Of a stretch of DNA of 64,000 nucleotides, positions 1 to 64,000 are shown one piece after another. A model generated the notes under the pieces. The model ran no database searches. It was not told where the DNA came from and was given only the letters and a program-made list of their open reading frames with translations. The first letter of the stretch is position 1. Every line of letters starts with the position of its first letter. Origin of the DNA: an uncultured Candidatus Saccharibacteria bacterium (GTDB lineage: Bacteria; Patescibacteriota; Saccharimonadia; Saccharimonadales; Saccharimonadaceae). The stretch spans positions 73,714 through 137,713 of the forward strand of contig CAKVAO010000002.1 in assembly GCA_934725355.1 (NCBI GenBank). The letters run 5' to 3'. A program made the translations under genes and the position numbers.

Positions 1-630
1 GTATGCATATTCGCGTACGCCAAGGAGTGCGCTTTCTAAATCGTTACAACTTGAAAGATGATCCATCATTCGGTGTGTAACTTTATCTAGCATTTCGACA
101 AGCTTATCGCTAATAACTAAGTACTTGGTGTTTTTTATTTGTTCTCTCAATATATAGCAATCATAGTCAAGCGAACGAAGGCTATGGTATTTATCAAAGC
201 ACTCCTTGATGCCAGCAACGTCGTTGTCGTCGACTTCGGTGAGTATTAGTTGATGTTTTGAGGTAGGATCAACCTGGAAGTAGTGCCATATTTCATTGAA
301 CAGTACTTTTAGCTGATTGTAAACATGCTCTATTGTCAAATATAACGCCGCTCTGTTGTAGGCCATGTTAATTCTGACAACTCTAGATGATACGGACATT
401 TCAGCGGATTTGTCTACTGACTTGCGCAAACTATCCATAACCATCAGTCCTTGATTAACAAAGCCAAGGGCACGACCAAAATAGAAACAGGATAGGATCG
501 CCTCGTCGACCTCGCTAAGCGGTGTCTTACTCTGCATATAATACAAATTCGAGCCGATTTTGTACATGTCATGTCTAGTGAATGGTGCCAAAACGTAGTT
601 TAGCGACTTGCTCGATATCCCATTTGTCAT
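1..630 (-). CDS. hypothetical protein, N-terminal 210 aa only (3' end beyond window start)
   Basis: Minus-strand frame is open from ATG (630-628) to the window edge. GGAAGGA Shine-Dalgarno (complement of 637-643) lies 6 nt upstream. Own translation starts MTNGISSKSLNYVLAPFTRHDMYKIG. No recognisable motif. Confidence 0.55.
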   Translation of the reverse strand, partial: MTNGISSKSLNYVLAPFTRHDMYKIGSNLYYMQSKTPLSEVDEAILSCFYFGRALGFVNQGLMVMDSLRKSVDKSAEMSVSSRVVRINMAYNRAALYLTIEHVYNQLKVLFNEIWHYFQVDPTSKHQLILTEVDDNDVAGIKECFDKYHSLRSLDYDCYILREQIKNTKYLVISDKLVEMLDKVTHRMMDHLSSCNDLESALLGVREYAY

Positions 631-694
631 GGTAGTTCCTTCCTAATGCTAAGGTGCTAATACAAGGTAAATCTTACCACATTCTAGTAAACAT

Positions 695-724
695 ATCAAA
701 AGGCTCGCCGAAGCGGACTTTATG
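695..724. repeat. degenerate second copy of the tRNA-Leu terminator segment
   Basis: atcaaaaGGCTCGCCGAAGCGGACTTTATG (695-724) versus atcaaaaaaGCCCGCCGAAGCGGACTTTATG (760-790). This is an imperfect ~30-bp direct repeat with 65-bp periodicity. Confidence 0.6.
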
Positions 725-762
725 TGCTGATGTCGGAGTATTATCCGTATTGCTCGACAATC

Positions 763-786
763 AAAAAAGCCCGCCGAAGCGGACTT
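763..786 (-). terminator. rho-independent terminator downstream of tRNA-Leu
   Basis: Minus strand reads AAGTCCGC-TTCG-GCGGGCTT followed by TTTTTTGAT. That is an 8-bp stem with a UUCG tetraloop and a U tract. Confidence 0.7.
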
Positions 787-802
787 TATGCTTGTAACGA
801 TG

Positions 803-887
803 TGGTGCGCGAGAGAGGACTTGAACCTCCACGCCCGAAGGCATATGCTCCTAAGGCATACGTGTATACCAATTTCACCACTCGCGC
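803..887 (-). tRNA. tRNA-Leu (anticodon UAG), long variable arm, CCA encoded
   Basis: Reverse complement folds by hand as GCGCGAG/TG/GTG-AAATTGGTATA-CAC/G/TATGC-CTTAGGA-GCATA/TGCCTTCGGGCGT/GGAGG-TTCAAGT-CCTCT/CTCGCGC-A-CCA. Confidence 0.9.
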
Positions 888-984
888 TAACTGGTTACTC
901 TCATAGTATACATAACTATTTGTTATAACGCAATAGGCTATAGCATAAATTTATATAATTTAGCACCAATTGTATTAATTAGCG

Positions 985-3900
985 TTAATTAGCACTAATG
1001 CTAAAGAACCGGCTAAAGAAGTCGCATAGCTTTTGGTATACACGCCGACGCAACTTCTGGCGTTCACCATTAGGGCTAAATATATCCGTTGGTGGCAGAA
1101 TGCTATCAAATTGCATACCAGTTTCACTGACTTCACCCTCTGAAAAGGCGTCGTGCATTAGGCGATAGGTTTTGTCGTGATCTAGGCGTTCGTCGCTGAT
1201 AATCTGATCTAGCTCACGCGATTTGGCACTGTTGATGAATTCTTGCCAGCTACGATAGATATCACCAGTATCGCCGTTTAAGCTGGCGATAAAGCTTTCG
1301 ATTAGGTCGCGCTTGTTGTGTAGCTCCAAGCTTGATTCAATGGCGCGGTCAATGTTAATCTTGATGTCCTTGTCTTGTTGATTGCTCTCGTGGTACTTCT
1401 CGATCAGAGCCAGTATATAGTCGATGTTAATATCAAACGACTTCACTAGTTCCATCTCGAACACTACATCATCGGCGATGTTGACTCTATCGGGAGTCTT
1501 TTGGTCATGGAGTTCGCGGTAGATTTCAATATAGCGACTTCGCTGGTCTTGTAGTTCGCGTGGACTTAGAGCATCAGCGGATTGAAAGTCATCAAATGCC
1601 GTCAGGATATTGCGCGCGCGCAGAATGTTGCCAAACAATTTTACAAAGGCGATCTTCTCTTGCTCGCTAGCTATAAGGCTATCGCCCAACGGATATTTAT
1701 CGCATAGTTCGGCAATCAGCTCGTTATAGCCTTTCTGGTGGTGACCGTGCTTGTCAGTATAACCATCCATGTAATCCTTGAACGAACGCAATAGTACAAT
1801 GCCACTGGCGTCCTTGTCGCCGAATAGCGACAGTGCGTCCTTGGTTGCCTGCTCTAGATTGCGGAAGGATACGATATTGCCGTAAGTCTTGATAGAGTTC
1901 AAAATGCGATTAGTGCGGCTGAAGGCCTGAATTAGTCCGTGCATGCGCAGGTTTTTGTCGACCCACAGCGTATTCAAGGTAGTTGCGTCAAAGCCTGTCA
2001 GGAACATATCCACTACGATTAGCATATCTAGCTCGCGGTTCTTCATGCGCAGGCTAATATCTTTATAATAATTTTGAAACTTGTCTGACGAGGTGTCATA
2101 GGATGTGTTAAACATCTGATTATAGTCCCGAATTGCACTCTCTAGGAAGTCGCGGTCGCTCTGGTTTAGTCCGTCAGTGCTGTCGCTATTCTCGTCTGCT
2201 GTCATGCCGTTTTGCGCATCGCTAGGATCATCGGCATTAGGCGCATAACTGTAAATCAGCCCGATTTTTAGCCTTTGTGCTTCAGGTAGGTTGGCCTGCT
2301 GGCGCTTAAACTCATCGTAATATAGCTTTGCTGCGGTTAGTGAGCTGGTGGCGAATAGCGAATTAAAGCCATTTAGGTGCGTTGTCTGCTTTTTCTCGTT
2401 CGCCTTGCCGCGCCCTGCTCGTGCGACGTCGCTGATATTTACGAGTCTATTGAATTCGTAGGTGCCGATGTTGCGTTTAGTCTTGACGTCAAAATTGCCC
2501 AGGATATATTGCACAATAGCGCTGATTCGTTGAGGTGCTAGCATTGCCGACTCTTTGTCAATACCGGGAACCTGTTTGTCTTCGATGTTGCTAGCGATGC
2601 GCGCTTGACCGACATAATCAAATTTGAATGGCAAGACGTTCTTGTCACGAATGGCGTCGACGATAGTATAGGTGTGTAGGCGGCGACCAAAGGTCTGCTC
2701 TGTTGTTTTGAAGTTAGGCTGTCCTGCCGTGCTAGCGTTCGCTGCGAATATCGGTGTGCCTGTAAAGCCAAATAGATAATAGTTCTTGAAATGTTTGCGA
2801 ACCATCTGCCCCATGTCACCGAATTGGCTACGGTGGCACTCGTCAAAAATCATCACGACCTCCTTCTGCATCGCGGCGGAGTGCTGATTCTGCTTAATGA
2901 AATTAGACAGCTTTTGAATCGTGGTAATAATCAGTTTTTTGTCGGGCTGGGTGCTCTCTAGCTGGCGCGTTAGGATGCGTGTGCTGCTGTTGCTATTCGC
3001 GGCGCCCTTCTGAAAGCGGTCGTATTCCTTCATTGTCTGGTAATCTAGATCCTTGCGGTCAACCACAAACAAAACTTTGTCGATATAGTCTAGCTGACAT
3101 GCTAACTGCGAAGTTTTAAAACTAGTCAGGGTCTTGCCAGAGCCAGTGGTGTGCCAGATATAGCCGCCGGCTTCGATTGTGCCTGCCCTCTTATAATTAT
3201 GTGCGATCTCGATTTGGTTGATAATTCTCTCAGTTGCCACGATCTGATACGGCCGCATAACCATCAGGGTCTTGTCATAGGTGAATACGCAATAACGCGT
3301 CAGTATATTCAGAATGGTATGCTTAGCAAAGAACGTGCGTGTGAAGTCCATTAAATCGGTAATTGGACGGTTCTTGGCGTCCGCCCACCAACAGGTAAAC
3401 TCATAGCTATTGCTAGTCTTTTTGCCCGGCTTGCTGCTATTGGTTTTATTCTCGCTAATGTGGCGGTTGCGTGTGGTGTTGCTATAGTACTTTGTATAGG
3501 TGCCGTTACTGATGACAAAAATTTGTACGTATTCAAATAGACCGCTATCCGACCAGAAGCTGTCGCGCTGGTAGCGGTTGATTTGATTAAAGGCTTCCTT
3601 AATGTCTACGCCACGACGCTTTAGCTCGACATGCACCATCGGTAGACCGTTGACTAGGATAGTTACGTCATAGCGGTTGTTGTAGTTGCCGTTTGGTGCT
3701 TTGTATTGGTGGATGACCTGCAAGTTATTGTTGTGGATATGCTGTTTGTCTAGCAGGCGGATGTTCTTTAGCTCGCCGTTATCTAGCTGGAAGCTAATGG
3801 CAGTGTCGGCACGTTGTAGTTTCTCGGTTTTCTCGACGATACCTTCATTACGATTGGCAATACTGTTGTCGTAGAACCTGTGCCACTCATTGTCGTTAAA

Positions 3901-4122
3901 TGTAATATTGTTTAGGGTTTCTAGCTGTGTTCGCAGGTTGGTGATTAGCTCAGCTTCGGTCGTGATGTTTGGTCGCCCATAGCACTGCTTTGTTAGCTGA
4001 TCCATAAAAGCTCGTTCTAGCATCTCTTCGCTTTGGTAGGCCACGCTCTGCTCTGCAACGTGTTCGTATTGCGCCACTACTGTAGACTGGTCTGACTCTA
4101 CCACCGTCCTGTATTCGTTCAT
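985..4122 (-). CDS. hsdR: Type I restriction enzyme R subunit (HsdR)
   Basis: 1045 aa from MNEYRTVV. Helicase motif I is HTTGSGKT and motif II is FDECHRS, with a typical HsdR N-terminal nuclease region. The 45 extra N-terminal codons in the ORF track read through the 121-bp repeat, so the start is placed at ATG 4122. Confidence 0.9.
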   Translation of the reverse strand: MNEYRTVVESDQSTVVAQYEHVAEQSVAYQSEEMLERAFMDQLTKQCYGRPNITTEAELITNLRTQLETLNNITFNDNEWHRFYDNSIANRNEGIVEKTEKLQRADTAISFQLDNGELKNIRLLDKQHIHNNNLQVIHQYKAPNGNYNNRYDVTILVNGLPMVHVELKRRGVDIKEAFNQINRYQRDSFWSDSGLFEYVQIFVISNGTYTKYYSNTTRNRHISENKTNSSKPGKKTSNSYEFTCWWADAKNRPITDLMDFTRTFFAKHTILNILTRYCVFTYDKTLMVMRPYQIVATERIINQIEIAHNYKRAGTIEAGGYIWHTTGSGKTLTSFKTSQLACQLDYIDKVLFVVDRKDLDYQTMKEYDRFQKGAANSNSSTRILTRQLESTQPDKKLIITTIQKLSNFIKQNQHSAAMQKEVVMIFDECHRSQFGDMGQMVRKHFKNYYLFGFTGTPIFAANASTAGQPNFKTTEQTFGRRLHTYTIVDAIRDKNVLPFKFDYVGQARIASNIEDKQVPGIDKESAMLAPQRISAIVQYILGNFDVKTKRNIGTYEFNRLVNISDVARAGRGKANEKKQTTHLNGFNSLFATSSLTAAKLYYDEFKRQQANLPEAQRLKIGLIYSYAPNADDPSDAQNGMTADENSDSTDGLNQSDRDFLESAIRDYNQMFNTSYDTSSDKFQNYYKDISLRMKNRELDMLIVVDMFLTGFDATTLNTLWVDKNLRMHGLIQAFSRTNRILNSIKTYGNIVSFRNLEQATKDALSLFGDKDASGIVLLRSFKDYMDGYTDKHGHHQKGYNELIAELCDKYPLGDSLIASEQEKIAFVKLFGNILRARNILTAFDDFQSADALSPRELQDQRSRYIEIYRELHDQKTPDRVNIADDVVFEMELVKSFDINIDYILALIEKYHESNQQDKDIKINIDRAIESSLELHNKRDLIESFIASLNGDTGDIYRSWQEFINSAKSRELDQIISDERLDHDKTYRLMHDAFSEGEVSETGMQFDSILPPTDIFSPNGERQKLRRRVYQKLCDFFSRFFSISAN

Positions 4123-4128
4123 GGCTAT

Positions 4129-4134
4129 ATTATA
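4129..4134 (-). promoter_or_regulatory. putative -10 (TATAAT) 6 nt upstream of hsdR ATG, no SD (leaderless-type)
   Basis: Minus strand reads ttgttaTATAATatagccATG. Confidence 0.4.
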
Positions 4135-4148
4135 TAACAAAGATAACC

Positions 4149-4269
4149 AAAGTCCCTTCTTGGTAAAGGGGCAGATTTGGCGCACGATATTGGATGCCGC
4201 CCAACTAAAGCCCCTTCTTGGTAAGAAGGGGCAGATGAAATTACGTAGTAATTTCAATCGGGGTTATTG
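4149..4269. repeat. 121-bp direct repeat, copy A (between DUF559 gene and hsdR)
   Basis: Identical to 4793-4913 except 2 mismatches (t/c at 4153/4797, t/c at 4206/4850). Contains hairpins 4152-4172 and 4210-4232 and the inverted repeat GAAATTAC-gta-GTAATTTC (4237-4255). Confidence 0.95.
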
Positions 4270-4622
4270 ATAGACTGATATTCAAGTAGTCTATATAGAT
4301 ATCGACACACGCCATCAAAATTATTCATTAATTCATTATTGGGTATTCTCAGGACTTTAACGCCATATGCAGACAATTCCTTTGTACGGTTAGCGTCATA
4401 CGCCATACCGTGATCCATATAGTGCTGCGAGCCGTCCAACTCTACAACTAGATGTAGCTTAGGACAATAAAAGTCCACGATGTATTTACCCATCGGCTTT
4501 TGCCGATACCAATGTACGGGGAATTTTAGCAGGCAGTCATACCACAAATGTCGCTCTTCCCTTGTCATGTTGCGACGAAGCTCCTTGGCGCGCGCCATGT
4601 TTGACGTATTGTGCATACGCAT
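4254..4622 (-). CDS. DUF559 (PF04480-type) endonuclease-domain protein
   Basis: The sequence AKELRRNMTREERHLWYDCL...WYRQKPMGKYIVDFYCPKLHLVVELDGSQH...RTKELSAYGVKVLRIPNNEL matches the DUF559/Vsr-like PD-(D/E)xK pattern as I remember it. The last 5 codons and the stop lie inside repeat copy A. Confidence 0.8.
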   Translation of the reverse strand: MRMHNTSNMARAKELRRNMTREERHLWYDCLLKFPVHWYRQKPMGKYIVDFYCPKLHLVVELDGSQHYMDHGMAYDANRTKELSAYGVKVLRIPNNELMNNFDGVCRYLYRLLEYQSINNPD

Positions 4623-4628
4623 ATATTT

Positions 4629-4637
4629 ATTTTAGCA
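4629..4637 (-). promoter_or_regulatory. extended -10 (TGcTAAAAT) 6 nt upstream of DUF559 ATG
   Basis: Minus strand reads aaaTGcTAAAATaaatatATGcgt. No SD is present. Confidence 0.5.
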
Positions 4638-4665
4638 TTTTACAATGTTCCCGGCATTGGCTGAG

Positions 4666-4782
4666 CCTCCCTTTGGTAAAGGGAGGTGCCGAGCGTTAGC
4701 GAGGCGGAGAGATTGTATTTTAGCACACAATATCCCCAGCGTGGCTGACGCCACTGCTTGCCCCTTTTTACCAAAAAGGGGC
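4666..4782. repeat. hairpin-rich spacer inside the cassette
   Basis: CCTCCCTTT-ggt-AAAGGGAGG (4666-4686), GTGGC-tgac-GCCAC (4741-4754) and GCCCCTTTTT-acc-AAAAAGGGGC (4760-4782). These belong to the same CCCCTT..GGTA..AAGGGG family as the hairpins in the 121-bp repeats. Confidence 0.85.
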
Positions 4783-4792
4783 CAAAGTCACT

Positions 4793-4913
4793 AAAGCCCC
4801 TTCTTGGTAAAGGGGCAGATTTGGCGCACGATATTGGATGCCGCCCAACCAAAGCCCCTTCTTGGTAAGAAGGGGCAGATGAAATTACGTAGTAATTTCA
4901 ATCGGGGTTATTG
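4793..4913. repeat. 121-bp direct repeat, copy B (overlaps 3' end of hsdS)
   Basis: See copy A. Contains hairpins 4796-4816 and 4854-4876 and the inverted repeat 4881-4899. The last codon and stop of hsdS (CAA TAA, 4913-4908) are the first 6 nt of the repeat. Confidence 0.95.
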
Positions 4914-5527
4914 TACCTTCTCTTTAAACGTCAACAGCTTATCGCGATAGTATTCGTATTGCTTTTGTCGAAGCGCTATCTCGGCAGGCAAGCCGTCGGT
5001 CAGGCTGGTTGTCATGGCGCTGAATTTGTCTAAGATGTTTTTTATGCGGTGCTGTTCAGATAGAGACGGTATGCAAATTTTGACCTTCTTTAGCCTATTC
5101 TTAGATACGTTAAATCTAGTCACGCCCATAGCAGTTTTTCTTAGCTGACGACGTAGAGTTCTACTGCGAAAAACGTATTTCACGAACCCTGGATCTATAT
5201 CGTTTAGGTTGTTAAACCTGTAGCCTACACTAAAGCTATTTAGATAAATATCATCACCTAAGTTGCTGTCAACGACTGAAGAATATGCAACCTCATCAGG
5301 CGTCTCTGACGATCCCGTAAATAATACATCGCCATAAATTACGCGCCTCTGTTTTTCATTGGCACCTATTGTTACGGGCTCGATGCAATCACTGTTAACT
5401 GCTAAGTTATTAAAGATACCGCTGTATGAAACGTACTTAGCGTTGCCGTATTTGCCGAAGTCCTCTTTGCACTTACCGGATAGACCGCCATAGAGCTGCC
5501 CAATGTCACCGAGGGTGAGAACACTCG

Positions 5528-5535
5528 CCCCCCCC
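5528..5535 (-). repeat. homopolymer G8 (C8 on plus strand) inside hsdS
   Basis: Direct count in ctcgCCCCCCCCtggt. Confidence 0.95.
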
Positions 5536-5616
5536 TGGTAACGACTTTAAGTAATCAAAAGATAATAGCTGGTCGCGGTAATATTCATACTGCTGCTTGC
5601 GCAAGTCCAACTCTGT

Positions 5617-5652
5617 CTGCAAAGCAGTCTGCAAAGCAGTCTGCAAAGCAGT
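5617..5652 (-). repeat. 3 x 12-bp perfect tandem repeat (CTGCAAAGCAGT) encoding (TALQ)3 in the HsdS central conserved region
   Basis: Direct reading of 5617-5652. The translation shows TALQTALQTALQ. Confidence 0.95.
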
Positions 5653-6148
5653 AAACTTGTCTAGTATGTCTACGATCTCCTGTTGGACAGGTAGTGGTGG
5701 CACGGGAATTTCAAAATCTTCTGTCACGCTCAATGAAATTTGCGGCATTGAACCCATTCCCGATGCTTCATCTCTAAACTTCTGAGTATTATTCTGTAAA
5801 ACATAACATAAATACTGCACACTTACGGTGTTTTCATGTGTATAAGCCCACATTTCATTCTTGAATGTAAAAGGTTTATCGCAATACACGAAATCAATGA
5901 CACCTCTTGACTGTACAAGCACAGCAGGAACCCTTGTAATATTGGCTTTAGGAATATCCTTTTCAAAAGCATTTATCACAGTTTTCCCACCAGCAAAAAT
6001 TCGAACATCGCCATTTTCATCAGCAATTTCTTTCATTTTACTCGCGGTGATTGGTGTACCCCGTAAACGAGTATATACACCACTAATTTTCTTGTATTCC
6101 ACCCCATCGGGACAAAGTTGATTGATTAAATCACCAATCTTACTCATG

Positions 6149-7702
6149 CTAAACCTCCAGATCCGCAACGATGGCGTCAATTTGGTTGCGCAGTGTTGCC
6201 TCACGGGCGACAATATCGCTCAGCTGTTGGTTTAGGTCGTCGATATTGATCTTCTCGCGCGTGTCACGCTTCTCGACATAGCTACTGACTGCCATATTAT
6301 AGTCATTCGCAGCGATGTCGCTATTGCCAACTAGCTTTGCCTCGTAGTCTAGATTGGCGCGCTTGTCATGTACATTCATGATATAGGTAATGTTATCGTC
6401 GCTCAGCTGGTTCTTGTTGCCTACGTGGACAAACTGCTGACTAGCATCAATGAACAGCACACTGTTATCAGACTTGCTCTTCTTTAGCACCATTATACAT
6501 GTTGCAATCGACGTGCCAAAGAATAGGTTGTCAGGCAGCTGAATCACACAATCGACATAATTATTGTCGACTAAGTATTTGCGAATCTTTGCCTCGGCGC
6601 CTCCGCGATACAATACACCCGGAAATTCAACAATCGCCGCTGTACTATCGGTCTTTAACCACGATAGAATGTGCATGGTAAATGCCAAGTCGGCTTTGGA
6701 TTTTGGTGCCAGCACGCCAGCTGGGCTGAAACGTGGGTCGTTAATCAGGACTGGATTAGAATCGCCTGCCCATTTGATACTGTACGGCGGATTAGAAACG
6801 ATGGCGTCAAAGGGTTCGTCATCCCAGTGGCGTGGCTCGATTAAAGTGTCTCCACGGGCAATATCGAACTTTTCGAAGTTGATGTTATGCAGGAACATAT
6901 TGTAACGCGCTAGGTTATACGTAGTCGGGTTGATCTCTTGACCATAGAAGCCATTTGACACATTGTCTTTGCCGAGGATCTTGGCGAACTTTAATAGCAG
7001 TGAGCCTGAACCACAGGCGGGGTCGTAGACCTTGGCTAGACGTTGCCGCCCAGCAATGGCGAGTTTAGCCAAGAGTTCACTGACTTCCTGCGGCGTGAAG
7101 AATTCACCACCGCTCTTGCCGGCGTTGCTGGCATACATGTTGATTAGGAATTCATAGGCGTCGCCAAAGGCATCGATTTGGTTGTCGCTGTAATCGCCCA
7201 ATGGCAAATCGCCAACGGTATTAAGGATTTTTACTAGACGCTGATTGCGCTCGACCACGCTACCACCTAGGCGGTTGCTGTTGACGTCGATGTCGTCAAA
7301 CAATCCCTTGAAGTCATCCTCGCTCTTACTGCCCTTAGCTGAGCCTTCGATGTCTTTGAAAATCTTGGTAATCGTAATATTCAGGTCGGGGTCTTTGGCT
7401 GCCCTGCGGCGAACATTTACAAAAAGATTGCTAGGCAAGATAAAGAAGCCTTTGGTCTCGATGGCTACCTGGCGACCACGCTCGGCAATGTCGTCAGATA
7501 GGTTACTATAATCAAAATCGGTCTTATCTGCCTCAGCTTGGCGTGCGTTAAAATAGCTGGTGATGTTTTCAGAGATGAAACGATAAAACAAAAAGCCCAG
7601 CATGTATTGTTTGAAATCCCAACCGTCTACGGCGCCACGTAATTCATTTGCGGCGCGCCAGATAGTCTTGTGTAATTCAGTGCGTTGCTCGTTACCACTC
7701 AT
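6149..7702 (-). CDS. hsdM: Type I R-M N6-adenine DNA methyltransferase (HsdM)
   Basis: AdoMet motif is VYDPACGSGSLL and the catalytic motif is VSNPPYSIKW, with an HsdM N-terminal domain. Start is placed at the third codon of the track ORF (MSGNEQ, ATG 7702), because an extended -10 lies exactly 6 nt upstream. ATG 7708 is the alternative. Confidence 0.9.
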   Translation of the reverse strand: MSGNEQRTELHKTIWRAANELRGAVDGWDFKQYMLGFLFYRFISENITSYFNARQAEADKTDFDYSNLSDDIAERGRQVAIETKGFFILPSNLFVNVRRRAAKDPDLNITITKIFKDIEGSAKGSKSEDDFKGLFDDIDVNSNRLGGSVVERNQRLVKILNTVGDLPLGDYSDNQIDAFGDAYEFLINMYASNAGKSGGEFFTPQEVSELLAKLAIAGRQRLAKVYDPACGSGSLLLKFAKILGKDNVSNGFYGQEINPTTYNLARYNMFLHNINFEKFDIARGDTLIEPRHWDDEPFDAIVSNPPYSIKWAGDSNPVLINDPRFSPAGVLAPKSKADLAFTMHILSWLKTDSTAAIVEFPGVLYRGGAEAKIRKYLVDNNYVDCVIQLPDNLFFGTSIATCIMVLKKSKSDNSVLFIDASQQFVHVGNKNQLSDDNITYIMNVHDKRANLDYEAKLVGNSDIAANDYNMAVSSYVEKRDTREKINIDDLNQQLSDIVAREATLRNQIDAIVADLEV

Positions 7703-7708
7703 GCTCAT

Positions 7709-7717
7709 ATTATAGCA
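7709..7717 (-). promoter_or_regulatory. extended -10 (TGcTATAAT) 6 nt upstream of hsdM ATG 7702
   Basis: Minus strand reads gaTGcTATAATatgagcATGagt. Confidence 0.5.
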
Positions 7718-7815
7718 TCTATGGTTATAGACATTTTATTAAATGCTTCAGGTTTTGTGGTAAAATGATAACGTTAATAGCGAGTAAGCGAGATAAGTGA
7801 GGAAATAAGGGAAAT

Positions 7816-10557
7816 ATGGCAAAAAGGACTGAGTCAAGTGACTTATCAGAGGGCGGTCGCAAGTATACCACCTACTCTAACCTAGCGCGTGACAGGGGTA
7901 AAAGTCGGCGTGAGCTAAAGAAAGAGCATAAGGCTCGTGCTAAGGCGGAGTATTTGGCAACTCTGCCAAAGAATCCTGTGAAGCGCTTCTTTGCTCGACT
8001 TCATCCGAAACGCGTTTTTAAGTATTGGTTCAGCATGGATGGGCTAAAAATGCTCGGCAAAATATTCGGCATTCTATTGGTTGTCATGCTGATTGTAGTT
8101 GTTGTTGCTTATCTATATTTCCGCAATGAACTAAAATCACTAGAGCCGTCCGAGCTAAATAAACGCGTACAAACAACCGTTACTAAATACTACGATCGTA
8201 ATGGCGAGTTGCTATGGGAAGATACTGGCTCGGGTGAGTATCGTTTGGTGGTCGACTCGAATGGTATCAGCAAGTATATGAAGGATGCGACTGTCGCTAT
8301 CGAGGATAAGTATTTCTATAAGCACGGTGGCGTGTCGTTGACTGGTACAGCACGTGCAGTCTTGAATAACGTATTTGGCAGTGGCGGTACGCAGGGTGGC
8401 TCGACTTTGACGCAGCAGCTGGTAAAACAGGTCTTCTTCGAAGACGAAGCTGGTGACCGTGGCATTAGTGGTATCCCGCGCAAGATTAAGGAGGCTATCC
8501 TGTCGGTAGAGGCAGAGCGAATCTACACTAAGGATCAGATTTTGACTATGTACCTAAATGAGTCGCCGTATGGTGGACGTCGTAATGGTGTAGAGTCGGC
8601 TAGCCAAACATATTTTGGCAAGTCAGCAAAGGACTTAACGATTGACGAAGCAGCGCTACTAGCGTCGATTCCGCAGTCGCCGACCTACTATAACCCATAT
8701 AATACTGATGGTAATGATGCTCTAGTTGGTCGCCAACACACTGTTATCGACTATATGGCTGAACAAGGTATGATTACCAAGGATGAGGCTAATTCAGCTA
8801 AAGCGGTCTCGACATTGGACAAGATTAAGCCGCAGACCCAGCAGATGGAAGGAGCTAAAGCACCCCACTTCATTCAGATGGTGAAGAATGAGCTAACGAA
8901 TAAATTGGGTGCTAAGGTGATGGGTCAAGGTGGCTTGACTATTAAGACAACACTTGATCTGCGCGTCCAGAACAAGCTAGAAAGCACAATGAATGAACTG
9001 TTTAACGGTAAGTACAAGTATCTGCAGAAGCGCTTTGGCTTTGATAACTCATCAATGACGTTGATGGATAGTCAAACTGGTCAAATCCTAGGTTTGCAAG
9101 GTAGCCGTGACTATAACTATCCTGGCTATGGCGCTGTTAACAGCGCAACATCGTTCATTCAGCCGGGTTCGTCGATTAAGCCGCTGGTTTATGCGTCGTT
9201 GATTAATAACCAGAATAACGAGAATGGCACCTATGGTGCAGGATCAATCATTCCTGATACACCGATTCCGCAGAATATTTACCGTACGACTGATGGTAAC
9301 TCGGTGAAGAACGCTGATGGTAAGTTCAAGGGCGACATTCCGATTCGTAAATCACTGGGTGGTTCACGTAACGTTCCGGCAATTAAGGCGATGGCGCTGA
9401 ATGGCGTGCAGACGACTTGGGATACTATCCATGCTGCAGGTGATGCCAGCTACTGTACAGATGGTGCAGATAAAAACTCTGGTCTAGCTTCGGCTATTGG
9501 TGGTTGTGGTGCTAAGCAGGTTGAGCATGCGAATGCCTTTGCTACATTGGCGCGTGGTGGCGTATACAAGCCATATACAACTCTAATCGAGGTGACCAAC
9601 AGCCAGAAAGAAAAGTTGTACGATTATAATACTGAATACGCAAAGTCCGAGAATCACAAGCAGGTTATTGACCCGCAAACATCGTACATCATCAGTGATA
9701 TTCTAAGTGATGACAACGCACGTAAGGATACCTTTGGCTGGCGTCCGACTGGCTTCTACTATCCGAATATCAAGACAGCTACTAAGACTGGTACGACTAA
9801 CATCGGCACTAAATCTAAGGACCTATGGATGATGAGCTATACACCTAAAGCAGTGTTCTCTATCTGGGCTGGTAACCACACCCCTGCTGCTCTAAACGGT
9901 GCGGCTGATGGTATGTCGTTGGGTCCGGTAACGGCTGATATTACTAAGGCGGTCTATGCAATATTCAAGCAAGATGGCACTTATCATGATAACGATTGGT
10001 TCCAACGTCCTAATGGCATTCAGGAGCTAAAGATTAATAACGCTAAGGATCTTTACCCATCTTGGTACAACAAGAATCAGAAGACCACTAAGACTAAGAA
10101 GGTAACCTTCGATAAGGTCACGAAGAAATTAGCTAGTAAATGTACGCCTGATGGCGCCAAGGAAAGCTTGGACGTTACAATAACCACCGATTCGTTAACA
10201 AAGAAGACGAATGAGACTCCGCCAGAAGGCTATAACAACAAAGAGTACGACGACTATCATAAATGTTCGGACTCTGTGCCATTTATCTCAGAGATTACAA
10301 TGACGCAACGTGAATCGGGCGGAGACAAGTATGTGACACTGTCGGTCATTGCTAAGCAAGGTACGTATGCAATTAAGGATGTGACTATGAGTATTAATGG
10401 TAAGAACTACCAAGCTAAGTTAAATGGTGGCTCGTGGGACGTTACACTGAAGCGTGACGATACTAGTAGCTACGCAGTTAAGGCAACCGTAACTGATGAA
10501 GCTTACTATACGGCAACTTATGATCGATCACTGACGGCCGATCAAGATCAAAGTTAG
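7816..10557 (+). CDS. class A penicillin-binding protein (glycosyltransferase GT51 + transpeptidase) with C-terminal extension
   Basis: GT51 motifs are EDKYFYKHGG and GGSTLTQQLVK. Transpeptidase motifs are SSIK (SxxK), SRN and KTGT. There is an N-terminal TM anchor. Confidence 0.9.
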   Translation: MAKRTESSDLSEGGRKYTTYSNLARDRGKSRRELKKEHKARAKAEYLATLPKNPVKRFFARLHPKRVFKYWFSMDGLKMLGKIFGILLVVMLIVVVVAYLYFRNELKSLEPSELNKRVQTTVTKYYDRNGELLWEDTGSGEYRLVVDSNGISKYMKDATVAIEDKYFYKHGGVSLTGTARAVLNNVFGSGGTQGGSTLTQQLVKQVFFEDEAGDRGISGIPRKIKEAILSVEAERIYTKDQILTMYLNESPYGGRRNGVESASQTYFGKSAKDLTIDEAALLASIPQSPTYYNPYNTDGNDALVGRQHTVIDYMAEQGMITKDEANSAKAVSTLDKIKPQTQQMEGAKAPHFIQMVKNELTNKLGAKVMGQGGLTIKTTLDLRVQNKLESTMNELFNGKYKYLQKRFGFDNSSMTLMDSQTGQILGLQGSRDYNYPGYGAVNSATSFIQPGSSIKPLVYASLINNQNNENGTYGAGSIIPDTPIPQNIYRTTDGNSVKNADGKFKGDIPIRKSLGGSRNVPAIKAMALNGVQTTWDTIHAAGDASYCTDGADKNSGLASAIGGCGAKQVEHANAFATLARGGVYKPYTTLIEVTNSQKEKLYDYNTEYAKSENHKQVIDPQTSYIISDILSDDNARKDTFGWRPTGFYYPNIKTATKTGTTNIGTKSKDLWMMSYTPKAVFSIWAGNHTPAALNGAADGMSLGPVTADITKAVYAIFKQDGTYHDNDWFQRPNGIQELKINNAKDLYPSWYNKNQKTTKTKKVTFDKVTKKLASKCTPDGAKESLDVTITTDSLTKKTNETPPEGYNNKEYDDYHKCSDSVPFISEITMTQRESGGDKYVTLSVIAKQGTYAIKDVTMSINGKNYQAKLNGGSWDVTLKRDDTSSYAVKATVTDEAYYTATYDRSLTADQDQS

Positions 10558-10572
10558 TTAAGAGGAGGATTA

Positions 10573-11712
10573 GTGAAGCTACAGACAAAAAATACAATTT
10601 GGCAACGTATACAGCGCTGGCTGAAACGACCGGGTAACTCGGTGCAGCTGATAGTTAGCGTAATATCGGTGTTGCTATTGGTGATTGCTGTCTGTTCCTT
10701 TGGTAATCCAGCGACAGATGTGCGGCCGCTGTCTGACCATGTCAGCGCTAACATCTGGCGTGTAGTATTTACAGCGATTACTGTTGTGATGTTGGTGGTT
10801 GCCACGCGACGCTACCAACAGCCGAAGTTGGTTGCCGATGGCAATGACAAGTGGCTGAATCGTTTGAGTATCATCCTGCCTGCTATAGCTGTGGTGTTTG
10901 CGCTAATCGAGCTGATTTGGCCAGAGTTTGCTACCCTGCTGGTGCGCAAGGAAGATTGGCCGTTTATGCGTAACGCTATTTTTGTTAAGTGTTCCTTTGA
11001 AATCGTTGGCGTAGTACTCATGGCGATGACGGCAAAGCGTTACTTTAAGCACAATATGAAGCTGGCGGGTGTTTTTGCTGTCATAATCGCCCTAGTGCTG
11101 TTTGTAATGGCTGGCGAAGAAATGTCATGGGGGCAGCGTATCTTTAGGTGGGATACGCCGGAATCGATGAAGGGTATTAACCAGCAGAAAGAAATGAATT
11201 TGCATAATCTAGCGACACAGACATTCCAGAATACACTGTATTTTGGTTGCTGGATACTACTGATAGCTATGCCGTTCATGCGTAAATTATTGCAGAAGAT
11301 TCTTAATGGTATTAAGCCCTTAAAGTTTTTAGTCGATTGGTTGCCACCTGCGCAGTTCATACTGCTATTTGCCGTCGGTTTTGCCTTTATGGATCCGCTG
11401 ATTAGCAAACAAGGTTCGCCAGAGACTGGATTATATTATAACTCCAACCTATTCATTATTATTGGTACGTTAATATTCCTGCTTGCTACCTTAATTGGTC
11501 AGTTTAGACAACACGCCAAACAGCGAGATGTTATACATACGGCTGTGGTGCTGGCGATATTTGTCGGTATTACAATATTCAGTTTGTTCTATAATCGCGT
11601 CTGGAGCTATAACTCTGGCGCTGCGACTGAATACTTAGAATTGTTTATTGTCTTTGGTCTGATGATGTGGACAGCGTTGATTAATCGTGCAACCAAGCGA
11701 AGCTTGCGTTAA
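10573..11712 (+). CDS. polytopic membrane protein, function unknown
   Basis: GTG start preceded by GAGGAGG. Contains at least 8 hydrophobic segments and the conserved-looking loop GEEMSWGQRIFRW. Confidence 0.65.
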   Translation: MKLQTKNTIWQRIQRWLKRPGNSVQLIVSVISVLLLVIAVCSFGNPATDVRPLSDHVSANIWRVVFTAITVVMLVVATRRYQQPKLVADGNDKWLNRLSIILPAIAVVFALIELIWPEFATLLVRKEDWPFMRNAIFVKCSFEIVGVVLMAMTAKRYFKHNMKLAGVFAVIIALVLFVMAGEEMSWGQRIFRWDTPESMKGINQQKEMNLHNLATQTFQNTLYFGCWILLIAMPFMRKLLQKILNGIKPLKFLVDWLPPAQFILLFAVGFAFMDPLISKQGSPETGLYYNSNLFIIIGTLIFLLATLIGQFRQHAKQRDVIHTAVVLAIFVGITIFSLFYNRVWSYNSGAATEYLELFIVFGLMMWTALINRATKRSLR

Positions 11713-11733
11713 TGTGCTAATATATTAGTAATA

Positions 11734-12222
11734 ATGATGGATCAGATGTTTGACGAGGTTAGCTTAGAGCGCCGAATTTATTCACTCTTCAAGCTAGATA
11801 TTAGCATCAAGGCGGTGATTGCTGACAATATACCGACTAGTCGCAGTGCTAATGCTACTGTGATTTTAACGAAGGATAACCTGCTATTCTGCTTTATCGA
11901 TTCGAAGATGCATTTAACGCTCGGTGACATACGTAAGATGATTACGCGGATGAATATGCATATAGAGAAGCTATTGGCGCCGGGTGCTGACGTTGACTAT
12001 TTTGATAGCATTGCCAAAGAGAAATTTAGCCAGACCTTCCCGGGTCGCATTGCGGTATCGGAAAGCGATTTAGCCTTCTATCGCACGCTCGTTCCTTATT
12101 GCCCTGCTCTAGTTCAAATATCGGGCATTACAGGTGGTGTAATTCGTCAGTATGACCCAACTGCCGTGGGTAACTGGCGTCCGTCGGTGCGATTCAGCTA
12201 TCGTCGCATGAAAACTAGTTAA
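11734..12222 (+). CDS. hypothetical protein (162 aa)
   Basis: Long ORF with no recognisable motif. TAATAT lies 10 nt upstream of the ATG. Confidence 0.55.
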   Translation: MMDQMFDEVSLERRIYSLFKLDISIKAVIADNIPTSRSANATVILTKDNLLFCFIDSKMHLTLGDIRKMITRMNMHIEKLLAPGADVDYFDSIAKEKFSQTFPGRIAVSESDLAFYRTLVPYCPALVQISGITGGVIRQYDPTAVGNWRPSVRFSYRRMKTS

Positions 12223-12439
12223 CTATACTAAACTACTGCTATTCTATTGGGCTATCGGGCTGTCAGGCTTGATGTATTGATTATCTAACCTGGTAAAATC
12301 TACGTTTTGACGACCCGTGGACACGTTAAAGCCTCAAACACTAGATAGCTCAATGACTATCAGACTGATAGGTATCGCTGACTTATCGGTCTGTGCGTTT
12401 TATATGCGACCTATTTATTTGGCTTGTCGGTTTATTGAT

Positions 12440-13003
12440 TTATTTTTCGATCTTTGTGACAATCTCGTCCGATAGCTCATTTGGGTCGATGTCGCGCTTT
12501 GCTACTCTTAATCCAGCTGCACCAATAACTATGGGAATAATGCCAACAACGGCAATACCAATAGCACTCTGCAAGACATCAGATAGTGTGCGGTGTTTTG
12601 AGCTGACGGTGTCTAGATGATAGCTACTATTGCTTGGTCGGTGCTTGTCGTAGTCTATGTCAATAGTTTGACCAAGTTTCAGGTTGCACTTATCGACAGT
12701 TGGACTGCCGTGGTAAGCCATAGCGTCAGTGTAGGTGCGTCCGTCAACCTTTATTTCGTAATTAACCTGGCACTTTTGGGCGTTTTGACCGCGCTCGTCT
12801 TTGCCGACACCTGTAACTTTGCTGACTTTAGTTACCTTACCTTTTGTGGATATGGTACGTCTGACTAGCGAATAATGCTGCCAAACAGTTGTGCAGGCTA
12901 ATAGAAGTGTGGCTATACCAATTAGAATTAAAACACGGCAGGTTGGCTTGTATAGCTGTCCTAATACGCGGACTTTCTCTTTGTGCGTCAGCTTCTTCCT
13001 CAT
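12440..13003 (-). CDS. DUF3592-like two-TM membrane protein
   Basis: Architecture is TM, then a beta-rich core (VNYEIKVDGRTYTD...IDIDYDKHRPSNS), then TM. It is a paralogue of the upstream gene and starts 2 nt after that gene's stop. Confidence 0.55.
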   Translation of the reverse strand: MRKKLTHKEKVRVLGQLYKPTCRVLILIGIATLLLACTTVWQHYSLVRRTISTKGKVTKVSKVTGVGKDERGQNAQKCQVNYEIKVDGRTYTDAMAYHGSPTVDKCNLKLGQTIDIDYDKHRPSNSSYHLDTVSSKHRTLSDVLQSAIGIAVVGIIPIVIGAAGLRVAKRDIDPNELSDEIVTKIEK

Positions 13004-13005
13004 TG

Positions 13006-13617
13006 CTATTTTTCGGATCCTTGCTTAGCTTTCTTTTTAGCGGCAACGCTAGCGCGACGTTTAATAGCACGAATCTCGGCTTCTTTATCAGCTTCTTCGC
13101 CCTGCAATTCTGAACGGACAGCCTTGCGAATGGCGATTAGACCGATAAATCCAATGCCTAGAGAAACTATACCGACTAGCAGATAGGCGATAGTCATTAG
13201 TTTGGCTACTTCGCGATCCTGACTGTTGTCGTTATAGGCGTTGTTAGCTGGATTACCCTTTTCGTACCGAATAGTAATAGTAGCATCCTTGGATAGCTGG
13301 CAGTTTAGTTGGCTTGGTAATGAACGCCAAGCGGTCTTGCTGCTGTATTCTTTGTCGTCGACTTTGAATTTGTATTCGACAAAGCAATACATAACATCAT
13401 CGTATTTGTCGTCCTTTACAGATTCTAGTTTAGTTACAGTCGCAACGGCCTTGTTGTCGCGACTTGCATAGCTATGATAGTGATCAGACGACGTCATGCC
13501 CATAGATAGACTCCATACGCCTAGCGCAATTAGTACCAAGCAAATTATGCGATAGACAATACGCGCTGCTAGACTTGTACGCACATGACGATGAAATCCT
13601 GATTCCCTCGTATTCAT
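13006..13617 (-). CDS. DUF3592-like two-TM membrane protein with Lys/Ala-rich tail
   Basis: Architecture is TM, core (FVEYKFKVDDKEYSS...ITIRYEKGNPANN), then TM. TGaTAAAAT lies 8 nt upstream of the ATG. Confidence 0.55.
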   Translation of the reverse strand: MNTRESGFHRHVRTSLAARIVYRIICLVLIALGVWSLSMGMTSSDHYHSYASRDNKAVATVTKLESVKDDKYDDVMYCFVEYKFKVDDKEYSSKTAWRSLPSQLNCQLSKDATITIRYEKGNPANNAYNDNSQDREVAKLMTIAYLLVGIVSLGIGFIGLIAIRKAVRSELQGEEADKEAEIRAIKRRASVAAKKKAKQGSEK

Positions 13618-13664
13618 AATATCTGTATTTTATCACGCTAACGCCAGATTTGCTAGACGCGGTA

Positions 13665-14741
13665 TTAGATCTGCGTTGGTCTGCGATTAAGCCGTTGGTT
13701 GATCATAGTAAATTGTCGTCGAATCTCACGCTTGTTTGGCCTGGTTTTCGGGTAATATACCTGACCAATTAAACGGTTGCCGAACTCTAATAGTGCCAGC
13801 TGCTCGGCTGTAGCCGATCCTCTATCGTCCATGTAGCCATCATAATCGGTATCAGACTTAAGGAACGATACTATGACTACTACTATTAAAATAATCGTGA
13901 CTGATAGCATTAGGATGTTTTGCATAGCAAACATGATAGATGATATAAGCCAACCTGAGGCAATCGCAACTAGTGTGCCGATAGTAAGGAACTTAGTTTC
14001 GCGACTTTGGCCTAGAATTGTATTCAGTATACTACGCAGCGATGACCGTAGCTGGTCCAACGGCGATACTCTATAGTACTTTGGTCTCCAGCGATGCCTG
14101 ATGGCATCACTAATGTCGTAAATTTGATCAAGCAATTCACGCGCTTCAGCTAGTGTCATCCTACTTCTTGAAAAATCATAAGATAGGCCGAGGCTGCGAA
14201 AGCCACTATCGATTAGGCTAATCATAGTCGGGCTGGCTGGTAGTTGATCTGCACCTCCTCCATCACCGTTAACATCTGCAAAGCGTACAATTCGGCGTGT
14301 CTTTAAAAGCTTACGGAGTGAGGCGGTTGCGATTACTAGTCCCACAACGAAGACTGCGCCGCATATGATGGGCTGAGAGTCCGGTAGGTTGTTCTGCCAC
14401 TTTAAGAAATAGGCCGCTGTAAACAATCCGCCCAATGTCATAGCAGTTAGACCGACAATAATGCCTACTATGCTTACGGCGTATTGCAGATAGTTTTCAA
14501 CATTTCTGGCTAGCCCCATATTATATTGACGCTGACTCGGGTTTGTGCTTACGTCTGACGGTTGGTTGGTCTGGCTTCGGTGTAGTTGTCTAGTAGCCTC
14601 ATGGATGATCTCATCAGCTTCAGAGCTGGTTAATTTGCGTTGATCGAGGGGATAAAACTGACCAATACTCTTAAATAGCTGATCAATCTGTGCCAGTTGA
14701 TCGGTTGATGCGGGTTGGGTACGCTCAGTATCTGACTGCAT
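13665..14741 (-). CDS. membrane protein with three repeated soluble modules alternating with TM pairs
   Basis: 358-aa ORF. See the finding for the internal triplication. Confidence 0.6.
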   Translation of the reverse strand: MQSDTERTQPASTDQLAQIDQLFKSIGQFYPLDQRKLTSSEADEIIHEATRQLHRSQTNQPSDVSTNPSQRQYNMGLARNVENYLQYAVSIVGIIVGLTAMTLGGLFTAAYFLKWQNNLPDSQPIICGAVFVVGLVIATASLRKLLKTRRIVRFADVNGDGGGADQLPASPTMISLIDSGFRSLGLSYDFSRSRMTLAEARELLDQIYDISDAIRHRWRPKYYRVSPLDQLRSSLRSILNTILGQSRETKFLTIGTLVAIASGWLISSIMFAMQNILMLSVTIILIVVVIVSFLKSDTDYDGYMDDRGSATAEQLALLEFGNRLIGQVYYPKTRPNKREIRRQFTMINQRLNRRPTQI

Positions 14742-14752
14742 AATTATGATTA

Positions 14753-15931
14753 TTATTTTAACCTAAGTACGATTAAGTTTTCAATATGCGGTGTACGTGG
14801 AAAGAAGTTGAACGGTTGAGCGTGAGAAATCCTGTATTTAGCAGACAACAACGCAACGTCGCGGGCTTGAGTAGCAGGATTGCATGACAAGTAGATCACG
14901 CATTTTGGCTGAGTTTCTAGGATGCGGCCAACTACCTTGCCATCTAGTCCTGCGCGCGGTGGGTCAACAATAATACAGGCATCAGAAGTGATGTAATCGA
15001 GTGCCTCTTCGGACTTTGCGTGGATAGTTCGGATGTCTGTGCGATTGGACGGCACGTTGTTCTGTAGTTCGCGGAAGGCGGAATTATCGGTTTCCACTAA
15101 CGTCAACTGGCGATCGCGGGCGACAGACAAACCAATAGTACCTACGCCGGAGTACATGTCGACTACCCTGTTGCTATCGTCGAGGTGTTGCTTAATTTCG
15201 TTTAACGCCATCTCGTAAACAGGCAGATTGATCTGAAAGAAGCCATTTGGCGAATAGGTGTAAGCCTCGCCTAGGATTGTGTCGGTTAGGTTGGCCATTG
15301 TTGGATGAGATTTGCCGTTTTCGAACAGCGCCCCACTCACCTGTCCAGCCTGATTACAGCGAATTAGTAAAGATTGATATTTACGCGCCTCCTCGCCATC
15401 AGCGTTTAGCTGGTCAATAATGCGTTGAGCCTCTGCCCAGATCTCGGGTCGTTCGATACTACTAGATTTGACTAGGATTTTTTGGTGGCTACCACGACGA
15501 TGGAAGGCAGGCCAGATTCTCGCGGTGTCATGATCCCACCATAACGAGTACTCCATCTTGTTGCGGTATTGCCAAAACTTGCCATCGCCCTTTATCTCGG
15601 CATAAGGCAGCTCGATATGCTCTTGGCGGAACGCCTCTGTGACTAGTTCGGACTTATATTTAGTCTCGGCGGTTTCAGTCATGATTTGCCATGGTGAAGT
15701 GGATAGATAGCATTCATCGCGTGGCGCAATGCGCTCGGGCGTAGCGGTAAGTATTTCAGTGGTTACTGCCTCGGCGTAGTGCTTTTTAGACTTGGTTAAC
15801 TGTACCTTAACAGTTTCGTTTGACAATGCACCCCATACAAACACCTTGCGACCGTCGCTTAGCTCACCTAGAGCCTGCCCGCCGGGCACTAATTTCTCGA
15901 TTTTTACTTGTTCGATAATCACCTGCTTCAT
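14753..15931 (-). CDS. RNA (uracil-5-)-methyltransferase, RlmD/TrmA (RumA) family
   Basis: SAM motif is VVDMYSGVGTIG, with IIVDPPRAGL and catalytic-Cys motif YLSCNPAT. The N-terminal region is TRAM-like. Confidence 0.85.
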   Translation of the reverse strand: MKQVIIEQVKIEKLVPGGQALGELSDGRKVFVWGALSNETVKVQLTKSKKHYAEAVTTEILTATPERIAPRDECYLSTSPWQIMTETAETKYKSELVTEAFRQEHIELPYAEIKGDGKFWQYRNKMEYSLWWDHDTARIWPAFHRRGSHQKILVKSSSIERPEIWAEAQRIIDQLNADGEEARKYQSLLIRCNQAGQVSGALFENGKSHPTMANLTDTILGEAYTYSPNGFFQINLPVYEMALNEIKQHLDDSNRVVDMYSGVGTIGLSVARDRQLTLVETDNSAFRELQNNVPSNRTDIRTIHAKSEEALDYITSDACIIVDPPRAGLDGKVVGRILETQPKCVIYLSCNPATQARDVALLSAKYRISHAQPFNFFPRTPHIENLIVLRLK

Positions 15932-15937
15932 AATATT

Positions 15938-15946
15938 AGTATATCA
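15938..15946 (-). promoter_or_regulatory. extended -10 (TGaTATACT) 6 nt upstream of the methyltransferase ATG
   Basis: Minus strand reads aaTGaTATACTaatattATG. Confidence 0.5.
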
Positions 15947-15957
15947 TTGCATAGCGC

Positions 15958-15966
15958 TGATATAAT
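15958..15966 (+). promoter_or_regulatory. extended -10 (TGaTATAAT) 6 nt upstream of the DUF167 ATG
   Basis: Plus strand reads gcTGaTATAATtgacctATG. Confidence 0.5.
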
Positions 15967-15972
15967 TGACCT

Positions 15973-16194
15973 ATGCAAATCCGGATACAGGTAAAGACGG
16001 GCAGTAGTCGTGGCGATGTAATGATTAAGCAGGATGACGGTACTTATTTGGCGTATCTGCGCGCCAAGCCAATTGCGGGTGCGGCTAATGTCTCGCTAAT
16101 TAAGCTATTATCGAAACACTTCAATGTGTCAAAGAGTACAATCCAAATTAAAAATGGTGCTGGCAGTCACTACAAGACAATAACAATTGGCTAA
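15973..16194 (+). CDS. DUF167 (YggU-like) small protein
   Basis: 73 aa. YLRAKPIAGAANVSLIKLLSKHFNVSKSTIQIKNGAGSHYKTITI fits the YggU pattern. Confidence 0.7.
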   Translation: MQIRIQVKTGSSRGDVMIKQDDGTYLAYLRAKPIAGAANVSLIKLLSKHFNVSKSTIQIKNGAGSHYKTITIG

Positions 16195-16276
16195 TTATAG
16201 CTAAGCAGTATGACTGCATTCACACCGCTGGCTGTCAGTCAAAGACGTGATTAATAATGTGGTAATATAGAAATGT

Positions 16277-16353
16277 GGCCCAGTAACTCAATTGGATAGA
16301 GTAGCTCCGTCCTAAGGAGAAAGTTGTAGGTTCGATTCCTATCTGGGCTACCA
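16277..16353 (+). tRNA. tRNA-Arg (anticodon CCU), CCA encoded
   Basis: Hand fold is GGCCCAG/TA/ACTC-AATTGGATA-GAGT/A/GCTCC-GTCCTAA-GGAGA/AAGTT/GTAGG-TTCGATT-CCTAT/CTGGGCT-A-CCA. There is a 27:43 mismatch. Confidence 0.8.
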
Positions 16354-16365
16354 CGAGAATAGTTT

Positions 16366-16400
16366 AAATAGGCGCTGGTGTATCTAGCGCCTATTTGTTA
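16366..16400. terminator. bidirectional hairpin terminator between tRNA-Arg and cysS
   Basis: AAATAGGCGCT-ggtgtatct-AGCGCCTATTT followed by gtt. Confidence 0.65.
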
Positions 16401-16431
16401 ATAGATAATAAGAATATGTAGACAGCGTAGA

Positions 16432-17904
16432 CTACTTGCGTGACCAGATGGTTCTGTCTGGGGCGTCTTTTAGTGTGATGCCCTGCTCTAGCAACTGGTC
16501 GCGAAGGCGATCAGAGGTAGGCCAGTCTTTATTCTGACGAGCAGTCAGGCGCTCGGCAATCAACTGTTTTTGGTTGTCAGTAATATCGGGCGTAGTCGCG
16601 GCGATGTTTAGACCTAGATACGTATCAACGAAATTAATTATTTCGGATAGTTGCTCGATGAGGTTGTTGTCGGTGCTGATGGAATTGAATGCTTGGTCAA
16701 TGTATTTTAGTGCATTTGGTGTATCGAGATCATTTTCGAGTGCAGCAGCAGCGTTCCGTATGTCTTCCTTGACCTTGGCAACTGCGGTGCTGGCTTCATT
16801 GGTGCTATTATCGGTGGTAGCGGAATGTGTAGGGACTTGCCATCTCAGCTCCACAACGCGACGCCAGTTAGCTAGGCGGTTCTTTGCGGCGGCTAGATTA
16901 TCCCAACTAAAGTTACTGGCACTGCGGTAGTGTGACTGCAGAATCAGCATGCGAAAGTCTAGTCCGCTATATCCACGCTCAATAATATCGGGAAGGGTGT
17001 AAAAATTATGTGCAGATTTACTCATTTTTGCACCGTTGACTAGCAGGTGTTCGTTGTGAACAAAGAAACGAGCATATTGCGTGGGCTGGTTGCCAGCCGT
17101 GCTCTGGGCAATCTCATTCTCGTGGTGCGGAAAAATTAGATCAACTCCACCAGTGTGGATGTCAAAAGGTTGTCCGAGATTATCGGTTGACATAACAGAG
17201 CATTCAATGTGCCAACCAGGACGACCAGTATAGTCGATCCAATCAGCAGGCTCACTAGGTTGCTCGTCAGCGGAAAATAGTGCCGGCACTCGGAACTCCC
17301 AAGCTGGCTCGCCAGTTTTCTGCTTCTTCCATAATGCAAAGTCGCGCACCTCGCCCTTGTCGTATTCATCGTTGTTGATGCGCTCGTGGCTGATGTCTTC
17401 GGGGTTGATATAGCTTAGCTGGCCGTACTTGCGAGTCTTAGTATATTCCGAAATGCTGAAATAAATACCATCGTCGGCTAAGTAAGCAATGCCCTGCTCT
17501 AGTAGACGTAAGATCAATGCTTGCATTTTGGCGATATTTGCAGTTGCTGTAACGAACTTGATTGAGTCAGTATCGTTGCCAACCTGCTTCATCTCGTCTA
17601 AAAATATCTTTTCGTATTTAGCTGTTAACTTAGACAGGGCTTGCTCGGGCGTATCGTTAGGGTAGTCTATTTTGGAGTCGCGGATGGTTTTGTCGTCAAC
17701 ATCGGTAAAGTTCATTACATGCTTAGTTTTGTAACCCGCTAGATTGATTATGCGGCGTAGAATATCGGCGTAAATATAAGCACTAAGATTGCCGATGTGA
17801 GCATGGTTATAAACAGTTGGACCACAAGAATAAATCCGCGCCAATTTGCCATCGGCTGGCGCGAAATCATCAATTTGCTTGGTTAATGTATTGTGCAGTT
17901 TCAT
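16432..17904 (-). CDS. cysS: cysteine--tRNA ligase
   Basis: HIGH-type motif is NHAHIGN, with KMSKS and a class I CysRS layout. 490 aa. Confidence 0.92.
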
Positions 17905-19032
17905 TTATTTTACCCTTACTTTAAATCCGCCTAAGTTAATACCATTGTGTAGCTCGGCGTGTGGCTCGTTTTCGCCCTTAGCCTCTGCTTTTGCAATTGC
18001 GGCTTCGGCGGCGTCAGTCGCAACATCAGACGATTGCTGTTCGTCGTATTCCTGATATAGCTTACCTAGTTCGCGAATTAGTTCGGGGACGAACACGTCA
18101 TAATCTTCGTATACGCGAAAGCCTGCCGCGTAAGGATGTCCATCACCGCCAAATGTCTTGGCTAGTAAGTTCGATACTGGTATGTTAGAGCGAATCTTGC
18201 CGGTTATTTTGCCATCTGGATATGTCTTGATACCGATAGCTAAATCAACGCCAATTACTAGACGCATCTCGTCTAGCACTAGCATAGTTGGGTTATATTC
18301 GTTGCTGTATTCGTGAATTTCTTCGAATGGAACATGAACAAAGGCTGTGCGACCGTCGTTATAGTATTCGATGCGTTCAATTAGTTGACCTTTGTATTCT
18401 AGGATGCGTGGTGACTTCTTCATCAGCTCGCGGCGAGCCTCTTCTAGCTCGTACGGATTAGCGCCGTGGCGCATTAGTTCGGCACATGCCTCATAGCTTT
18501 CGGGGGTGGTGGCTGGTGTGGTTAGCCCCAGTGAGTCTGCCTGAATTGAGATGTATATCTTCTCGGCGGCGTCTTTGCTGATTGGCCACTTTTCCTCGTT
18601 GCAGATGTCTAGGATTAGTTCGCCCGTTGATACTGCGGTGTCGCTAATGATATAGTCACAATCAAACGGCAAATCTGGGTCTACGCCAACGTGGTGGTCT
18701 AAGGCGATTACTGGATGACTCGACAGAAAACTCATGGTTGCTGGGTCGTCGGTGGTCTTACTCATCAGTGATTTGGCGGAAGTATCAACAATAATCGCCA
18801 TATCGCAGTCATAGAGAAAATCCATTGATACTCGATCCCAGCCTTCGACGTAACGTAGATATGTTGGAATCTGTACTGGGCAATGTAAGCTAATTGATTT
18901 GCCCATGTCGCTGAAAATAGCCTCGAGCGCCAAAGCCGAGCCCAAGCTGTCGCCATCGGGGTTTTCAGCCTGCAGAACAGCAATGCGCTTAGCGTTGGCG
19001 ATTAGCTCTCTTTGCTTGTCGTTTAAAATCAT
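17905..19032 (-). CDS. DHH/DHHA1 phosphoesterase (NrnA-like nanoRNase/pAp phosphatase)
   Basis: Motifs are DGDSLGS, DTS, DHH and GGDGHPYAAG. Confidence 0.8.
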   Translation of the reverse strand: MILNDKQRELIANAKRIAVLQAENPDGDSLGSALALEAIFSDMGKSISLHCPVQIPTYLRYVEGWDRVSMDFLYDCDMAIIVDTSAKSLMSKTTDDPATMSFLSSHPVIALDHHVGVDPDLPFDCDYIISDTAVSTGELILDICNEEKWPISKDAAEKIYISIQADSLGLTTPATTPESYEACAELMRHGANPYELEEARRELMKKSPRILEYKGQLIERIEYYNDGRTAFVHVPFEEIHEYSNEYNPTMLVLDEMRLVIGVDLAIGIKTYPDGKITGKIRSNIPVSNLLAKTFGGDGHPYAAGFRVYEDYDVFVPELIRELGKLYQEYDEQQSSDVATDAAEAAIAKAEAKGENEPHAELHNGINLGGFKVRVK

Positions 19033-19055
19033 TGCTACTATTATACATCACAATT

Positions 19056-19064
19056 TGGTACAAT
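19056..19064 (+). promoter_or_regulatory. extended -10 (TGgTACAAT) 6 nt upstream of ATG 19071
   Basis: Plus strand reads ttTGgTACAATtaacgcATG. Confidence 0.5.
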
Positions 19065-19070
19065 TAACGC

Positions 19071-20822
19071 ATGGCCGATAAAAAGCAAAAAGTCAAAAAA
19101 TTTATCTCGTCGCCCCTGTGTGCGTTTGCTATGGGCGGTGTTATTGCAGCGTTGATATTCGGTGCAATCTATGGTTGGTCAGTTGTCTGGCCATGGAACG
19201 TCGACTGGATTTGGCATAGTGTGACACATGATACGGCTCAGCATTATCTAGGTTGGGCGTTCTTCGCTAGCGATTCGACGGGCGGTACAATTAATGGACT
19301 AGCTTATCCGTACGGTCTGAGCATTTCGTTTATGGACGCGATTCCTTTGCTAGCCTTCCCTGCAAAGTGGCTGGGGCTAGGCGTGAATATCCAGTATTTT
19401 GGCTTGTGGGCGCTAACCTGCTTTATTCTGATGGGTGGGCTGAGTGTCATACTGCTGCGACGCATATGGGTTAAGGTGTTTGGTGATAAAAAATCTAATT
19501 CTGCTAGCTCATTGCTGTTTGCGAGTGTTGGCTCGGTTATTTTTGTGCTTAGTCCAATGATGTTAGCTCGTACGCTGTATCACCCTGCGCTTGCTGCGCA
19601 GTGGCTGATTTTGCTGGCGTTTCTGGTTATTTGGGATAGCAACAAAGAACGAACAGCTGGGCGGTTTGTGTTGATTTGGTCGGGGCTATTGGTACTTAGT
19701 GTGTTAATTCACCCCTATTTTCTACCCATGATGGGTGCGATGATGTTGATTAGTTTGGTTTGTACCTACCAGACTATTAAGGGTAAAAACTGCCGTGTGG
19801 CACTAAGGCTTGCGTTGTACGTTGTTGCGCCAGTTGTAGCGGCGCTATTGGTATTTTGGGCGATTGGTGGATTTAGTTTGGGCGGTGGCGCTGAGGTCTA
19901 TGACTTACCGGAAAAAGGTTTTAATTTGCTAAGTTTCTTTAATCCGCTAGGCTACTCTGCGCTAATACCGGGCTATGCAAACGCCTCTAGCTCACCTGAG
20001 ACGTTAATGTGGCTGGGGTTGGGCGTATTGACTGCATTGATAGTCGCTACTGTGTTGTGGGTTGGCAACTATCGGCAGTCGCTTATTGCTTTGCACGCCA
20101 AGTTTGAGGCGCATCGTGCGCACTATGTGTTATACGGCCTTATAGGGCTGGCGCTGCTGCTATTTGCTATTGGTGTGCGAGCTGACTTTGGTCCAGTTAC
20201 GTTATTTAGCTATCAGTCGCTAGTGCCTGCTAAAATCTATGACCTTTGGACGGCATTTCGGGCGGCGGCGCGCGAAGCATGGCCTTTCTATTATTTAATT
20301 GTGTTTGCTGTTTTCTACTGGCTACTGTTGGGGCTTACTAAACACCGTATTAATAAAACGCCAGCTATGACTATGTCAGTAGTCGCTGTGATTACCATGA
20401 CGATTGTTGCACTGGTTCAATCTCTCGACATTATGAATAGCCCAGCCGTTATCGCCAAATATAGAGGATTTAAAACCGCTCGCACTACTGCGCCCGAATA
20501 CAAGCCGATCGATTTGACGGGAATTAAAACTAGCGCCCATAAACATCTGATTGCACTAGACCAGGGCTTTCGTGGTAATCAAGCAGAATTTTATACTATG
20601 GGTCAGACTGCCTTGCGTAATAATCTGACATTAAATACAGGCTTCTTTGCTAGAGTGCCGCAGCAAGCTAAGACCGACCAAGTAAAATGGCGCAACAAGG
20701 TTGAACAATGTAAGTTGTCGCGTCAGGACAGAACGGAGAGCCTATACTTTACGAATGATAAAACATGGATTCCTAGTTGCTATAGCTTCGTAGAACGCTC
20801 CGGTATTTACATTCTACAGTAG
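19071..20822 (+). CDS. large polytopic membrane protein (GT-C-like topology, function unknown)
   Basis: 583 aa with about 12 TM segments followed by a soluble C-terminal domain. Confidence 0.55.
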   Translation: MADKKQKVKKFISSPLCAFAMGGVIAALIFGAIYGWSVVWPWNVDWIWHSVTHDTAQHYLGWAFFASDSTGGTINGLAYPYGLSISFMDAIPLLAFPAKWLGLGVNIQYFGLWALTCFILMGGLSVILLRRIWVKVFGDKKSNSASSLLFASVGSVIFVLSPMMLARTLYHPALAAQWLILLAFLVIWDSNKERTAGRFVLIWSGLLVLSVLIHPYFLPMMGAMMLISLVCTYQTIKGKNCRVALRLALYVVAPVVAALLVFWAIGGFSLGGGAEVYDLPEKGFNLLSFFNPLGYSALIPGYANASSSPETLMWLGLGVLTALIVATVLWVGNYRQSLIALHAKFEAHRAHYVLYGLIGLALLLFAIGVRADFGPVTLFSYQSLVPAKIYDLWTAFRAAAREAWPFYYLIVFAVFYWLLLGLTKHRINKTPAMTMSVVAVITMTIVALVQSLDIMNSPAVIAKYRGFKTARTTAPEYKPIDLTGIKTSAHKHLIALDQGFRGNQAEFYTMGQTALRNNLTLNTGFFARVPQQAKTDQVKWRNKVEQCKLSRQDRTESLYFTNDKTWIPSCYSFVERSGIYILQ

Positions 20823-20900
20823 TTATGTTATTATAATAAGTGTCTTTCTGGAGCTACCTAGAAAGTTGTTCCTTATTAATTAGATTGGAGAACGATTATT

Positions 20901-21443
20901 ATGGCCAAGTTGCTATTCGTCTATCCGGGCAACATAATTGCTATTTGCTTTGCCGTATTGATACTTGTAGAGATCTTGATGAGCTTTCCACGCAAGTATA
21001 CGGCTAATCTGGCTATGATGAAGCGCCGTCTTGCAAGCGCATTGGACAAAGCCGCGGCTTTCTTCGCGGGTGCATTTATCCTTGTTGTCGTCTTGACGGT
21101 GTGTCTAAGTGCTATTGGACAGTATGACAAGTCGATGATTCGTATCTGGATGGCTATTGCAGCCTTGCTTGTTGTCGTCCTGTTCCTGCGTGTTTTTGTG
21201 CTGATGGTCGGCTTTTCGTCGTTGGAGCGTAAATTCTTCGAAGACCACAGCAAGGACATTATCGAAGCCAGCAAAGCTGATAAAGCTAAACCAGGAAAGG
21301 AGAGCTGGTCGCAAAAAACTGCACGGAAGGATAATACAATACCTGCAAGTTGGGGCGATTTTAACAATAATTCTAGCGGTACGCCCAGCGTAGGTCACGC
21401 CGGTCCCAAAGCGAAAACTACAGATTTCCAACAGAGTAAGTAA
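20901..21443 (+). CDS. small membrane protein, function unknown
   Basis: Three hydrophobic segments and a polar tail. GGAGAA lies upstream and a terminator lies downstream. The antisense ORFs are rejected. Confidence 0.6.
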   Translation: MAKLLFVYPGNIIAICFAVLILVEILMSFPRKYTANLAMMKRRLASALDKAAAFFAGAFILVVVLTVCLSAIGQYDKSMIRIWMAIAALLVVVLFLRVFVLMVGFSSLERKFFEDHSKDIIEASKADKAKPGKESWSQKTARKDNTIPASWGDFNNNSSGTPSVGHAGPKAKTTDFQQSK

Positions 21444-21462
21444 TAATCAGTATTCCAACTTT

Positions 21463-21490
21463 AAAGAGCCTGCGCTAGCAGGCTCTTTTT
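21463..21490. terminator. rho-independent terminator (bidirectional, also faces recR)
   Basis: AAAGAGCCTGC-gcta-GCAGGCTCTTTTT. Confidence 0.8.
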
Positions 21491-21506
21491 ACTTTAGGCA
21501 ATTATA

Positions 21507-22142
21507 TTAGCGCATTGTGTTACGACCACTTAGCGCATGTGACAAAGTGATTTGATCGGCGTACTCTAGGTCAACGCCAATGGGTATACCACGGGCTAAG
21601 CGGGTAATTTTAACATCCGTTAGATCGGCCTGCTCTAGCTGCTTTTGGATATATAGCGCGGTAGACTCACCTTCCACGCTGGCATTGGTTGCTAGAATTA
21701 CCTCGTGGACTTTATCGCATTTGATACGTTTGATTAATTCTGGTATATGCAGTTCTTCTGGTCCTATGCCGTCGATTGGTGAAATTACCCCGCCCAGCAC
21801 GTGATAAGTGCCTTTGTATTGGCCAGTATTCTCAAGTGCCAACACGTCAAACGGGTCTTCAACCACAGCAACAGTCTGTCGATCGCGATCAGGTGTGCTA
21901 TATAGTGGCGAAACATCATCGGCAGCGTCGATCAGAGCAAAAGTCACTGGACAACGTTTGACTTCATCATGCAGGCGATATAGCGCCTCAGCTAGTTCGG
22001 TCGACTTTTTAGGTGCGCTTTTTAGACATGCGTAAGCATAGCGTTCGGCAGTTTTATTGCCAACGCTGGGTAGACTACTAAAGGCGTCAATCAAGTTGAC
22101 TAATGCCTTTGGTAACGAACTCTTGGTTTTATTTGGTTGCAT
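21507..22142 (-). CDS. recR: recombination protein RecR (zinc-finger cysteines missing)
   Basis: HhH motif is LPSVGNKTAERYA. The Toprim/C-terminal region is VAVVEDPFDVLALENTGQYKGTYHVLGG...EVILATNASVEGESTALY...RLARGIPIGVDLEYAD. Confidence 0.88.
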   Translation of the reverse strand: MQPNKTKSSLPKALVNLIDAFSSLPSVGNKTAERYAYACLKSAPKKSTELAEALYRLHDEVKRCPVTFALIDAADDVSPLYSTPDRDRQTVAVVEDPFDVLALENTGQYKGTYHVLGGVISPIDGIGPEELHIPELIKRIKCDKVHEVILATNASVEGESTALYIQKQLEQADLTDVKITRLARGIPIGVDLEYADQITLSHALSGRNTMR

Positions 22143-22156
22143 GTTCCCTGCTAGAC

Positions 22157-22456
22157 TTATATCCCTAGACCGCCCATTAGGCCGCCCATCATCGGCTTCA
22201 TCTTGTCGGCAGCAACCTCTTGAGCACCCTTTAGACCATCGCGAATTGCAGCCTTGATCCAGCCCTCTAGTTCTTCGACATCGTTCATGTCGATTAGATC
22301 AGGATTTAGCTTGACGCTTTCAACCTTTAGTTCACCGTTAAATTGAATAACCACAGCGCCGTTACCAGCTTCAACCTCGATGATTTCCTTAGACAGCTCT
22401 TTCTGCATTTTGCGCATTTTCTGCACCATTGCCATTTGTTCTTTGAATCCAGCCAT
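22157..22456 (-). CDS. ybaB: YbaB/EbfC nucleoid-associated protein
   Basis: 99 aa. MQKMRKMQKEL...VEAGNGAVVIQFNGELKVESVKLNPDLID. Sits in the classic dnaX-ybaB-recR neighbourhood. Confidence 0.85.
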   Translation of the reverse strand: MAGFKEQMAMVQKMRKMQKELSKEIIEVEAGNGAVVIQFNGELKVESVKLNPDLIDMNDVEELEGWIKAAIRDGLKGAQEVAADKMKPMMGGLMGGLGI

Positions 22457-22496
22457 TAAAATATCCTCCTTTATGTAACATGTAAATTATAACATA

Positions 22497-22505
22497 TGAT
22501 AAAAT
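22497..22505 (+). promoter_or_regulatory. extended -10 (TGaTAAAAT) 7 nt upstream of ATG 22513
   Basis: Plus strand reads taTGaTAAAATataagtaATG. Confidence 0.5.
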
Positions 22506-22512
22506 ATAAGTA

Positions 22513-24030
22513 ATGAAAAGGAAAAGCGCAATCCATCAGAGTTTGCTGTATCGTTATCGCTATGTCATTGCAGTGGTTGTTCTAACGCTATTAGCGGCGT
22601 TTATGGTTGGGTATAAGTTCTGGTGTGTGCCTAGTGGGCTAACTGACGCAGAGGTGCAATCGGCTGCTCTGTCGGGTAGTCTATCTGTACGAGCAATTTC
22701 TAGTAGCTTCGCGTCAGGTGACTGGGTGAATTATGTGGTATCCCTGCCGTGGACTGTGTTGCAGAAAGCTAGTATCGCCCTGCTCGGTCCAACTGTTTTG
22801 GCGTTTCGTTTGCCGTCCGTGATACTAATGCTACTAGCAGCACTACTGGGTATCGTGCTGCTGCGTAAGCTAACTCGCCCCAACTTAGCAATGATTGGCG
22901 GCTTTTTGATGGTTTCGAGCGCTTTTTATATCGGTATTGGGCGTAGTGGTACAGATGCTGCAATGACGACGTTTTTGCTAACGGCTGTTTTATTACTAGG
23001 CTATAACTTAATTAACCAGGCTAAGTCTAATTCTTGGACTGTGGTAATAAAGTTAGGACTTGTTGTAGTAATGGCGCTTTTAGCATATATGCCAGGTGGT
23101 ATTTATTTAGACGCTGCGCTTTTCGCGGTGGCAATGTTACATCCACGCATTCGGTTGGTTCTGATGCAACACAAGGCTAGCAGTATTCTATACATAGTTC
23201 TGCTGCTCGCTATGTTGCTGCCTATAACTATTACTATCGTTAACGATACGTCGATCATTAAGCCACTGCTATTAATTGGTGATAAATGGCAGGTTGGCAA
23301 TATTGGCTTGGCCCTGAGAGGATACGCTGGGACGGTGACTGATATGGTCGGTCCGTTTGTTGTGCCGATGTTGACTATTGTTGATCTAATATTAGTGGTA
23401 ATTGGTTTAGTCTCGATAGTGCGAGCGATGTCGTCGGTACGTGCTTTTACGGTTATAATTATGGGCTTCGTGATATTGATAATGTCGTTTGCGCGGCCTA
23501 CGCTGATTTACCTGCTGTTTATTCCTTCGACTATACTTGAAACAATCGGTATGGGATGGTTAATTAATTGCTGGTACGGCTTGTTCCCGCGCAATCCCTA
23601 TGCGCGCACTTTTGCAATCATACCGCTGACAGTTCTGATTGTATCGGTGGGCTGGCTGAACATTAATCGCTACTTTAATTCGTTAAATTACTGTGCCGAT
23701 ATTGCCTATCAATATGATTACGAGTATCTGATTGTGCAGCGCGAGCTGGCTGCTACTAAAAAACCTAATGACATAGCGGTCGTAGTCGACTCAGAACCAC
23801 GCTTGTACAAAATGCTGGCTAATAAATACGGTGTAAACATATTGGTTAATGGTGATAAGGCTTCTAAGCAAGATAAATCAGCAGTCAAAAAACAACTTGA
23901 CGAAAATCGGTATAGTAAAGTCATCGTTACGAGATCATCAGGCTACACACCTAAAGATATGAAACTAGTGAAGGTTGCGTCTGGGTGGACTAGCCAAAAT
24001 CCTGCTACGGTTCTAGTTTACTCTAAATAA
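22513..24030 (+). CDS. polytopic membrane protein, ArnT/PMT (GT39/GT83)-like glycosyltransferase candidate
   Basis: 505 aa with many TM segments. RLPSVILMLLAALLGIVLL is typical of the GT-C N-terminal region. Confidence 0.45.
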   Translation: MKRKSAIHQSLLYRYRYVIAVVVLTLLAAFMVGYKFWCVPSGLTDAEVQSAALSGSLSVRAISSSFASGDWVNYVVSLPWTVLQKASIALLGPTVLAFRLPSVILMLLAALLGIVLLRKLTRPNLAMIGGFLMVSSAFYIGIGRSGTDAAMTTFLLTAVLLLGYNLINQAKSNSWTVVIKLGLVVVMALLAYMPGGIYLDAALFAVAMLHPRIRLVLMQHKASSILYIVLLLAMLLPITITIVNDTSIIKPLLLIGDKWQVGNIGLALRGYAGTVTDMVGPFVVPMLTIVDLILVVIGLVSIVRAMSSVRAFTVIIMGFVILIMSFARPTLIYLLFIPSTILETIGMGWLINCWYGLFPRNPYARTFAIIPLTVLIVSVGWLNINRYFNSLNYCADIAYQYDYEYLIVQRELAATKKPNDIAVVVDSEPRLYKMLANKYGVNILVNGDKASKQDKSAVKKQLDENRYSKVIVTRSSGYTPKDMKLVKVASGWTSQNPATVLVYSK

Positions 24031-24084
24031 ATAATACCGCTGGTATTCCGGCGGTACACTTTAATGTCGCGTTAGCTGCGAGGA

Positions 24085-25461
24085 CTAATGTTTGCGCTTC
24101 TCTAGTGACATGAACTTCAGACGGTCTGGGTGGAAGTACAGCTCGATATTACCAGTTGGACCGTTACGATGTTTGGCGATAATCAAATCAGTGATATGCT
24201 GACGTTCTGTATCGGGGTTATAGTAATCCTCGCGATATAGGAACATCACAATATCAGCATCCTGCTCGATAGAACCGGATTCGCGAAGATCTGACAGCAT
24301 CGGTCGTTTATCAGGGCGCGCTTCGACAGAGCGTGACAGCTGTGATAGTGCTACAACTGGAACATTTAGCTCGCGAGCAATTAGCTTGAGACCGCGGGAG
24401 ATTTCTGACACCTCCTGCACGCGATTGTCGCCATAGTTTTTGCTGCCGCTCATTAGCTGTAAATAGTCGATTACAATCAGCCCTAGCGGTGTCTTGTGAG
24501 CTTGGCGCTGAGCCATGGTTTTCATCTCTAGTACAGTCATGCCTGGCTTATCGCAGAAGAAGATGGGCGCTTCGGCCATCTCACCCATCGCCTCGGAAAT
24601 CTTAGCGAAGTCTTCTTCAGTTAGCTTGCCTGTGCGAATATTCCAGCTGTCGACGCCTGCTGCCTCAGCAATCATGCGGTCGACGGTCTGGTCGTTGCTC
24701 ATCTCGAGGTTAAAGATCAGCACCGCTTTCTTCTCGCGGCTGGCTACGTTATAAGCTAGATTCTGCGCGAAGGTTGACTTACCCATGGCTGGACGAGCAG
24801 CTAGAATAATCAAATCTGACTTTTGTAGACCAGCAGTTAGACGGTCAAGGTCCTTAAATCCAGTGCGAACGCCACGCAGTTGATCTTTATTACGGTGGAG
24901 CATTTCCATGCGGTCGAAGGACTGCGTCAGAATGGATTCTAGTGGTGTTAAATCACCTTTCTGAGACGACTCGCTGACTGCATATAGGTCAGCCTCGGCC
25001 TGTGCTAGTGCCTTTTGTACGTCATCGGCTTGGTCGAACCCTAGTCGCGTAATTTTTGCGCCAGCACCAATTAGGCGACGGCGAACTGCAGCGTTGGCAA
25101 TAATATTAGCGTATTCAACAGCATGGGCTGAGCTAGGCACGATGTTAGTTAGGTCGCCTAGGTACTGTATGCCACCAATCATAGATATACTGCCAGCGTT
25201 TTTTAGTTCGGTACCGAGCGTCAGTATATCTATGGGTGAATGGCGCTCGTATAACTTTAGCATGGTGGCAAAGATTGTAGCGTTGTGCTTGTCGTAAAAG
25301 TCTTCGGCGTGTACTTTGTCGGCAATATCGACCAAGACTTCTTGGTCCATTAAAATAGCGCCCAGTAGCGACTGCTCAGCCTCTATATTTTGCGGTGGCA
25401 CTTTACCAGAGGCATCATTGTAGTTATCTTGGTCTTGATAATCCTGATTAGATCTCGGCAT
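24085..25461 (-). CDS. dnaB: replicative DNA helicase DnaB
   Basis: Walker A is ARPAMGKST, with DYLQLM and a RecA-like C-terminal domain. Start is set at MPRSNQ (ATG 25461), with GGAGAGG 9 nt upstream. It overlaps the dnaX 3' end by 14 nt. Confidence 0.92.
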   Translation of the reverse strand: MPRSNQDYQDQDNYNDASGKVPPQNIEAEQSLLGAILMDQEVLVDIADKVHAEDFYDKHNATIFATMLKLYERHSPIDILTLGTELKNAGSISMIGGIQYLGDLTNIVPSSAHAVEYANIIANAAVRRRLIGAGAKITRLGFDQADDVQKALAQAEADLYAVSESSQKGDLTPLESILTQSFDRMEMLHRNKDQLRGVRTGFKDLDRLTAGLQKSDLIILAARPAMGKSTFAQNLAYNVASREKKAVLIFNLEMSNDQTVDRMIAEAAGVDSWNIRTGKLTEEDFAKISEAMGEMAEAPIFFCDKPGMTVLEMKTMAQRQAHKTPLGLIVIDYLQLMSGSKNYGDNRVQEVSEISRGLKLIARELNVPVVALSQLSRSVEARPDKRPMLSDLRESGSIEQDADIVMFLYREDYYNPDTERQHITDLIIAKHRNGPTGNIELYFHPDRLKFMSLEKRKH

Positions 25462-26971
25462 TTTTAACAACCTCTCCACCGCCCATTAGCTCCATCACTT
25501 TACTGGCATCACTATCAGCCGGTGCAGCATTTTTACTGATTATAATACTTGGCCTAAAATTATATAGCGACTCAATTGCTGCTGTCAACGTATCGCGAAA
25601 ATTGGCAGTATCGGCTTTTTTGCGGTGAAAAGCCTTGCTGAAGAATAATGTCAATTCGTTAGACTGTTTTGAATATCGCATTTCGGCAAATTCTATTAGA
25701 GAGCATGTCGATAATTCGTCCATGTTGGTCAATTTAGCTTTAACGTCGTCGTGCTTAATCTCTCCGTCAAAGTTAGATGGCGGGGCAATTGGGCTAACTA
25801 TTTTGTCGACCTTTTGCGCGGTAGCGGCTGCACTGGTCTTCGTAACCGCCTGCGAATGAGCTCTGGCTGTGTTTGCTGGGGTGTCTGGCTGTGTTGCCTG
25901 AATCGGCTTGATTGGCTCTAGGGGTTCGACCTTTTTATTGGCGACTGACTGAACCACCTTGATGGCTGGTAATTCTACGGTTGCTGTTTTGCTGCCCTGG
26001 CCTTTTAGGCTAGCTTCGACTAGCACAGCAATTAGTTTTTGCTCTGGCATGGCTGACTTAGGCGTGTCTAATAGTTGATTAATTATGACATATAGTTCGG
26101 GCGCATTAATAGATGCCTCGGCTAGGAATGACACAATCTGGTTGACTAGCGATTGTACACTAACTCCATCTGCTAGCATATTTTGGATATCGGTGATGAT
26201 GCCTTTGCTGTCGTGGTCAGCAATCTTCTGAACCAATCCACCAATTTGGTCGCTGGAAATCATTCCCAATACATCTTCTACCGTTGATTTAGTAATCTTG
26301 CTATTGCTGCTCGATAGCTGGTCTAGGATGGTGATGCTGTCGCGTACAGAACCACCGCCGCACTTAGCGACTAGTAGTAGTGCTTGATCATCGATATCAA
26401 TATGCTCTTTGTCGGCAATTGTCCGTAGATGTTTGGCTAGCGGTTCTGGCGCTAACGGTCTAAAATGGTAACGCTGCACACGTGACAAGATTGTTGCAGG
26501 CACTTTCTGTAGCTCTGTGGTCGCCAAGATAAAGATTGCGTGCTCAGGCGGTTCCTCGATGGTCTTTAGTAGCGCATTAAAGGCGGCCTTGCTGAGCATA
26601 TGGAATTCGTCGATGATATATACTTTGTATTTGGACTTCATCGGCGCCAAGTTAATGCTGTCGCGCAGGTTTCGAATGTCGTCTACGCTATTATTGGACG
26701 CCGCATCAATCTCGATAATATCGATGTCGCTACTGTTGATGTTGTCGTTGTAGTCTAGTCCATTGACTAGGTGTGCCAGAATGCGCGCCACAGTAGTTTT
26801 GCCGGTGCCACGTTGCCCAGTAAACAGAAAAGCGTGCGCGAAATTACCTGTTTTCGCCATTGCCGCCAAAATGTCTGTTACCTGTGGCTGCCCAATTACT
26901 TCGTCAAGTTTAGTTGGCCGGTATTTGCGGTACAACGCCAACCGTGTTTCTGTCTTCCCCGTTTTCGTCAT
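25448..26971 (-). CDS. dnaX: DNA polymerase III subunit gamma/tau
   Basis: Walker A is GQRGTGKTT, Walker B is IIDEFHML and sensor 2 is LSRVQRY. Confidence 0.92.
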   Translation of the reverse strand: MTKTGKTETRLALYRKYRPTKLDEVIGQPQVTDILAAMAKTGNFAHAFLFTGQRGTGKTTVARILAHLVNGLDYNDNINSSDIDIIEIDAASNNSVDDIRNLRDSINLAPMKSKYKVYIIDEFHMLSKAAFNALLKTIEEPPEHAIFILATTELQKVPATILSRVQRYHFRPLAPEPLAKHLRTIADKEHIDIDDQALLLVAKCGGGSVRDSITILDQLSSSNSKITKSTVEDVLGMISSDQIGGLVQKIADHDSKGIITDIQNMLADGVSVQSLVNQIVSFLAEASINAPELYVIINQLLDTPKSAMPEQKLIAVLVEASLKGQGSKTATVELPAIKVVQSVANKKVEPLEPIKPIQATQPDTPANTARAHSQAVTKTSAAATAQKVDKIVSPIAPPSNFDGEIKHDDVKAKLTNMDELSTCSLIEFAEMRYSKQSNELTLFFSKAFHRKKADTANFRDTLTAAIESLYNFRPSIIISKNAAPADSDASKVMELMGGGEVVKNAEI

Positions 26972-27049
26972 AATTATATTATACTACAGATAATCATATG
27001 CTAGGAAATGCAGTTTTGTCGAGAAGTTTTACTAGCTGTACTTGGCGTA

Positions 27050-27997
27050 CTATTTGCCTAGTGCATCATCAATGGCGCGTTCGACTGTGCTAGCTTTGTA
27101 TGAGGCAACCATCTTGCCATTAACAATAATGGTTGGTGTACCTTGAACGTTAGAATTGCTGCCCAAAGTCTTGTCGCGGTCAATCTTGGCGCTGATGTTG
27201 TTGTTTGCGTAGTTGTGGTATGCGTCAAGTAGCTTCTGTTCGTCAATGCCGCTGTTACGTGCATAATCCTTTAGCTTGCCTTCTAGTGTTTCTGTATCCA
27301 TGTATGTGCTATTAGTCCAGACACTGTCATTAAATAGCGCTTCATTAAACTTCCAATAAGCATCTTCGCCACCAGCTAGGTAAGCTGCTTCGGCTGCTCG
27401 CATGGCGACATCTGAATAAGTATGGCCAATGTTGAAATTGCGATAGATAAACAGTACTTTATTTTTATACTTATCGCGAATTTCGCGCATTTCGCCGCTG
27501 ATGCTTTGGCAATAAGGGCATGTAAAATCGGCATATTCAATGACCGTTACCTTAGCGTCCTTTGGGCCGATGAAATGATCGGGTATTTGGCCATCCGACT
27601 GGTCAACTAGCTTTAGATTTGCCTCGTCAATTGGCTGAGACGACTTATCGTAAATGCTGGTATCTGCAGCTTTGTCGCCTGCCCCACTATCTGATGTGGC
27701 TTCGGCCGTCTTGTTGTTCTTGCTGGTATCTGCAGTATAGTTGCTATATAGCGAGTATCCCAGCAGGATTATGCCGACCGATAACAGTATCCCGATAAAT
27801 AACAGAATAACGGCAATGTTATGTAGTGCTTTCTCATTCTGCGCCAGTTCCTTGCGGTTAGGTTGGCAATATTTTACAATGCCTTCTGGTATTGAATCTT
27901 TAGTGCTGATATCACGGCTAGCGCCGCTTTGTTGTGCAGCTTTAGTTGTCTTGTCTGCACTAGAGTGTTGACTGCTGCCCACCGTTTCTTTAGTCAT
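27050..27997 (-). CDS. membrane-anchored DsbA-family thiol:disulfide oxidoreductase
   Basis: Has a TM anchor and a thioredoxin fold with CPYC. Start is MTKETVG, in a TAATG overlap with the upstream gene. Confidence 0.8.
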   Translation of the reverse strand: MTKETVGSSQHSSADKTTKAAQQSGASRDISTKDSIPEGIVKYCQPNRKELAQNEKALHNIAVILLFIGILLSVGIILLGYSLYSNYTADTSKNNKTAEATSDSGAGDKAADTSIYDKSSQPIDEANLKLVDQSDGQIPDHFIGPKDAKVTVIEYADFTCPYCQSISGEMREIRDKYKNKVLFIYRNFNIGHTYSDVAMRAAEAAYLAGGEDAYWKFNEALFNDSVWTNSTYMDTETLEGKLKDYARNSGIDEQKLLDAYHNYANNNISAKIDRDKTLGSNSNVQGTPTIIVNGKMVASYKASTVERAIDDALGK

Positions 27998-28521
27998 TAC
28001 AAAATTGCCTCGACCGCGGCCCAATCGGCGTTGCGGTTGTCTTCTGGGACGATTACTGAAACTTGGTCGCCTACATGTCCACGGAAGAATGTAACGGATG
28101 CTAATAGGACGCGATATTCTTTATCGCCAGCTTCTACATAGTAAGCGCCATCATGCTGTGTTAATGTGCCAACTAATTGCTTTCGTGCGACTGGGCCAAT
28201 TTGCTTGTAAATAAATGAACCGTCGTCGGCAATAGTTAGTTTTAGAATGTCGCCTTCTACTAGTTTGGACTTACTAGCATAGTTGGCTGGTACGGGATAT
28301 GACTTGCCAGCATTGTCGTGCATGGACTGTCCATCAAAAACGCCTTCAATGACTTTACCGGTAGCATCGCCAGCGGTGCGGTGTGGCATATCGTCATCGC
28401 CAACAATTGAATACAATAATTCTTTGGCGGCTGCTAGATTCTTCTCTGCTTCGTTTAACAAATTACGTAGTCGCTTTACCTGCTTCTCTGGTAATGCGGA
28501 CTCTTCGAAATTCTCGCTCAT
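27997..28521 (-). CDS. hypothetical protein (174 aa)
   Basis: ORF with an AAGAAAGAGAGA SD-like stretch. Translationally coupled to the DsbA-like gene. No motif recognised. Confidence 0.6.
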   Translation of the reverse strand: MSENFEESALPEKQVKRLRNLLNEAEKNLAAAKELLYSIVGDDDMPHRTAGDATGKVIEGVFDGQSMHDNAGKSYPVPANYASKSKLVEGDILKLTIADDGSFIYKQIGPVARKQLVGTLTQHDGAYYVEAGDKEYRVLLASVTFFRGHVGDQVSVIVPEDNRNADWAAVEAIL

Positions 28522-28651
28522 CTCTATAGTCTCTCTTTCTTTATCTTAAGATCTCATGCGAAATTATACCGCAGAGACCATGTGTAGTCAATAGTTAGAA
28601 GGCTTTGTGTGGGGCTACATATTCAGTATTTAGCCAGAGTAGCATGAATAC

Positions 28652-28679
28652 TTGATTATCGCGCAAATAATTTTATAAT
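28652..28679 (+). promoter_or_regulatory. putative sigma-70-type promoter (TTGATT-16-TATAAT)
   Basis: TTGATT at 28652-28657 and TATAAT at 28674-28679. The AGGAGGA SD precedes ATG 28730. Confidence 0.45.
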
Positions 28680-28729
28680 ATTAGCTATTAACCGTTTGGT
28701 TATGTTCTTTCCAATTAGGAGGATTTATT

Positions 28730-29305
28730 ATGAGTATCTGGGATCTTTTTCATTCTAAGCGTTCTAAGTCTACAAGCAATAAGTCTGAAGCGGATCTTAC
28801 TGAAGAAGACAACAAAACGGATCTAACTATTGCCCATCCTATAGAAACAGATGGTGATCGTGCCAATCAGGCAAGGTTGAACGGTGGTTATAGTGATGAC
28901 ACTTTTGAAAACGACATCACTCATCCTATTACACCCGAGGACGGCCGTAATCTCGATATTGAAACGTCTAATAAAGTAATTGATAGCCCGGATATTTCGC
29001 GTCCAATTGTTGGCGACGAAGATCCTGTGGAGTTTGCTATCTTCACTAGTATTACCGACCCGTATGGTGTTGTTTCTGACTCTGACGATGATGACAGCGA
29101 CAGTTCTGACTCTGATTCCGATAATGACGATCAGGGTTATGGCTCTGACTCTGATTCTGACGATGATGACGACTCTGATTCTAATAATAATGATGACGAC
29201 GACAACAACGGCGACGACAACAACGGCGACGACAACTCTGACTCTGACGACGATGACAATTACAACTCTGATTCTGACGACGATGACGATTTCTACGACG
29301 ACTAG
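28730..29305 (+). CDS. poly-Asp/Ser/Asn low-complexity acidic protein
   Basis: 191-aa ORF with a strong AGGAGGA SD and a terminator downstream. About 40 of the last 78 residues are Asp, with no Lys or Arg. Confidence 0.7.
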   Translation: MSIWDLFHSKRSKSTSNKSEADLTEEDNKTDLTIAHPIETDGDRANQARLNGGYSDDTFENDITHPITPEDGRNLDIETSNKVIDSPDISRPIVGDEDPVEFAIFTSITDPYGVVSDSDDDDSDSSDSDSDNDDQGYGSDSDSDDDDDSDSNNNDDDDNNGDDNNGDDNSDSDDDDNYNSDSDDDDDFYDD

Positions 29306-29390
29306 AAAGTTATGGTAATAACAATGCTAGAAATAGTAATAACAATAATATAATCGTAACGATTGCGTAGTTAAGTCTACCTCCTACCTT

Positions 29391-29424
29391 AAGCCCCTGT
29401 CTTGCGGCAGGGGCTGTCTTTTTA
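29391..29424 (+). terminator. rho-independent terminator of the acidic-protein gene
   Basis: AAGCCCCTG-tcttgcgg-CAGGGGCT followed by gtcttttta. Confidence 0.75.
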
Positions 29425-29463
29425 TCCTATGTTTACGTGTATCGTGAGGTATTGCTAAACTTT

Positions 29464-29491
29464 AAGCCCCCTGCCATATGACAGGGGGCTT
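29464..29491 (-). terminator. hairpin terminator downstream of rplL
   Basis: AAGCCCCCTG-(8 nt)-CAGGGGGCTT. The U tract on the minus strand is weak. Confidence 0.55.
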
Positions 29492-29532
29492 GTTCTATAA
29501 CAATTTGTTCGCAACCAGTTCAATGAAGTGAA

Positions 29533-29907
29533 CTAAGCTAGTTCAACCTTGGCGCCAGCCTCTTCTAGAGCCTTCTTGGCAGCCTCAGCTTCGTCCTTAG
29601 AAACCTTTTCTTTGACAACTACAGGGGCTTCTTCAACCATCTTCTTGGCGTCGCCTAGACCTTGGCCAGTCAATTCCTTAACAGCCTTGATCACAGCAAC
29701 TTTCTGTGAACCAGCCTCGACTAGTTTGACATCAAACTCAGTCTTTTCCTCAGCGGCAGCAGCGCCATCAGCAGGACCAGCAGCAACTGCAACAGCGGCA
29801 GCAGCTGGCTCAATGCCGTATTCGTCCTTTAGGACGTTCTTTAGTTCGTTGACTTCTAGAACAGTCAACTGAGTTAGCTCTTCAGCTAATTTCTTTACAT
29901 CAGCCAT
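29533..29907 (-). CDS. rplL: 50S ribosomal protein L7/L12
   Basis: 124 aa with an Ala-rich hinge. The C-terminal domain reads [24 protein letters not shown]. Confidence 0.95.
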
Positions 29908-29946
29908 GATATTCTCCTTTATTAATTAGTGGTTGCAAATATTAAA

Positions 29947-30471
29947 TTACGCATTCGCGTGATCGGCAATGCCATCCAATAGTGCGTGCAAATTGCCAGA
30001 TAGTGCGTTGGTAACGTCGTTGACCGGCGATAGCAACTGTGCAACAGTCTGTGCGATTAGCTCGTTCTTGGTTGGTAGCTTTGATAGGGCTGTCACAGCG
30101 GCAGCGTCCATTGATTGACCGTTGTTGTCGAAAGCACCGGCTAGCTGCATTTCTTCGTGATTTTTGGCAAAGTTTGCTAGCACTTTCGCTGGCATAACCT
30201 CATCCTCAGCACTAATGGCGTACAGCACCTGCCCCTTCATATTGGCGGTGTCAATGTCTTTGAATGCGTCATGTTGCTGCATTGCAACGCGCATTAGGCG
30301 ATTTTTCACCACCTTGATTTGCACATTGTTCTCACGAGCGGCACGACGTAGATCCTGTAGATCCTTGACTGAAATACCTGCGTATTCTGCGTAGGCGACA
30401 GTCTTGGCGTTGTCTAGGATTTCGTTTAATTCTGCAACCAAAGTTTCCTTTTTACTACGTGATATAGCCAT
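29947..30471 (-). CDS. rplJ: 50S ribosomal protein L10
   Basis: 174 aa. Position upstream of rplL and a typical L10 N-terminus (KKETLVAELNEILDNAK...). SD is AAAGGAG. Confidence 0.92.
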   Translation of the reverse strand: MAISRSKKETLVAELNEILDNAKTVAYAEYAGISVKDLQDLRRAARENNVQIKVVKNRLMRVAMQQHDAFKDIDTANMKGQVLYAISAEDEVMPAKVLANFAKNHEEMQLAGAFDNNGQSMDAAAVTALSKLPTKNELIAQTVAQLLSPVNDVTNALSGNLHALLDGIADHANA

Positions 30472-30635
30472 AATACTCCTTTGGTTTTAGATAGTTGATT
30501 TGTTGCGACTCAAATTGTTAATGTGTCGTCATCTAGAGTAGTTTTTATCTCGGTAGCATGATTAAGTCGATTGCCCAATCTGACCGCCACTGTCTCTGAT
30601 AACGTTATAGATAGATTAGCACATTAATTCATTTT

Positions 30636-32381
30636 TTACAAGTTCACTGCGGCGGCGCCTAAGGTATTGCGCAATGACTTATTTGGGTCCTCGATGGCTT
30701 CGAGGCGCATGATAGCTTCGTGCTCGCTGTCGCCAATTTGATGCTGACCATTTGGTGGCCGTTTAGAGCCGACTAAGTCAGGCTGGCTGATACGGCGTCG
30801 TCGTGCATGAATTTCAGGCAAGATTTTAACTAGCTCCATGACATCACTCTCGTCTGCCCCTGCGCCACGCGCCTTGTATATTACGTGCGCTTTTAGTCCG
30901 CAACGCATTTGATAGCGTTGCTCGGCAGTGACGACTTGAACTTCAGTAGGCACGCCACCGTAGGTGAAAGTTATTTTAGCTAATGTTAAGCCGTCTTCGT
31001 CCTTGGCGGGTTTGGCGTCAATCATGAAGGGCAAATTACCCTCGCTAAACTTATCTAAGTCAGAATGACTGCCTGACAAATCAGCCATTACACGGTCAAT
31101 GTAATCGGGCATGCCTGCAATATGAACAGGCGAAATTTTTGAATTAGCAATGCGTGGCATCGTTGCAGGCGAGTGGTATACACCATTGACTAGCTCTGTA
31201 AATACTCGGCGCTGCTCGGGTTCGTCTTTGCAGATTAGAGTGATACCCATGATATCCATTGGATCGTGTTCGATTTTATCTTTAAGATCTGGCGCGAAGT
31301 CGTCATTAGGCTGAATGTCTTTCGATGGTGACGACTTACGCTCTTCTTGGTACAGTTTCCAGGCTAAAGATCCACGTGACTTTAGGCGGAAACGGCCAAC
31401 CGTACCATCGTCTTCGTCGGAAATATCGACGTTCGGGTCATTAGTGGTTATTGTGCCAAAGACTGCTTCGCTCGGTCCGCTAACCTCTACTGCGGATTCT
31501 GCATTGAATGCCATTGGCAAGCCAAATATATTGTCTAGGCTTTCGCGTACGAGGCGTTTTGCGCTAGAACGCCGACTGCCTGTGCAATCGAACTGATCAA
31601 CGCAATGCAACATAATTTCAGCACTATCAACCAAGTCTTGATGTCCCATATTAGCCAGGCGGATTTCCTTGGTGCGTGAACTTAGTGCCATTGCCAGGCT
31701 ATCGAACCCAATCATTTCTGACATAGGCTCTAGAATTTGCTCTACAAAGGTAATGTCCTGCAATGTAGCTAAGTTATTGCTAGGTCGAGCGTTGAGGCGC
31801 TGTAAAGCCTCGGCTGCGGCAATTAGCAAAGATTCGATATTGATATTTTCAACTGCGGTCCGCAATGTTTCGGCTCGTGCCATAGGGGCAATTTCCTCCC
31901 AAAGTGCCGTATCTATGTTGCCTTGCTGATTATTTGGCAGATTAAGACCTAGTGTGGCTAGGCTGGTTTCACGCAGTTTGCTGATCCTGGTGCGATCGCC
32001 TAATAAACCCGCAATGTATACCTTCTTCTGACGGTCAGTTGCTGGGTCACTGCTGAACTTATTGTCGCGTAGATAATTGCTGAGAATGTGCTGTACTTTA
32101 CGATCTGTGATACCACCGTCGCCAGCGTGTGCATGATCATAAATAACACCCAGTGCGGCTGCAGTATAGGCTTCGTCATTTATTTCATTTCGCGCGAACT
32201 CACGCACGATTTTGTGTTGCTCGTTTAGCGCACTAAGCTCAGTTGCCTTGTCGATCTGATCATCAGTGCTACGACTTTGATTAACAACATCAATAAACTG
32301 CTCTAGCGGCACACGTGTACTTTTAGGTAAGTCGGGATAAGGATAGCGTTCGCCCCTCATCTGATATGATTCGTATGACAT
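30636..32381 (-). CDS. divergent RelA/SpoT-homologue (RSH)-like protein, HD-like + nucleotidyltransferase-like regions, no TGS/ACT
   Basis: Synthetase-like landmarks are GRFRLKSRGSLAWKL (RxKxxxS), DIMGITLIC, EVQVVTAEQ (compare EIQIRT) and AHVIYK. The N-terminal region aligns by eye to an HD hydrolase domain, but the His-Asp dyad is not obvious. Confidence 0.5.
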   Translation of the reverse strand: MSYESYQMRGERYPYPDLPKSTRVPLEQFIDVVNQSRSTDDQIDKATELSALNEQHKIVREFARNEINDEAYTAAALGVIYDHAHAGDGGITDRKVQHILSNYLRDNKFSSDPATDRQKKVYIAGLLGDRTRISKLRETSLATLGLNLPNNQQGNIDTALWEEIAPMARAETLRTAVENINIESLLIAAAEALQRLNARPSNNLATLQDITFVEQILEPMSEMIGFDSLAMALSSRTKEIRLANMGHQDLVDSAEIMLHCVDQFDCTGSRRSSAKRLVRESLDNIFGLPMAFNAESAVEVSGPSEAVFGTITTNDPNVDISDEDDGTVGRFRLKSRGSLAWKLYQEERKSSPSKDIQPNDDFAPDLKDKIEHDPMDIMGITLICKDEPEQRRVFTELVNGVYHSPATMPRIANSKISPVHIAGMPDYIDRVMADLSGSHSDLDKFSEGNLPFMIDAKPAKDEDGLTLAKITFTYGGVPTEVQVVTAEQRYQMRCGLKAHVIYKARGAGADESDVMELVKILPEIHARRRRISQPDLVGSKRPPNGQHQIGDSEHEAIMRLEAIEDPNKSLRNTLGAAAVNL

Positions 32382-32437
32382 ATTACTAATTAAATTATAC
32401 CATATGTCAAACTTTTGCGCCCTAAGTAGAAGTTAGG

Positions 32438-33529
32438 CTATTTGCGGATAATTCTAATAATTTGCGTGCCAGCATCTAGCTCGCAGTATGCGCCAATTGG
32501 TATGGTAACTGTATCGGCATTATGTCCAATGGCCAAACCCGACAAAACTGGTACGTTTGGTGTATATTGCAATATACGCTCCTCGATAATTTGGCGCGCG
32601 TCGAGCGACGCAAAGTCACCACGCTCACCTGCTCCTTCGTTGAGACAGTCGACAAAATCGCCAATTATCACACCCTTTACGCCGTCGAACACACCAGCTT
32701 GATACATATGAGCTAGCGCCATGTCTAACATGGGGATTGTTACGTCTACGTCCTCGATAAAGAGGATTTTGTCGTGTAAGTCTAATTGATATGGTGTGCC
32801 TGTTAGCCAGCTGAGCTCTTGTAAATTGCCGCCAACAATATCGCCCGCCGCTTTACCAGAACGCAGTGTGTGCATTGCATGACCGCTAGGGTTATGTAGC
32901 TCTACATCATGCCAGTCAGTAAATAAGAATTTATGCCAATAGCTGTATGTGTATTGGTTGTATTTGCCATCCTTTATCATACTTGATTCGACAAAATTTG
33001 GCGTGACCATTGGTGCGTGGTATGTTACTAGTCCAGTGCGCTGATAAATAACATTTAAGATTGGCGTTACGTCACTAAAGCCACTGATTACAGGTGCTTG
33101 GCTGGCTAGTTTCTGCAAGTTATCGTTTGTGCAGAGATATGGTAGCGTTTGCACGGCGCCGTAGCCACCAGGCAGACAAAAGATTGCATCGGTATCGGCT
33201 GTGAGAATTTCATTTGCGCGATCTGCCGGTGTGCCAGCCGTGTAGCCGTTGTTGCTATATGCGGACTGGTCGGATAGCTTGGCTTTGCCGCTTAGAATGT
33301 TGTCATACAGTAAAGACTCCTTGGCCAAATTGCTGCCGATCGACGTGGCTAAACCTAGGTTTGATAAAAATTGCTGCGAAGCTTTGACGCGCTTTTCGAT
33401 CAGTGGCGATGAAGGGTCAACAATACACGCAGTATCGCCTGCACTGAGTGGTTTAGAGTAAACTTTGGTAGACAATTTCTTTCCCTTATTATGCACGTTA
33501 TTCTGGTAAACGTGCAAAAATATGATCAA
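32438..33529 (-). CDS. LD-carboxypeptidase (peptidase S66, LdcA-like)
   Basis: The Ser nucleophile is in the GFSDVT motif and the His in GHNADTVTIPIG. The 5' end is uncertain: the track ORF overlaps the upstream gene by 32 nt, and an internal TTG (KKLSTK) start is possible. Confidence 0.8.
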   Translation of the reverse strand: MIIFLHVYQNNVHNKGKKLSTKVYSKPLSAGDTACIVDPSSPLIEKRVKASQQFLSNLGLATSIGSNLAKESLLYDNILSGKAKLSDQSAYSNNGYTAGTPADRANEILTADTDAIFCLPGGYGAVQTLPYLCTNDNLQKLASQAPVISGFSDVTPILNVIYQRTGLVTYHAPMVTPNFVESSMIKDGKYNQYTYSYWHKFLFTDWHDVELHNPSGHAMHTLRSGKAAGDIVGGNLQELSWLTGTPYQLDLHDKILFIEDVDVTIPMLDMALAHMYQAGVFDGVKGVIIGDFVDCLNEGAGERGDFASLDARQIIEERILQYTPNVPVLSGLAIGHNADTVTIPIGAYCELDAGTQIIRIIRK

Positions 33530-34436
33530 AATCTAACCAGCGTACATCGCGATGTGACCACTTATCATTCAAATTAGAATAACGAACAGTCGGCACGCAG
33601 GCATGGATCATTGTATCGTTGCCTAGATAGATTCCAGTATGTGACATGCGATTAGTATTCCATGTGCCTCTGAAAAATATTAAATCACCAGCTCGTGCGG
33701 CGTCGTCTTTGATTGGTTCGCAGTAGTCGAATATACCCTGAACGGTTTCGTGCCCGATCTGCCACCCTGCTTGGTTCATGCAATATCCGATAAAGCCAGA
33801 ACAGTCAAAGGAGGTTTCGGGGCGATGTCCACTCCAAACGTAGGGAAAATCAATAAACTGCTGTGCGGTGCGGATTAGCTTGGCGTGGCGTGGGCGATCT
33901 TTAACTAGATCGTAATTAAAATCATAACTAGGCGATTTAGTTAGTTCAGAAGCATAAGGATACTTGCTAACTGGGAATAGGTCTGGTCGACAGCCGTGGC
34001 TACGTAGATAAGCAGCATAGGCGCACATTTCTTGGTCTGTAAGGAAGCTATCCATGACAGAGTTTAAGTCGTAATTAGTTAACTTTACGTCTAATACGTT
34101 GCCGTCTCGTGGCGTAGTTGTGAATGTATATTGGCGACGTGGCTCTCTAAGTGTTGCCATCAGTTCACGGATTTCGGGGTCGCTAACATGGAAGTCGGGT
34201 TTGCGCGCGCTTAGTATGGCGATTAGAACGTAGGGATCGTGCCAAATGCGTTGAACATCGTAATGGTACTCGCTATAACCGGGTTTAGTGTATTCAATAT
34301 TAGAGATTTTGTCGTGTAACTCATCCTCAAAGGCTGCGTACTCCGCCTCGGCCTCTAACATCTCTTTGTCGTCGGCGACAAATTTGGCGTTAGGAATAAG
34401 GGCGGTTAAATGTCTATCTTCTACTTCATTCATCAA
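33498..34436 (-). CDS. NlpC/P60 (C40) peptidoglycan hydrolase with unknown N-terminal domain
   Basis: The catalytic Cys is in FDCSGFIGYC. Also GDLIFF and SHTGIYLGNDTMIHA. Confidence 0.85.
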   Translation of the reverse strand: MMNEVEDRHLTALIPNAKFVADDKEMLEAEAEYAAFEDELHDKISNIEYTKPGYSEYHYDVQRIWHDPYVLIAILSARKPDFHVSDPEIRELMATLREPRRQYTFTTTPRDGNVLDVKLTNYDLNSVMDSFLTDQEMCAYAAYLRSHGCRPDLFPVSKYPYASELTKSPSYDFNYDLVKDRPRHAKLIRTAQQFIDFPYVWSGHRPETSFDCSGFIGYCMNQAGWQIGHETVQGIFDYCEPIKDDAARAGDLIFFRGTWNTNRMSHTGIYLGNDTMIHACVPTVRYSNLNDKWSHRDVRWLDFDHIFARLPE

Positions 34437-34521
34437 ACACTATTTTATCATAAATAACCCGTAGAATAAGCTAAAATTCCCGCCTTGCGAGCGGGAATTT
34501 ATAGCTATACTGAACCTAGTT

Positions 34522-35544
34522 CTAGAAACTTAGGTTAACCTTGATGCCAGGACCCATGGTGGTTGTAACATTGGCTGACAGTAGGTAATTGCCCTTTAGT
34601 GAGCTTGGACGGGCTGCTTTGACACTAGCAATTAGCACGTTGGCGTTCTCTAACAGTTTGTCAGCGCCGAACGATACCTTACCGATGCCCATGTGGATAT
34701 TACCCTGCTTGTCGACGCGGTACTCAACCTTACCTGCCTTAGCCTGCTTTACGGCTTCGACTGGGTTTGCGCTAACAGTGCCTGCCTTAGGATTTGGCAT
34801 TAGACCACGTGGACCTAGTAGGCGTGCGAAGCGACCTAGCTTAGGCATAAACTGTGGGGTTGCAACTAGGACGTCGAAGTTTAGATTCTCTTTCTCTAGT
34901 AACTCCTTGATTTCAGATTCACCTGCATAGGTTGCACCAGCAGCCTTGGCGGCCTCGACGTCACTGTCGCTAACTAGGGCAGCAACTTTAACATCTTTAC
35001 CAGTACCGTTTGGTAGTACTACGGTTGAACGGATGTTCTGATCAGCCTGCTTTGGATCGACGCCTAGACGTAGATGCATTTCGACGGTGCTATCAAATTT
35101 GGTTGTAGCAGTCTTGGTAGCTAGCTCTAAAGCCTCCTTCAAGCCGTATAGCTTACCAGCTTCGATTTGCTTAGCAACATTGCGGTAATTCTTGCCCTTG
35201 CGCTCAGCTAGAGTGCGAGTCTTAGGTGCTGGACCCTTTTCAAGGTTGGCGGTTGCGCCATCCTGTGGTGTAGTGTCACCAGCCTCTTTGCGTGCTCGAC
35301 GCTCTGCCTCGGCTTCTGCAGCCTTGACGTTCTTCTCGCTGCGCTTACCAGCCTTGGCGAAACGCTCCTCGTCCTTGGTTGCCTCCTCGGCTGCTTCGGC
35401 ATCTTCAACGACTTCCTTTGCGTTGACTTCAGTACCAGTCTTAGCCTCGGCAATTGCTGTCTCAATCTCAGCAATAGTATTCTTCTCGGTTAGCTCTAGA
35501 CCTAAGCCCTTTGCCTCCTCTAGTAGATCAGCTTTCTTAGCCAT
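34522..35544 (-). CDS. rplA: 50S ribosomal protein L1 with ~110-aa N-terminal extension
   Basis: The core from about aa 112 reads KGKNYRNVAKQIE...DSTVEMHLRLGVDPKQADQNIR...GKVEYRVDKQGNIHMGIGKVSF. A strong SD (AAAGGAGAA) precedes ATG 35544. Confidence 0.92.
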   Translation of the reverse strand: MAKKADLLEEAKGLGLELTEKNTIAEIETAIAEAKTGTEVNAKEVVEDAEAAEEATKDEERFAKAGKRSEKNVKAAEAEAERRARKEAGDTTPQDGATANLEKGPAPKTRTLAERKGKNYRNVAKQIEAGKLYGLKEALELATKTATTKFDSTVEMHLRLGVDPKQADQNIRSTVVLPNGTGKDVKVAALVSDSDVEAAKAAGATYAGESEIKELLEKENLNFDVLVATPQFMPKLGRFARLLGPRGLMPNPKAGTVSANPVEAVKQAKAGKVEYRVDKQGNIHMGIGKVSFGADKLLENANVLIASVKAARPSSLKGNYLLSANVTTTMGPGIKVNLSF

Positions 35545-35607
35545 AATTCTCCTTTCGTGGTTCTAACGATGTTGCCATCTCCCACAAATTAATTATCAAA
35601 TTAATGT

Positions 35608-36036
35608 TTAGCCTTCGACAACTACGCCCATTGAACGAGCCGTACCAGCGACAATCTTCTTAGCTGCCTCTAGATCATTAGCGTTCAAGAACTTCATTTT
35701 CTTCTCGGCGATTTCAGCAACCTGCGCGTCGGTAATCTTACCAACTTTGTCGGCTTGCGGTTTGCCTGAACCCTTCTTGATGCCAGCAGCTTCGCGAATT
35801 AGATCGTCAACTGGCTGACCTAGACAAGTCCAACAGAACTTGCGACCTTCTAGAACCTGTAGGTGAACAATAACTTCCTTGCCCATCATGTCCTTAGTCT
35901 GTTCGTTGAATGGATTAATGAAATCCATCATATTTAGACCCCACTGGCCAAGTGTTGAACCTACTGGAGGACCAGCGGTTGCACGACCGGCGGGAATGCG
36001 CAACTTAAGGTTGCCCAAAACTTTTTCCTTTGCCAT
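35608..36036 (-). CDS. rplK: 50S ribosomal protein L11
   Basis: 142 aa. PAGRATAGPPVGSTLGQWGLNMMDF. Confidence 0.95.
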   Translation of the reverse strand: MAKEKVLGNLKLRIPAGRATAGPPVGSTLGQWGLNMMDFINPFNEQTKDMMGKEVIVHLQVLEGRKFCWTCLGQPVDDLIREAAGIKKGSGKPQADKVGKITDAQVAEIAEKKMKFLNANDLEAAKKIVAGTARSMGVVVEG

Positions 36037-36088
36037 CTCGATATATCCTTTACTTATAATTATAAGTGCGTAACGTACCTATACTACA

Positions 36089-36640
36089 CTAAATCTTCTT
36101 AACCTGCAAGGCGTCCAGCTCGACCGAGGTGTCACGACCAAACATGCTGACCATAACCTTGATCTTGCCTTTAACTGGGTCAATTTCTGAAACGCTGCCT
36201 TCAAATCCTTTGAATGGGCCATCGGTAATATTGACTACCTCGCCGATTACTAGGTCGATGTCGTGCTTCGGCTCAGTCAAGCCCATGCGCTTCTTGATCT
36301 TCTCAATTTCTTTTTCGCTAACTGGTGTTGGATTGGTGCCCGTACCAACAAACCCTGTGACGTCAGGAGTATTGCGAATCATGAACCAAGTTTCATCGGT
36401 TAGTTTCATTTCAACTAGTACGTAGCTCTGAAAGATCTTCTGGTCGACAACCTTGCGCTTACCGTTCTTGATGACGATCATTTTTTCCTTTGGCACCAGG
36501 ACGTTAAAGACTTTATCGGCCATATCAACACCCTGAATACGTTGTCGGATTTGATCGGCTACTTTCTCTTCGTAACCCGCGTATGTATGAATTGCATACC
36601 ATTGCCGACGACTATCGTAACGCTGCTCTGCTTTTTTCAT
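36089..36640 (-). CDS. nusG: transcription termination/antitermination factor NusG
   Basis: NGN domain is WYAIHTYAGYEEKV and the KOW motif is GEVVNITDGPFKGFEGSV. Confidence 0.93.
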   Translation of the reverse strand: MKKAEQRYDSRRQWYAIHTYAGYEEKVADQIRQRIQGVDMADKVFNVLVPKEKMIVIKNGKRKVVDQKIFQSYVLVEMKLTDETWFMIRNTPDVTGFVGTGTNPTPVSEKEIEKIKKRMGLTEPKHDIDLVIGEVVNITDGPFKGFEGSVSEIDPVKGKIKVMVSMFGRDTSVELDALQVKKI

Positions 36641-37044
36641 TATAATATTACCTCCTCAATTAACCATTGCGATACAAAATCACATAGTGTAACAAACACA
36701 CCGATAACCACGCAGAATATTATGATCGCTAGAGTTAGCTTCCAGGTGGCTGCGCGATTTGGCCATTGCACCTGTTTCAGCTCGCGCCAACTATCGCGGA
36801 AATAGTGCCCAATGGCTATAAATGGGCGCGCAATCCATACTGGTTTAGCGTCAGCTGGGGTAGCTTTGGTGGTTGATTTTGCGCTCCTGCTGCGCTTATC
36901 GGGCTTTGTGCTAGTTGCCGGCTTCGCCTTTTTTACTGTTGCTTTCTCGGTAACAGTTTTGCGTTTTACTGGCTTAGCTGTTCCGGTATTCGACGTCGCC
37001 TTGATGCGTCGGACTACCTTCTTTTTGCTGTCTTCACTCGCCAT
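36640..37044 (-). CDS. secE: preprotein translocase subunit SecE (long Lys/Thr/Ala-rich N-terminus)
   Basis: The C-terminal part reads FRDSWRELKQVQWPNRAATWKLT followed by a TM segment. It has a TAATG overlap with nusG. Confidence 0.88.
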   Translation of the reverse strand: MASEDSKKKVVRRIKATSNTGTAKPVKRKTVTEKATVKKAKPATSTKPDKRSRSAKSTTKATPADAKPVWIARPFIAIGHYFRDSWRELKQVQWPNRAATWKLTLAIIIFCVVIGVFVTLCDFVSQWLIEEVIL

Positions 37045-37120
37045 TTTACTCCTTACTTAAAAGAGCTTGAATACTCAAGCTGTCAAGTCTATTTTATAGC
37101 ATATGCTAGAAATGTGCAAA

Positions 37121-37372
37121 TTATCTGCCACTATTAACTATCGCACCAAAGAAGGTGTTTGCAATAAAATCGAGGATTAATGTATGCAGATTAAACATCA
37201 TGATGATACCCAACACGCACATGCCAACGCCAATCAGCTGATACTTGTTATAGCTATTAGCACCCCAGCCAAAGTTGTCGGCAATTTGTTTGTAGAATCT
37301 TACCATTAGAAAACCTAGCACAGTGATGATAATACCTACGATAAACCATGTAATGTTGAACTCATACTTCAT
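37121..37372 (-). CDS. small membrane protein (83 aa)
   Basis: Three hydrophobic segments, downstream of the histidine kinase. Confidence 0.5.
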   Translation of the reverse strand: MKYEFNITWFIVGIIITVLGFLMVRFYKQIADNFGWGANSYNKYQLIGVGMCVLGIIMMFNLHTLILDFIANTFFGAIVNSGR

Positions 37373-37393
37373 ATCCTAGCAATTATAGCATAT

Positions 37394-39049
37394 CTATTTG
37401 GCGCGAGACAATTCAAAGCTAAAGCATGATCCTTGATTAAGCTCGCTTTCTATATGGATTTGTGTACCTATCTTGCGGGCTAATTGATCAACAACATGTA
37501 GACCTAGGCCAGTACCGGATGTTTCGCGGGTGCGATAGTCTTCACTGCGCCAGAAGCGTTGGAACACATGTGGTATATCAGATTTACTGATGCCAATACC
37601 GGTATCTTTGACGTAAAATTTAACATGCTTACTATCACTGCCGGGCTCGGCGCCTATAGTTACACCACCAGTCTTGGTGTATTTCAGGGCGTTAGTAAGA
37701 ATATTCTGCATGATTTCTTCGATCGCCATGCTTGGTACGCTGACTGTGCCTTTAGTATTAACACTAAGCTTTAAATATAGACCGCGTTTATCCGCCTCGC
37801 CTTGATATTTAGATATTAGAGAGTTCATGAAATTCTCGATGTCAATATCCTCGTTATCCATGTATACGCCTCGCTGAGCGCGGCTAAGTGTCGAAAGGTC
37901 GTTTACCATTTGACCTAGATATAGAATCTGATTGTGTGCAGCGTCGAGTGTCTTACCGAAGACTGCGGGATCAGCCTTCTTCTGCAACAAGAATTGCAGG
38001 TTTGATAGAGCACCTTCGGCAATTGCCACAGGTGTGCGCAATTCATGGCTGACAACGCTAATAAACTCGTCTCGTTCATCCTCTAGTGATTTCTGTTTAG
38101 TAATATCTCGTGCAATTACGATGTAGCCATCGATAGATTTGCGCCCGCGCGAACTATCGTAGTCCTCGTGAATCGGTAGTAATGATAGGTGTAGGTTTAT
38201 TCTCTGGTTATCACTATACTGCAATAGCAAGTCATTACGTTCAACTACTTTATCGCTAGTCGCTAGATCACTGAGTTTTACAGGCTGTCCATCTTCGTCA
38301 ACTAAATGAAATACATTATTAATTGAAAGTCCACTGAGGTTACGGTTTGTGTCAAGTAAGTCTAGGGCTGCGGAGTTATATAACTGAATTAAGTTATTAT
38401 TGTCGGCGCTGATGACTAAATCTTTCATGTTGTTCACGACGGCGCGTAACCGTTTGGTTTGTAAGTGCTCGCGGAGTTTTAGTCTGTTGTAGTCGCGCAG
38501 CTGAATCGCCCCGCTCTCGCGTAGAGCATAGATGAAATAGGCGACAAAACAGGCAGCCAGCATGCCAGTAAGAATTGCCATAAATCTACTAGCTGGTACG
38601 TGCGGTGAAGTTAGCCAACCGATAACCGTGCATGAAAGTGCAATAATGTCGCCGGTCAGTAGCCACTTCCGCCCCAGTACAATGCCGGTTGTAGTCAGTA
38701 GTATTAGCCAGGACGTTGCAATGATTTCAACACTATCAATTTGTGTAATCCATAGAGAGAATAGTGCCAATGATCCGTAGAATATGACGAACATGCCTTT
38801 AATCCACCGCGTGCTACGTGGTGGTACGGCAAAGGCTAGTAAATTAAGTGCAAATAATACACCGATAATGACATGGGTTATATCCACGCCTAAGTATTTA
38901 ATTGGTTGCACCGAAATAACTTGGGTATTGCTTAGTGACGATGTGATTAAAAATACCAGCTGAATTGCCGCAATCATGAAACTAGTCCAACGAATTGTGC
39001 GCATTACAGTCTTATTTAACCTAACGCGCTCAGTGCTACGTCGCTTCAT
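37394..39049 (-). CDS. membrane sensor histidine kinase (multi-TM + PAS-like + HisKA + HATPase_c)
   Basis: H-box is VSHELRTPV, N-box is NILTNALKYT and the G-boxes are DTGIGI and GTGLGL. Confidence 0.9.
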   Translation of the reverse strand: MKRRSTERVRLNKTVMRTIRWTSFMIAAIQLVFLITSSLSNTQVISVQPIKYLGVDITHVIIGVLFALNLLAFAVPPRSTRWIKGMFVIFYGSLALFSLWITQIDSVEIIATSWLILLTTTGIVLGRKWLLTGDIIALSCTVIGWLTSPHVPASRFMAILTGMLAACFVAYFIYALRESGAIQLRDYNRLKLREHLQTKRLRAVVNNMKDLVISADNNNLIQLYNSAALDLLDTNRNLSGLSINNVFHLVDEDGQPVKLSDLATSDKVVERNDLLLQYSDNQRINLHLSLLPIHEDYDSSRGRKSIDGYIVIARDITKQKSLEDERDEFISVVSHELRTPVAIAEGALSNLQFLLQKKADPAVFGKTLDAAHNQILYLGQMVNDLSTLSRAQRGVYMDNEDIDIENFMNSLISKYQGEADKRGLYLKLSVNTKGTVSVPSMAIEEIMQNILTNALKYTKTGGVTIGAEPGSDSKHVKFYVKDTGIGISKSDIPHVFQRFWRSEDYRTRETSGTGLGLHVVDQLARKIGTQIHIESELNQGSCFSFELSRAK

Positions 39050-39076
39050 AGTGCTTATTCTAGCATATTATTGTAA

Positions 39077-39796
39077 CTATAGATACGGTGAGTAATGCTT
39101 TAATTTGTCGCGCTTTGCCTTTGCGTTTGGACAAATCAATTCTAAATCAGACCAAAAGGCCGCGCTGTGATCCATATGCTTAATGTGATTTAGTTCATGC
39201 AATATAACGTAATCGCACAATTCGTCGGGGAGAGTCATTAGCATGATGTTTAATGAAATTGTACCATTAGAGCTGCGACTGCCCCAGCGTGTCTTGGCGT
39301 GGCTAATGCGGAATTTGTTTATATCAATGGTAAAGTCGTGCTCGATGGCCAGCTGGTACAGCCGCCGCCGCAGATAGCTAGAGGCTTCCGTCTTTAGGCA
39401 CTTCTTTACTGCATCACGCACGTGCTGTTGGATTACACTGTCCATGGCGTCGCTGGGGTGTGTAACTGTTATTGTATGCTCAGCTACTCGACTACTCCAA
39501 CGCACTCCAGGTTTGATCTGTAGCGTGCGGCTATGGCCAATTCTATCACCGTTACTGTATAGGTGATTCGCCTTAATGCGGCTAAGATTGGCTTTGATAT
39601 ACATTCGGTTGTCGTCTAAAAACTTTTGCAGTGCTGATACCTTGACAATCCACGGTGCGTAGATTGTTAGCGACCCATTGATAGATATTTGATATGTAAT
39701 AATTGGACGGCGGATGTGTTTAATCTTGACCATACCAAAATCTACATCGGCGAATTCCTGAGTAGATATCTTTGGTGAACTACTCTGTGTCAGCAT
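39077..39796 (-). CDS. DUF45/YgjP-like (M48-type) metal-dependent hydrolase
   Basis: HELNHIKHMDHSAAFW contains the HExxH motif. The start is uncertain: ATG at 39883, 39796 or 39733. I chose 39796, a 17-nt overlap with the upstream gene. Confidence 0.7.
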   Translation of the reverse strand: MLTQSSSPKISTQEFADVDFGMVKIKHIRRPIITYQISINGSLTIYAPWIVKVSALQKFLDDNRMYIKANLSRIKANHLYSNGDRIGHSRTLQIKPGVRWSSRVAEHTITVTHPSDAMDSVIQQHVRDAVKKCLKTEASSYLRRRLYQLAIEHDFTIDINKFRISHAKTRWGSRSSNGTISLNIMLMTLPDELCDYVILHELNHIKHMDHSAAFWSDLELICPNAKAKRDKLKHYSPYL

Positions 39797-40451
39797 GGCT
39801 ATCGATGTTGATACTGCGAGCAGGTCTCGTGGCGTTTGCTCGGCGCGCAACCGCATTAGCTGTGTTAGTCGTGCTAGCTGCATTGATGGTTGGTACGGCT
39901 CGACCGCTGGCTACAATGCGTTTTAGAACATTGCGCGCCTGGGCGTCATAGTTATGCTTGCCACTAATTACTATTACATTGTCACGATCAGCTCGCGGCT
40001 CTTCGTAGCGCTCGGTAAACTGCGCTAGTTGTTCGGGTGTTAGGCTTTGCTTATACTTGTCACCTGGATTATTTTCACTGCGATGTAGAGCACGCCGGCG
40101 AATTGTAGCTGTATCTGTTTGTACTACGATAACCAGCATCTTATACCCTGCCTTGCGCGCCTTTGCTGCTAGCTTGCGACGATCAAGCTCTCTATTAAAG
40201 CCACCATCGATGACGAAGGTGCGCTTGGTGCGTAATAGCTGTTCAATCATTAGGTTGTTCATCTGGCTAACAATCTCGTTCTCGGTTTTGCTATAGGTAT
40301 GCTTAGAAAATAGCATCCAACGAATGCGGTCTGGGCTAGCAATTGCGGCGCCAAATGTGTCGGCGAATCTTTCGGCAAAATACGACTTTCCTGAACCTGG
40401 CACGCCAACGACAACCATCACAATTGGACTGGTTAATGTCAATGTTTCCAT
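39780..40451 (-). CDS. P-loop kinase-like ATP-binding protein (AAA_33/polynucleotide-kinase-like)
   Basis: Walker A is VGVPGSGKS, with a kinase-like lid (RRRALHR) and a low-complexity C-terminal tail. Confidence 0.65.
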   Translation of the reverse strand: METLTLTSPIVMVVVGVPGSGKSYFAERFADTFGAAIASPDRIRWMLFSKHTYSKTENEIVSQMNNLMIEQLLRTKRTFVIDGGFNRELDRRKLAAKARKAGYKMLVIVVQTDTATIRRRALHRSENNPGDKYKQSLTPEQLAQFTERYEEPRADRDNVIVISGKHNYDAQARNVLKRIVASGRAVPTINAASTTNTANAVARRANATRPARSINIDSHADTE

Positions 40452-40563
40452 CTATCTACTCTCCTAAATTTTAACTATATCTACTATATCACATATTTAC
40501 CGTTCGCTTGTGTAGGATGGCAATATTGAATTATGCTTAATAATATAATATGATATCTAACAT

Positions 40564-40639
40564 ACGGGCATAGCTCAGTTGGTAGAGCACAGGTCTCCAA
40601 AACCTGGTGTCGGCAGTTCGAACCTGTCTGCCCGTGCCA
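40564..40639 (+). tRNA. tRNA-Trp (anticodon CCA), CCA encoded
   Basis: Hand fold is ACGGGCA/TA/GCTC-AGTTGGTA-GAGC/A/CAGGT-CTCCAAA-ACCTG/GTGTC/GGCAG-TTCGAAC-CTGTC/TGCCCGT-G-CCA. Confidence 0.9.
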
Positions 40640-40649
40640 TGAAATTATT

Positions 40650-40676
40650 AAACAGCTCCGTCGTGGGCTGTTTTTC
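40650..40676 (+). terminator. possible terminator after tRNA-Trp
   Basis: AAACAGC-(10 nt)-GCTGTTT followed by TT. The stem is short and the loop large. Confidence 0.45.
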
Positions 40677-40822
40677 ATTATTTGTATCATCCATACACCA
40701 GATTACCGTTGTAACTATGGCTACGACATTCGCAATTTAACGTCACATAAAGTCGCTATATTGCAGGTTGCTATCTGCAATTGTTGTATTACTGTCTACG
40801 TATTATAGATAATATGCCACTC

Positions 40823-40851
40823 TTTACATGAATTATGCTATTGGTTATAAT
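40823..40851 (+). promoter_or_regulatory. near-consensus promoter TTTACA-17-TATAAT of the glucan operon
   Basis: TTTACA at 40823-40828 and TATAAT at 40846-40851. A 42-nt leader carries the GAGGGAAG SD. Confidence 0.6.
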
Positions 40852-40893
40852 GAATAACAGTTAAGGTAATATTGAGGGAAGAGACAGACATAT

Positions 40894-42180
40894 ATGAAAT
40901 TGTTGATGCTGGGATGGGAGCTACCGCCACATAACAGTGGCGGTCTTGGCGTCGCCTGCTATCAGATGGCTAAAGCACTTGCTGGACAAGGCTTAGATAT
41001 TAAATTTATGTTGCCGTATAAGGCTGACAGTAGTAAAACGGATCAGTTTATGGAGGTTATACCTGCCACTGACGCAAAGCCAATGATCGACAAAGACGGC
41101 AATTACGTAGCTATGGGGGCTTATTCAGGTAACTGCATTTGGTGTCATGGATCTCGCACCTGTCGCCATGCTAAGGCTTACGGCAAAGGCTTTGTCGCCG
41201 CAACTCACCAGTATGCCGATCGAGTTGAAAATATTATCGAGCAACGTCACATGCACCCTGATATTATTCACGCACATGATTGGCTAACCATGGAAGCCGG
41301 TGTGCGAGCCAAGAAGATTACTGGTGCGCCGTTGGTTATTCATGTTCATGCTACTGAGTTCGATCGTGCCGGTGGGCATCGTGGTAACCCTCTAATCCAC
41401 GATATCGAATTCTATAGCTTGCACATGGCTGATCAGATTTTTGCAGTGTCACAAATCACTAAAGACATTATTTGTCGTGAATACGGCATTCCAGCTAGCA
41501 AGGTAGAAGTCATTCATAATTCCATTGATCCTAGTGAGCTGACTCGTACAACAGTACAGTCAAACAACTATACATATATTAGAAAGATGCACGAACTCGG
41601 CTATACAACAGTTGTTAGTATTGGTCGACTAACTGTGCAGAAGGGTTTGTCGTACTTACTAGATGCCGCAGCTCTAGCAATCAGTAAAAATCCTAAGTTA
41701 CTATTCGTAGTTGCCGGCTCTGGCGAGCAGCGCGACCAGCTGATCGAACTAGTGGCTGACCTAGGTATATCGGATCGTGTTATCTTTACTGGCTTTGTGC
41801 GTGGCTCTAAATTCCGTGAGCTATACGAGCTCGGCGATATCTTTATTATGCCGTCTGTTAGCGAACCATTTGGCCTAACTGCTTTGGAGGCTGCTTACTA
41901 TAATTCTGCAATCCTGCTATCTAAAACTTCTGGCGTTGGTGAGGTATTACATAGTGTAATGCGTTTTGATTATTGGGATACACGCAAGATGGCTGATCAA
42001 ATCATCGGTATTTCGTTATCACCTGCCTTGCACGATGATCTGGTTGAAGGAGCTCGCAATGAGTATCTCAGCTGTAATTGGGGTGATGTCGCCCGTAAGA
42101 TGACCGTGCAGTACAATCGCCTAATCCAAGCATATAAAAAATCGTCTAGAAAGAATCATAGGGAGGTAAAAAATGTCTAA
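40894..42180 (+). CDS. glycogen-synthase-like glycosyltransferase (GT4/GT5, GT-B fold)
   Basis: N-terminal WELPPHNSGGLGVACYQMAKAL resembles the KxGGL motif. The C-terminal part reads SEPFGLTALEAAYYNSAIL. Confidence 0.75.
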   Translation: MKLLMLGWELPPHNSGGLGVACYQMAKALAGQGLDIKFMLPYKADSSKTDQFMEVIPATDAKPMIDKDGNYVAMGAYSGNCIWCHGSRTCRHAKAYGKGFVAATHQYADRVENIIEQRHMHPDIIHAHDWLTMEAGVRAKKITGAPLVIHVHATEFDRAGGHRGNPLIHDIEFYSLHMADQIFAVSQITKDIICREYGIPASKVEVIHNSIDPSELTRTTVQSNNYTYIRKMHELGYTTVVSIGRLTVQKGLSYLLDAAALAISKNPKLLFVVAGSGEQRDQLIELVADLGISDRVIFTGFVRGSKFRELYELGDIFIMPSVSEPFGLTALEAAYYNSAILLSKTSGVGEVLHSVMRFDYWDTRKMADQIIGISLSPALHDDLVEGARNEYLSCNWGDVARKMTVQYNRLIQAYKKSSRKNHREVKNV

Positions 42181-43372
42181 GTCAATTCAACTATATCTGC
42201 ACGTTCATCAGCCATGGCGTGTGCGTGAGTATTCTGCGTTTGACACTGGTACAAATCACAGCTACTTTGGCAGTAACAATGCGCGAATCTTGCGCAAGGT
42301 AGCCGCTAAGTCTTATTTGCCGACGAACGCGGTACTAAAGGACTTACTGAACCGTTACCCTGAGTTTAAATTTAGTATTTCTATTACTGGTACCTTTATT
42401 GAGCAGTGCGAGCAGTACGCTCCAGAGGTGTTGGATAGCTTCAAGGACCTGGTTAAAACTGGACGAGTTGAGATCATTGGCGAGACATATTATCATTCAC
42501 TAGCCTTCTTCTATAACCGTGCTGAGTTTGATCGCCAAGTTGCACTCCATGCCAAGCGCATTCAAGAGCTATTTGGCGTAACACCTACTGCATTCCGCAA
42601 TACTGAACTTGCCTACAATAACGATCTAGGCAAATGGGCGGATATCCATGGCTATAAGGCCGTGCTGGCTGAGGGCTGGGAGAAAATGTTGGCTTGGCGT
42701 AGTCCGAATTATGTATACCAACCGAATAATACGTCACGTACAAGGTTGCTGTTAAAAAACTATAGGCTTAGCGATGACATTGCCTTCCGTTTCGGCGATC
42801 GTACTTGGAAGGAATATCCGTTAACTGCTGATAAGTACGTTGAATGGATTGACGAAGACAAGGATTCTCCGCTGACTAATATCTTCATTGACTATGAGAC
42901 ATTTGGTGAACACCAGTGGGCTGATACTGGTATCTTTGAGTTCCTACGGAGCTTACCAAAGGAGTGGCTAAAGGATAAAGATCATAAATTTATGACTATC
43001 AGCCAAGCAGCTGAAGCTTATGCTCCAGCTGATAGCTTAGACGTACCGTACACCACAACATGGGCGGATTCCGAGCGTGATTTGTCGGCTTGGTTGGGTA
43101 ACCGCATGCAGCAGGAGTCGCAACATTACTTATACTCATTAGCACCGGCTATTATGGCAACCGAAGATGTCAATCTGATTGGTGACTGGCGTCGACTAAC
43201 CACCTCTGATCACCCGTATTATATGAGTACGAAATATTGGAATGATGGCGATGTGCATGCGTATTTTTCGCCGTATAAATCACCATACGATGCATTCCTG
43301 TGCTATATGAATGCACTACGTGATATTCGCTATCGTCTAATCGAGCACCAAGAACATACTCGAATCAATTAG
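42173..43372 (+). CDS. glycoside hydrolase family 57 (alpha-amylase/branching-enzyme-like)
   Basis: LHVHQPWR and IDYETFGEHQW (nucleophile Glu motif). GGAGG SD is present. Overlaps the upstream gene by 8 nt. Confidence 0.8.
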   Translation: MSKSIQLYLHVHQPWRVREYSAFDTGTNHSYFGSNNARILRKVAAKSYLPTNAVLKDLLNRYPEFKFSISITGTFIEQCEQYAPEVLDSFKDLVKTGRVEIIGETYYHSLAFFYNRAEFDRQVALHAKRIQELFGVTPTAFRNTELAYNNDLGKWADIHGYKAVLAEGWEKMLAWRSPNYVYQPNNTSRTRLLLKNYRLSDDIAFRFGDRTWKEYPLTADKYVEWIDEDKDSPLTNIFIDYETFGEHQWADTGIFEFLRSLPKEWLKDKDHKFMTISQAAEAYAPADSLDVPYTTTWADSERDLSAWLGNRMQQESQHYLYSLAPAIMATEDVNLIGDWRRLTTSDHPYYMSTKYWNDGDVHAYFSPYKSPYDAFLCYMNALRDIRYRLIEHQEHTRIN

Positions 43373-43401
43373 TTTAATTAAGGCAAGGAGGTAGAGACAA
43401 T

Positions 43402-45405
43402 ATGGCAAGACTACTAATTCTATCAAATGGTAGTCTGGCGGTTTGCATGGACAATACTGCGTCGGTTAGCGATCTCTACTTTCCGTATGTTGGACTGAGT
43501 AATCACGCTGACGCACTGACACCACACCATAAAGTCGGTGTTTACGTTGATGATGCTATTCATTGGCTAGATGACGGAACTTGGAATATTGAGCAGGACT
43601 ACTATCCGGGGCGTTTAATTGGCCGAACTATCGCCGATAACCCGTGGTTGGATATACGAATTGAGTTTCAGGACTTTGTTGATTATGAATTAAATGTTTT
43701 TGCGCGAAATATTCATTTGATTAACACTTCGGACCGCAACCGGAATGTTAAGCTATATTTACACCAGGCATTTGTCTTAAATGAAGCCTCTGATGGACGT
43801 GATACTGCAGAGTATATACCAGCTAAAGCTGTGTCGAATATCCACTACCCTGTTATTTATCATTATAAGGGCAATATCACATTTGCCCTGACCGGTGATG
43901 TGGCATGTCATGGCGAGCCAGCTGTGCCATTTGATAGCTTTAGTGTTGGTCGCTTTGGCGGTATTGGTCCGAGTCATCGTGATGGCGTGTGGTGTGATGC
44001 AGCTGACGGACGATTGGCAAAGAACCCAATAGAACATGGCTTAACAGATTCGATTATTCAGTTTAATGTCAATCTAGCGCCACACGACTCGACTCGCGTA
44101 CACTACGAGCTAGCTGCTGGCGATAGCTTAGACGCTGCACTGCATGATTTACGTCGCTTTAATACTGAAGGATTTGGCAGCCGCCTAGAGTCCACTGACG
44201 AGTATTGGGGTACGTGGATCAAGCCGGCTGCAAGCTTAGCGGCTACTAAGGTTGACGGTTGTTATCGTTACACTTTTATTGATTCGCTATTATTGCTAAA
44301 GGCTATGACCGATAATCATGGTGCCATAATATCTAGTCTCGACACTGAGACGCTACGGCATACCAGTCGCGCTTACAATGGCTGCTGTCCGCGTGACGGT
44401 GCTGCGACTGCTCTGACATATGCCAAATTAGGCTATAATCGTGAGGCACTCAATTTTTATAGTTTCATGGCCTCTGCCCTTTCGAATGAAGGCTATTTGA
44501 ATCAGGTTTATCGTCCAGACGGTAGCCTCGGTCAGTTATCGCACTCTTGGTTACATGGTGGCAAAGCTGTACTTCCGATTCAAACAGATCAGACGGCGAC
44601 AGTTCTGTATTCCTTCTGTCGATCAGCGCAAATCGCCCTAGCGAATAAGACTAATGTTGCTGAATGGAAACGCCTGTTCAATAAACTAGCTATACCTGCG
44701 GCAAACTTCCTATCAGACTACATAGATCCAACGACTAAATTACCCAAGCCGTCATATGACATTTGGGGTGTGGTTTACGAGACTACGACATACACTACGG
44801 CTGTAACATATAAGGCGCTGTCATTAGCGGCTGATCTAGCCGAGCATTTTAGAAACACTGGTAATGCTATTAAATATCGAACTACTGCCGACGAGATGCG
44901 TGATAATGCCTATATGCTGTGGGATAAACGGCGTAATTACTTCTATCGTGGGTTTACTAGAAACGACAACAATATTATTGGCTATGACGAAACGATTGAC
45001 GCATCTAGTTTCTATGCCGCCTGGTACTACGGGCTATTTGACGATAATCTGATAGCTGATGCTCAGCGTACACTGTCTAGTCGATTTAATTTAACTAATG
45101 ACAAGCCACGTTCACCGCGATACGAGAGCGATGGCTATGGTGGATATGAAAACACCTGGTATATTACGACGCTATGGTTGGCGCAATACCAAATCAGTCG
45201 GCATAATACTAATTACGGTAAAAATGCCCTGGATTGGGTTGATCAAACAATTGAAAACCGTAATGGCCTAGCCGAACAGGTTAACTTGGGCGGCGACCAA
45301 GTGATTTCAGCTTCTCCAACTACATGGTCTCACGTTGAATATATTAATACATGTCTGTGCTACGGACGTCCAGAAACTGGCTCTGAGGGAAAGAGAGATA
45401 TATGA
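43402..45405 (+). CDS. glycoside hydrolase family 15 (glucoamylase-like)
   Basis: The (alpha/alpha)6-type landmarks are CCPRDGAATALTY and NGLAEQVN. 667 aa with an AAGGAGG SD. Confidence 0.75.
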   Translation: MARLLILSNGSLAVCMDNTASVSDLYFPYVGLSNHADALTPHHKVGVYVDDAIHWLDDGTWNIEQDYYPGRLIGRTIADNPWLDIRIEFQDFVDYELNVFARNIHLINTSDRNRNVKLYLHQAFVLNEASDGRDTAEYIPAKAVSNIHYPVIYHYKGNITFALTGDVACHGEPAVPFDSFSVGRFGGIGPSHRDGVWCDAADGRLAKNPIEHGLTDSIIQFNVNLAPHDSTRVHYELAAGDSLDAALHDLRRFNTEGFGSRLESTDEYWGTWIKPAASLAATKVDGCYRYTFIDSLLLLKAMTDNHGAIISSLDTETLRHTSRAYNGCCPRDGAATALTYAKLGYNREALNFYSFMASALSNEGYLNQVYRPDGSLGQLSHSWLHGGKAVLPIQTDQTATVLYSFCRSAQIALANKTNVAEWKRLFNKLAIPAANFLSDYIDPTTKLPKPSYDIWGVVYETTTYTTAVTYKALSLAADLAEHFRNTGNAIKYRTTADEMRDNAYMLWDKRRNYFYRGFTRNDNNIIGYDETIDASSFYAAWYYGLFDDNLIADAQRTLSSRFNLTNDKPRSPRYESDGYGGYENTWYITTLWLAQYQISRHNTNYGKNALDWVDQTIENRNGLAEQVNLGGDQVISASPTTWSHVEYINTCLCYGRPETGSEGKRDI

Positions 45406-46043
45406 AGTTTAGCCCTAGTAAATATGATCGACCAGTATTCGGCAAAATCTGCTCTGAGTACAATCTAACTTATTATGGTACAGCGATTCCTAGCGATGAT
45501 AGTGACTATACGCCCGTGCGTGGTCTGACTGCATCGCCAGAACAGGTTGATGATAACTATTCGCGCGGTATTATTAGTGGTTACCCTGTGCAGCTGTTGC
45601 AGCGTACGCATGATGTGCTGCTATCTAATATGCCTGAACGCAATCAGACGTGGACGATTTGCGAGATCAATATGCATAGACAGGATCTGCCGCATTTTTA
45701 TCTAAACGGCCTGTCTGATGATGATCAATATAGCTCTGTACTGATATCATTTCTGCGCATGTACGAGATTGATTTGGCTAGCTTGGGTCAGCCTATTTTA
45801 AACAAGTTTCGTGAATACTTTTGCTTGTATATTACACCAGATGATATACCAGCCGTGCAGCAACTCTTTACATTAGAGATTCAAAATATGCTAGCATCAT
45901 ACTTTGCTAACATAGATATCGAGATTGATGGAGACAAGTTGTATATATATTCAGTTGAGAAACCTATTAAGTTGCCCACTATTGACAAAATGTTACGGAT
46001 TGGCCTATGGTTAGCTAGTCGAATAGATTATATGGCGAAATAA
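45402..46043 (+). CDS. hypothetical protein, fourth gene of the glucan operon
   Basis: ATGA start/stop overlap with the GH15 gene. 213 aa with no recognisable motif. Confidence 0.6.
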   Translation: MKFSPSKYDRPVFGKICSEYNLTYYGTAIPSDDSDYTPVRGLTASPEQVDDNYSRGIISGYPVQLLQRTHDVLLSNMPERNQTWTICEINMHRQDLPHFYLNGLSDDDQYSSVLISFLRMYEIDLASLGQPILNKFREYFCLYITPDDIPAVQQLFTLEIQNMLASYFANIDIEIDGDKLYIYSVEKPIKLPTIDKMLRIGLWLASRIDYMAK

Positions 46044-46096
46044 CGTCATTATGCTTGCGTAATAATGGTGTATCTGCTATTATAATCAATAGATTT

Positions 46097-46171
<75 letters not shown>

Positions 46172-46187
46172 TATTTTGACTATGTTT

Positions 46188-46215
46188 AGGCGCCCTATCG
46201 GGCGTCTATTTATTT
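46188..46215 (+). terminator. terminator after tRNA-Thr
   Basis: AGGCGCCC-tatc-GGGCGTCT followed by atttattt. Confidence 0.65.
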
Positions 46216-46241
46216 ACAGATTGGAAGTTCTATGCTATAAT
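46213..46241 (+). promoter_or_regulatory. near-consensus promoter TTTACA-17-TATAAT
   Basis: TTTACA at 46213-46218 and TATAAT at 46236-46241. Confidence 0.6.
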
Positions 46242-46245
46242 ATTC

Positions 46246-46269
46246 AAATCTTGGCGATCGCCAAGATTT
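46246..46269. promoter_or_regulatory. perfect 24-bp palindrome (candidate operator / 5'-UTR hairpin)
   Basis: AAATCTTGGCGATCGCCAAGATTT begins 4 nt after the -10 hexamer. It lies upstream of the GGAGGA SD and ATG 46291. Confidence 0.6.
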
Positions 46270-46290
46270 GCACCTTTGATTGGAGGACGG

Positions 46291-46914
46291 ATGGATGGTC
46301 ATCCAGAGATAACATTCAACGATAACGAATATTATGATAGCATCAAGAAGTTGGTTGCAGATCTGTGGAATAGATGGACGTATGTCTGTAAGCTCAACAG
46401 TTTATTGTCAACACTTCAAGTCCGTAGTAATTTCTATAGAGAAGAGCATCATCTTAAAGGTGCCATCATACCCAAGGGTATCCTAGAGCGTATTACACCA
46501 GTTCAAGATGATACTAGTGACATGAAGGGTATGAAGGACGCGATTTGGAAGAGAGATGTTGAGAGCTTAATGCAGCTCGCAGATGTCGCCCATCAATTGA
46601 AAAAGCACTTCACTGGCTTAGTAAGATCTTTTGGGCATAAGAAACTAGCTAGATCATATGAATTATTGAATCGTAGGGTTGAATTTGAACAGCGTTATAT
46701 CGAAGAATATGATAAGCAAATTGATACAATAGACGGAATCTTTCGTGAACTCGAACGTAAGAAGCGTGAATCACCTGAAAGCTTCAATAAGGCTGTTTCT
46801 TATGCTTGCTATTGTATCACTGCAGACGATATACATATCCGCGGTCAAATGAACGAAACAAGTTATCGCCGTATGTTTGGGTCGACTACACATCCTGCCG
46901 CCGTTTTCTGTTGA
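46291..46914 (+). CDS. hypothetical protein (207 aa)
   Basis: ATG lies 4 nt after GGAGGA. The track ORF starts at an upstream TTG (46276). Predicted helical and charged, with no motif recognised. Confidence 0.6.
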   Translation: MDGHPEITFNDNEYYDSIKKLVADLWNRWTYVCKLNSLLSTLQVRSNFYREEHHLKGAIIPKGILERITPVQDDTSDMKGMKDAIWKRDVESLMQLADVAHQLKKHFTGLVRSFGHKKLARSYELLNRRVEFEQRYIEEYDKQIDTIDGIFRELERKKRESPESFNKAVSYACYCITADDIHIRGQMNETSYRRMFGSTTHPAAVFC

Positions 46915-46953
46915 GTCTTGATGCGATATATTCATATCTCATAGTGGCTCGTT

Positions 46954-46998
46954 GGGGTGATTGCTGATTTTTAATCGCATTCACCCCCCATTTTATTT
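46954..46998 (+). terminator. rho-independent terminator
   Basis: GGGGTGATTGC-(12 nt)-GCATTCACCCC (1 mismatch) followed by ccATTTTATTT. Confidence 0.6.
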
Positions 46999-47034
46999 GG
47001 TATTATTGGCATTTTATGATAATATATATTCGAT

Positions 47035-47256
47035 ATGGCAAAGAGCAATAGTAAGTCAAAGCGCAAGTTTATCGGTATTGTTAGTGCTGATGGCAAGACT
47101 CGTCTGTACACGAGCATTAACCCGCAGAACCGCACCAACAGTAGCAAGGGCAAATTGACTCTAAAGAAGTACAATCCTAAGACTCGTCAGCACGAAGTCT
47201 TTACGGAAACGAAGAAGAATCTTGGCCGCAACGAAGTCAAGCCAAAGAAGCACTAG
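47035..47256 (+). CDS. rpmG: 50S ribosomal protein L33 (Cys-less type, extended C-terminus)
   Basis: LYTSINPQNRTNSSKGKLTLKKYNPKTRQHEVFTETK matches the L33 core. 73 aa versus about 55 usual. Confidence 0.8.
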   Translation: MAKSNSKSKRKFIGIVSADGKTRLYTSINPQNRTNSSKGKLTLKKYNPKTRQHEVFTETKKNLGRNEVKPKKH

Positions 47257-47276
47257 TATCCAGGTTAGTACTACGC

Positions 47277-47311
47277 AAATAGCACCCGTATAAGGGTGCT
47301 ATTTAGTTTTT
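47277..47311. terminator. bidirectional terminator (rpmG / DUF368 gene)
   Basis: AAATAGCACCC-gtataa-GGGTGCTATTT followed by agttttt. Confidence 0.75.
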
Positions 47312-47345
47312 GTTGGTTTTGCTGTTATGGTGCCCCTTCTCTTTG

Positions 47346-48173
47346 CTATTTTGCCTTTGCTAACTTTGTTCGCTCTAGCTGGCTTAGGCCAAGGATAGTT
47401 ACGATACCGAGTGCCAATGTGATAGCACAGACTAACAGATTCCAACCGGTAGGCACACCCGGAAATACTTGTACCAACGAGCCTAACATAAAGCCCATGA
47501 TAATCAGATAAGTCGGTGCTGGATAACGATTCATTAATGTTTCGAGTATTTTAGTGGTAGCTAGAATGCCAGTGATTAGGCCAACCCCTAGGGGGATTAG
47601 GAATGGTAAATACAGTGATTTAATCGCAAATAGCATTTCATCATAAAGGCCGAGTAACAGCATAAAATAAGAGAAACTAATGCCCGGCAGCACCAAGGCT
47701 ATAGCAGCAATGAATCCTGCGATAAAGAGCATTAAAACGCTGCCTACGCTCGCTGTCATTGTTGTGTTATTGCCACCTGCCTTAAATAATACCATTAAGG
47801 CGATCAGTGCTATGCCAATTGCAACATATACTAGATTAATCCAGCGAAATCTTGTTATCTTAGCCTCGCGCAACATAATTGGTATGCCTGCTAACACCAC
47901 GCCCATAAAGAAGAACATGGTTGGCATGGTATAGGTGTTTACTAGATGATCCAGTGGTTTAGCTGCGATTAGAATACCTAGCCCACCGCCTAGCGCGAAC
48001 AGCAATAAAAAGGCTAGCTGTTTGCGCCAATCTTTTCTTAGGTCTGCCACTGCTTTAATTAGACGCGTGTATATACCCAAGATTATAGCGGTTGTTCCAC
48101 CGCTAACGCCTGGCACCAGCATGGTCGCGCCGACGATAAAGCCTTTTAGAACGGTTTTTACGTGGTCAATCAT
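47346..48173 (-). CDS. DUF368 family membrane protein (undecaprenyl-phosphate translocase family)
   Basis: LVPGVSGGTTAIILGIY appears at the N-terminus with a repeated half-motif LVLPGISFSY. About 8 TM segments. Confidence 0.8.
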   Translation of the reverse strand: MIDHVKTVLKGFIVGATMLVPGVSGGTTAIILGIYTRLIKAVADLRKDWRKQLAFLLLFALGGGLGILIAAKPLDHLVNTYTMPTMFFFMGVVLAGIPIMLREAKITRFRWINLVYVAIGIALIALMVLFKAGGNNTTMTASVGSVLMLFIAGFIAAIALVLPGISFSYFMLLLGLYDEMLFAIKSLYLPFLIPLGVGLITGILATTKILETLMNRYPAPTYLIIMGFMLGSLVQVFPGVPTGWNLLVCAITLALGIVTILGLSQLERTKLAKAK

Positions 48174-48214
48174 TGCCCTCCTTGATTATGATTAGGGTAT
48201 ATTCCAATTATACC

Positions 48215-48239
48215 AAAAACAGCCCTCTTTCGGGCTGTT
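48215..48239 (-). terminator. terminator of the tRNA-Thr/tRNA-Tyr pair
   Basis: Minus strand reads AACAGCCC-gaaaga-GGGCTGTT followed by TTTTGG. Confidence 0.75.
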
Positions 48240-48255
48240 AATAATATCGCGCACA

Positions 48256-48342
48256 TGGTGCTGGGGGAGGGATTCGAACCCCCGAACTCATTACGAGGGC
48301 AGATTTACAGTCTGCAGCGGTTGACCACTTCGCTACCCCAGC
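48256..48342 (-). tRNA. tRNA-Tyr (anticodon GUA), long variable arm, CCA encoded
   Basis: The reverse complement reads GCTGGGG/TA/GCG-AAGTGGTCAAC-CGC/T/GCAGA-CTGTAAA-TCTGC/long arm/GGGGG-TTCGAAT-CCCTC/CCCCAGC-A-CCA. Confidence 0.88.
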
Positions 48343-48354
48343 ACTAATTCAATG

Positions 48355-48431
48355 TGGAGCCAATTCTCGGATTCGAACCGAGGACCTGATGCTTACAAAG
48401 CAACTGCTCTAACCAGCTGAGCTAAATTGGC
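48355..48431 (-). tRNA. tRNA-Thr (anticodon UGU), CCA encoded
   Basis: The reverse complement reads GCCAATT/TA/GCTC-AGCTGGTTA-GAGC/A/GTTGC-TTTGTAA-GCATC/AGGTC/CTCGG-TTCGAAT-CCGAG/AATTGGC-T-CCA. There is one T:T mismatch in the anticodon stem. Confidence 0.85.
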
Positions 48432-48451
48432 ATTATCAAAGTGCTTTTATT

Positions 48452-48480
48452 ATATTAGCAAAGTTGAACGATTAATTCAA
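48452..48480 (-). promoter_or_regulatory. putative promoter TTGAAT-17-TAATAT for the tRNA pair
   Basis: Minus strand reads TTGAATtaatcgttcaactttgcTAATAT. Confidence 0.45.
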
Positions 48481-48481
48481 C

Positions 48482-49126
48482 CTAAACATTAATTTTCTTT
48501 GACTGTTTGATACGCGTATTGTTGCCGTGTGAGCGCATTCGGCTGGCCAATTTGCGTAGTTTTTCGGCGCGATCATTCTCGCCGATACGACTAAGTGCAT
48601 CAGCTAGCAACCCCAACGACTGTGGGTTGCGCTCTAGGTCGACTGCGGTCTCTAATTCTCTGATCATGCGCTTGGTGTCGCCTAATTTTTCGAGAACCTT
48701 AGCATAAGATATGTGGCGTGACGCAACATTGCTTTCTAGCTGCAATGCCTGCTCGAAGGCCTGCGCTGCCCGCTCGTACTTCCCTACTTCGTAATAAATA
48801 AGACCTACATTATGTAGTGATGATGGGCTAGGCTCTAAGCTCTGTGTGATTTCAAAGCACTCAACTGCGTCAGCTAATTGTCCTTGCTTTGCATACAGAA
48901 TACCCAAACGGTTGTATGCTCGCGCATTACGCTCATCAAAGCGCAAAATAGTTAGTAATGCCTTCTCGGCTCGCAGGTATTTCTTGTCTTTGATGGCTCC
49001 TAAGGAGATGTCCCATAGCTTGTTTAACTGTTCTTCCAAGCGTGATGGTTTATGCTCGACCTCTTGATGATTGGGACAAAGCACAATCGCCATAGCGATT
49101 AAAAATAGTGCAATTAGTGCATACAT
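48482..49126 (-). CDS. TPR-repeat protein with N-terminal TM anchor
   Basis: At least four 34-aa TPR-like units (for example AYNRLGILYAKQGQLADAVECFEITQSLEP). Confidence 0.75.
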   Translation of the reverse strand: MYALIALFLIAMAIVLCPNHQEVEHKPSRLEEQLNKLWDISLGAIKDKKYLRAEKALLTILRFDERNARAYNRLGILYAKQGQLADAVECFEITQSLEPSPSSLHNVGLIYYEVGKYERAAQAFEQALQLESNVASRHISYAKVLEKLGDTKRMIRELETAVDLERNPQSLGLLADALSRIGENDRAEKLRKLASRMRSHGNNTRIKQSKKINV

Positions 49127-49132
49127 ACTATG

Positions 49133-49984
49133 CTAATTATAACACATTGCTAGGTTTAATAGCTGTGCCTTCACATTGCCGTTCGCTTGAATGTTACTCG
49201 CTGTGGTGCTGATCAGCTGTAAGTTATCTGCGAGCTTTGCGTCACGCTCGACCTTGCCCGATTGGTGAATGTGCTCTGTAAGCTTGGCTAACATTTCGAC
49301 GAATTGCATTGCATCCGAACGGTCTTTATATGACGCTACTAGTGCCAATCTAGTGTCGATTGTATCAGTTATAAACCGTTTGGCTATGCGTATTTGCTTG
49401 GCGGCATTTTCAAACTCAGAGGAGTCATTAATTAGTCGGCACATGCTAGCTGGACGGCGATTTGCTAGAAACATAATTTGGGCTGACTTTACTGAATCTA
49501 GTCCACTCAGCAAAGTACTGCATGCACTGGCTGATGGCTGGCGTATGTCAATCACCTGTGTTCGACTAAGAATGGTTTGCGGAATGTTAGCGATGTGGTG
49601 TGTGGTAAACAAGTAATTTACATTAGGTGCTGGCTCTTCCACAATCTTCAAGATATGCTCGAAAACGCCCGGTGCAGTGTGGTCGATATCATCCATGATA
49701 ATTACTAGTCGTTCACTGCGCTTGTCACGCACGATTCTAGTTATGTACTCAATATCGTCAGCATTAATAATGGCGGTCTTTTGCGTGTCATGCAGGGTTG
49801 GTGCTAGATAAACCACATTAGCGCCTGCTAGCTGACGTCCAAGCGCACTAGCAATTGTACCAAGACCAACACCAACTGCGCCGGTTAACATCATTGCTTG
49901 AGTTGGGCTACTCAGGTAACGTTCTATTAATGCACATGTATACTCATCTAATACTAATTCACTAGCAGACTGGTTAGACTTCAT
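49133..49984 (-). CDS. holB: DNA polymerase III delta' subunit-like (HolB)
   Basis: Has a degenerate P-loop (GAVGVGLGT), ILKIVEEPAPNVNYLFTT and TILSRTQVIDI. Confidence 0.75.
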   Translation of the reverse strand: MKSNQSASELVLDEYTCALIERYLSSPTQAMMLTGAVGVGLGTIASALGRQLAGANVVYLAPTLHDTQKTAIINADDIEYITRIVRDKRSERLVIIMDDIDHTAPGVFEHILKIVEEPAPNVNYLFTTHHIANIPQTILSRTQVIDIRQPSASACSTLLSGLDSVKSAQIMFLANRRPASMCRLINDSSEFENAAKQIRIAKRFITDTIDTRLALVASYKDRSDAMQFVEMLAKLTEHIHQSGKVERDAKLADNLQLISTTASNIQANGNVKAQLLNLAMCYN

Positions 49985-50855
49985 GGCGTTCCTCGATAGC
50001 GTGCTGAAAATCGTGCGGTAAATCGGCTGTAAATGTCATACGCTGGTTGCCATCGTCGCATGGTGCAGTAATTTCTAGCTGATAAGCATGTAGCCATAGT
50101 CGGTCGCCGTATTTGCCGTGACCATAGACGGGGTCGCCGATAATTGGTGCGCCTATATGGCTGAGATGCACGCGTAACTGATGCGTTCGGCCTGTTAGGG
50201 GTTTTAGTTCGACAAGGGCTGTGTCGTCGCTAAACAGCTTGACGACTTGGTAATTTGTAATTGCAGACTTCCCCTTGCCATCTACCTTGAATGCGCTAGG
50301 ACGACGGATGTCACGGGCGATTGGTAGGTCGATTTGTGCTGACAAATGCTTTGGTGTACGTTCGATTAGCGCGAGGTAAGTTTTATGTGCCTTTCGCTCG
50401 CTAAACTGCTTTTGTAGAAAGCTAGCCGTCTTTAGGTTTTTGGCGCAAATTAATACGCCACTAGTCGCACGGTCCAGGCGGTGTACAATGCCTAGGCGAT
50501 TATTGCTGGCGTTTTCGGCTGCCTCGCTGTCGTCAAATCGCGACCGCACAAAATCCGCGACTGTAAACTCGTCATTCAATTCGCCTTTGCTGTGTGTTAG
50601 CATACCTGCTGGCTTATTGATGACTACTACGTTGTCATTTTCGAATAGAACCTGCTTCTGAAACGCAGCAATAGCAGCGGTATAGTCGGTCTTCTCAGGC
50701 TCTTTAAGCGTTACTGCTGCGTCACCTTCTATATCATAAGCGGGCTTTTTGACCACAGCGCCGTTGACTGTTGCATGGCCATCTTTAATCAGCTTTTGAA
50801 TAGATGCACGCGACAGGTCGCTATGTTGACTAGCCAGATAAGCGTCGAGTCGCAT
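49974..50855 (-). CDS. RluA-family pseudouridine synthase (RluD-like, S4 domain)
   Basis: N-terminal S4 domain (RLDAYLA...) and catalytic motif HRLDRATSGVL. Confidence 0.88.
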   Translation of the reverse strand: MRLDAYLASQHSDLSRASIQKLIKDGHATVNGAVVKKPAYDIEGDAAVTLKEPEKTDYTAAIAAFQKQVLFENDNVVVINKPAGMLTHSKGELNDEFTVADFVRSRFDDSEAAENASNNRLGIVHRLDRATSGVLICAKNLKTASFLQKQFSERKAHKTYLALIERTPKHLSAQIDLPIARDIRRPSAFKVDGKGKSAITNYQVVKLFSDDTALVELKPLTGRTHQLRVHLSHIGAPIIGDPVYGHGKYGDRLWLHAYQLEITAPCDDGNQRMTFTADLPHDFQHAIEERHEV

Positions 50856-51875
50856 TTAGTCCCCGTAATAATTGATGCCGATCGCATCTTTAACTTGCGT
50901 TAGCGTCTGGCTGGCAATACAGGCTGCCTTTTCAGACCCTTGGTGTAATATTTCATATATCTCTGCTGGATTCTGCTCTAGTTCTGCCCGCTTCTCGCGA
51001 ATTGGCTGTAATAGATTATTTAGAATTTCGAACAGATATTTTTTTACAACTACGTCACCGAGACCACCCTTTTGGTACTGTTCCTTGTACTCTGCTACCT
51101 TTGGGTCATTAGGCGCAAAAACATCTAAATATTCAAACACCATATTGCCTTCAATCTTGCCTGGATCTGATACGTGAATGTGATCAGGGTCGGTGTACAT
51201 GCTGAATACTTTGTCGAGTAATGTCTTCTCGTCGTCCGATAAATAAATACAGTTACCCAGTGATTTACTCATCTTAGCATTGCCATCTAGTCCTGGCAGA
51301 CGGCGGCTCAATCCTTCCGGTGGCAGGATTGCCTCTGGCTCAATTAAGACGTCTTCGTTGTATGTTTGATTAAACGTACGAACAATTTCCCGGGTCTGCT
51401 CAATCATTGGCAACTGATCCTCGCCAACTGGCACCCATTTAGCTTTGAACGCTGTAATGTCGGCTGCCTGTGAAATCGGATAGACCACAAAGCCAGTTGG
51501 CACGCCATCGCCAAAATTCTTCTGTTTGATTTCGCTCTTTACGGTCGGGTTGCGTTCTAGTCGATTGATCGAAACTAGATTCATATAATACATAGTCAAT
51601 TCAGTTAGCGCAGGCACTTGAGACTGAATGAAAATAGTAGTTTTAGTGGGATCAATACCAACCGATAAATAGTCTAATGCCACCTGCAGTACATTGTCGC
51701 GCACCTTGGCGGGATTTTTGGCATTGTCAGTTAGCGCCTGAGTATCTGCAATCATAATAAATGGATCATATTTATTAGAGTTCTGCAGTTCAACTCGCCG
51801 TCGCAACGAACCAATGTAATGACCTAAGTGTAATCGTCCAGTCGGGCGATCACCTGTTAAAAAAATATCTTTCAT
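50856..51875 (-). CDS. trpS: tryptophan--tRNA ligase
   Basis: GRLHLGHY (HIGH class), KMSKS and a 339-aa TrpRS layout. Confidence 0.92.
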   Translation of the reverse strand: MKDIFLTGDRPTGRLHLGHYIGSLRRRVELQNSNKYDPFIMIADTQALTDNAKNPAKVRDNVLQVALDYLSVGIDPTKTTIFIQSQVPALTELTMYYMNLVSINRLERNPTVKSEIKQKNFGDGVPTGFVVYPISQAADITAFKAKWVPVGEDQLPMIEQTREIVRTFNQTYNEDVLIEPEAILPPEGLSRRLPGLDGNAKMSKSLGNCIYLSDDEKTLLDKVFSMYTDPDHIHVSDPGKIEGNMVFEYLDVFAPNDPKVAEYKEQYQKGGLGDVVVKKYLFEILNNLLQPIREKRAELEQNPAEIYEILHQGSEKAACIASQTLTQVKDAIGINYYGD

Positions 51876-51902
51876 AATTATTATTATACCATCTATAACA
51901 GG

Positions 51903-53834
51903 CTATTTGCGGACGCCAAACATCACCCAGCCTGTACCTGCAACTTTGTATTTGCCACTAAATTTCTCAGGTGACTTCCATCGATAGGTGTCGTAATCGT
52001 CGGCTAAGCGCTCCCATTCATCTTCGCCTAAATCAAATTCTTGTTCATAAGGCTCGCGGTTGTAGACGATGATTAAATCAGCCCAAGGCGAAGCGCAGTC
52101 TCCGTTGCTATCTGTGTTGTCTACCATGAAGCCTACCATTCCCGGTGCCGCCCATTCGTTATAGATGTCCTCGTGCGCTGTACCAGATTTGTCTATCAGA
52201 CCAGGCAACATCTTTCGTAGCTCAATAAGACCTTTGTAATAATTGTATAAGTCGGTATTTTCGGTAATTTCATGCCAATCTAAGCGGTTTAACGCAATTG
52301 GTGCGTCATGTGAATTGTCGTTGCCGTCTTTTGTGCGGCGGAAAGTCGAGCCGCTCAGCATAAATGGCCGTCCTTGGCAGGTCATGTAAATCGCCACGGC
52401 CAAGCGATACTGGCGCATTCGCTGTGTCTCGTCTGGTGTTGTTTCAGTCAGCTTGTCCCACAACGTCTGATTGTCGTGTGCACTAACATAATTGATGATC
52501 TGTCCTGGTGTCTTGATGAGTGAGCCATTGACGCGCCAAGCCTTGACGGCATCTAGTAAACGGCGTTCAGTATGTGGCGCTCCATTAACAAAGCCGGTAT
52601 CCTTCTTGTTCCCTGCACTGCCCTTGATTAAATCACGGGTGTCGTCACAGAAGATGCCAATGTTAACATCTAGTTTGCCTATGTTGCCCTTGTGCGCTAG
52701 GTCTACATTGGTAGCAGTCTTGTCGGCAGACCAAGGCTCGCCGTAAATTAGTTTTTCGCCTTTGCCGTACTTGTCATTTAATTTGGCACGAATATCATTC
52801 ATCAAATCGACATCTAATAAGCCCATTAAGTCAAAACGAAAACCGTCGATGTGATATTCGCGTGCCCAGTACATAACACTATCCACGATGTATTTATGTA
52901 CCATCGGGCGTTCGCTAGCCACATCGTTGCCGCAGCCCGAACCGTTAGACAGGTTGCCATCCTCCCATGTGCGATAGTAGTAATATGGCATAGTTTTTTG
53001 AAAGGCGTGGTCTAAATTCCAGGTGTGATTGTAAACTACATCCATGATGACACGAAAGCCGTTCTGGTGTAGTGCCTGAATGGCTGCTTTGAGCTCGCGC
53101 ACTCGTACTTCGCCATGATGCGGATCAGATGAATACGAGCCTTCGGGCACATTGTAGTTTACTGGGTCGTAACCCCAGTTGAACTGTGTACTATCGTTTT
53201 CGTCTACCGAGCCGTAGTCATAAATCGGCATCAGCTGTATGTGGGTAATGCCAAGATTCTTTAAATAAGTTATACCTGTCGGCCGATCGCTTTGGTCATC
53301 TAATGTTGTGCTACTCTGGGTGAAAGCTAGATATTTACCGCGCAAGTCCTCTGGCCAACCGCCATGTGGATCCCAAGAAAACTCTTTGACGTGTAGTTCA
53401 TCAATCACGGTTTCAGGTGTGGGTGTGGGTGCCTTGTCTTGCCACCAATTATCCGGGTTAACCTGTCGCATATCAATTACCATGCTACGCGTGCCATTAA
53501 TGCCAGCTGCCTTGGCGTAAGGATCATTAGATAATGTCGTTACGTTATCGATAGTTACGGCAAAATCGTAATACATGCCGTGCAAACTCTCGCGAATATA
53601 CACTGACCAGACGCCGGTTTGATAATCTAGTTCCATTGGCTGAGACCAATAACGCCGTGTGCCGGGTTCGCCATCCTTGTAGAAGTTAATTTCTACCCGA
53701 TCAGCTACTGGTGACCACAGCTTAATCGATGTGCCGCCACCATCGCATACTGCACCTAAGTCGTTGCCAGTGTAAATTTTTCGCTGGAAGTCTGCACTGT
53801 TATATAGCTCTACCCATTCCTTTGCTGTCTTCAT
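51903..53834 (-). CDS. pulA: type I pullulanase (GH13)
   Basis: GH13 regions are DVVYNHT, GFRFDLM, YGEPW and YVSAHDN. The N-terminal domain is CBM48-like. Confidence 0.85.
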   Translation of the reverse strand: MKTAKEWVELYNSADFQRKIYTGNDLGAVCDGGGTSIKLWSPVADRVEINFYKDGEPGTRRYWSQPMELDYQTGVWSVYIRESLHGMYYDFAVTIDNVTTLSNDPYAKAAGINGTRSMVIDMRQVNPDNWWQDKAPTPTPETVIDELHVKEFSWDPHGGWPEDLRGKYLAFTQSSTTLDDQSDRPTGITYLKNLGITHIQLMPIYDYGSVDENDSTQFNWGYDPVNYNVPEGSYSSDPHHGEVRVRELKAAIQALHQNGFRVIMDVVYNHTWNLDHAFQKTMPYYYYRTWEDGNLSNGSGCGNDVASERPMVHKYIVDSVMYWAREYHIDGFRFDLMGLLDVDLMNDIRAKLNDKYGKGEKLIYGEPWSADKTATNVDLAHKGNIGKLDVNIGIFCDDTRDLIKGSAGNKKDTGFVNGAPHTERRLLDAVKAWRVNGSLIKTPGQIINYVSAHDNQTLWDKLTETTPDETQRMRQYRLAVAIYMTCQGRPFMLSGSTFRRTKDGNDNSHDAPIALNRLDWHEITENTDLYNYYKGLIELRKMLPGLIDKSGTAHEDIYNEWAAPGMVGFMVDNTDSNGDCASPWADLIIVYNREPYEQEFDLGEDEWERLADDYDTYRWKSPEKFSGKYKVAGTGWVMFGVRK

Positions 53835-54048
53835 GTCTGTGTTCCTCTGATGTGTCTAATTATAACATAGAAAAAGCCAGATATCTTTTGATGTGGCGTC
53901 AATGCGGCTATCTCTTAGCCGATTCTTCTTCCTTATTGGATGAAATAGCGATTGCTGTAATACGGTTAACTAATTCGTTGCTATACTTGCGGCGCTCTTA
54001 AGGCGTTAGACCATAGTTAGTTTTAAGCCGTAGCTGGGACTTGCTATA

Positions 54049-54672
54049 CTAGGATAATTTACTGGTCAAGTTCGATATTTCTACTAGTATATTATCTATG
54101 CTTAATGTGGGTGTATTGTGTGTGATGTTATAGTCAACAGCTGACACGCTATCCCATAGTTCATCTATAATAGCATTATTTTTCTGATTGGTGCTCGAAT
54201 CATACATACCAAGTAGTGATATCATATGACCTATTACGATTTGATACGGTATGATTTTATGTGTGATTTCATAGCCTTGAACTTTAAGGCGTTTTATTAT
54301 ATCGGCATTATCAGTAACAGTGTCAAATTGGGGCTTCGACAGAATATGATCGAAGTGGTTGCTATCGAAGTCCTCGCCAATAATCCTGGCGATTGAAGTA
54401 TAAGCCCTCGCGATTGACGCGCTGTCTCGCAAACTTACCTGGTCTGCGATTCTACGTATCCTGCGAGACACGTTATCAATGGGTTTGATTGCATTTAGAG
54501 CTGTCATAATGGTGGCTGGCGATTCGTGGGGCGCAACTAACAACAGCTCTCTACAATAGTTAGTTACAGCTTTCTCGTTATTTAAACGCTCAGTAATAGA
54601 GTGCCAATAGGTTAATTTAATCTCGTTGTGACTATGATCCTGTTTGACTGAATATAGATCCGCATTCGCCAT
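54049..54672 (-). CDS. hypothetical protein (207 aa), orphan
   Basis: Start is set at MANADLY (ATG 54672). TATAAT lies 9 nt upstream and there is no SD. No motif recognised. Confidence 0.55.
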   Translation of the reverse strand: MANADLYSVKQDHSHNEIKLTYWHSITERLNNEKAVTNYCRELLLVAPHESPATIMTALNAIKPIDNVSRRIRRIADQVSLRDSASIARAYTSIARIIGEDFDSNHFDHILSKPQFDTVTDNADIIKRLKVQGYEITHKIIPYQIVIGHMISLLGMYDSSTNQKNNAIIDELWDSVSAVDYNITHNTPTLSIDNILVEISNLTSKLS

Positions 54673-54801
54673 AATGGTTATATTATATAGCAAAACTACA
54701 GCGGTATGGCATTATGCCTAAAATAGTGAACGTTAGCCCATGTTTGCTAATCGACGTACACCTATCTGACCTCGTCGATCAATTCTGTAGGCCGTTTTGT
54801 C

Positions 54802-54810
54802 TGGTACAAT
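54802..54810 (+). promoter_or_regulatory. extended -10 (TGgTACAAT) 6 nt upstream of prmC ATG
   Basis: Plus strand reads cTGgTACAATatagatATG. Confidence 0.5.
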
Positions 54811-54816
54811 ATAGAT

Positions 54817-55695
54817 ATGTATGAGGCTGAAATGAAAATCAGCGAATTAGAAGTAAAGATAGCGCAAAGATTGCGGGCTGCGGGCATTGAGTCGGCGCGA
54901 TTGGATGCTGTGATGATTATTGGCCACGTTCTGAACCGGTCGCGAGAGTGGCTACTGGCACATGATGATGCATTGGTATCTAGTGAGGACAGCCGGCGTG
55001 TTGAAGAATTAGCGTTCCGCCGAGCCAAGCGTGAGCCACTGGCCTATATTATGGGATATAAAGAGTTCTATGGGCGGCGATTTATGGTCACGTCTGACGT
55101 CCTAATCCCCCGCCCTGAGAGCGAGGTGATGATTGATATACTATCTGATGTGGTTGCTCGTGGCAATACGCAAACTATCGGCGACACTGCTAAGTGTAAT
55201 TACAGTTCTCGCGCCTATAGACTAATAGACGTTGGCACGGGTAGCGGCTGTTTAGGTATTACAGCAAAACTAGAGCGCCCCGAACTAAATGTAACTCTAT
55301 CAGACATTTCAGACAAAGCACTAGAGATAGCGCGCAAAAATGCTGAGCAATTAAGCGCCGACGTTGGACTTGTTCGATCGAACCTGATGGATAATGTTTC
55401 AGGTAAATTTGATATCATCCTAGCTAACCTACCCTATGTTAACCACAATTGGGATTACTTGTCGCCCGAACTGAAATACGAGCCGGATTTGGCGCTATAT
55501 GCTAGTGATGATGGCTTGGCGTTGATCTATAAACTGATTAACCAAGCGCCGGCTCATTTGGTTAGAGGCGGCTATATAATTCTAGAAATGGACACACCGC
55601 AAATTGAGCGTGTGGCAACGTATGCATCAGAGTATGGTTTTGTGGTTGTTAGCAGCCAGCCGTTCACCTTGATGTTACAATATAAGGATGAGTAA
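54817..55695 (+). CDS. prmC: release-factor glutamine N5-methyltransferase (PrmC/HemK)
   Basis: REPLAYIMGYKEFYGRRF, SAM motif DVGTGSGCLG and the catalytic tetrapeptide, which here is NLPY. Confidence 0.85.
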   Translation: MYEAEMKISELEVKIAQRLRAAGIESARLDAVMIIGHVLNRSREWLLAHDDALVSSEDSRRVEELAFRRAKREPLAYIMGYKEFYGRRFMVTSDVLIPRPESEVMIDILSDVVARGNTQTIGDTAKCNYSSRAYRLIDVGTGSGCLGITAKLERPELNVTLSDISDKALEIARKNAEQLSADVGLVRSNLMDNVSGKFDIILANLPYVNHNWDYLSPELKYEPDLALYASDDGLALIYKLINQAPAHLVRGGYIILEMDTPQIERVATYASEYGFVVVSSQPFTLMLQYKDE

Positions 55696-56464
55696 TTTGA
55701 AAGTAAAATTTTTAGGTTGTGGAGCTGGCTTTAACCCAAGCTATGGCAGTAATAGCGCCTACCTGATGACGCGCGATGATGGCATGATCCTTTTAGAATG
55801 TGGTGAGCAGACCTTTGCTAGGTTAATTAATTTGCCGGATTTTCTAAAGGCTAAATACTTAACCGTCCTTCTTAGCCACACGCACAGTGACCATGCTGGC
55901 TCATTAGGTAATATGGTGATGTATAGCTACAATGTACTCCATCGCCGTGTCGTAATTGTAGCCGGCGGCATTAAACAGCGCCGTGAGATTAGACGCCTGT
56001 TAAAAGGTTTTGGTGTGGCTCGTGAATGCTATCAAATAGTTACTACATGGGGAATGTCGCATAGTTCGTGTATACATGACATTGCTCTACGTGATAGCTG
56101 TATTAATGTCGAAATGATTCGTACGCATCACGCCCCATCCCTTGCTTGCTATAATATTGAACTTTCTAGGCTAGCTGAAGGTGGCCAAGTTGACGGTCTG
56201 TTCTGGTCGGGTGATACTAATGATGGTGTACCGGCTATTGTGCGTGCTTTATGGGGATATTCGGTATATCAGGAGGCGGGCGTGCGACATAGTTCAGCGC
56301 ATGTCCAGATCCATCAATTTGATAGGACTCTAGTCGCAATAGCTGAGCACGGAAACGTATCGGCTCAGCAGCTTCGGCGAAACATTACTCTAATGCATCT
56401 AGACGGCAGACGAGCTCTTTATTATTCCGAGGTATTAGGCTACCAGACGCCGGAACTTGTCTAA
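55688..56464 (+). CDS. MBL-fold metallo-hydrolase
   Basis: HTHSDH is the HxHxDH motif. Overlaps the prmC 3' end by 8 nt. Confidence 0.75.
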   Translation: MSNLKVKFLGCGAGFNPSYGSNSAYLMTRDDGMILLECGEQTFARLINLPDFLKAKYLTVLLSHTHSDHAGSLGNMVMYSYNVLHRRVVIVAGGIKQRREIRRLLKGFGVARECYQIVTTWGMSHSSCIHDIALRDSCINVEMIRTHHAPSLACYNIELSRLAEGGQVDGLFWSGDTNDGVPAIVRALWGYSVYQEAGVRHSSAHVQIHQFDRTLVAIAEHGNVSAQQLRRNITLMHLDGRRALYYSEVLGYQTPELV

Positions 56465-56512
56465 AAGCCAGCTGTTTTATGTTAGAATGATAGCAATTAT
56501 TTGGGGGATGTT

Positions 56513-57271
56513 ATGAAGAATGAGGTGGTAATATCGGCAGAACACATCGATAAGGTTTATGGGCGGAGAGAAAACTCGTTTCGAGCCTTGACTGATATCA
56601 ATTTGCAGATTCGTCGTGGCGAGTCTGTGGCCATTGTAGGTAAGAGTGGCAGTGGTAAGTCTACTTTAACCCACATCTTGGCAACACTAGACCAGCCTAC
56701 TAAAGGCAAAATTATTATTAATGGCAAAGATTTATCAAAGTTATCGAACCGTCAGCTAAACAAGTTGCGTAATCGGTCGTTTGGTTTTGTCTTCCAACAG
56801 TTCTTTATGAACAGTCGCGACACGGTGTTAAATAACGTGATGTTGCCCATGGTGATTGCTGGAGTGCGACCGAGTGTACGCAAACACCGAGCGCTTGAAG
56901 CCTTAAAAACTGTTGAGCTAGAGGATAAAGCTAATGTTCGCGCGAACGACCTTTCTGGTGGTCAGAAGCAGCGCGTTTGTATAGCTCGCGCCATCGTTAA
57001 CAACCCTACCCTGATTTTTGCCGATGAGCCAACTGGCAATCTAGATACCGCCACGGGTGATGTGGTTGAGAACTTATTGTTTGGGCTAAATCGTGATAAA
57101 GGCATTACGCTGGTGATAGTGACACACGACCCTGAACTGGCGGCAAAATGTGATCGTCAGCTACACATTAAAGATGGTCGACTAGTGGATGCTAGCGAGG
57201 ACTATTCTCACGGCGCAGCGGTGTTACAACGGGCGAAGAATAGCGAGATTACAAATGGAGGTCGAAAATGA
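56513..57271 (+). CDS. ABC transporter ATP-binding protein (MacB/LolD/FtsE-like)
   Basis: Walker A is GKSGSGKST, the signature is LSGGQKQR and Walker B is IFADEPT. ATG 56513 lies after GGGGGA. Confidence 0.9.
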   Translation: MKNEVVISAEHIDKVYGRRENSFRALTDINLQIRRGESVAIVGKSGSGKSTLTHILATLDQPTKGKIIINGKDLSKLSNRQLNKLRNRSFGFVFQQFFMNSRDTVLNNVMLPMVIAGVRPSVRKHRALEALKTVELEDKANVRANDLSGGQKQRVCIARAIVNNPTLIFADEPTGNLDTATGDVVENLLFGLNRDKGITLVIVTHDPELAAKCDRQLHIKDGRLVDASEDYSHGAAVLQRAKNSEITNGGRK

Positions 57272-58556
57272 AATTTTACGATATGGTGCGTTTGGCTAAT
57301 GCTAGCCTGTGGCGGAACAAATCACGCACCTTGCTGACCGTGCTGGCTATCTTTGTTAGCGCTTTTACTATAATTATGACCACTGGCATTAATATGGGTG
57401 TCAATGATTACATCGATCGACAAGTTGCTTCGGTTGGCGCTAAAGGGTATCTACAGGTTATGCAAAAGGCAACTGCCGATAAGACGACGTCGCTTATGGG
57501 TGGCAGTAATGACGTGCAGGAATATACGGATAGTACAACTAGTCATTCGACTACTATGACACAGGTGGATATCGATAAAATTCGCAAAGTTAAGGGTATT
57601 AAGAGCGCAAAAATTATAAGACGGCCAGTAGTGACTATGTGTCACTCGGTGGAGACAATAAAAAGTATAAGTTTAACGTGATGATCCTGCCGACTGAGAG
57701 TATTCATTTGGATTTGGCTGCTGGGCGCAATGTCGACATGAATAGTGATCAGGCAGAGCTGGTCTTGCCGGATAAATACCTATCTGCACTTGGCTTTAAC
57801 TCGGCAAAGTCTGCGTTAGGTAAAGAGGTAAAGATTGGCGCGACTGCCTCGGTAACCAAGCAGCATGATGAAGTAACTATGAAAATTGTAGGCGTGCAGA
57901 ACGAGAGCGTGGTCGGCTTTGGCTCGGGTTGGATTAATGACGCCGCTGGTCAGGCGATTAATAATATTGTGATGGCGGGAATGCCAGATGAGTATCGCAA
58001 CCAATCCTATGAGGTGGTAGCACAGTTAGAGGCTGGTTATTACGATCGTGCTGATGAGGTAAAGGACGAGCTAAAGGAAATGGGCTACACCGCCATGACT
58101 TTGGACGATAGTATTTCGATGATGAAGTCATTCTTTAATGCTATTACTACAGTGCTAACAATTTTTGGCGCAATTGCTCTGGTGGCGGCTTCGATTGGCG
58201 TCATTAACACGCTATACATGGCAGTACAAGAACGTACACGCGAGATTGGACTACAGAAATCAATGGGACTTAGTAGTGGCAAGGTTTTTGGTATGTTCAG
58301 CTTGGAGGCAATTGCACTTGGTTTTTGGGGTGGCATATTTGCAGTTTTAGCGGCATATATAGCTAAAGCCATTGTTAATCCACTGGCCTCTAATACATTC
58401 TTAGCTGGCCTGCATGGTTTTACGCTCGTTGTTTTTAGTCCAGTGTATCTTGTTTTGACAGTAGTAATGGTAATGCTGATTGCCTTCCTTGCCGGTACGC
58501 TACCTGCCCGGCGTGCTGCTAGTAAAGATCCAATTGAAGCCCTGAGATACGAGTAA
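57268..58556 (+). pseudogene. FtsX/MacB-type ABC permease split by a frameshift at an A5 run (ORFs 57268-57681 and 57639-58556)
   Basis: The N-terminal TM and periplasmic domain are in frame 1. The rest of the periplasmic domain and the FtsX 3-TM bundle (LQKSMGLSSGKVF...) are in another frame. Hand-inserting one A at 57609-57613 joins them (GIKSAKNYKTASSDYVSLGGDNKKYKF). Confidence 0.85.
57609..57613 (+). repeat. A5 homopolymer at the permease frameshift
   Basis: Direct count in gcAAAAAtt. Confidence 0.9.
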
Positions 58557-58610
58557 TTAATCACATGATCATTTGGTCTGCGTGATTAGAGGCTAACAAA
58601 TCTGATTACA

Positions 58611-58658
58611 GCTAGGACATGTGCTAGGACATGTGCTAGGACATGTGCTAGGACATGT
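58611..58658. repeat. 4 x 12-bp perfect tandem repeat (GCTAGGACATGT), intergenic
   Basis: Direct reading. Lies between convergent genes ending at 58556 and 58663. Confidence 0.95.
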
Positions 58659-58662
58659 TGGA

Positions 58663-59562
58663 TTAGTTAGTAGTCTTGTTGTGGCTTGATTTATTAAAGC
58701 CGATTGCGTATGCAGCTAAAGGTAGCACAAAAGTGAAGCCAAGTGGAGTCAGAATATCAGCTAGGCGACTCCACTGTAACGATTCGCCAAAGAAAATAAT
58801 GCTGTATAAAATAGCAACAATTACCATGCCGATCACAAACATTGATACAAGCGACATTTGTGTGTAAATGCGTGCCGCAGAGATATGTAACTTCTTCGGC
58901 AGACGCATGGTAAATCGACCAACTAAGCGCCCTTTGACTAGATAGCTCAGTGTCATTACGGCAATAGTGACGCACTCGCCTACCGTGATAAATACTGGAT
59001 ATGTCGCAAGGATACCATCATGTGGCAGCCATAATGTTGATAGAACAGATAGACTTAGAACTAACAATATAACTATATCGACTGACATTAACTTTAGGGC
59101 GAGAGCTAGATTCTCGTTCATTCGGTCTTTGAATAACGCTGCACGCTTTGCGCGCGGTAAGTGTGCTAGGCCTAAAGCATACATTGCTAACATGGGTAGA
59201 CACATCGTAGTCGCTACTGACAAGCTGGTCAGTATGATTGACATGAAGTTAAGCTTGGCATCGGTATGTAGGACAAAATGATCTAAATATAGTGCAACTG
59301 CACCAAGTGCAAACACGCCAGGCCACAGAAACCACAAATGGCTGGTCTTATCCGCGTAATATCGCATGGCATCGCGGTCGTTCTTTGGCGCTAGCTTGTT
59401 TAGACTGTGTCCAATGCTGTAGTTTACGATCATGCCTATAATAACAATGGTCACGCATACATATAGTGGCGCACTGTAGCCAGTAAATATTGCTAACACT
59501 ATAGCTAACGCTAGATTGACAACACTGTTGATTGCAACTAAATAATTTTTATTTTTACTCAT
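58663..59562 (-). CDS. polytopic membrane protein (about 8 TM), function unknown
   Basis: 299 aa. A distant paralogue of the upstream gene (YLVKGRLV versus YFIKGKVI loop). Confidence 0.6.
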   Translation of the reverse strand: MSKNKNYLVAINSVVNLALAIVLAIFTGYSAPLYVCVTIVIIGMIVNYSIGHSLNKLAPKNDRDAMRYYADKTSHLWFLWPGVFALGAVALYLDHFVLHTDAKLNFMSIILTSLSVATTMCLPMLAMYALGLAHLPRAKRAALFKDRMNENLALALKLMSVDIVILLVLSLSVLSTLWLPHDGILATYPVFITVGECVTIAVMTLSYLVKGRLVGRFTMRLPKKLHISAARIYTQMSLVSMFVIGMVIVAILYSIIFFGESLQWSRLADILTPLGFTFVLPLAAYAIGFNKSSHNKTTN

Positions 59563-59569
59563 ACTCTAT

Positions 59570-59578
59570 ATTTTAGCA
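59570..59578 (-). promoter_or_regulatory. extended -10 (TGcTAAAAT) 7 nt upstream of ATG 59562
   Basis: Minus strand reads tTGTGcTAAAATatagagtATG. Confidence 0.5.
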
Positions 59579-59613
59579 CAAGCGCTGTGATTGATATAGT
59601 AGAAATGAGGCTA

Positions 59614-60540
59614 CTAGTCCTTCTTGAACAATTTCAATCCGGCCGTTAATGTCAGTAGAGATAGAAATAGCGATGAGATAACTACAATCAAGATACCGAT
59701 GTTATCTAGACTGATTACACTTAGTAAAGTTCGATACCATAATGGCGTGGTTGACTGAACAGCGCTGACATACAGGCAATTCATCACGACATATAATATT
59801 GCTGACAGAATGGTCAATCCTATGATAACTGAACGCGTTAATTGTCGTGTAGCAGCTGGCCGTACGCGTTTAATTAGATTGGCCTCTGAAATAACCTTGC
59901 CTTTTATAAAATAGCCGATAGCCATTGCTAACCCTGCTATTCCACCCGTGGCTAATGCATAATCTGCGCGGTTAGCATTGTTACCCGACGTAGAATCACC
60001 ACTGTATAACACGGCTGCTACTGACGTGATAGCTACAATTAACACTATTATTCCGTTAATCAGCATAACCTTGCGGTTGACGGCCTTAGTTATATCGGCG
60101 TATTTAGCTAGGCTGGCGTGTTCTTTCTTATCTAGACACGTGGCAGTCAGCGCGTAGAAGCCCATTATCAGTGCGCTAATTATCATGCCGACGCATGGGC
60201 CGGTAGCCATGGTGTATAGCGGGCTGTTAATACTAGAGTAATTGGGCGTCAAGATTGATATAGCGATAGATATAACGCCACCCAATACAACAGCGCCAAT
60301 CATATTGTATGCAATAAATACACCTGTCGAATCAATTGAACCGTTACGGTCACGCATATTGCCAGAAATAGTTCGCATGTTGACGACGTTACCTACGGTA
60401 GCATTGACTATTAACATAACTACTAGTGGCAACCATGTTACATACCATGCTGGATTATGAATAGCGATCGCTAAGCATGTGCCAAATACGATCATGTTGG
60501 TAAAGAATAATATATGTTGTGATTTTACAAAACGGTTCAT
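59614..60540 (-). CDS. polytopic membrane protein (about 8 TM), function unknown
   Basis: 308 aa. AGAGGG SD is present. Starts 11 nt after the phosphorylase stop. Confidence 0.6.
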   Translation of the reverse strand: MNRFVKSQHILFFTNMIVFGTCLAIAIHNPAWYVTWLPLVVMLIVNATVGNVVNMRTISGNMRDRNGSIDSTGVFIAYNMIGAVVLGGVISIAISILTPNYSSINSPLYTMATGPCVGMIISALIMGFYALTATCLDKKEHASLAKYADITKAVNRKVMLINGIIVLIVAITSVAAVLYSGDSTSGNNANRADYALATGGIAGLAMAIGYFIKGKVISEANLIKRVRPAATRQLTRSVIIGLTILSAILYVVMNCLYVSAVQSTTPLWYRTLLSVISLDNIGILIVVISSLFLSLLTLTAGLKLFKKD

Positions 60541-60551
60541 TGTAGCCCTCT

Positions 60552-62324
60552 CTAGCTGTTATTAGGCTGATGGAATAGATAGCGCAGATAATCACGCACC
60601 ATTCGGCTGCCACTGATTATTGGTAGATAAGCCGACAAGACTTTAGCTACTTCGGTTGCCCAAGCTTGGTCGTCGTGCCAAATTGCTGCTGCATTGCGCA
60701 TCTGTTCGTATAGCGAAGTGATCTCGGCTTTATAATCCTTGCCGTGAACGATTAATGCTACCGATGGGCTAATATCTGCAACACCACCATCGTTTGTCGA
60801 AACTAGCAAATCTAGGTTACCCAGATCTTTCATGAATGAAGTGCCGCAGGCTTCTAGCCCTACCACTGGGACATTAATTGATATGTCAGAACCCACACTC
60901 ATAGCCTTGGCTAGTGATTCGTCGTAATCGGTAATATAATGCACGCGTTCACGCAGTACGGGGTCGTCAGTGATTTTATGCAGCATAACCTGTAGTCGGT
61001 CGTATGTTGTGTCACCTACACCTACATTACCTGCCATCATGCCAGCCATAATGTAGTGAGCATTGTTCTCTAATAGAATTTGCTTTAGCTGGTCAATGTC
61101 TTCGAATGGCATCCACGGTCGTTTATAGGCAACAAAGCGACGCTTGAAATCAAACAACAGTGCGTCCTCTGGTATCTGGATGATGTCACCATATTGATCG
61201 CGGCGATGACTGAGCTCGCGGTTTAGATGCTGGCGACCTAGGCGCTTAAACTGGCGTAGCTTGGCAACTTCATTTTTGAATACATCAGCAATAACAGCCT
61301 TGTAATCTTCGCCTGGCATGTTGAACTTATTGATGATGCCATTTTCGCGGTAGAACTGGAGGATTTCCGGCTGCAACCAGGTATCCAAATGAATGCCATT
61401 AGTAATGGCGGTGAAGTCAACCTTCTCGCCTGAAATATCGTGATAATCAGCTACACGTGCGTGCAACTTCGCTACGCCGTTCTTTGCTTCGGCCAGCTCA
61501 ATCGTAAGGCTGCTCAGCTTGATTCGGCCGTTACTGAACATACTGCTGATAAAGTGCCGTAAGGCAGGTGATTTTACATTCGGGAATATATATTTTTGGA
61601 ACTGATCGTAGCTGAATTCCGATTCTGCTGCCTGCACCAATGTGTGGTTAGTGTATAGTGTGTGCTTGCGTACGTAGACGATGGCCTCGTATAAATCCAT
61701 GCCATTTGTACATAACTCATCTAGTCTAGCAATTGCTGCAAAAACTGTAGCAGTTTCGTTTAGCTGCATTACAGCGGGCTTTAAATGTAACATTTTTAGT
61801 GCAGAATAACCACCGAAGCCTAAGCTAGACATCTGATATAAACGGTGTTCGCTTGATGGATCGCCTGCGTACAATGGGCCGAAGTGCTCTTCAGTCATGC
61901 ATACCAGCATGGTCGAGCCTAGCTGCTTGCGATAAATGTCTAATTGAGTGTCGGGCTGACCATTAACTCGCAGAGGCGTAGAGCCAACTTTGGTAAAGCC
62001 CTCGGTCTCAGGTGTTTTGGTAATATAGTCAAAACGCGGAACTAGACCATCCATGTGCTGGTGTCGCTCTTCCCTGTAAAATGGCGTTAGGACGACGAAA
62101 GGAATTTCTAGATCCTCAGCACAACGTCTAGTGTCAGCGGCTAATACCCCTAACCCACCAGCACCGCGAATGCCGTTTTTAATATCATAAATCTCCATTG
62201 TCGTATAGACATATGGTCGATCATAACTAATTTTATGTATTAACGAGCGTCGGTCGATTGCACGGTAAAATTCCGACACTTCCTCAATTGATGGATGATT
62301 CTCTATATGTTCCTGCCCACTCAT
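60552..62324 (-). CDS. glgP: alpha-glucan phosphorylase (GT35, short type)
   Basis: GGLGVLAADTRR and the PLP-Lys motif EACGTSFMKD. 590 aa. Confidence 0.85.
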   Translation of the reverse strand: MSGQEHIENHPSIEEVSEFYRAIDRRSLIHKISYDRPYVYTTMEIYDIKNGIRGAGGLGVLAADTRRCAEDLEIPFVVLTPFYREERHQHMDGLVPRFDYITKTPETEGFTKVGSTPLRVNGQPDTQLDIYRKQLGSTMLVCMTEEHFGPLYAGDPSSEHRLYQMSSLGFGGYSALKMLHLKPAVMQLNETATVFAAIARLDELCTNGMDLYEAIVYVRKHTLYTNHTLVQAAESEFSYDQFQKYIFPNVKSPALRHFISSMFSNGRIKLSSLTIELAEAKNGVAKLHARVADYHDISGEKVDFTAITNGIHLDTWLQPEILQFYRENGIINKFNMPGEDYKAVIADVFKNEVAKLRQFKRLGRQHLNRELSHRRDQYGDIIQIPEDALLFDFKRRFVAYKRPWMPFEDIDQLKQILLENNAHYIMAGMMAGNVGVGDTTYDRLQVMLHKITDDPVLRERVHYITDYDESLAKAMSVGSDISINVPVVGLEACGTSFMKDLGNLDLLVSTNDGGVADISPSVALIVHGKDYKAEITSLYEQMRNAAAIWHDDQAWATEVAKVLSAYLPIISGSRMVRDYLRYLFHQPNNS

Positions 62325-62418
62325 AACTAGATATATATTAACAAACTAATGCTTATATTTCAAATAGAATGCCCCGCCCTGACTAGCAGAGCGAGGCGAG
62401 GATTTATTGATGAGGCTA

Positions 62419-63405
62419 TCATTGCGGCAATTTGCGTGCTGATAGTACACCGCAGACTCCAAGGACGCCAACTTCGCAGATACGGTAAACTAACACTGCA
62501 AATATCACCGTATTAAGTGGCAACGTTAGGCAGTTGTATAGCAAAAATATCATAACTGCACCGCGAATTAATATACCCGCTGGCAGCATTGACATGTAGC
62601 CTGCTAACGTTGAAACCGCTATCGCCATTAAGATGGTTGGTATCTGGTAAAATATGTCAGTTGACGCACCAAATGTGAATAGCAATAGTACCAACGTAAT
62701 CAAGCGTAGCATCCAAACCATGATCATCAGCACCCAATTGTTCAGCTGACGAAATTGAATTGCCTGTGACCAAGCTTGAATGATTGTTGGCGTATCGGAA
62801 TCTTCACATCCAATAGCCTCGGCAAACACAATAATAATCAGCACTAAACCTGACATCGTAGCTATAATGGTATTATCAGTATAGTGGCCAGTAATGCCCA
62901 TATCGTATAACTTTTTCGTAGCTATGCTGAACACAAATAGCATGGTTAACAGGATTTTACCACTGCAAATTAAACGCATGTACATCAGTAAACACCCGTC
63001 GTTTGCGCGGTGGTTGGGTAATTTGTCGATTTGCTTCGTATAATATTCGCGCTCACGCCAACCCATATTTGTATGACGTATACCATAGATATAACTACCC
63101 ATGTGAATACGAATTGACTTGAACTTGTCGAGCTTAAACCGTCTGATACCTGTTTTGTGATCACTGCGCGTGTCTCTGCTCTGCCAATTGGTAAACGTTA
63201 GACCAACCAGACAGTTACTGAAAAATGGCGTTAAAAGCGCTAGGACTAAACTAATAACACCAAGCCGCAATGATGCTAGGTGTAGTGGAATATGACTATC
63301 GTATCTTCTATAACAATACCACAGTAATACTACTGAAATAACGAGTCCTGTCAAACGTGCTTCAATGCGCATCTGACGATGCGGTGCGTGAATCAAACCA
63401 CTCAT
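62419..63405 (-). CDS. polytopic membrane protein, UPF0104/LPG-synthase-TM-like (flippase-like) candidate
   Basis: Start is set at MSGLIH (ATG 63405), 5 nt after GGAGG. C-terminal MLPAGILIRGAVM...VLVYRICE resembles the UPF0104 signature. Confidence 0.45.
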   Translation of the reverse strand: MSGLIHAPHRQMRIEARLTGLVISVVLLWYCYRRYDSHIPLHLASLRLGVISLVLALLTPFFSNCLVGLTFTNWQSRDTRSDHKTGIRRFKLDKFKSIRIHMGSYIYGIRHTNMGWREREYYTKQIDKLPNHRANDGCLLMYMRLICSGKILLTMLFVFSIATKKLYDMGITGHYTDNTIIATMSGLVLIIIVFAEAIGCEDSDTPTIIQAWSQAIQFRQLNNWVLMIMVWMLRLITLVLLLFTFGASTDIFYQIPTILMAIAVSTLAGYMSMLPAGILIRGAVMIFLLYNCLTLPLNTVIFAVLVYRICEVGVLGVCGVLSARKLPQ

Positions 63406-63584
63406 TTTCGCCTCCAAACCTAAAAAGGACTGAACTGTGAATTAGCTATGTACTTTAACGCGACACCTTTATGACACTGCTAAACACAAGCTCTAATAAG
63501 TATTTTATAATGTTTGCAATGTACTGTCAAATATGTCAAATTGTACAACCACTGCTATGGCTATAGCTGGCTGTATTTAAACTT

Positions 63585-63610
63585 AAAAATGCCACCGCAT
63601 GAGCGGTGGC
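63585..63610 (-). terminator. rho-independent terminator
   Basis: Minus strand reads GCCACCGC-tcat-GCGGTGGC followed by ATTTTT. Confidence 0.8.
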
Positions 63611-63648
63611 AGGTGCAGATATATTAGTATTCTAATCTAGGTAATGTG

Positions 63649-64000
63649 TTAGCTATTTTTCTTGCTATCCTCCCTTGCAAAGAAGTTGGCGATGGCTAGT
63701 TCGACCTTCTGAATGGTCGCTAAATACTTTTTGGTGTCCTCATCACTGTTAATAATGCTAGTCAACCGCCGTTTAGCCGGGTCTTCGACAACATAGAATT
63801 TAATACATGGGTCTAGCCCAGAACGATCCGACAAGACTTCGTATGGTCCGTATACACCGTCGAGGCTGTCGACTTGTTGCATTAGGCGTTGTGCCTGACT
63901 CTTTGGCTTTGGCTGACTAGAGATACCATAGCTCAGCGTGGAGTTGTCGCCAACTGCTTTATCGCCGTCAGAACGCACAACGTCAATGCGTGATGATGTA
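63649..64000 (-). CDS. hypothetical protein, C-terminal part (frame stays open to the window end)
   Basis: The ORF track starts at GTG 63978, but the frame has no stop up to position 64000. No motif recognised. Confidence 0.5.
   Translation of the reverse strand, partial: TSSRIDVVRSDGDKAVGDNSTLSYGISSQPKPKSQAQRLMQQVDSLDGVYGPYEVLSDRSGLDPCIKFYVVEDPAKRRLTSIINSDEDTKKYLATIQKVELAIANFFAREDSKKNS

Follow-up and report, generated by a model that had tools for sequence, protein, structure and literature searches.

Why does a small nuclease gene framed by long direct repeats lie between hsdS and hsdR of a restriction-modification operon, and what are the repeats? The question is addressed here for the window, the whole 64-kb stretch of DNA that was analysed, which derives from a Hadza gut metagenome contig. 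The gene belongs to DUF559, one of the large nuclease families of 'unknown function'. We favour, with moderate confidence, the reading that the locus holds a small selfish or transferable cassette, in which a DUF559 gene sits within an array of BoxC/PIT-type modules that landed in the hsdS-hsdR spacer.

The host operon has the following organization:

6149..7708, (-) strand: hsdM
4908..6146, (-) strand: hsdS, start at 6146 and stop at 4908, with two target-recognition domains
5608-5652: threefold TALQ repeat of hsdS
about 5527-5534: G8 tract of hsdS, with a +1 frameshift
985..4122, (-) strand: hsdR, with an EcoR124_C domain and a TATAAT box that ends 6 nt before the ATG

The C-terminal domain of HsdR matches PF12008 with E=1.6e-61, and the presence of this EcoR124_C domain assigns the operon to type IC. 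The other hallmarks of the type, the gene order hsdM-hsdS-hsdR and a 4-aa tandem repeat in the centre of HsdS, are found as well. The original prediction calls for a correction here, as hsdS is not intact in the window: it is frameshifted at the G8 tract, whereas a sister strain has G7 in its place and encodes an intact HsdS of 421 aa. The hsdS gene of the window is phase-off while DUF559 is intact, and hsdS, DUF559 and hsdR are all in one orientation.

The gene between hsdS and hsdR and its leader are located as follows:

4254..4622, (-) strand: DUF559 (Vsr-like PD-(D/E)xK) gene, 122 aa, Pfam PF04480 with E=1.3e-29
4623..4663, (-) strand: AT-rich leader, in which the -10-like box TGCTAAAAT ends 6 nt before the ATG

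A DUF559 gene of 122 aa between the repeats had been proposed, and this is borne out by a PF04480 match that runs over the whole profile (positions 4-108 of 109; 102.7 bits with a cut-off of 20.6) and is the only Pfam match of the protein. The nearest solved structure is 3hrl (E=2e-12), to which D50, E61, D63 and H67 align, and the protein is 44% identical to E. coli YcjD. The motifs D50-F, E61-x-D63-G-x-x-H67 and R92-IPNN, which include all four of these catalytic residues, are invariant across 33 homologs. Judged from its sequence, the gene is intact and keeps the catalytic motif, and its product is a predicted nuclease. DUF559 variants of 205 aa were considered as hsdS or read-through fusions, a reading that was rejected: they are an artefact of a source gene caller that read TGA as Trp. 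The leader was earlier credited with an extended -10 element 6 nt from the ATG. The sequence TGCTAAAAT is there, but a promoter scan returned no full -35/-10 promoter, and the box is therefore a consensus match only. With no Shine-Dalgarno sequence in 4623..4663, the leader is a candidate promoter that possibly yields a leaderless mRNA.

The direct repeats, first described as 121 bp long, are real and slightly longer, with 124 nt at 98% identity and a spacing of 644:

4790..4913, (-) strand: direct repeat copy B (R), whose first bases are the last codon and stop of hsdS
4146..4269, (-) strand: direct repeat copy A (R), between the DUF559 3' end and hsdR, containing an inverted type-C module and an extra Py/Pu hairpin, hp3 (4150-4170)

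This pair is the sole long repeat of its type within the 64-kb window, and blastn of the flanks gave a match of 132 nt at 96%. Copy B opens at hsdS (...GTA CAA TAA), and the same bases in copy A read ATC AAT AAC CCC GAT TGA, the C-terminus of DUF559; the use of the two copies in different frames is thus as originally described. The left edge of the 124-nt repeat (CAATAACCCCGAT) is the tail of a triplex-hairpin module. The repeat consists of BoxC/PIT-like triplex-hairpin modules, and is neither a simple local duplication nor a long target-site duplication.

Each module is composed of a pyrimidine/purine hairpin, a second hairpin, and a tail that mirrors the purine arm by the code G>G, A>A/T, C>T. 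Three full modules are present in the 64-kb window, all at the DUF559 locus, together with a remnant:

4210..4269, (+) strand: module of copy A; hairpin A GCCCCTTCTT-ggt-AAGAAGGGGC, hairpin B TGAAATTAC-gta-GTAATTTCA, tail CGGGGTTATT(G), a mirror of the purine arm at 8-9/10 positions under the triplex code; the module runs opposite to DUF559 and overlaps the stop of the gene, as in the canonical arrangement
4854..4913, (+) strand: counterpart of this module in copy B, 8-9/10 by the code; its tail gives the hsdS stop codon
4729..4782, (-) strand: forward-orientation module, part of U'; hairpin A GCCCCTTTTT-ggt-AAAAAGGGGC, hairpin B GTGGC-gtca-GCCAC, tail TGGGGATATT, 10/10 by the code
4664..4689, (-) strand: hp6, CCTCCCTTT-acc-AAAGGGAGG, what remains (hairpin A) of the upstream type-G module; the longer duplication (about 240 nt) of sister strains has its right-hand boundary at the loop of hp6

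The last five codons and the stop of DUF559 lie inside the tail of the downstream module. The extra hairpins noticed beside the gene at the outset are present, and in the window they occur at this locus only. No further DUF559 copies or solo modules were found in about 73 kb (the 64-kb window and about 9 kb of extra flank), and a genome-wide REP family was discarded as an explanation, the hairpin motif and the full module being confined to the locus in the same 73 kb. No Rfam 15 family matched in the window or in five canonical loci. For the module as single-stranded DNA, the predicted fold is a hairpin with a purine-motif triple helix as its cap, and the mirror code of the module is, at the level of sequence, that of the BoxC/PIT/TM intrastrand-triplex repeats.

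Knowledge of BoxC/PIT/TM triplex repeats goes back about 30 years, and BoxC/PIT/TM_ECO repeats of E. coli and other bacteria were reportedly treated by Hoyne et al. in 2000; to our knowledge, they have hitherto been without an associated enzyme, origin or function. The window modules resemble them in the succession of pyrimidine arm, loop, purine arm, loop and mirroring purine third strand with A>T substitutions, and their sequences accommodate the same triads (G*GC, A*AT, T*AT). Both kinds of element are intergenic, form inverted pairs of two subtypes, and are tied to strain-to-strain rearrangement. The published elements pair as inverted types A and B, are linked to such rearrangement, and fold as single-stranded DNA triplexes in vitro; in living E. 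coli, Holder et al. (2015) failed to find the triplex (PMC4666352). The second loop differs: it has 3 nt in TM_ECO (1-6 nt in the ITxF definition) and consists of a 14-21-nt hairpin plus linkers in the DUF559 modules, which are therefore a variant and not TM_ECO sensu stricto. The arms are CT-rich with A/T ends in the DUF559 modules (CCTCCCTT, GCCCCTTCTT) and CCCTCNCCC in BoxC. The DUF559 modules, moreover, bracket a protein gene, in contrast to BoxC/PIT elements, for which published work named no associated mobility or enzyme gene (PMC4666352).

The association extends far beyond the window. A survey of 86 other DUF559 loci located modules within about 150 nt of the gene in any genomic context. 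Full modules reach 0.38 per kb in DUF559 loci, whereas 1.3 Mb of loci without DUF559 have 0.005 per kb, so that modules are roughly 70-fold rarer in the controls. Up to 300 nt from DUF559, perfect-stem hairpins amount to 6.4 per kb, with a background of 0.77 per kb. Of 81 loci, 57 have a pyrimidine-arm hairpin no more than 150 nt upstream, and of 82 loci, 55 have one no more than 150 nt downstream; such hairpins fall to 0.045 per kb more than 1 kb away. Agreement with the triplex code is 0.706 at register 0, compared with 0.35-0.44 in shifted registers and 0.537 +/- 0.010 with shuffled tails, and rises to 0.827 (vs 0.609 +/- 0.022) for 52 distinct arm classes. At tail/arm position 1, the pairs are G/G in 68 cases and C/T in 65, with 17 exceptions. 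A relation of the tail to the arm as a direct repeat gives an identity of only 0.355, compared with 0.578 for the mirror relation, and the register-shift control speaks against both this and Watson-Crick pairing of the tail with the pyrimidine arm. Covariation in the hairpins comprises 231 double-change cells vs 77 in shuffles. Part of the covariation signal as a whole could stem from the co-inheritance of gene and modules, and the module instances were chosen for having hairpins.

The dominant layout places a type G module upstream on the + strand (30) and a type C module downstream on the - strand (32), and the canonical form has one module ahead of the gene and an inverted one over the stop codon. 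Among 76 loci, flanking direct repeats of at least 40 nt (up to 317 nt) are found in 28, and flanking inverted repeats of at least 30 nt in 25. Modules also form arrays (L097, L115, L119) and stand alone more than 1 kb from the gene, and L145 carries two different DUF559 genes with the same 188-nt block after each. The pairing of DUF559 with triplex repeats is widespread and apparently undescribed so far.

Modules so close to a gene might serve its expression. DUF559 would then be an ordinary chromosomal gene, with the modules as a 5'-UTR or RBS-masking element and as terminator-like insulators, the direct repeats arising by slippage or unequal recombination, and the cassette moving only passively, by homologous recombination and horizontal transfer. 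The tail of the upstream module does hold GGAGG 5-9 nt before the ATG in minimal loci, hp2 is followed by TTTGGTT and was flagged as terminator-like, and insulation would make sense given that DUF559, hsdR and hsdS are co-oriented. We nevertheless consider this explanation rather unlikely. RNA is reported not to form purine-motif triplexes, and E. coli PIT elements acted neither as promoters nor as terminators (PMC4666352). Modules also occur where there is no gene, singly or in long arrays, and the module nearest to the ATG in the window has lost hairpin B and the tail with the gene still intact. Finally, the units have sharp boundaries in unrelated contexts, which requires more than local regulation: L087 and L089 share, at 94.7% identity, a stretch of 495 nt that runs exactly from -73 to +52 between unrelated flanks, and the units shared by other pairs of loci stop at the same module edges. 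No target-site duplication was seen at 13 element ends, and no recognisable transposase or recombinase accompanies the DUF559 cassette.

Gain and loss at this site are indicated by close strains. The nearest HsdR in species-representative genomes is only 60% identical, and close strains were therefore reached via the 90% protein cluster. Comparison of their hsd loci shows that DUF559 comes and goes at the exact junction between strains with 98%-identical HsdR, being present in L181, L173, L178 and the window, and absent from L176. The repeats measure about 240 nt in L173, L178 and L181, and 124 nt in the window. The L176 allele keeps the hsd operon and a single copy of the repeat block, as expected after the repeat-repeat recombination that was foreseen as a route of excision. 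In principle, it could reflect an assembler skipping a loop; recovery of this DUF559-less neighbourhood on 5 contigs speaks against that. The gene is also absent from all 80 related type IC loci, which, together with the strain polymorphism, supports a self-contained inserted module. The original prediction was to be given up if all relatives shared the arrangement with no empty site, or if catalytic residues were missing; given the empty site in L176 and the intact residues, it stands on both counts.

That the arrangement of repeat, gene and repeat is a metagenome mis-join is extremely improbable. Contigs of other assemblies do break in the repeats: L086 stops at window 4884, and U' is where L174, L175 and L182 begin. 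An N-gap interrupts L178 at the site, and L081 looked circular. Even so, different assemblers arrived independently at the order hsdS-R-U'-DUF559-R(-U')-hsdR in four or more samples, and the two repeat copies are not identical in sequence. The state-1 allele, with R+U' behind the DUF559 gene, accounts for the apparent L081 circle; the same allele explains the 177-nt terminal self-overlap of L081, which was thus dismissed as a sign of an excised circle or tandem amplification. The reading of L174, L175 and L182 as empty sites was likewise rejected, as these contigs simply start in the second U' copy.

Foreign genes between hsdS and hsdR are familiar from prrC (EcoprrI) and the 'rlo' genes of Campylobacter type I hsd loci. 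DUF559 occupies the same slot of a type IC system, and this junction often carries Abi/toxin-type genes (AbiH, TIR, RES, Fic, AAA_13) in related loci; PADLOC adds weak domain-level matches only, to methyl-directed REase and DpdF nuclease domains. On such grounds, the gene could be a PrrC-like second-line effector coupled to or guarded by HsdMSR, as the original prediction suggested by analogy. We find this very unlikely. DUF559 is missing from the 80 related type IC loci, and Type I R-M genes lie within 4 kb at none of the 86 other DUF559 loci, so that the guarded-effector idea is poorly supported; the closest DUF559 relatives sit between housekeeping genes. The protein has no homology to PrrC or RloC (ABC-type ATPase plus anticodon-nuclease domain), and the cassette, unlike prrC and rlo, has its own flanking repeats. 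The hsd operon persists without DUF559 in L176, and the phase-off state of hsdS in the window leaves DUF559 intact. The junction of hsdS and hsdR is an insertion hot spot in general, and the R-M operon appears as a passive landing site, whose real variability lies in the hsdS poly-G switch, the number of TALQ repeats, and the gain or loss of the cassette.

The transferable cassette would account for these observations in the following way. It would have landed in the hsdS-hsdR spacer at a junction that accepts foreign genes in many relatives, so that its position in the operon is probably incidental, not functional. Module blocks, often duplicated on both sides of the gene, would be the origin of the 124-nt direct repeats. 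Recombination between blocks, or copying from a filled allele, would add or remove the gene and alter the repeat length, with the sister-strain alleles as the outcome. By analogy with RAYT and REP, DUF559 may recognise or nick the folded modules and thereby promote its own spread and local instability; ordinary homologous recombination or horizontal transfer could also give the alleles without DUF559 activity.

We tentatively go one step further, to a proposal that we hold as possible but doubtful: DUF559 may be the missing protein partner of the BoxC/PIT repeats, a structure-specific nuclease acting on the single-stranded hairpin-plus-purine-triplex and driving the copying, loss and array expansion of [module-gene-module] cassettes. 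The DUF559-module association is tight, symmetrical and phylogenetically broad, and draws on covariation under the triplex code, on elements with sharp edges, and on the presence/absence alleles of different strains. If true, this would be a system similar to REP/RAYT with a different enzyme and a triple-helical DNA site, and would explain the origin of BoxC/PIT repeats and the genome instability around them. Action on the folded repeat would make DUF559 a naturally occurring reader of a DNA triple helix, and the cassettes a new minimal mobile class. Like REP/RAYT (TnpA-REP, 'REPtrons'), the cassette has a single small nuclease-type gene with inverted, structured, ssDNA-folding repeats on either side, solo copies and tandem clusters of the repeats, and no target-site duplication. 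Unlike them, it encodes a PD-(D/E)xK Vsr-like fold and not a Y1 HUH transposase, its repeats have a triplex-coded tail, and its action on the repeats is putative.

The enzyme could, conversely, serve repair. The triplex repeats would then be autonomous unstable or selfish DNA, and DUF559, carried by the host or by the repeat family, would be a structure-specific partner that processes the stalled forks and triplexes they make, and not their mobiliser. Its homology to the Vsr repair nickase (PMC3424549, PMC1189080) would fit, as would the facts that BoxC/PIT repeats are obstacles to polymerases in vitro and markers of unstable loci (PMC4666352), and that BoxC copies are kept in E. coli lineages without ycjD (PMC12817139, PMC4666352). 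This role is improbable in our view, since it leaves unaccounted for the tight symmetrical flanking by modules, the stop codon inside a module, and the [module-gene-module] unit common to unrelated contexts.

Two further kinds of mobile gene resemble the cassette in part. I-Bth0305I (PDB 3r3p), a Vsr/EDxHD-type homing endonuclease, is listed in one clade with DUF559 (PMC3424549), and such enzymes share with it the fold clade, a small free-standing selfish nuclease gene, and presence/absence polymorphism. DUF559, however, lies outside introns and inteins and is flanked by structured repeats with no split host gene, and its sequence matches DUF559/YcjD and 3hrl, not I-Bth0305I. Integron cassettes are similar in having promoter-poor small ORFs, imperfect palindromic sites in direct orientation between ORFs, tandem cassettes (as in L145), and a gene plus one repeat as the unit of gain and loss. 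The DUF559 repeats differ from attC in their lack of an R/L box layout and in their triplex-coded tail, and the 10 kb or so to each side of DUF559 contain no integrase, so that an integron origin was rejected. In E. coli, an independent lineage, ycjD stands in for eefRABCD at a polymorphic site (PMC12817139). One of the 23 TM_ECO elements of the genome lies 167 nt downstream of ycjD. [quoted passage not shown]

The restriction-modification system of the window is of type IC, because its HsdR carries an EcoR124_C domain, and its genes are organized as follows:

7708..6149, minus strand, hsdM
6146 (ATG) to 4908 (stop), minus strand, hsdS
4622..4254, minus strand, DUF559 open reading frame of 122 aa (Pfam DUF559, E=1.3e-29)
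4122..985, minus strand, hsdR, with the EcoR124_C domain

The DUF559 gene thus lies between hsdS and hsdR, as in the original prediction, with the correction that hsdS of the window is frameshifted (+1) at a G8 tract at about 5527-5534 (minus-strand sense CCAGGGGGGGGCGAG). In the sister strain L178, which is 95% identical, the tract is G7 (2373-2379) and a 421-aa HsdS is intact. Judged from the sequence, the specificity subunit appears to be subject to poly-G phase variation, a homopolymer sequencing or assembly error being possible. The central conserved region of HsdS contains three TALQ units encoded by a 12-bp tandem repeat (window 5608-5652), and two in L178, a switch of the EcoR124I/II type, which alters the length of the spacer in the recognition sequence. 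The hsdS genes of the sister strains L173 (3443-4024) and L176 (3958-4572) are half-size or rearranged (193 and 204 aa), consistent with a putative recombination between the two conserved regions and loss of the second target-recognition domain.

The DUF559 protein can be aligned to PDB 3hrl and shares 44% identity with E. coli YcjD; residues D50/E61/D63/H67 and R92-IPNN show no variation among 33 homologs. A -10-like box is found 6 nt 5' of the ATG of both hsdR (TATAAT, 4123-4145) and DUF559 (TGCTAAAAT, 4623-4650). No Shine-Dalgarno sequence precedes either ATG in these intervals, which together with the boxes suggests leaderless mRNAs; a promoter scan gave no full -35/-10 site for either gene.

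The predicted direct repeats around DUF559 were recovered as two 124-nt copies (A, 4146-4269; B, 4790-4913) that are 98% identical and 644 bp apart, with no comparable repeat elsewhere in the 64-kb window. Copy B begins with the final codon and the stop of hsdS, copy A within the last codons of DUF559, also as proposed. Sister strains drawn from the 90%-identity HsdR cluster (30 members) yielded four arrangements of this junction, tabulated here as three states, where R is the 124-nt repeat, U' the hairpin region at window 4789..4690, and hp6 a remnant hairpin at 4664..4689.

Arrangements of the hsdS-hsdR junction
State 0 (L176): hsdS-[R+U']-hsdR, without DUF559; neighbourhood present on 5 contigs
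State 1 (L173, L178, L181): hsdS-[R+U']-hp6-DUF559-[R+U']-hsdR; direct repeats of about 240 nt
State 2 (window): second U' absent, 124-nt repeats remaining

DUF559 is a presence/absence allele: HsdR proteins of the DUF559-negative L176 and the DUF559-positive L181 are 98% identical. Identity between the window and a contig from a Hadza gut metagenome (L084) is 100%. An artefact of assembly is effectively ruled out by the independent assemblies. State 0 may be an empty site of ancestral type or may have arisen by deletion between the repeats, alternatives that the structure by itself does not separate; we favour loss because state 0 retains DUF559-type modules. The long duplication of state 1 is bounded on the right by the hp6 hairpin loop and on the left by CAATAACCCCGATTGA. 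Between the hairpins hp3 and hp4 (window 4782-4793 region), a 9-bp microsatellite (GTGACTTTG) differs in copy number among strains, with 1 copy in the window, 3 in L081 (98-124), about 9 in L173 (4135-4215) and at least 10 in L181 (1-90). The short contig L081 was considered as a circle on account of its 177-nt terminal overlap, which simply corresponds to state 1. The 205-aa "DUF559" proteins (P0153, P0156; L178 3367-3984) are not real fusions; the source gene caller rendered the stop codon TGA as Trp and continued across the repeat block.

Among species-representative genomes, the nearest HsdR is only about 60% identical, and none of the 80 related type IC loci from these genomes carries a DUF559 gene. 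hsdS abuts hsdR in about half of them, and 0.4-2.8 kb is inserted in the remainder; roughly 40% have an unrelated gene at the junction upstream of hsdR. The inserts are mutually unrelated (23S_rRNA_IVP-like four-helix-bundle, PDDEXK_3, Fic+Bro-N, AAA_13, RES, TIR, AbiH, T5orf172 and DUF4238), so that the junction constitutes a general landing site, a hot spot where accessory genes and genes of abortive-infection type are inserted.

DUF559 was then compared across 86 loci, six of which (L087-L092) hold the closest homologs and 80 of which (L093-L172), from metagenomes, hold relatives 45-61% identical. The gene is solitary in all 86, in unrelated, mostly housekeeping contexts, and no Type I genes occur within 4 kb of it. 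The proposal that DUF559 is a PrrC-like effector of the R-M operon draws on its position only and, given these loci, is highly improbable.

DUF559 genes are nevertheless regularly flanked by hairpins on both sides. The density of perfect stems is 6.4 per kb in the 300 nt around the gene against a background of 0.77 per kb, and polypyrimidine-arm hairpins lie at most 150 nt upstream in 57/81 loci and downstream in 55/82, compared with 0.045 per kb more than 1 kb away. The repeated module of about 50 nt consists of hairpin A (CCTCCCTT-loop-AAGGGAGG, for instance), a linker of T or TG, then hairpin B, whose stem is free and covarying and whose loop is of the cGNAg type, and finally a tail. Followed from the closing pair onwards, this tail mirrors the purine arm, with G for G, A or T for A, and T for C. 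Agreement between tail and purine arm is 0.706 in register versus 0.35-0.44 in nine shifted registers and 0.537 +/- 0.010 with shuffled tails; over 52 distinct arm classes it is 0.827 versus 0.609 +/- 0.022 with permuted tails. At position 1, the closing base and tail are G/G in 68 cases and C/T in 65, with 17 exceptions. Compensatory change is seen in hairpins A and B alike (231 double-change cells versus 77 in shuffles), and pairing is 94% versus 45-54% with the partner slid, a percentage that is partly circular because instances were chosen for having hairpins. No Rfam 15 family matched in the window or in five canonical loci. Tandem arrays are present in L097 (3728-3830 and 4380-4565; 50-nt period), L115 (1950-2950) and L119 (3790-4600; both ~120-nt period), resembling BIME-like clusters of REP elements.

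Three full modules occur in the window, all at this locus:

4782..4729, minus strand, full module (GCCCCTTTTT/AAAAAGGGGC, GTGGC-gtca-GCCAC, tail TGGGGATATT; 10/10 by the triplex code)
4210-4269 and 4854-4913, plus strand, two full modules (GCCCCTTCTT/AAGAAGGGGC, TGAAATTAC-gta-GTAATTTCA, tail CGGGGTTATT; 8-9/10 by the code)

The hairpin hp6 is the remnant hairpin A of an upstream type-G module. The plus-strand modules are of the kind that is inverted relative to DUF559 and overlaps its stop, so that the left edge of the predicted repeat, the C-terminal end of DUF559 (...INNPD*) and the stop codon of hsdS are all module tail. This placement is the commonest in the family, in which 32 downstream modules are of type C and lie on the strand opposite to the gene, and 30 upstream modules are of type G and lie on its own strand. 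Full modules number 176 in 0.46 Mb of DUF559 loci and 7, all weak, in 1.30 Mb of DUF559-free loci. In minimal loci the module tail provides GGAGG before the ATG, which would fit a cis-regulatory function of the modules; we regard this as a doubtful, though possible, explanation.

The units have sharp boundaries. A stretch of 495 nt, running exactly -73 to +52, is 94.7% identical between L087 and L089, which have no homology outside it with 1.5 kb available per side; in other pairs, too, homology stops at these module edges. The end sequences are AAGCCTCCC...GGGAGCCTT, insertions lie 8-26 nt past an upstream stop codon, and no target-site duplication was visible at 13 element ends. Direct repeats of at least 40 nt flank DUF559 on both sides in 28/76 testable loci, the longest being 317 nt (L142), 258 (L136), 243 (L115), 190 (L097), 188 (L145), 165 (L151) and 155 (L119), and inverted repeats of at least 30 nt occur in 25/76. 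In L145, the same 188-nt block follows each of two different DUF559 genes.

In their code (G*GC, A*AT, T*AT) and their Py-Pu-Pu' layout the modules match the known BoxC/PIT/TM "intrastrand triplex" repeats, but differ in having a hairpin within the second loop. The E. coli element, CCCTCNCCC-N3-6-GGGNGAGGG-N3-GGGNGAGGG, is intergenic, occurs as inverted type A and type B pairs, and marks loci rearranged between strains, with no transposase or integrase found nearby; as ssDNA it forms a triplex in vitro, in vivo triplex was not detected, and RNA is said not to form purine-motif triplexes (Holder et al. 2015, PMC4666352). In the E. coli K-12 region NC_000913.3 1351030-1351900, a perfect BoxC/TM_ECO copy, 1 of 23 TM_ECO elements in the genome, lies 167 nt downstream of the DUF559 gene ycjD on the same strand, the single match in 12 kb with 0 in shuffles (P about 0.004 for a gene picked at random). 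The ycjD stop codon lies within a degenerate motif inverted relative to this TM_ECO, and a duplicate of 39 nt from the gene's 3' end is found 106 nt downstream. Upstream of ycjD there is a perfect 17-bp hairpin (TCACCTCATTCTGACAA). In strains without eefRABCD, ycjD is found at the sapF-fabI site (PMC12817139). No published link of triplex repeats to DUF559 or ycjD was found in open-access papers and preprints.

The pairing of DUF559, a predicted nuclease, with its modules resembles REP/RAYT, a repeat with a cognate nuclease gene. The anatomy of the locus, the association of gene and repeat, the covariation of triplex type, the sharply bounded units and the presence/absence alleles are shown. 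We infer that in vivo the modules adopt their fold in single-stranded DNA and that DUF559 may recognise or nick them, which would lead to gain, loss and array changes; a guardian or repair role of the protein seems unlikely. On balance, the cassette is somewhat more probably than otherwise a selfish or transferable unit of DUF559 and triplex repeats, incidental in the R-M operon. Each component is already known singly, namely DUF559, the BoxC/PIT repeats and the insertion of genes in type IC loci; DUF559 tightly paired with a hairpin-containing triplex-repeat variant as a bounded, strain-polymorphic unit appears undescribed in open-access papers and preprints, an earlier description elsewhere being possible.

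About 100 bp beyond the 3' end of hsdR there is a tRNA-Leu gene (803-887, minus strand), and the hsd island therefore adjoins a tRNA gene. Beside it are two 27-nt repeats (698-724 and 764-790) with cGAAg-loop hairpins (AAAAGGCTCGCCGAAGCGGACTTTATG). Elsewhere in the window, a degenerate tandem repeat rich in TCTGAC/GATGAC (29075-29289) is apparently coding, for an acidic Ser/Asp-rich repeat protein.

Follow-up and report, generated by a model that had tools for sequence, protein, structure and literature searches.

A poly-G tract between the two halves of hsdS as a probable specificity switch in a Type I restriction-modification locus of an uncultured Saccharibacteria bacterium

When a homopolymer interrupts the specificity gene of a Type I restriction-modification (R-M) system, does it switch the sequence that the system recognizes, does it mark a gene that has been lost, or is it an error of assembly? 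This question is raised by an hsdM-hsdS-hsdR locus in a stretch of DNA of 64 kb, the whole of which is referred to here as the window. The window is chromosomal, with cysS, dnaB (24088-25479, minus strand, by homologue match), dnaX, trpS, rplA and glycogen-metabolism genes present, and its host is likely a human-gut member of the Saccharibacteria (TM7). This assignment is based on DnaB, which occurs in identical form on 29 contigs and whose named homologues, at 68-74% identity, are mostly from 'Candidatus Saccharibacteria'. Many of its ORFs had no NCBIfam match or scored under the cut-offs.

A G8 tract and the two halves of hsdS

The hsdS gene is read from the minus strand, with its ATG start codon (6147-6145) separated by 1 base from the stop codon of hsdM (6151-6149). 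Direct reading of the sequence located a slippage-prone tract of eight G's on the coding strand (C8 on the plus strand, CCCCCCCC) at 5528-5535, present in an out-of-frame state. The original prediction held that this tract splits hsdS into two half-genes that are rejoined by the loss of one G, and translation confirmed it. With G8 the frame ends at a TGA (5508-5506) and yields a 213-aa product, and removal of one G in silico (G7) yields a 412-aa HsdS with two TRDs and the C-terminal end KEKVQ. When the tract was set to G10 in silico a 413-aa HsdS with two TRDs was obtained, and G6 and G9 gave products of 247 aa and 248 aa, respectively. The 5′ part of the gene as read with G8 (5506-6147, minus strand) encodes TRD1 and the central conserved helix D1 in full, followed by 9 residues read out of frame. 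The 3′ part (4908-5527, minus strand), which matches Methylase_S, encodes TRD2 and the distal conserved helix D2 and is intact and out of frame. The downstream frame is stop-free from 5546 to 4908. The prediction that the gap ahead of the 4908-5183 ORF contains no stop was correct, but the gap orphaned ahead of GTG 5183 comprises ~115 codons and not the ~117 that had been claimed. A scan of the downstream frame for ATG, GTG and TTG found none upstream of GTG 5183, and TRD2 is thus not makeable alone.

The G8 tract is the sole G/C run of at least 7 in the window, where GGG is the rarest Gly codon (6.9% of Gly codons). The presence of one such run is not significant, because dinucleotide shuffles of the window had a mean of 0.19 G8 runs and 15 of 100 shuffles had at least one. 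It is the position of the tract and its counterparts in relatives, not its mere presence, that set it apart from chance.

Pfam Methylase_S was detected in both halves of HsdS (E = 1e-16 and, for the TRD2 half, 2e-14) and spans residues 13-180 of the 213-aa product. The best solved-structure match of the repaired 412-aa HsdS was EcoR124II HsdS (7bst; E = 6e-35, residues 47-408). In this alignment the tract sits in the linker between the end of a complete D1 (...YYRDQLLSF) and the first strand of TRD2, which agrees with its predicted location just after the central conserved helix. With a moderate pLDDT of 70, AlphaFold modelled the 213-aa product as a TRD, a continuous helix at residues 152-195 and a disordered tail from residue 200, and the Foldseek matches of this model were Type I S subunits. 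HsdS has the layout of family IC, with two TRDs, two mutually similar helices (25 of 46 residues are identical between D1 and D2) and, within the central helix, a repeat of four amino acids. Its homopolymer, placed between TRD1-D1 and TRD2, is in frame in one length class and truncates the product in the others.

A second variable element of hsdS, absent from the original prediction, is a 12-bp tandem repeat at 5617-5652 (minus strand). Tandem Repeats Finder reported 3.2 copies with a 100% match, and the three copies, (ACTGCTTTGCAG)x3, encode (TALQ)x3 within the D1 helix.

The surrounding locus and its alleles in related strains

Both hsdM (6149-7708, minus strand; 519 aa) and hsdR (985-4257, minus strand) are intact, as had been predicted, with their Pfam domains completely covered: HsdM_N and N6_Mtase in the former, and HSDR_N, SWI2_SNF2/ResIII, T1R_D3-like and EcoR124_C in the latter. 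The longest hsdR ORF starts at TTG 4257 (1090 aa), and from ATG 4122, as called in the relatives L002, L003, L007 and L095, HsdR has 1045 aa. On the evidence of EcoR124_C in HsdR (E = 2e-61), the 7bst match and the similarity of D1 to D2, the sequence identifies the system as Type I, family IC.

Between hsdS and hsdR is a DUF559 (Vsr-like) gene (4254-4622, minus strand; Pfam DUF559 E = 1e-29), which is flanked by a direct repeat of 124-132 bp that is 98% identical between its copies (4146-4269 and 4790-4913). This gene is missing from L002, and its product has 97-104 aa in the window, in L007 and in L095, against 205 aa in L008; it was apparently inserted in an event that also duplicated the 3′ region of hsdS. 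Each copy of the direct repeat contains a terminator-like hairpin, recognized by consensus scan only; one lies directly 3′ of hsdS (4854-4876, minus strand) and its duplicate is at 4210-4232. The hairpin after hsdS suggests that hsdM and hsdS form one transcription unit apart from hsdR, and because of this consensus match a polar effect of the premature stop on hsdR is unlikely. Switching of the inverton or shufflon type (SpnIII-like) was considered and rejected, as there is a single hsdS, the duplicated terminator-like hairpins are the only inverted repeats in 3900-6300, and no recombinase-like ORF adjoins the locus. On its hsdR side the R-M locus is followed, 98 nt past the stop codon of hsdR, by a tRNA-Leu(tag) gene (803-887, minus strand), and its other neighbour is a gene for a class A penicillin-binding protein (7816-10557).

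The original prediction proposed a comparison of tract length in related genomes. As relatives we used contigs that carry hsdM-hsdS-hsdR at the same chromosomal site with flanking genes ~95-96% identical to the window, and from this identity we consider them the same or a sister species. Tracts of G7, G8 and G10 were found at the same site. The window and L003-L005 share TRD1 type A, three TALQ copies, G8 and the 213-aa product. TRD1 type B occurs with two TALQ copies and G7 in L001 (399 aa), with two copies and G10 in L006 (400 aa, with one extra Gly in PGGGA), and with three copies and G8 in L012, which is truncated and has lost the core of TRD2. TRD1 type C was found in L002 and L007-L011, each with two copies, G7 and a 421-aa product. 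D1 thus contains an in-frame 12-bp repeat whose copy number differs between alleles, as in EcoR124I/II; both G8 alleles have three TALQ copies and all G7 and G10 alleles have two.

L006 (G10) and L001 (G7) have 0 mismatches over 1,667 nt besides the three G's, and between L012 and L001 there are 2 mismatches, a length difference of one 12-nt repeat unit and of one G, and the internal deletion of the TRD2 core. Since such near-identical alleles differ in them, both simple repeats must change on very short evolutionary timescales. The variation among G7, G8 and G10, together with G7 and G10 contigs that are otherwise identical, supports the original reading of the tract as a switch. In the GTDB species representatives, which as scanned do not include this species, a DNA search with exact flanks and a variable gap had no match; in JGI metagenomes the exact-flank pattern had one match, L012. 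Allele counts were not taken from protein-level searches, which proved unreliable: they did not return the window's own 213-aa product, for which encoding contigs exist, and the L012 half-protein query missed the near-identical P0002 family.

An assembly or sequencing indel had been left as the alternative to a switch. According to this explanation the true tract would be G7, in a normal hsdS of full length, and it draws on homopolymers being a classic source of indel errors and on the single base that restores the frame. The 213-aa product is, however, encoded on at least six further contigs, including Hadza gut NODE_58 (~47x) and contigs of k141 and Logan assemblies. G8 is therefore present in contigs of three pipelines (metaSPAdes-style NODE, k141 and Logan), which match the window with 100.000% identity across as much as 12,147 bp and which represent independent assemblies, though not necessarily independent samples, as samples may overlap. 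A look-up of identical HsdM, which is independent of the state of hsdS, returned G8 contigs only. Additionally, the unrelated allele L012 is also G8, and G8 and G7 alleles differ in repeat number too, so that they are distinct haplotypes. With G8 in three pipelines and in a separate allele, an indel error is effectively excluded.

A half-size HsdS was also reached without the tract. At the corresponding site, L095 (5001-5582) and L096 (2184-2765) each contain a clean in-frame half-hsdS of 193 aa in which TRD1-B is joined to a D1/D2 hybrid helix; judged from this hybrid, recombination between the central and distal conserved regions removed the tract together with TRD2. In both, hsdM is intact, and L095 also has a full-length hsdR of 1045 aa. 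In L012, hsdR is intact across the ~330 codons present in that short locus. There are thus three routes to a TRD1-only subunit (the window, L012 and L095/L096), each with an intact hsdM, and on these sequences a half-size HsdS is tolerated beside an intact hsdM in the same or a sister species.

Slippage, inactivation or recoding

We consider it probable, at roughly 70%, that replication slippage toggles hsdS between a full-length and a half product and that the window genome is in the half state. In this model, a slippage-prone poly-G in the short linker between the D1 coiled-coil helix and TRD2 would change in length by slippage during replication. From G7 or G10 an HsdS with both TRDs would be made, whose target would be bipartite and asymmetric; with G8 (as in the window), G6 or G9, translation would end soon after the complete TRD1-D1 unit. 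Two half-HsdS would pair, as they should be able to because D1 resembles D2 in Type IC systems, and with two HsdM they would form a methyltransferase that recognizes a palindrome of the TRD1 half-site. The outcome would be changed specificity and not plain inactivation, as in NgoAV, EcoR124I(delta50) and EcoDXXI(deltaC). The second mutable element, the TALQ repeat in D1, should set the spacer length through its copy number, a prediction made by analogy with EcoR124I/II.

The closest parallel is NgoAV, a Type IC system of N. gonorrhoeae FA1090 in which hsdS is split by a poly-G so that a 208-aa product is active and the rest is not; with one G fewer the two are fused into 410 aa and the target changes from GCAN8TGC to GCAN7STCA (PMC9577141). 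The original prediction had cited NgoAV for its poly-G, its truncated, dimerising HsdS and its changed target, in agreement with the published account (PMC9577141). NgoAV and the window are alike in their family, in the gene layout around hsdS and in the position of the poly-G, where the TRD1-D1 unit ends. In size, the truncated product (208 aa in NgoAV, 213 aa in the window) and the fused one (410 and 412 aa, respectively) nearly agree; in both systems the halves are joined when one G is lost, and the downstream half is not expressed by itself. D1 also has a variable tetra-amino-acid repeat in both, LEAT in NgoAV and TALQ in the window (PMC9577141, PMC6789123). The two differ in host and in TRDs, and the tract is G7/G6 in NgoAV, taken from its published description, and G8/G7/G10 here. 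Activity, recognition sequences and switching within a culture have been demonstrated for NgoAV.

Other Type IC systems bear on the separate parts of the model. A 12-bp TAEL repeat is present twice in EcoR124I and three times in EcoR124II, and their spacers are accordingly N6 and N7 (PMC3874165). As in the window, this is a 12-bp repeat of four residues in the same helix, with natural alleles of two or three copies; the EcoR124 repeat is TAEL and not TALQ, there is no homopolymer, and the effect on the spacer was measured there and is predicted here. EcoR124I(delta50) and EcoDXXI(deltaC) are homodimers of truncated subunits with the N-terminal TRD, and their targets are the palindromes GAA N7 TTC and TCA N8 TGA, respectively (PMC3874165). 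Their composition, an N-terminal TRD plus D1, is that of the window's 213-aa product, although they were engineered or derived from a transposon and the truncation in the window is natural and potentially reversible. The similarity of D1 to D2 is held to let Type IC half-subunits homodimerise (PMC3874165). By analogy with these systems, we infer that an active, homodimeric half-HsdS with a palindromic target is the most likely state here.

It is unlikely that the G8 frameshift is instead fixed and inactivating, with hsdS a recent pseudogene, the R-M system off without methylation or restriction, and the tract merely the site of the lesion. All contigs of the window's clone, which are consensus assemblies, are G8, the tract is short, and L012 provides an example of TRD2 decay after a G8 frameshift. 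The truncated product nevertheless keeps the whole of TRD1 and D1, the architecture that is active in NgoAV, EcoR124I(delta50) and EcoDXXI(deltaC), and the window, like most other split loci, has an intact hsdM and hsdR. The maintenance of the in-frame 193-aa half-hsdS with an intact hsdM in L095 and L096, and with an intact hsdR in L095, also argues against inactivation, as does purifying selection on TRD2. Compared with in-frame alleles, TRD2 of the window has a dN/dS of 0.16-0.18 at dS = 0.144, indicating that the frameshift is recent or reversible rather than old and that this TRD2, as far as its substitutions reveal, has not been a pseudogene for long. The uniform G8 of the clone does imply that switching is not fast enough to alter the consensus; in the model it would occur within a clone at an appreciable rate.

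An intact TRD2 under purifying selection would also be expected if the G8 template gave some full-length HsdS by a +1 ribosomal shift or by transcriptional slippage, with half and full subunits coexisting, and GGG GGG GG would let tRNA-Gly re-pair in the +1 frame. We regard such recoding as highly improbable: no observation here requires it, reversible slippage of the DNA accounts equally well for the conservation of TRD2, and NgoAV works without recoding (PMC9577141).

The junction tract across phyla and its meaning

In a survey of REBASE, 7.8% of hsdS genes had a repeat tract, which in every case lay between the two TRDs, and NgoAV was named as the only case of a repeat-tract hsdS that had been tested experimentally (PMC7383803). 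In that survey, by Atack et al. (2020), mononucleotide tracts were counted as phase-variable from a length of at least 9 (PMC7383803), and a G7/G8 locus would go uncounted at this threshold; the host is also unlikely to have been covered, since it is known only from metagenome assemblies. The hsdS of Salmonella enterica serovar India, with G[12], resembles that of the window in having a G tract between TRD1 and TRD2, and its alleles share TRD2 and differ in TRD1, the same pattern as TRD1 types A, B and C here. Our literature search found no account of repeat-driven hsdS switching in the Saccharibacteria phylum.

We surveyed 80 loci of GTDB species representatives from about ten phyla, chosen as those whose HsdM is closest to that of the window (67-77% identity), and located the D1/TRD2 junction in 59 of them, taking as the junction window the 75 nt after the central QYxYYR motif, or 4.4 kb in total over the 59 loci. 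Ten of 59 junctions carry G7-G11 on the coding strand and four carry C7-C8; in the others the longest G run is 1-5, and in none is it exactly 6. Of 26 G/C runs of at least 7 in 898 kb, 14 fall in junction windows, where 0.13 are expected (binomial P = 5e-26). Eight of the 14 junction runs are out of frame, five of them poly-G (L017, L019 with G9, L024, L028 and L068) and three poly-C (L015, L034 and L065). In seven of these eight out-of-frame loci hsdR is uninterrupted, at full length in four and to the end of the available sequence in three. The poly-C runs (C7-C8, Pro-Pro) are located at 9060 in L015, 9190 in L023, 10834 in L034 and 9204 in L065, with three of the four out of frame. The nearest HsdM and HsdR among the GTDB loci, at 77% and 67% identity, are from a Saccharibacteria MAG, and hsdR and DUF559 were the only syntenic matches to these loci.

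In the GTDB loci the tetra-amino-acid repeat of D1 has 2, 3, 3 and 3 copies where the poly-G is in frame, 3, 3, 4, 3 and 4 copies where it is out of frame, and commonly 3-4 copies where there is no tract. A link between repeat copy number and frame state is at most suggestive, and we do not claim it.

Two further kinds of repeat were observed in these homologues. In L022 and L024 (Candidatus Enterousia), a C7 or C8 at position 5743, ~258 nt upstream of the hsdM start, is present besides the junction poly-G and could be a second variable tract. Many homologues of ~600 aa (among P0017-P0120) have three TRDs and are comparable to the 'extended hsdS' genes described by Atack et al. (2020). Their second junctions read TDRQTDRQ..., ERERE... 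or GGGG, implying, at the protein level, tetra-, di- or mononucleotide repeats in the DNA.

These observations raise the possibility, which we put forward tentatively and think rather doubtful, that the D1/TRD2 homopolymer (poly-G for Gly-Gly or poly-C for Pro-Pro) and the 12-bp repeat of D1 make up a conserved specificity module with two controls. Such a module would have spread with one Type IC subfamily over about ten phyla, among them Saccharibacteria, Gracilibacteria and Paceibacterota, which are ultrasmall CPR lineages, and would be a main route by which these genomes diversify defence and methylation, with half-HsdS states selected and not merely tolerated. It would explain why one species has three independent routes to a half-HsdS and why three repeat copies are paired with both G8 alleles.

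The locus adds a new member to an already known class of slippage switches, of which NgoAV was the first to be described, and it reveals no new principle. It extends a mechanism for which Neisseria has supplied the only experimental demonstration to lineages not yet open to manipulation, and surveys that demand tracts of at least 9 bases overlook such loci. In methylomes of MAGs of this species, the motif is predicted to be palindromic where the strain has G8 and asymmetric where it has G7 or G10. With its swaps among three types of TRD1, its two or three copies of TALQ, its poly-G of 7, 8 or 10 and deletions of two kinds by which a half-HsdS becomes fixed, the locus offers a natural, population-level view of how one chromosomal Type I system may change its target in an uncultured human-gut bacterium.
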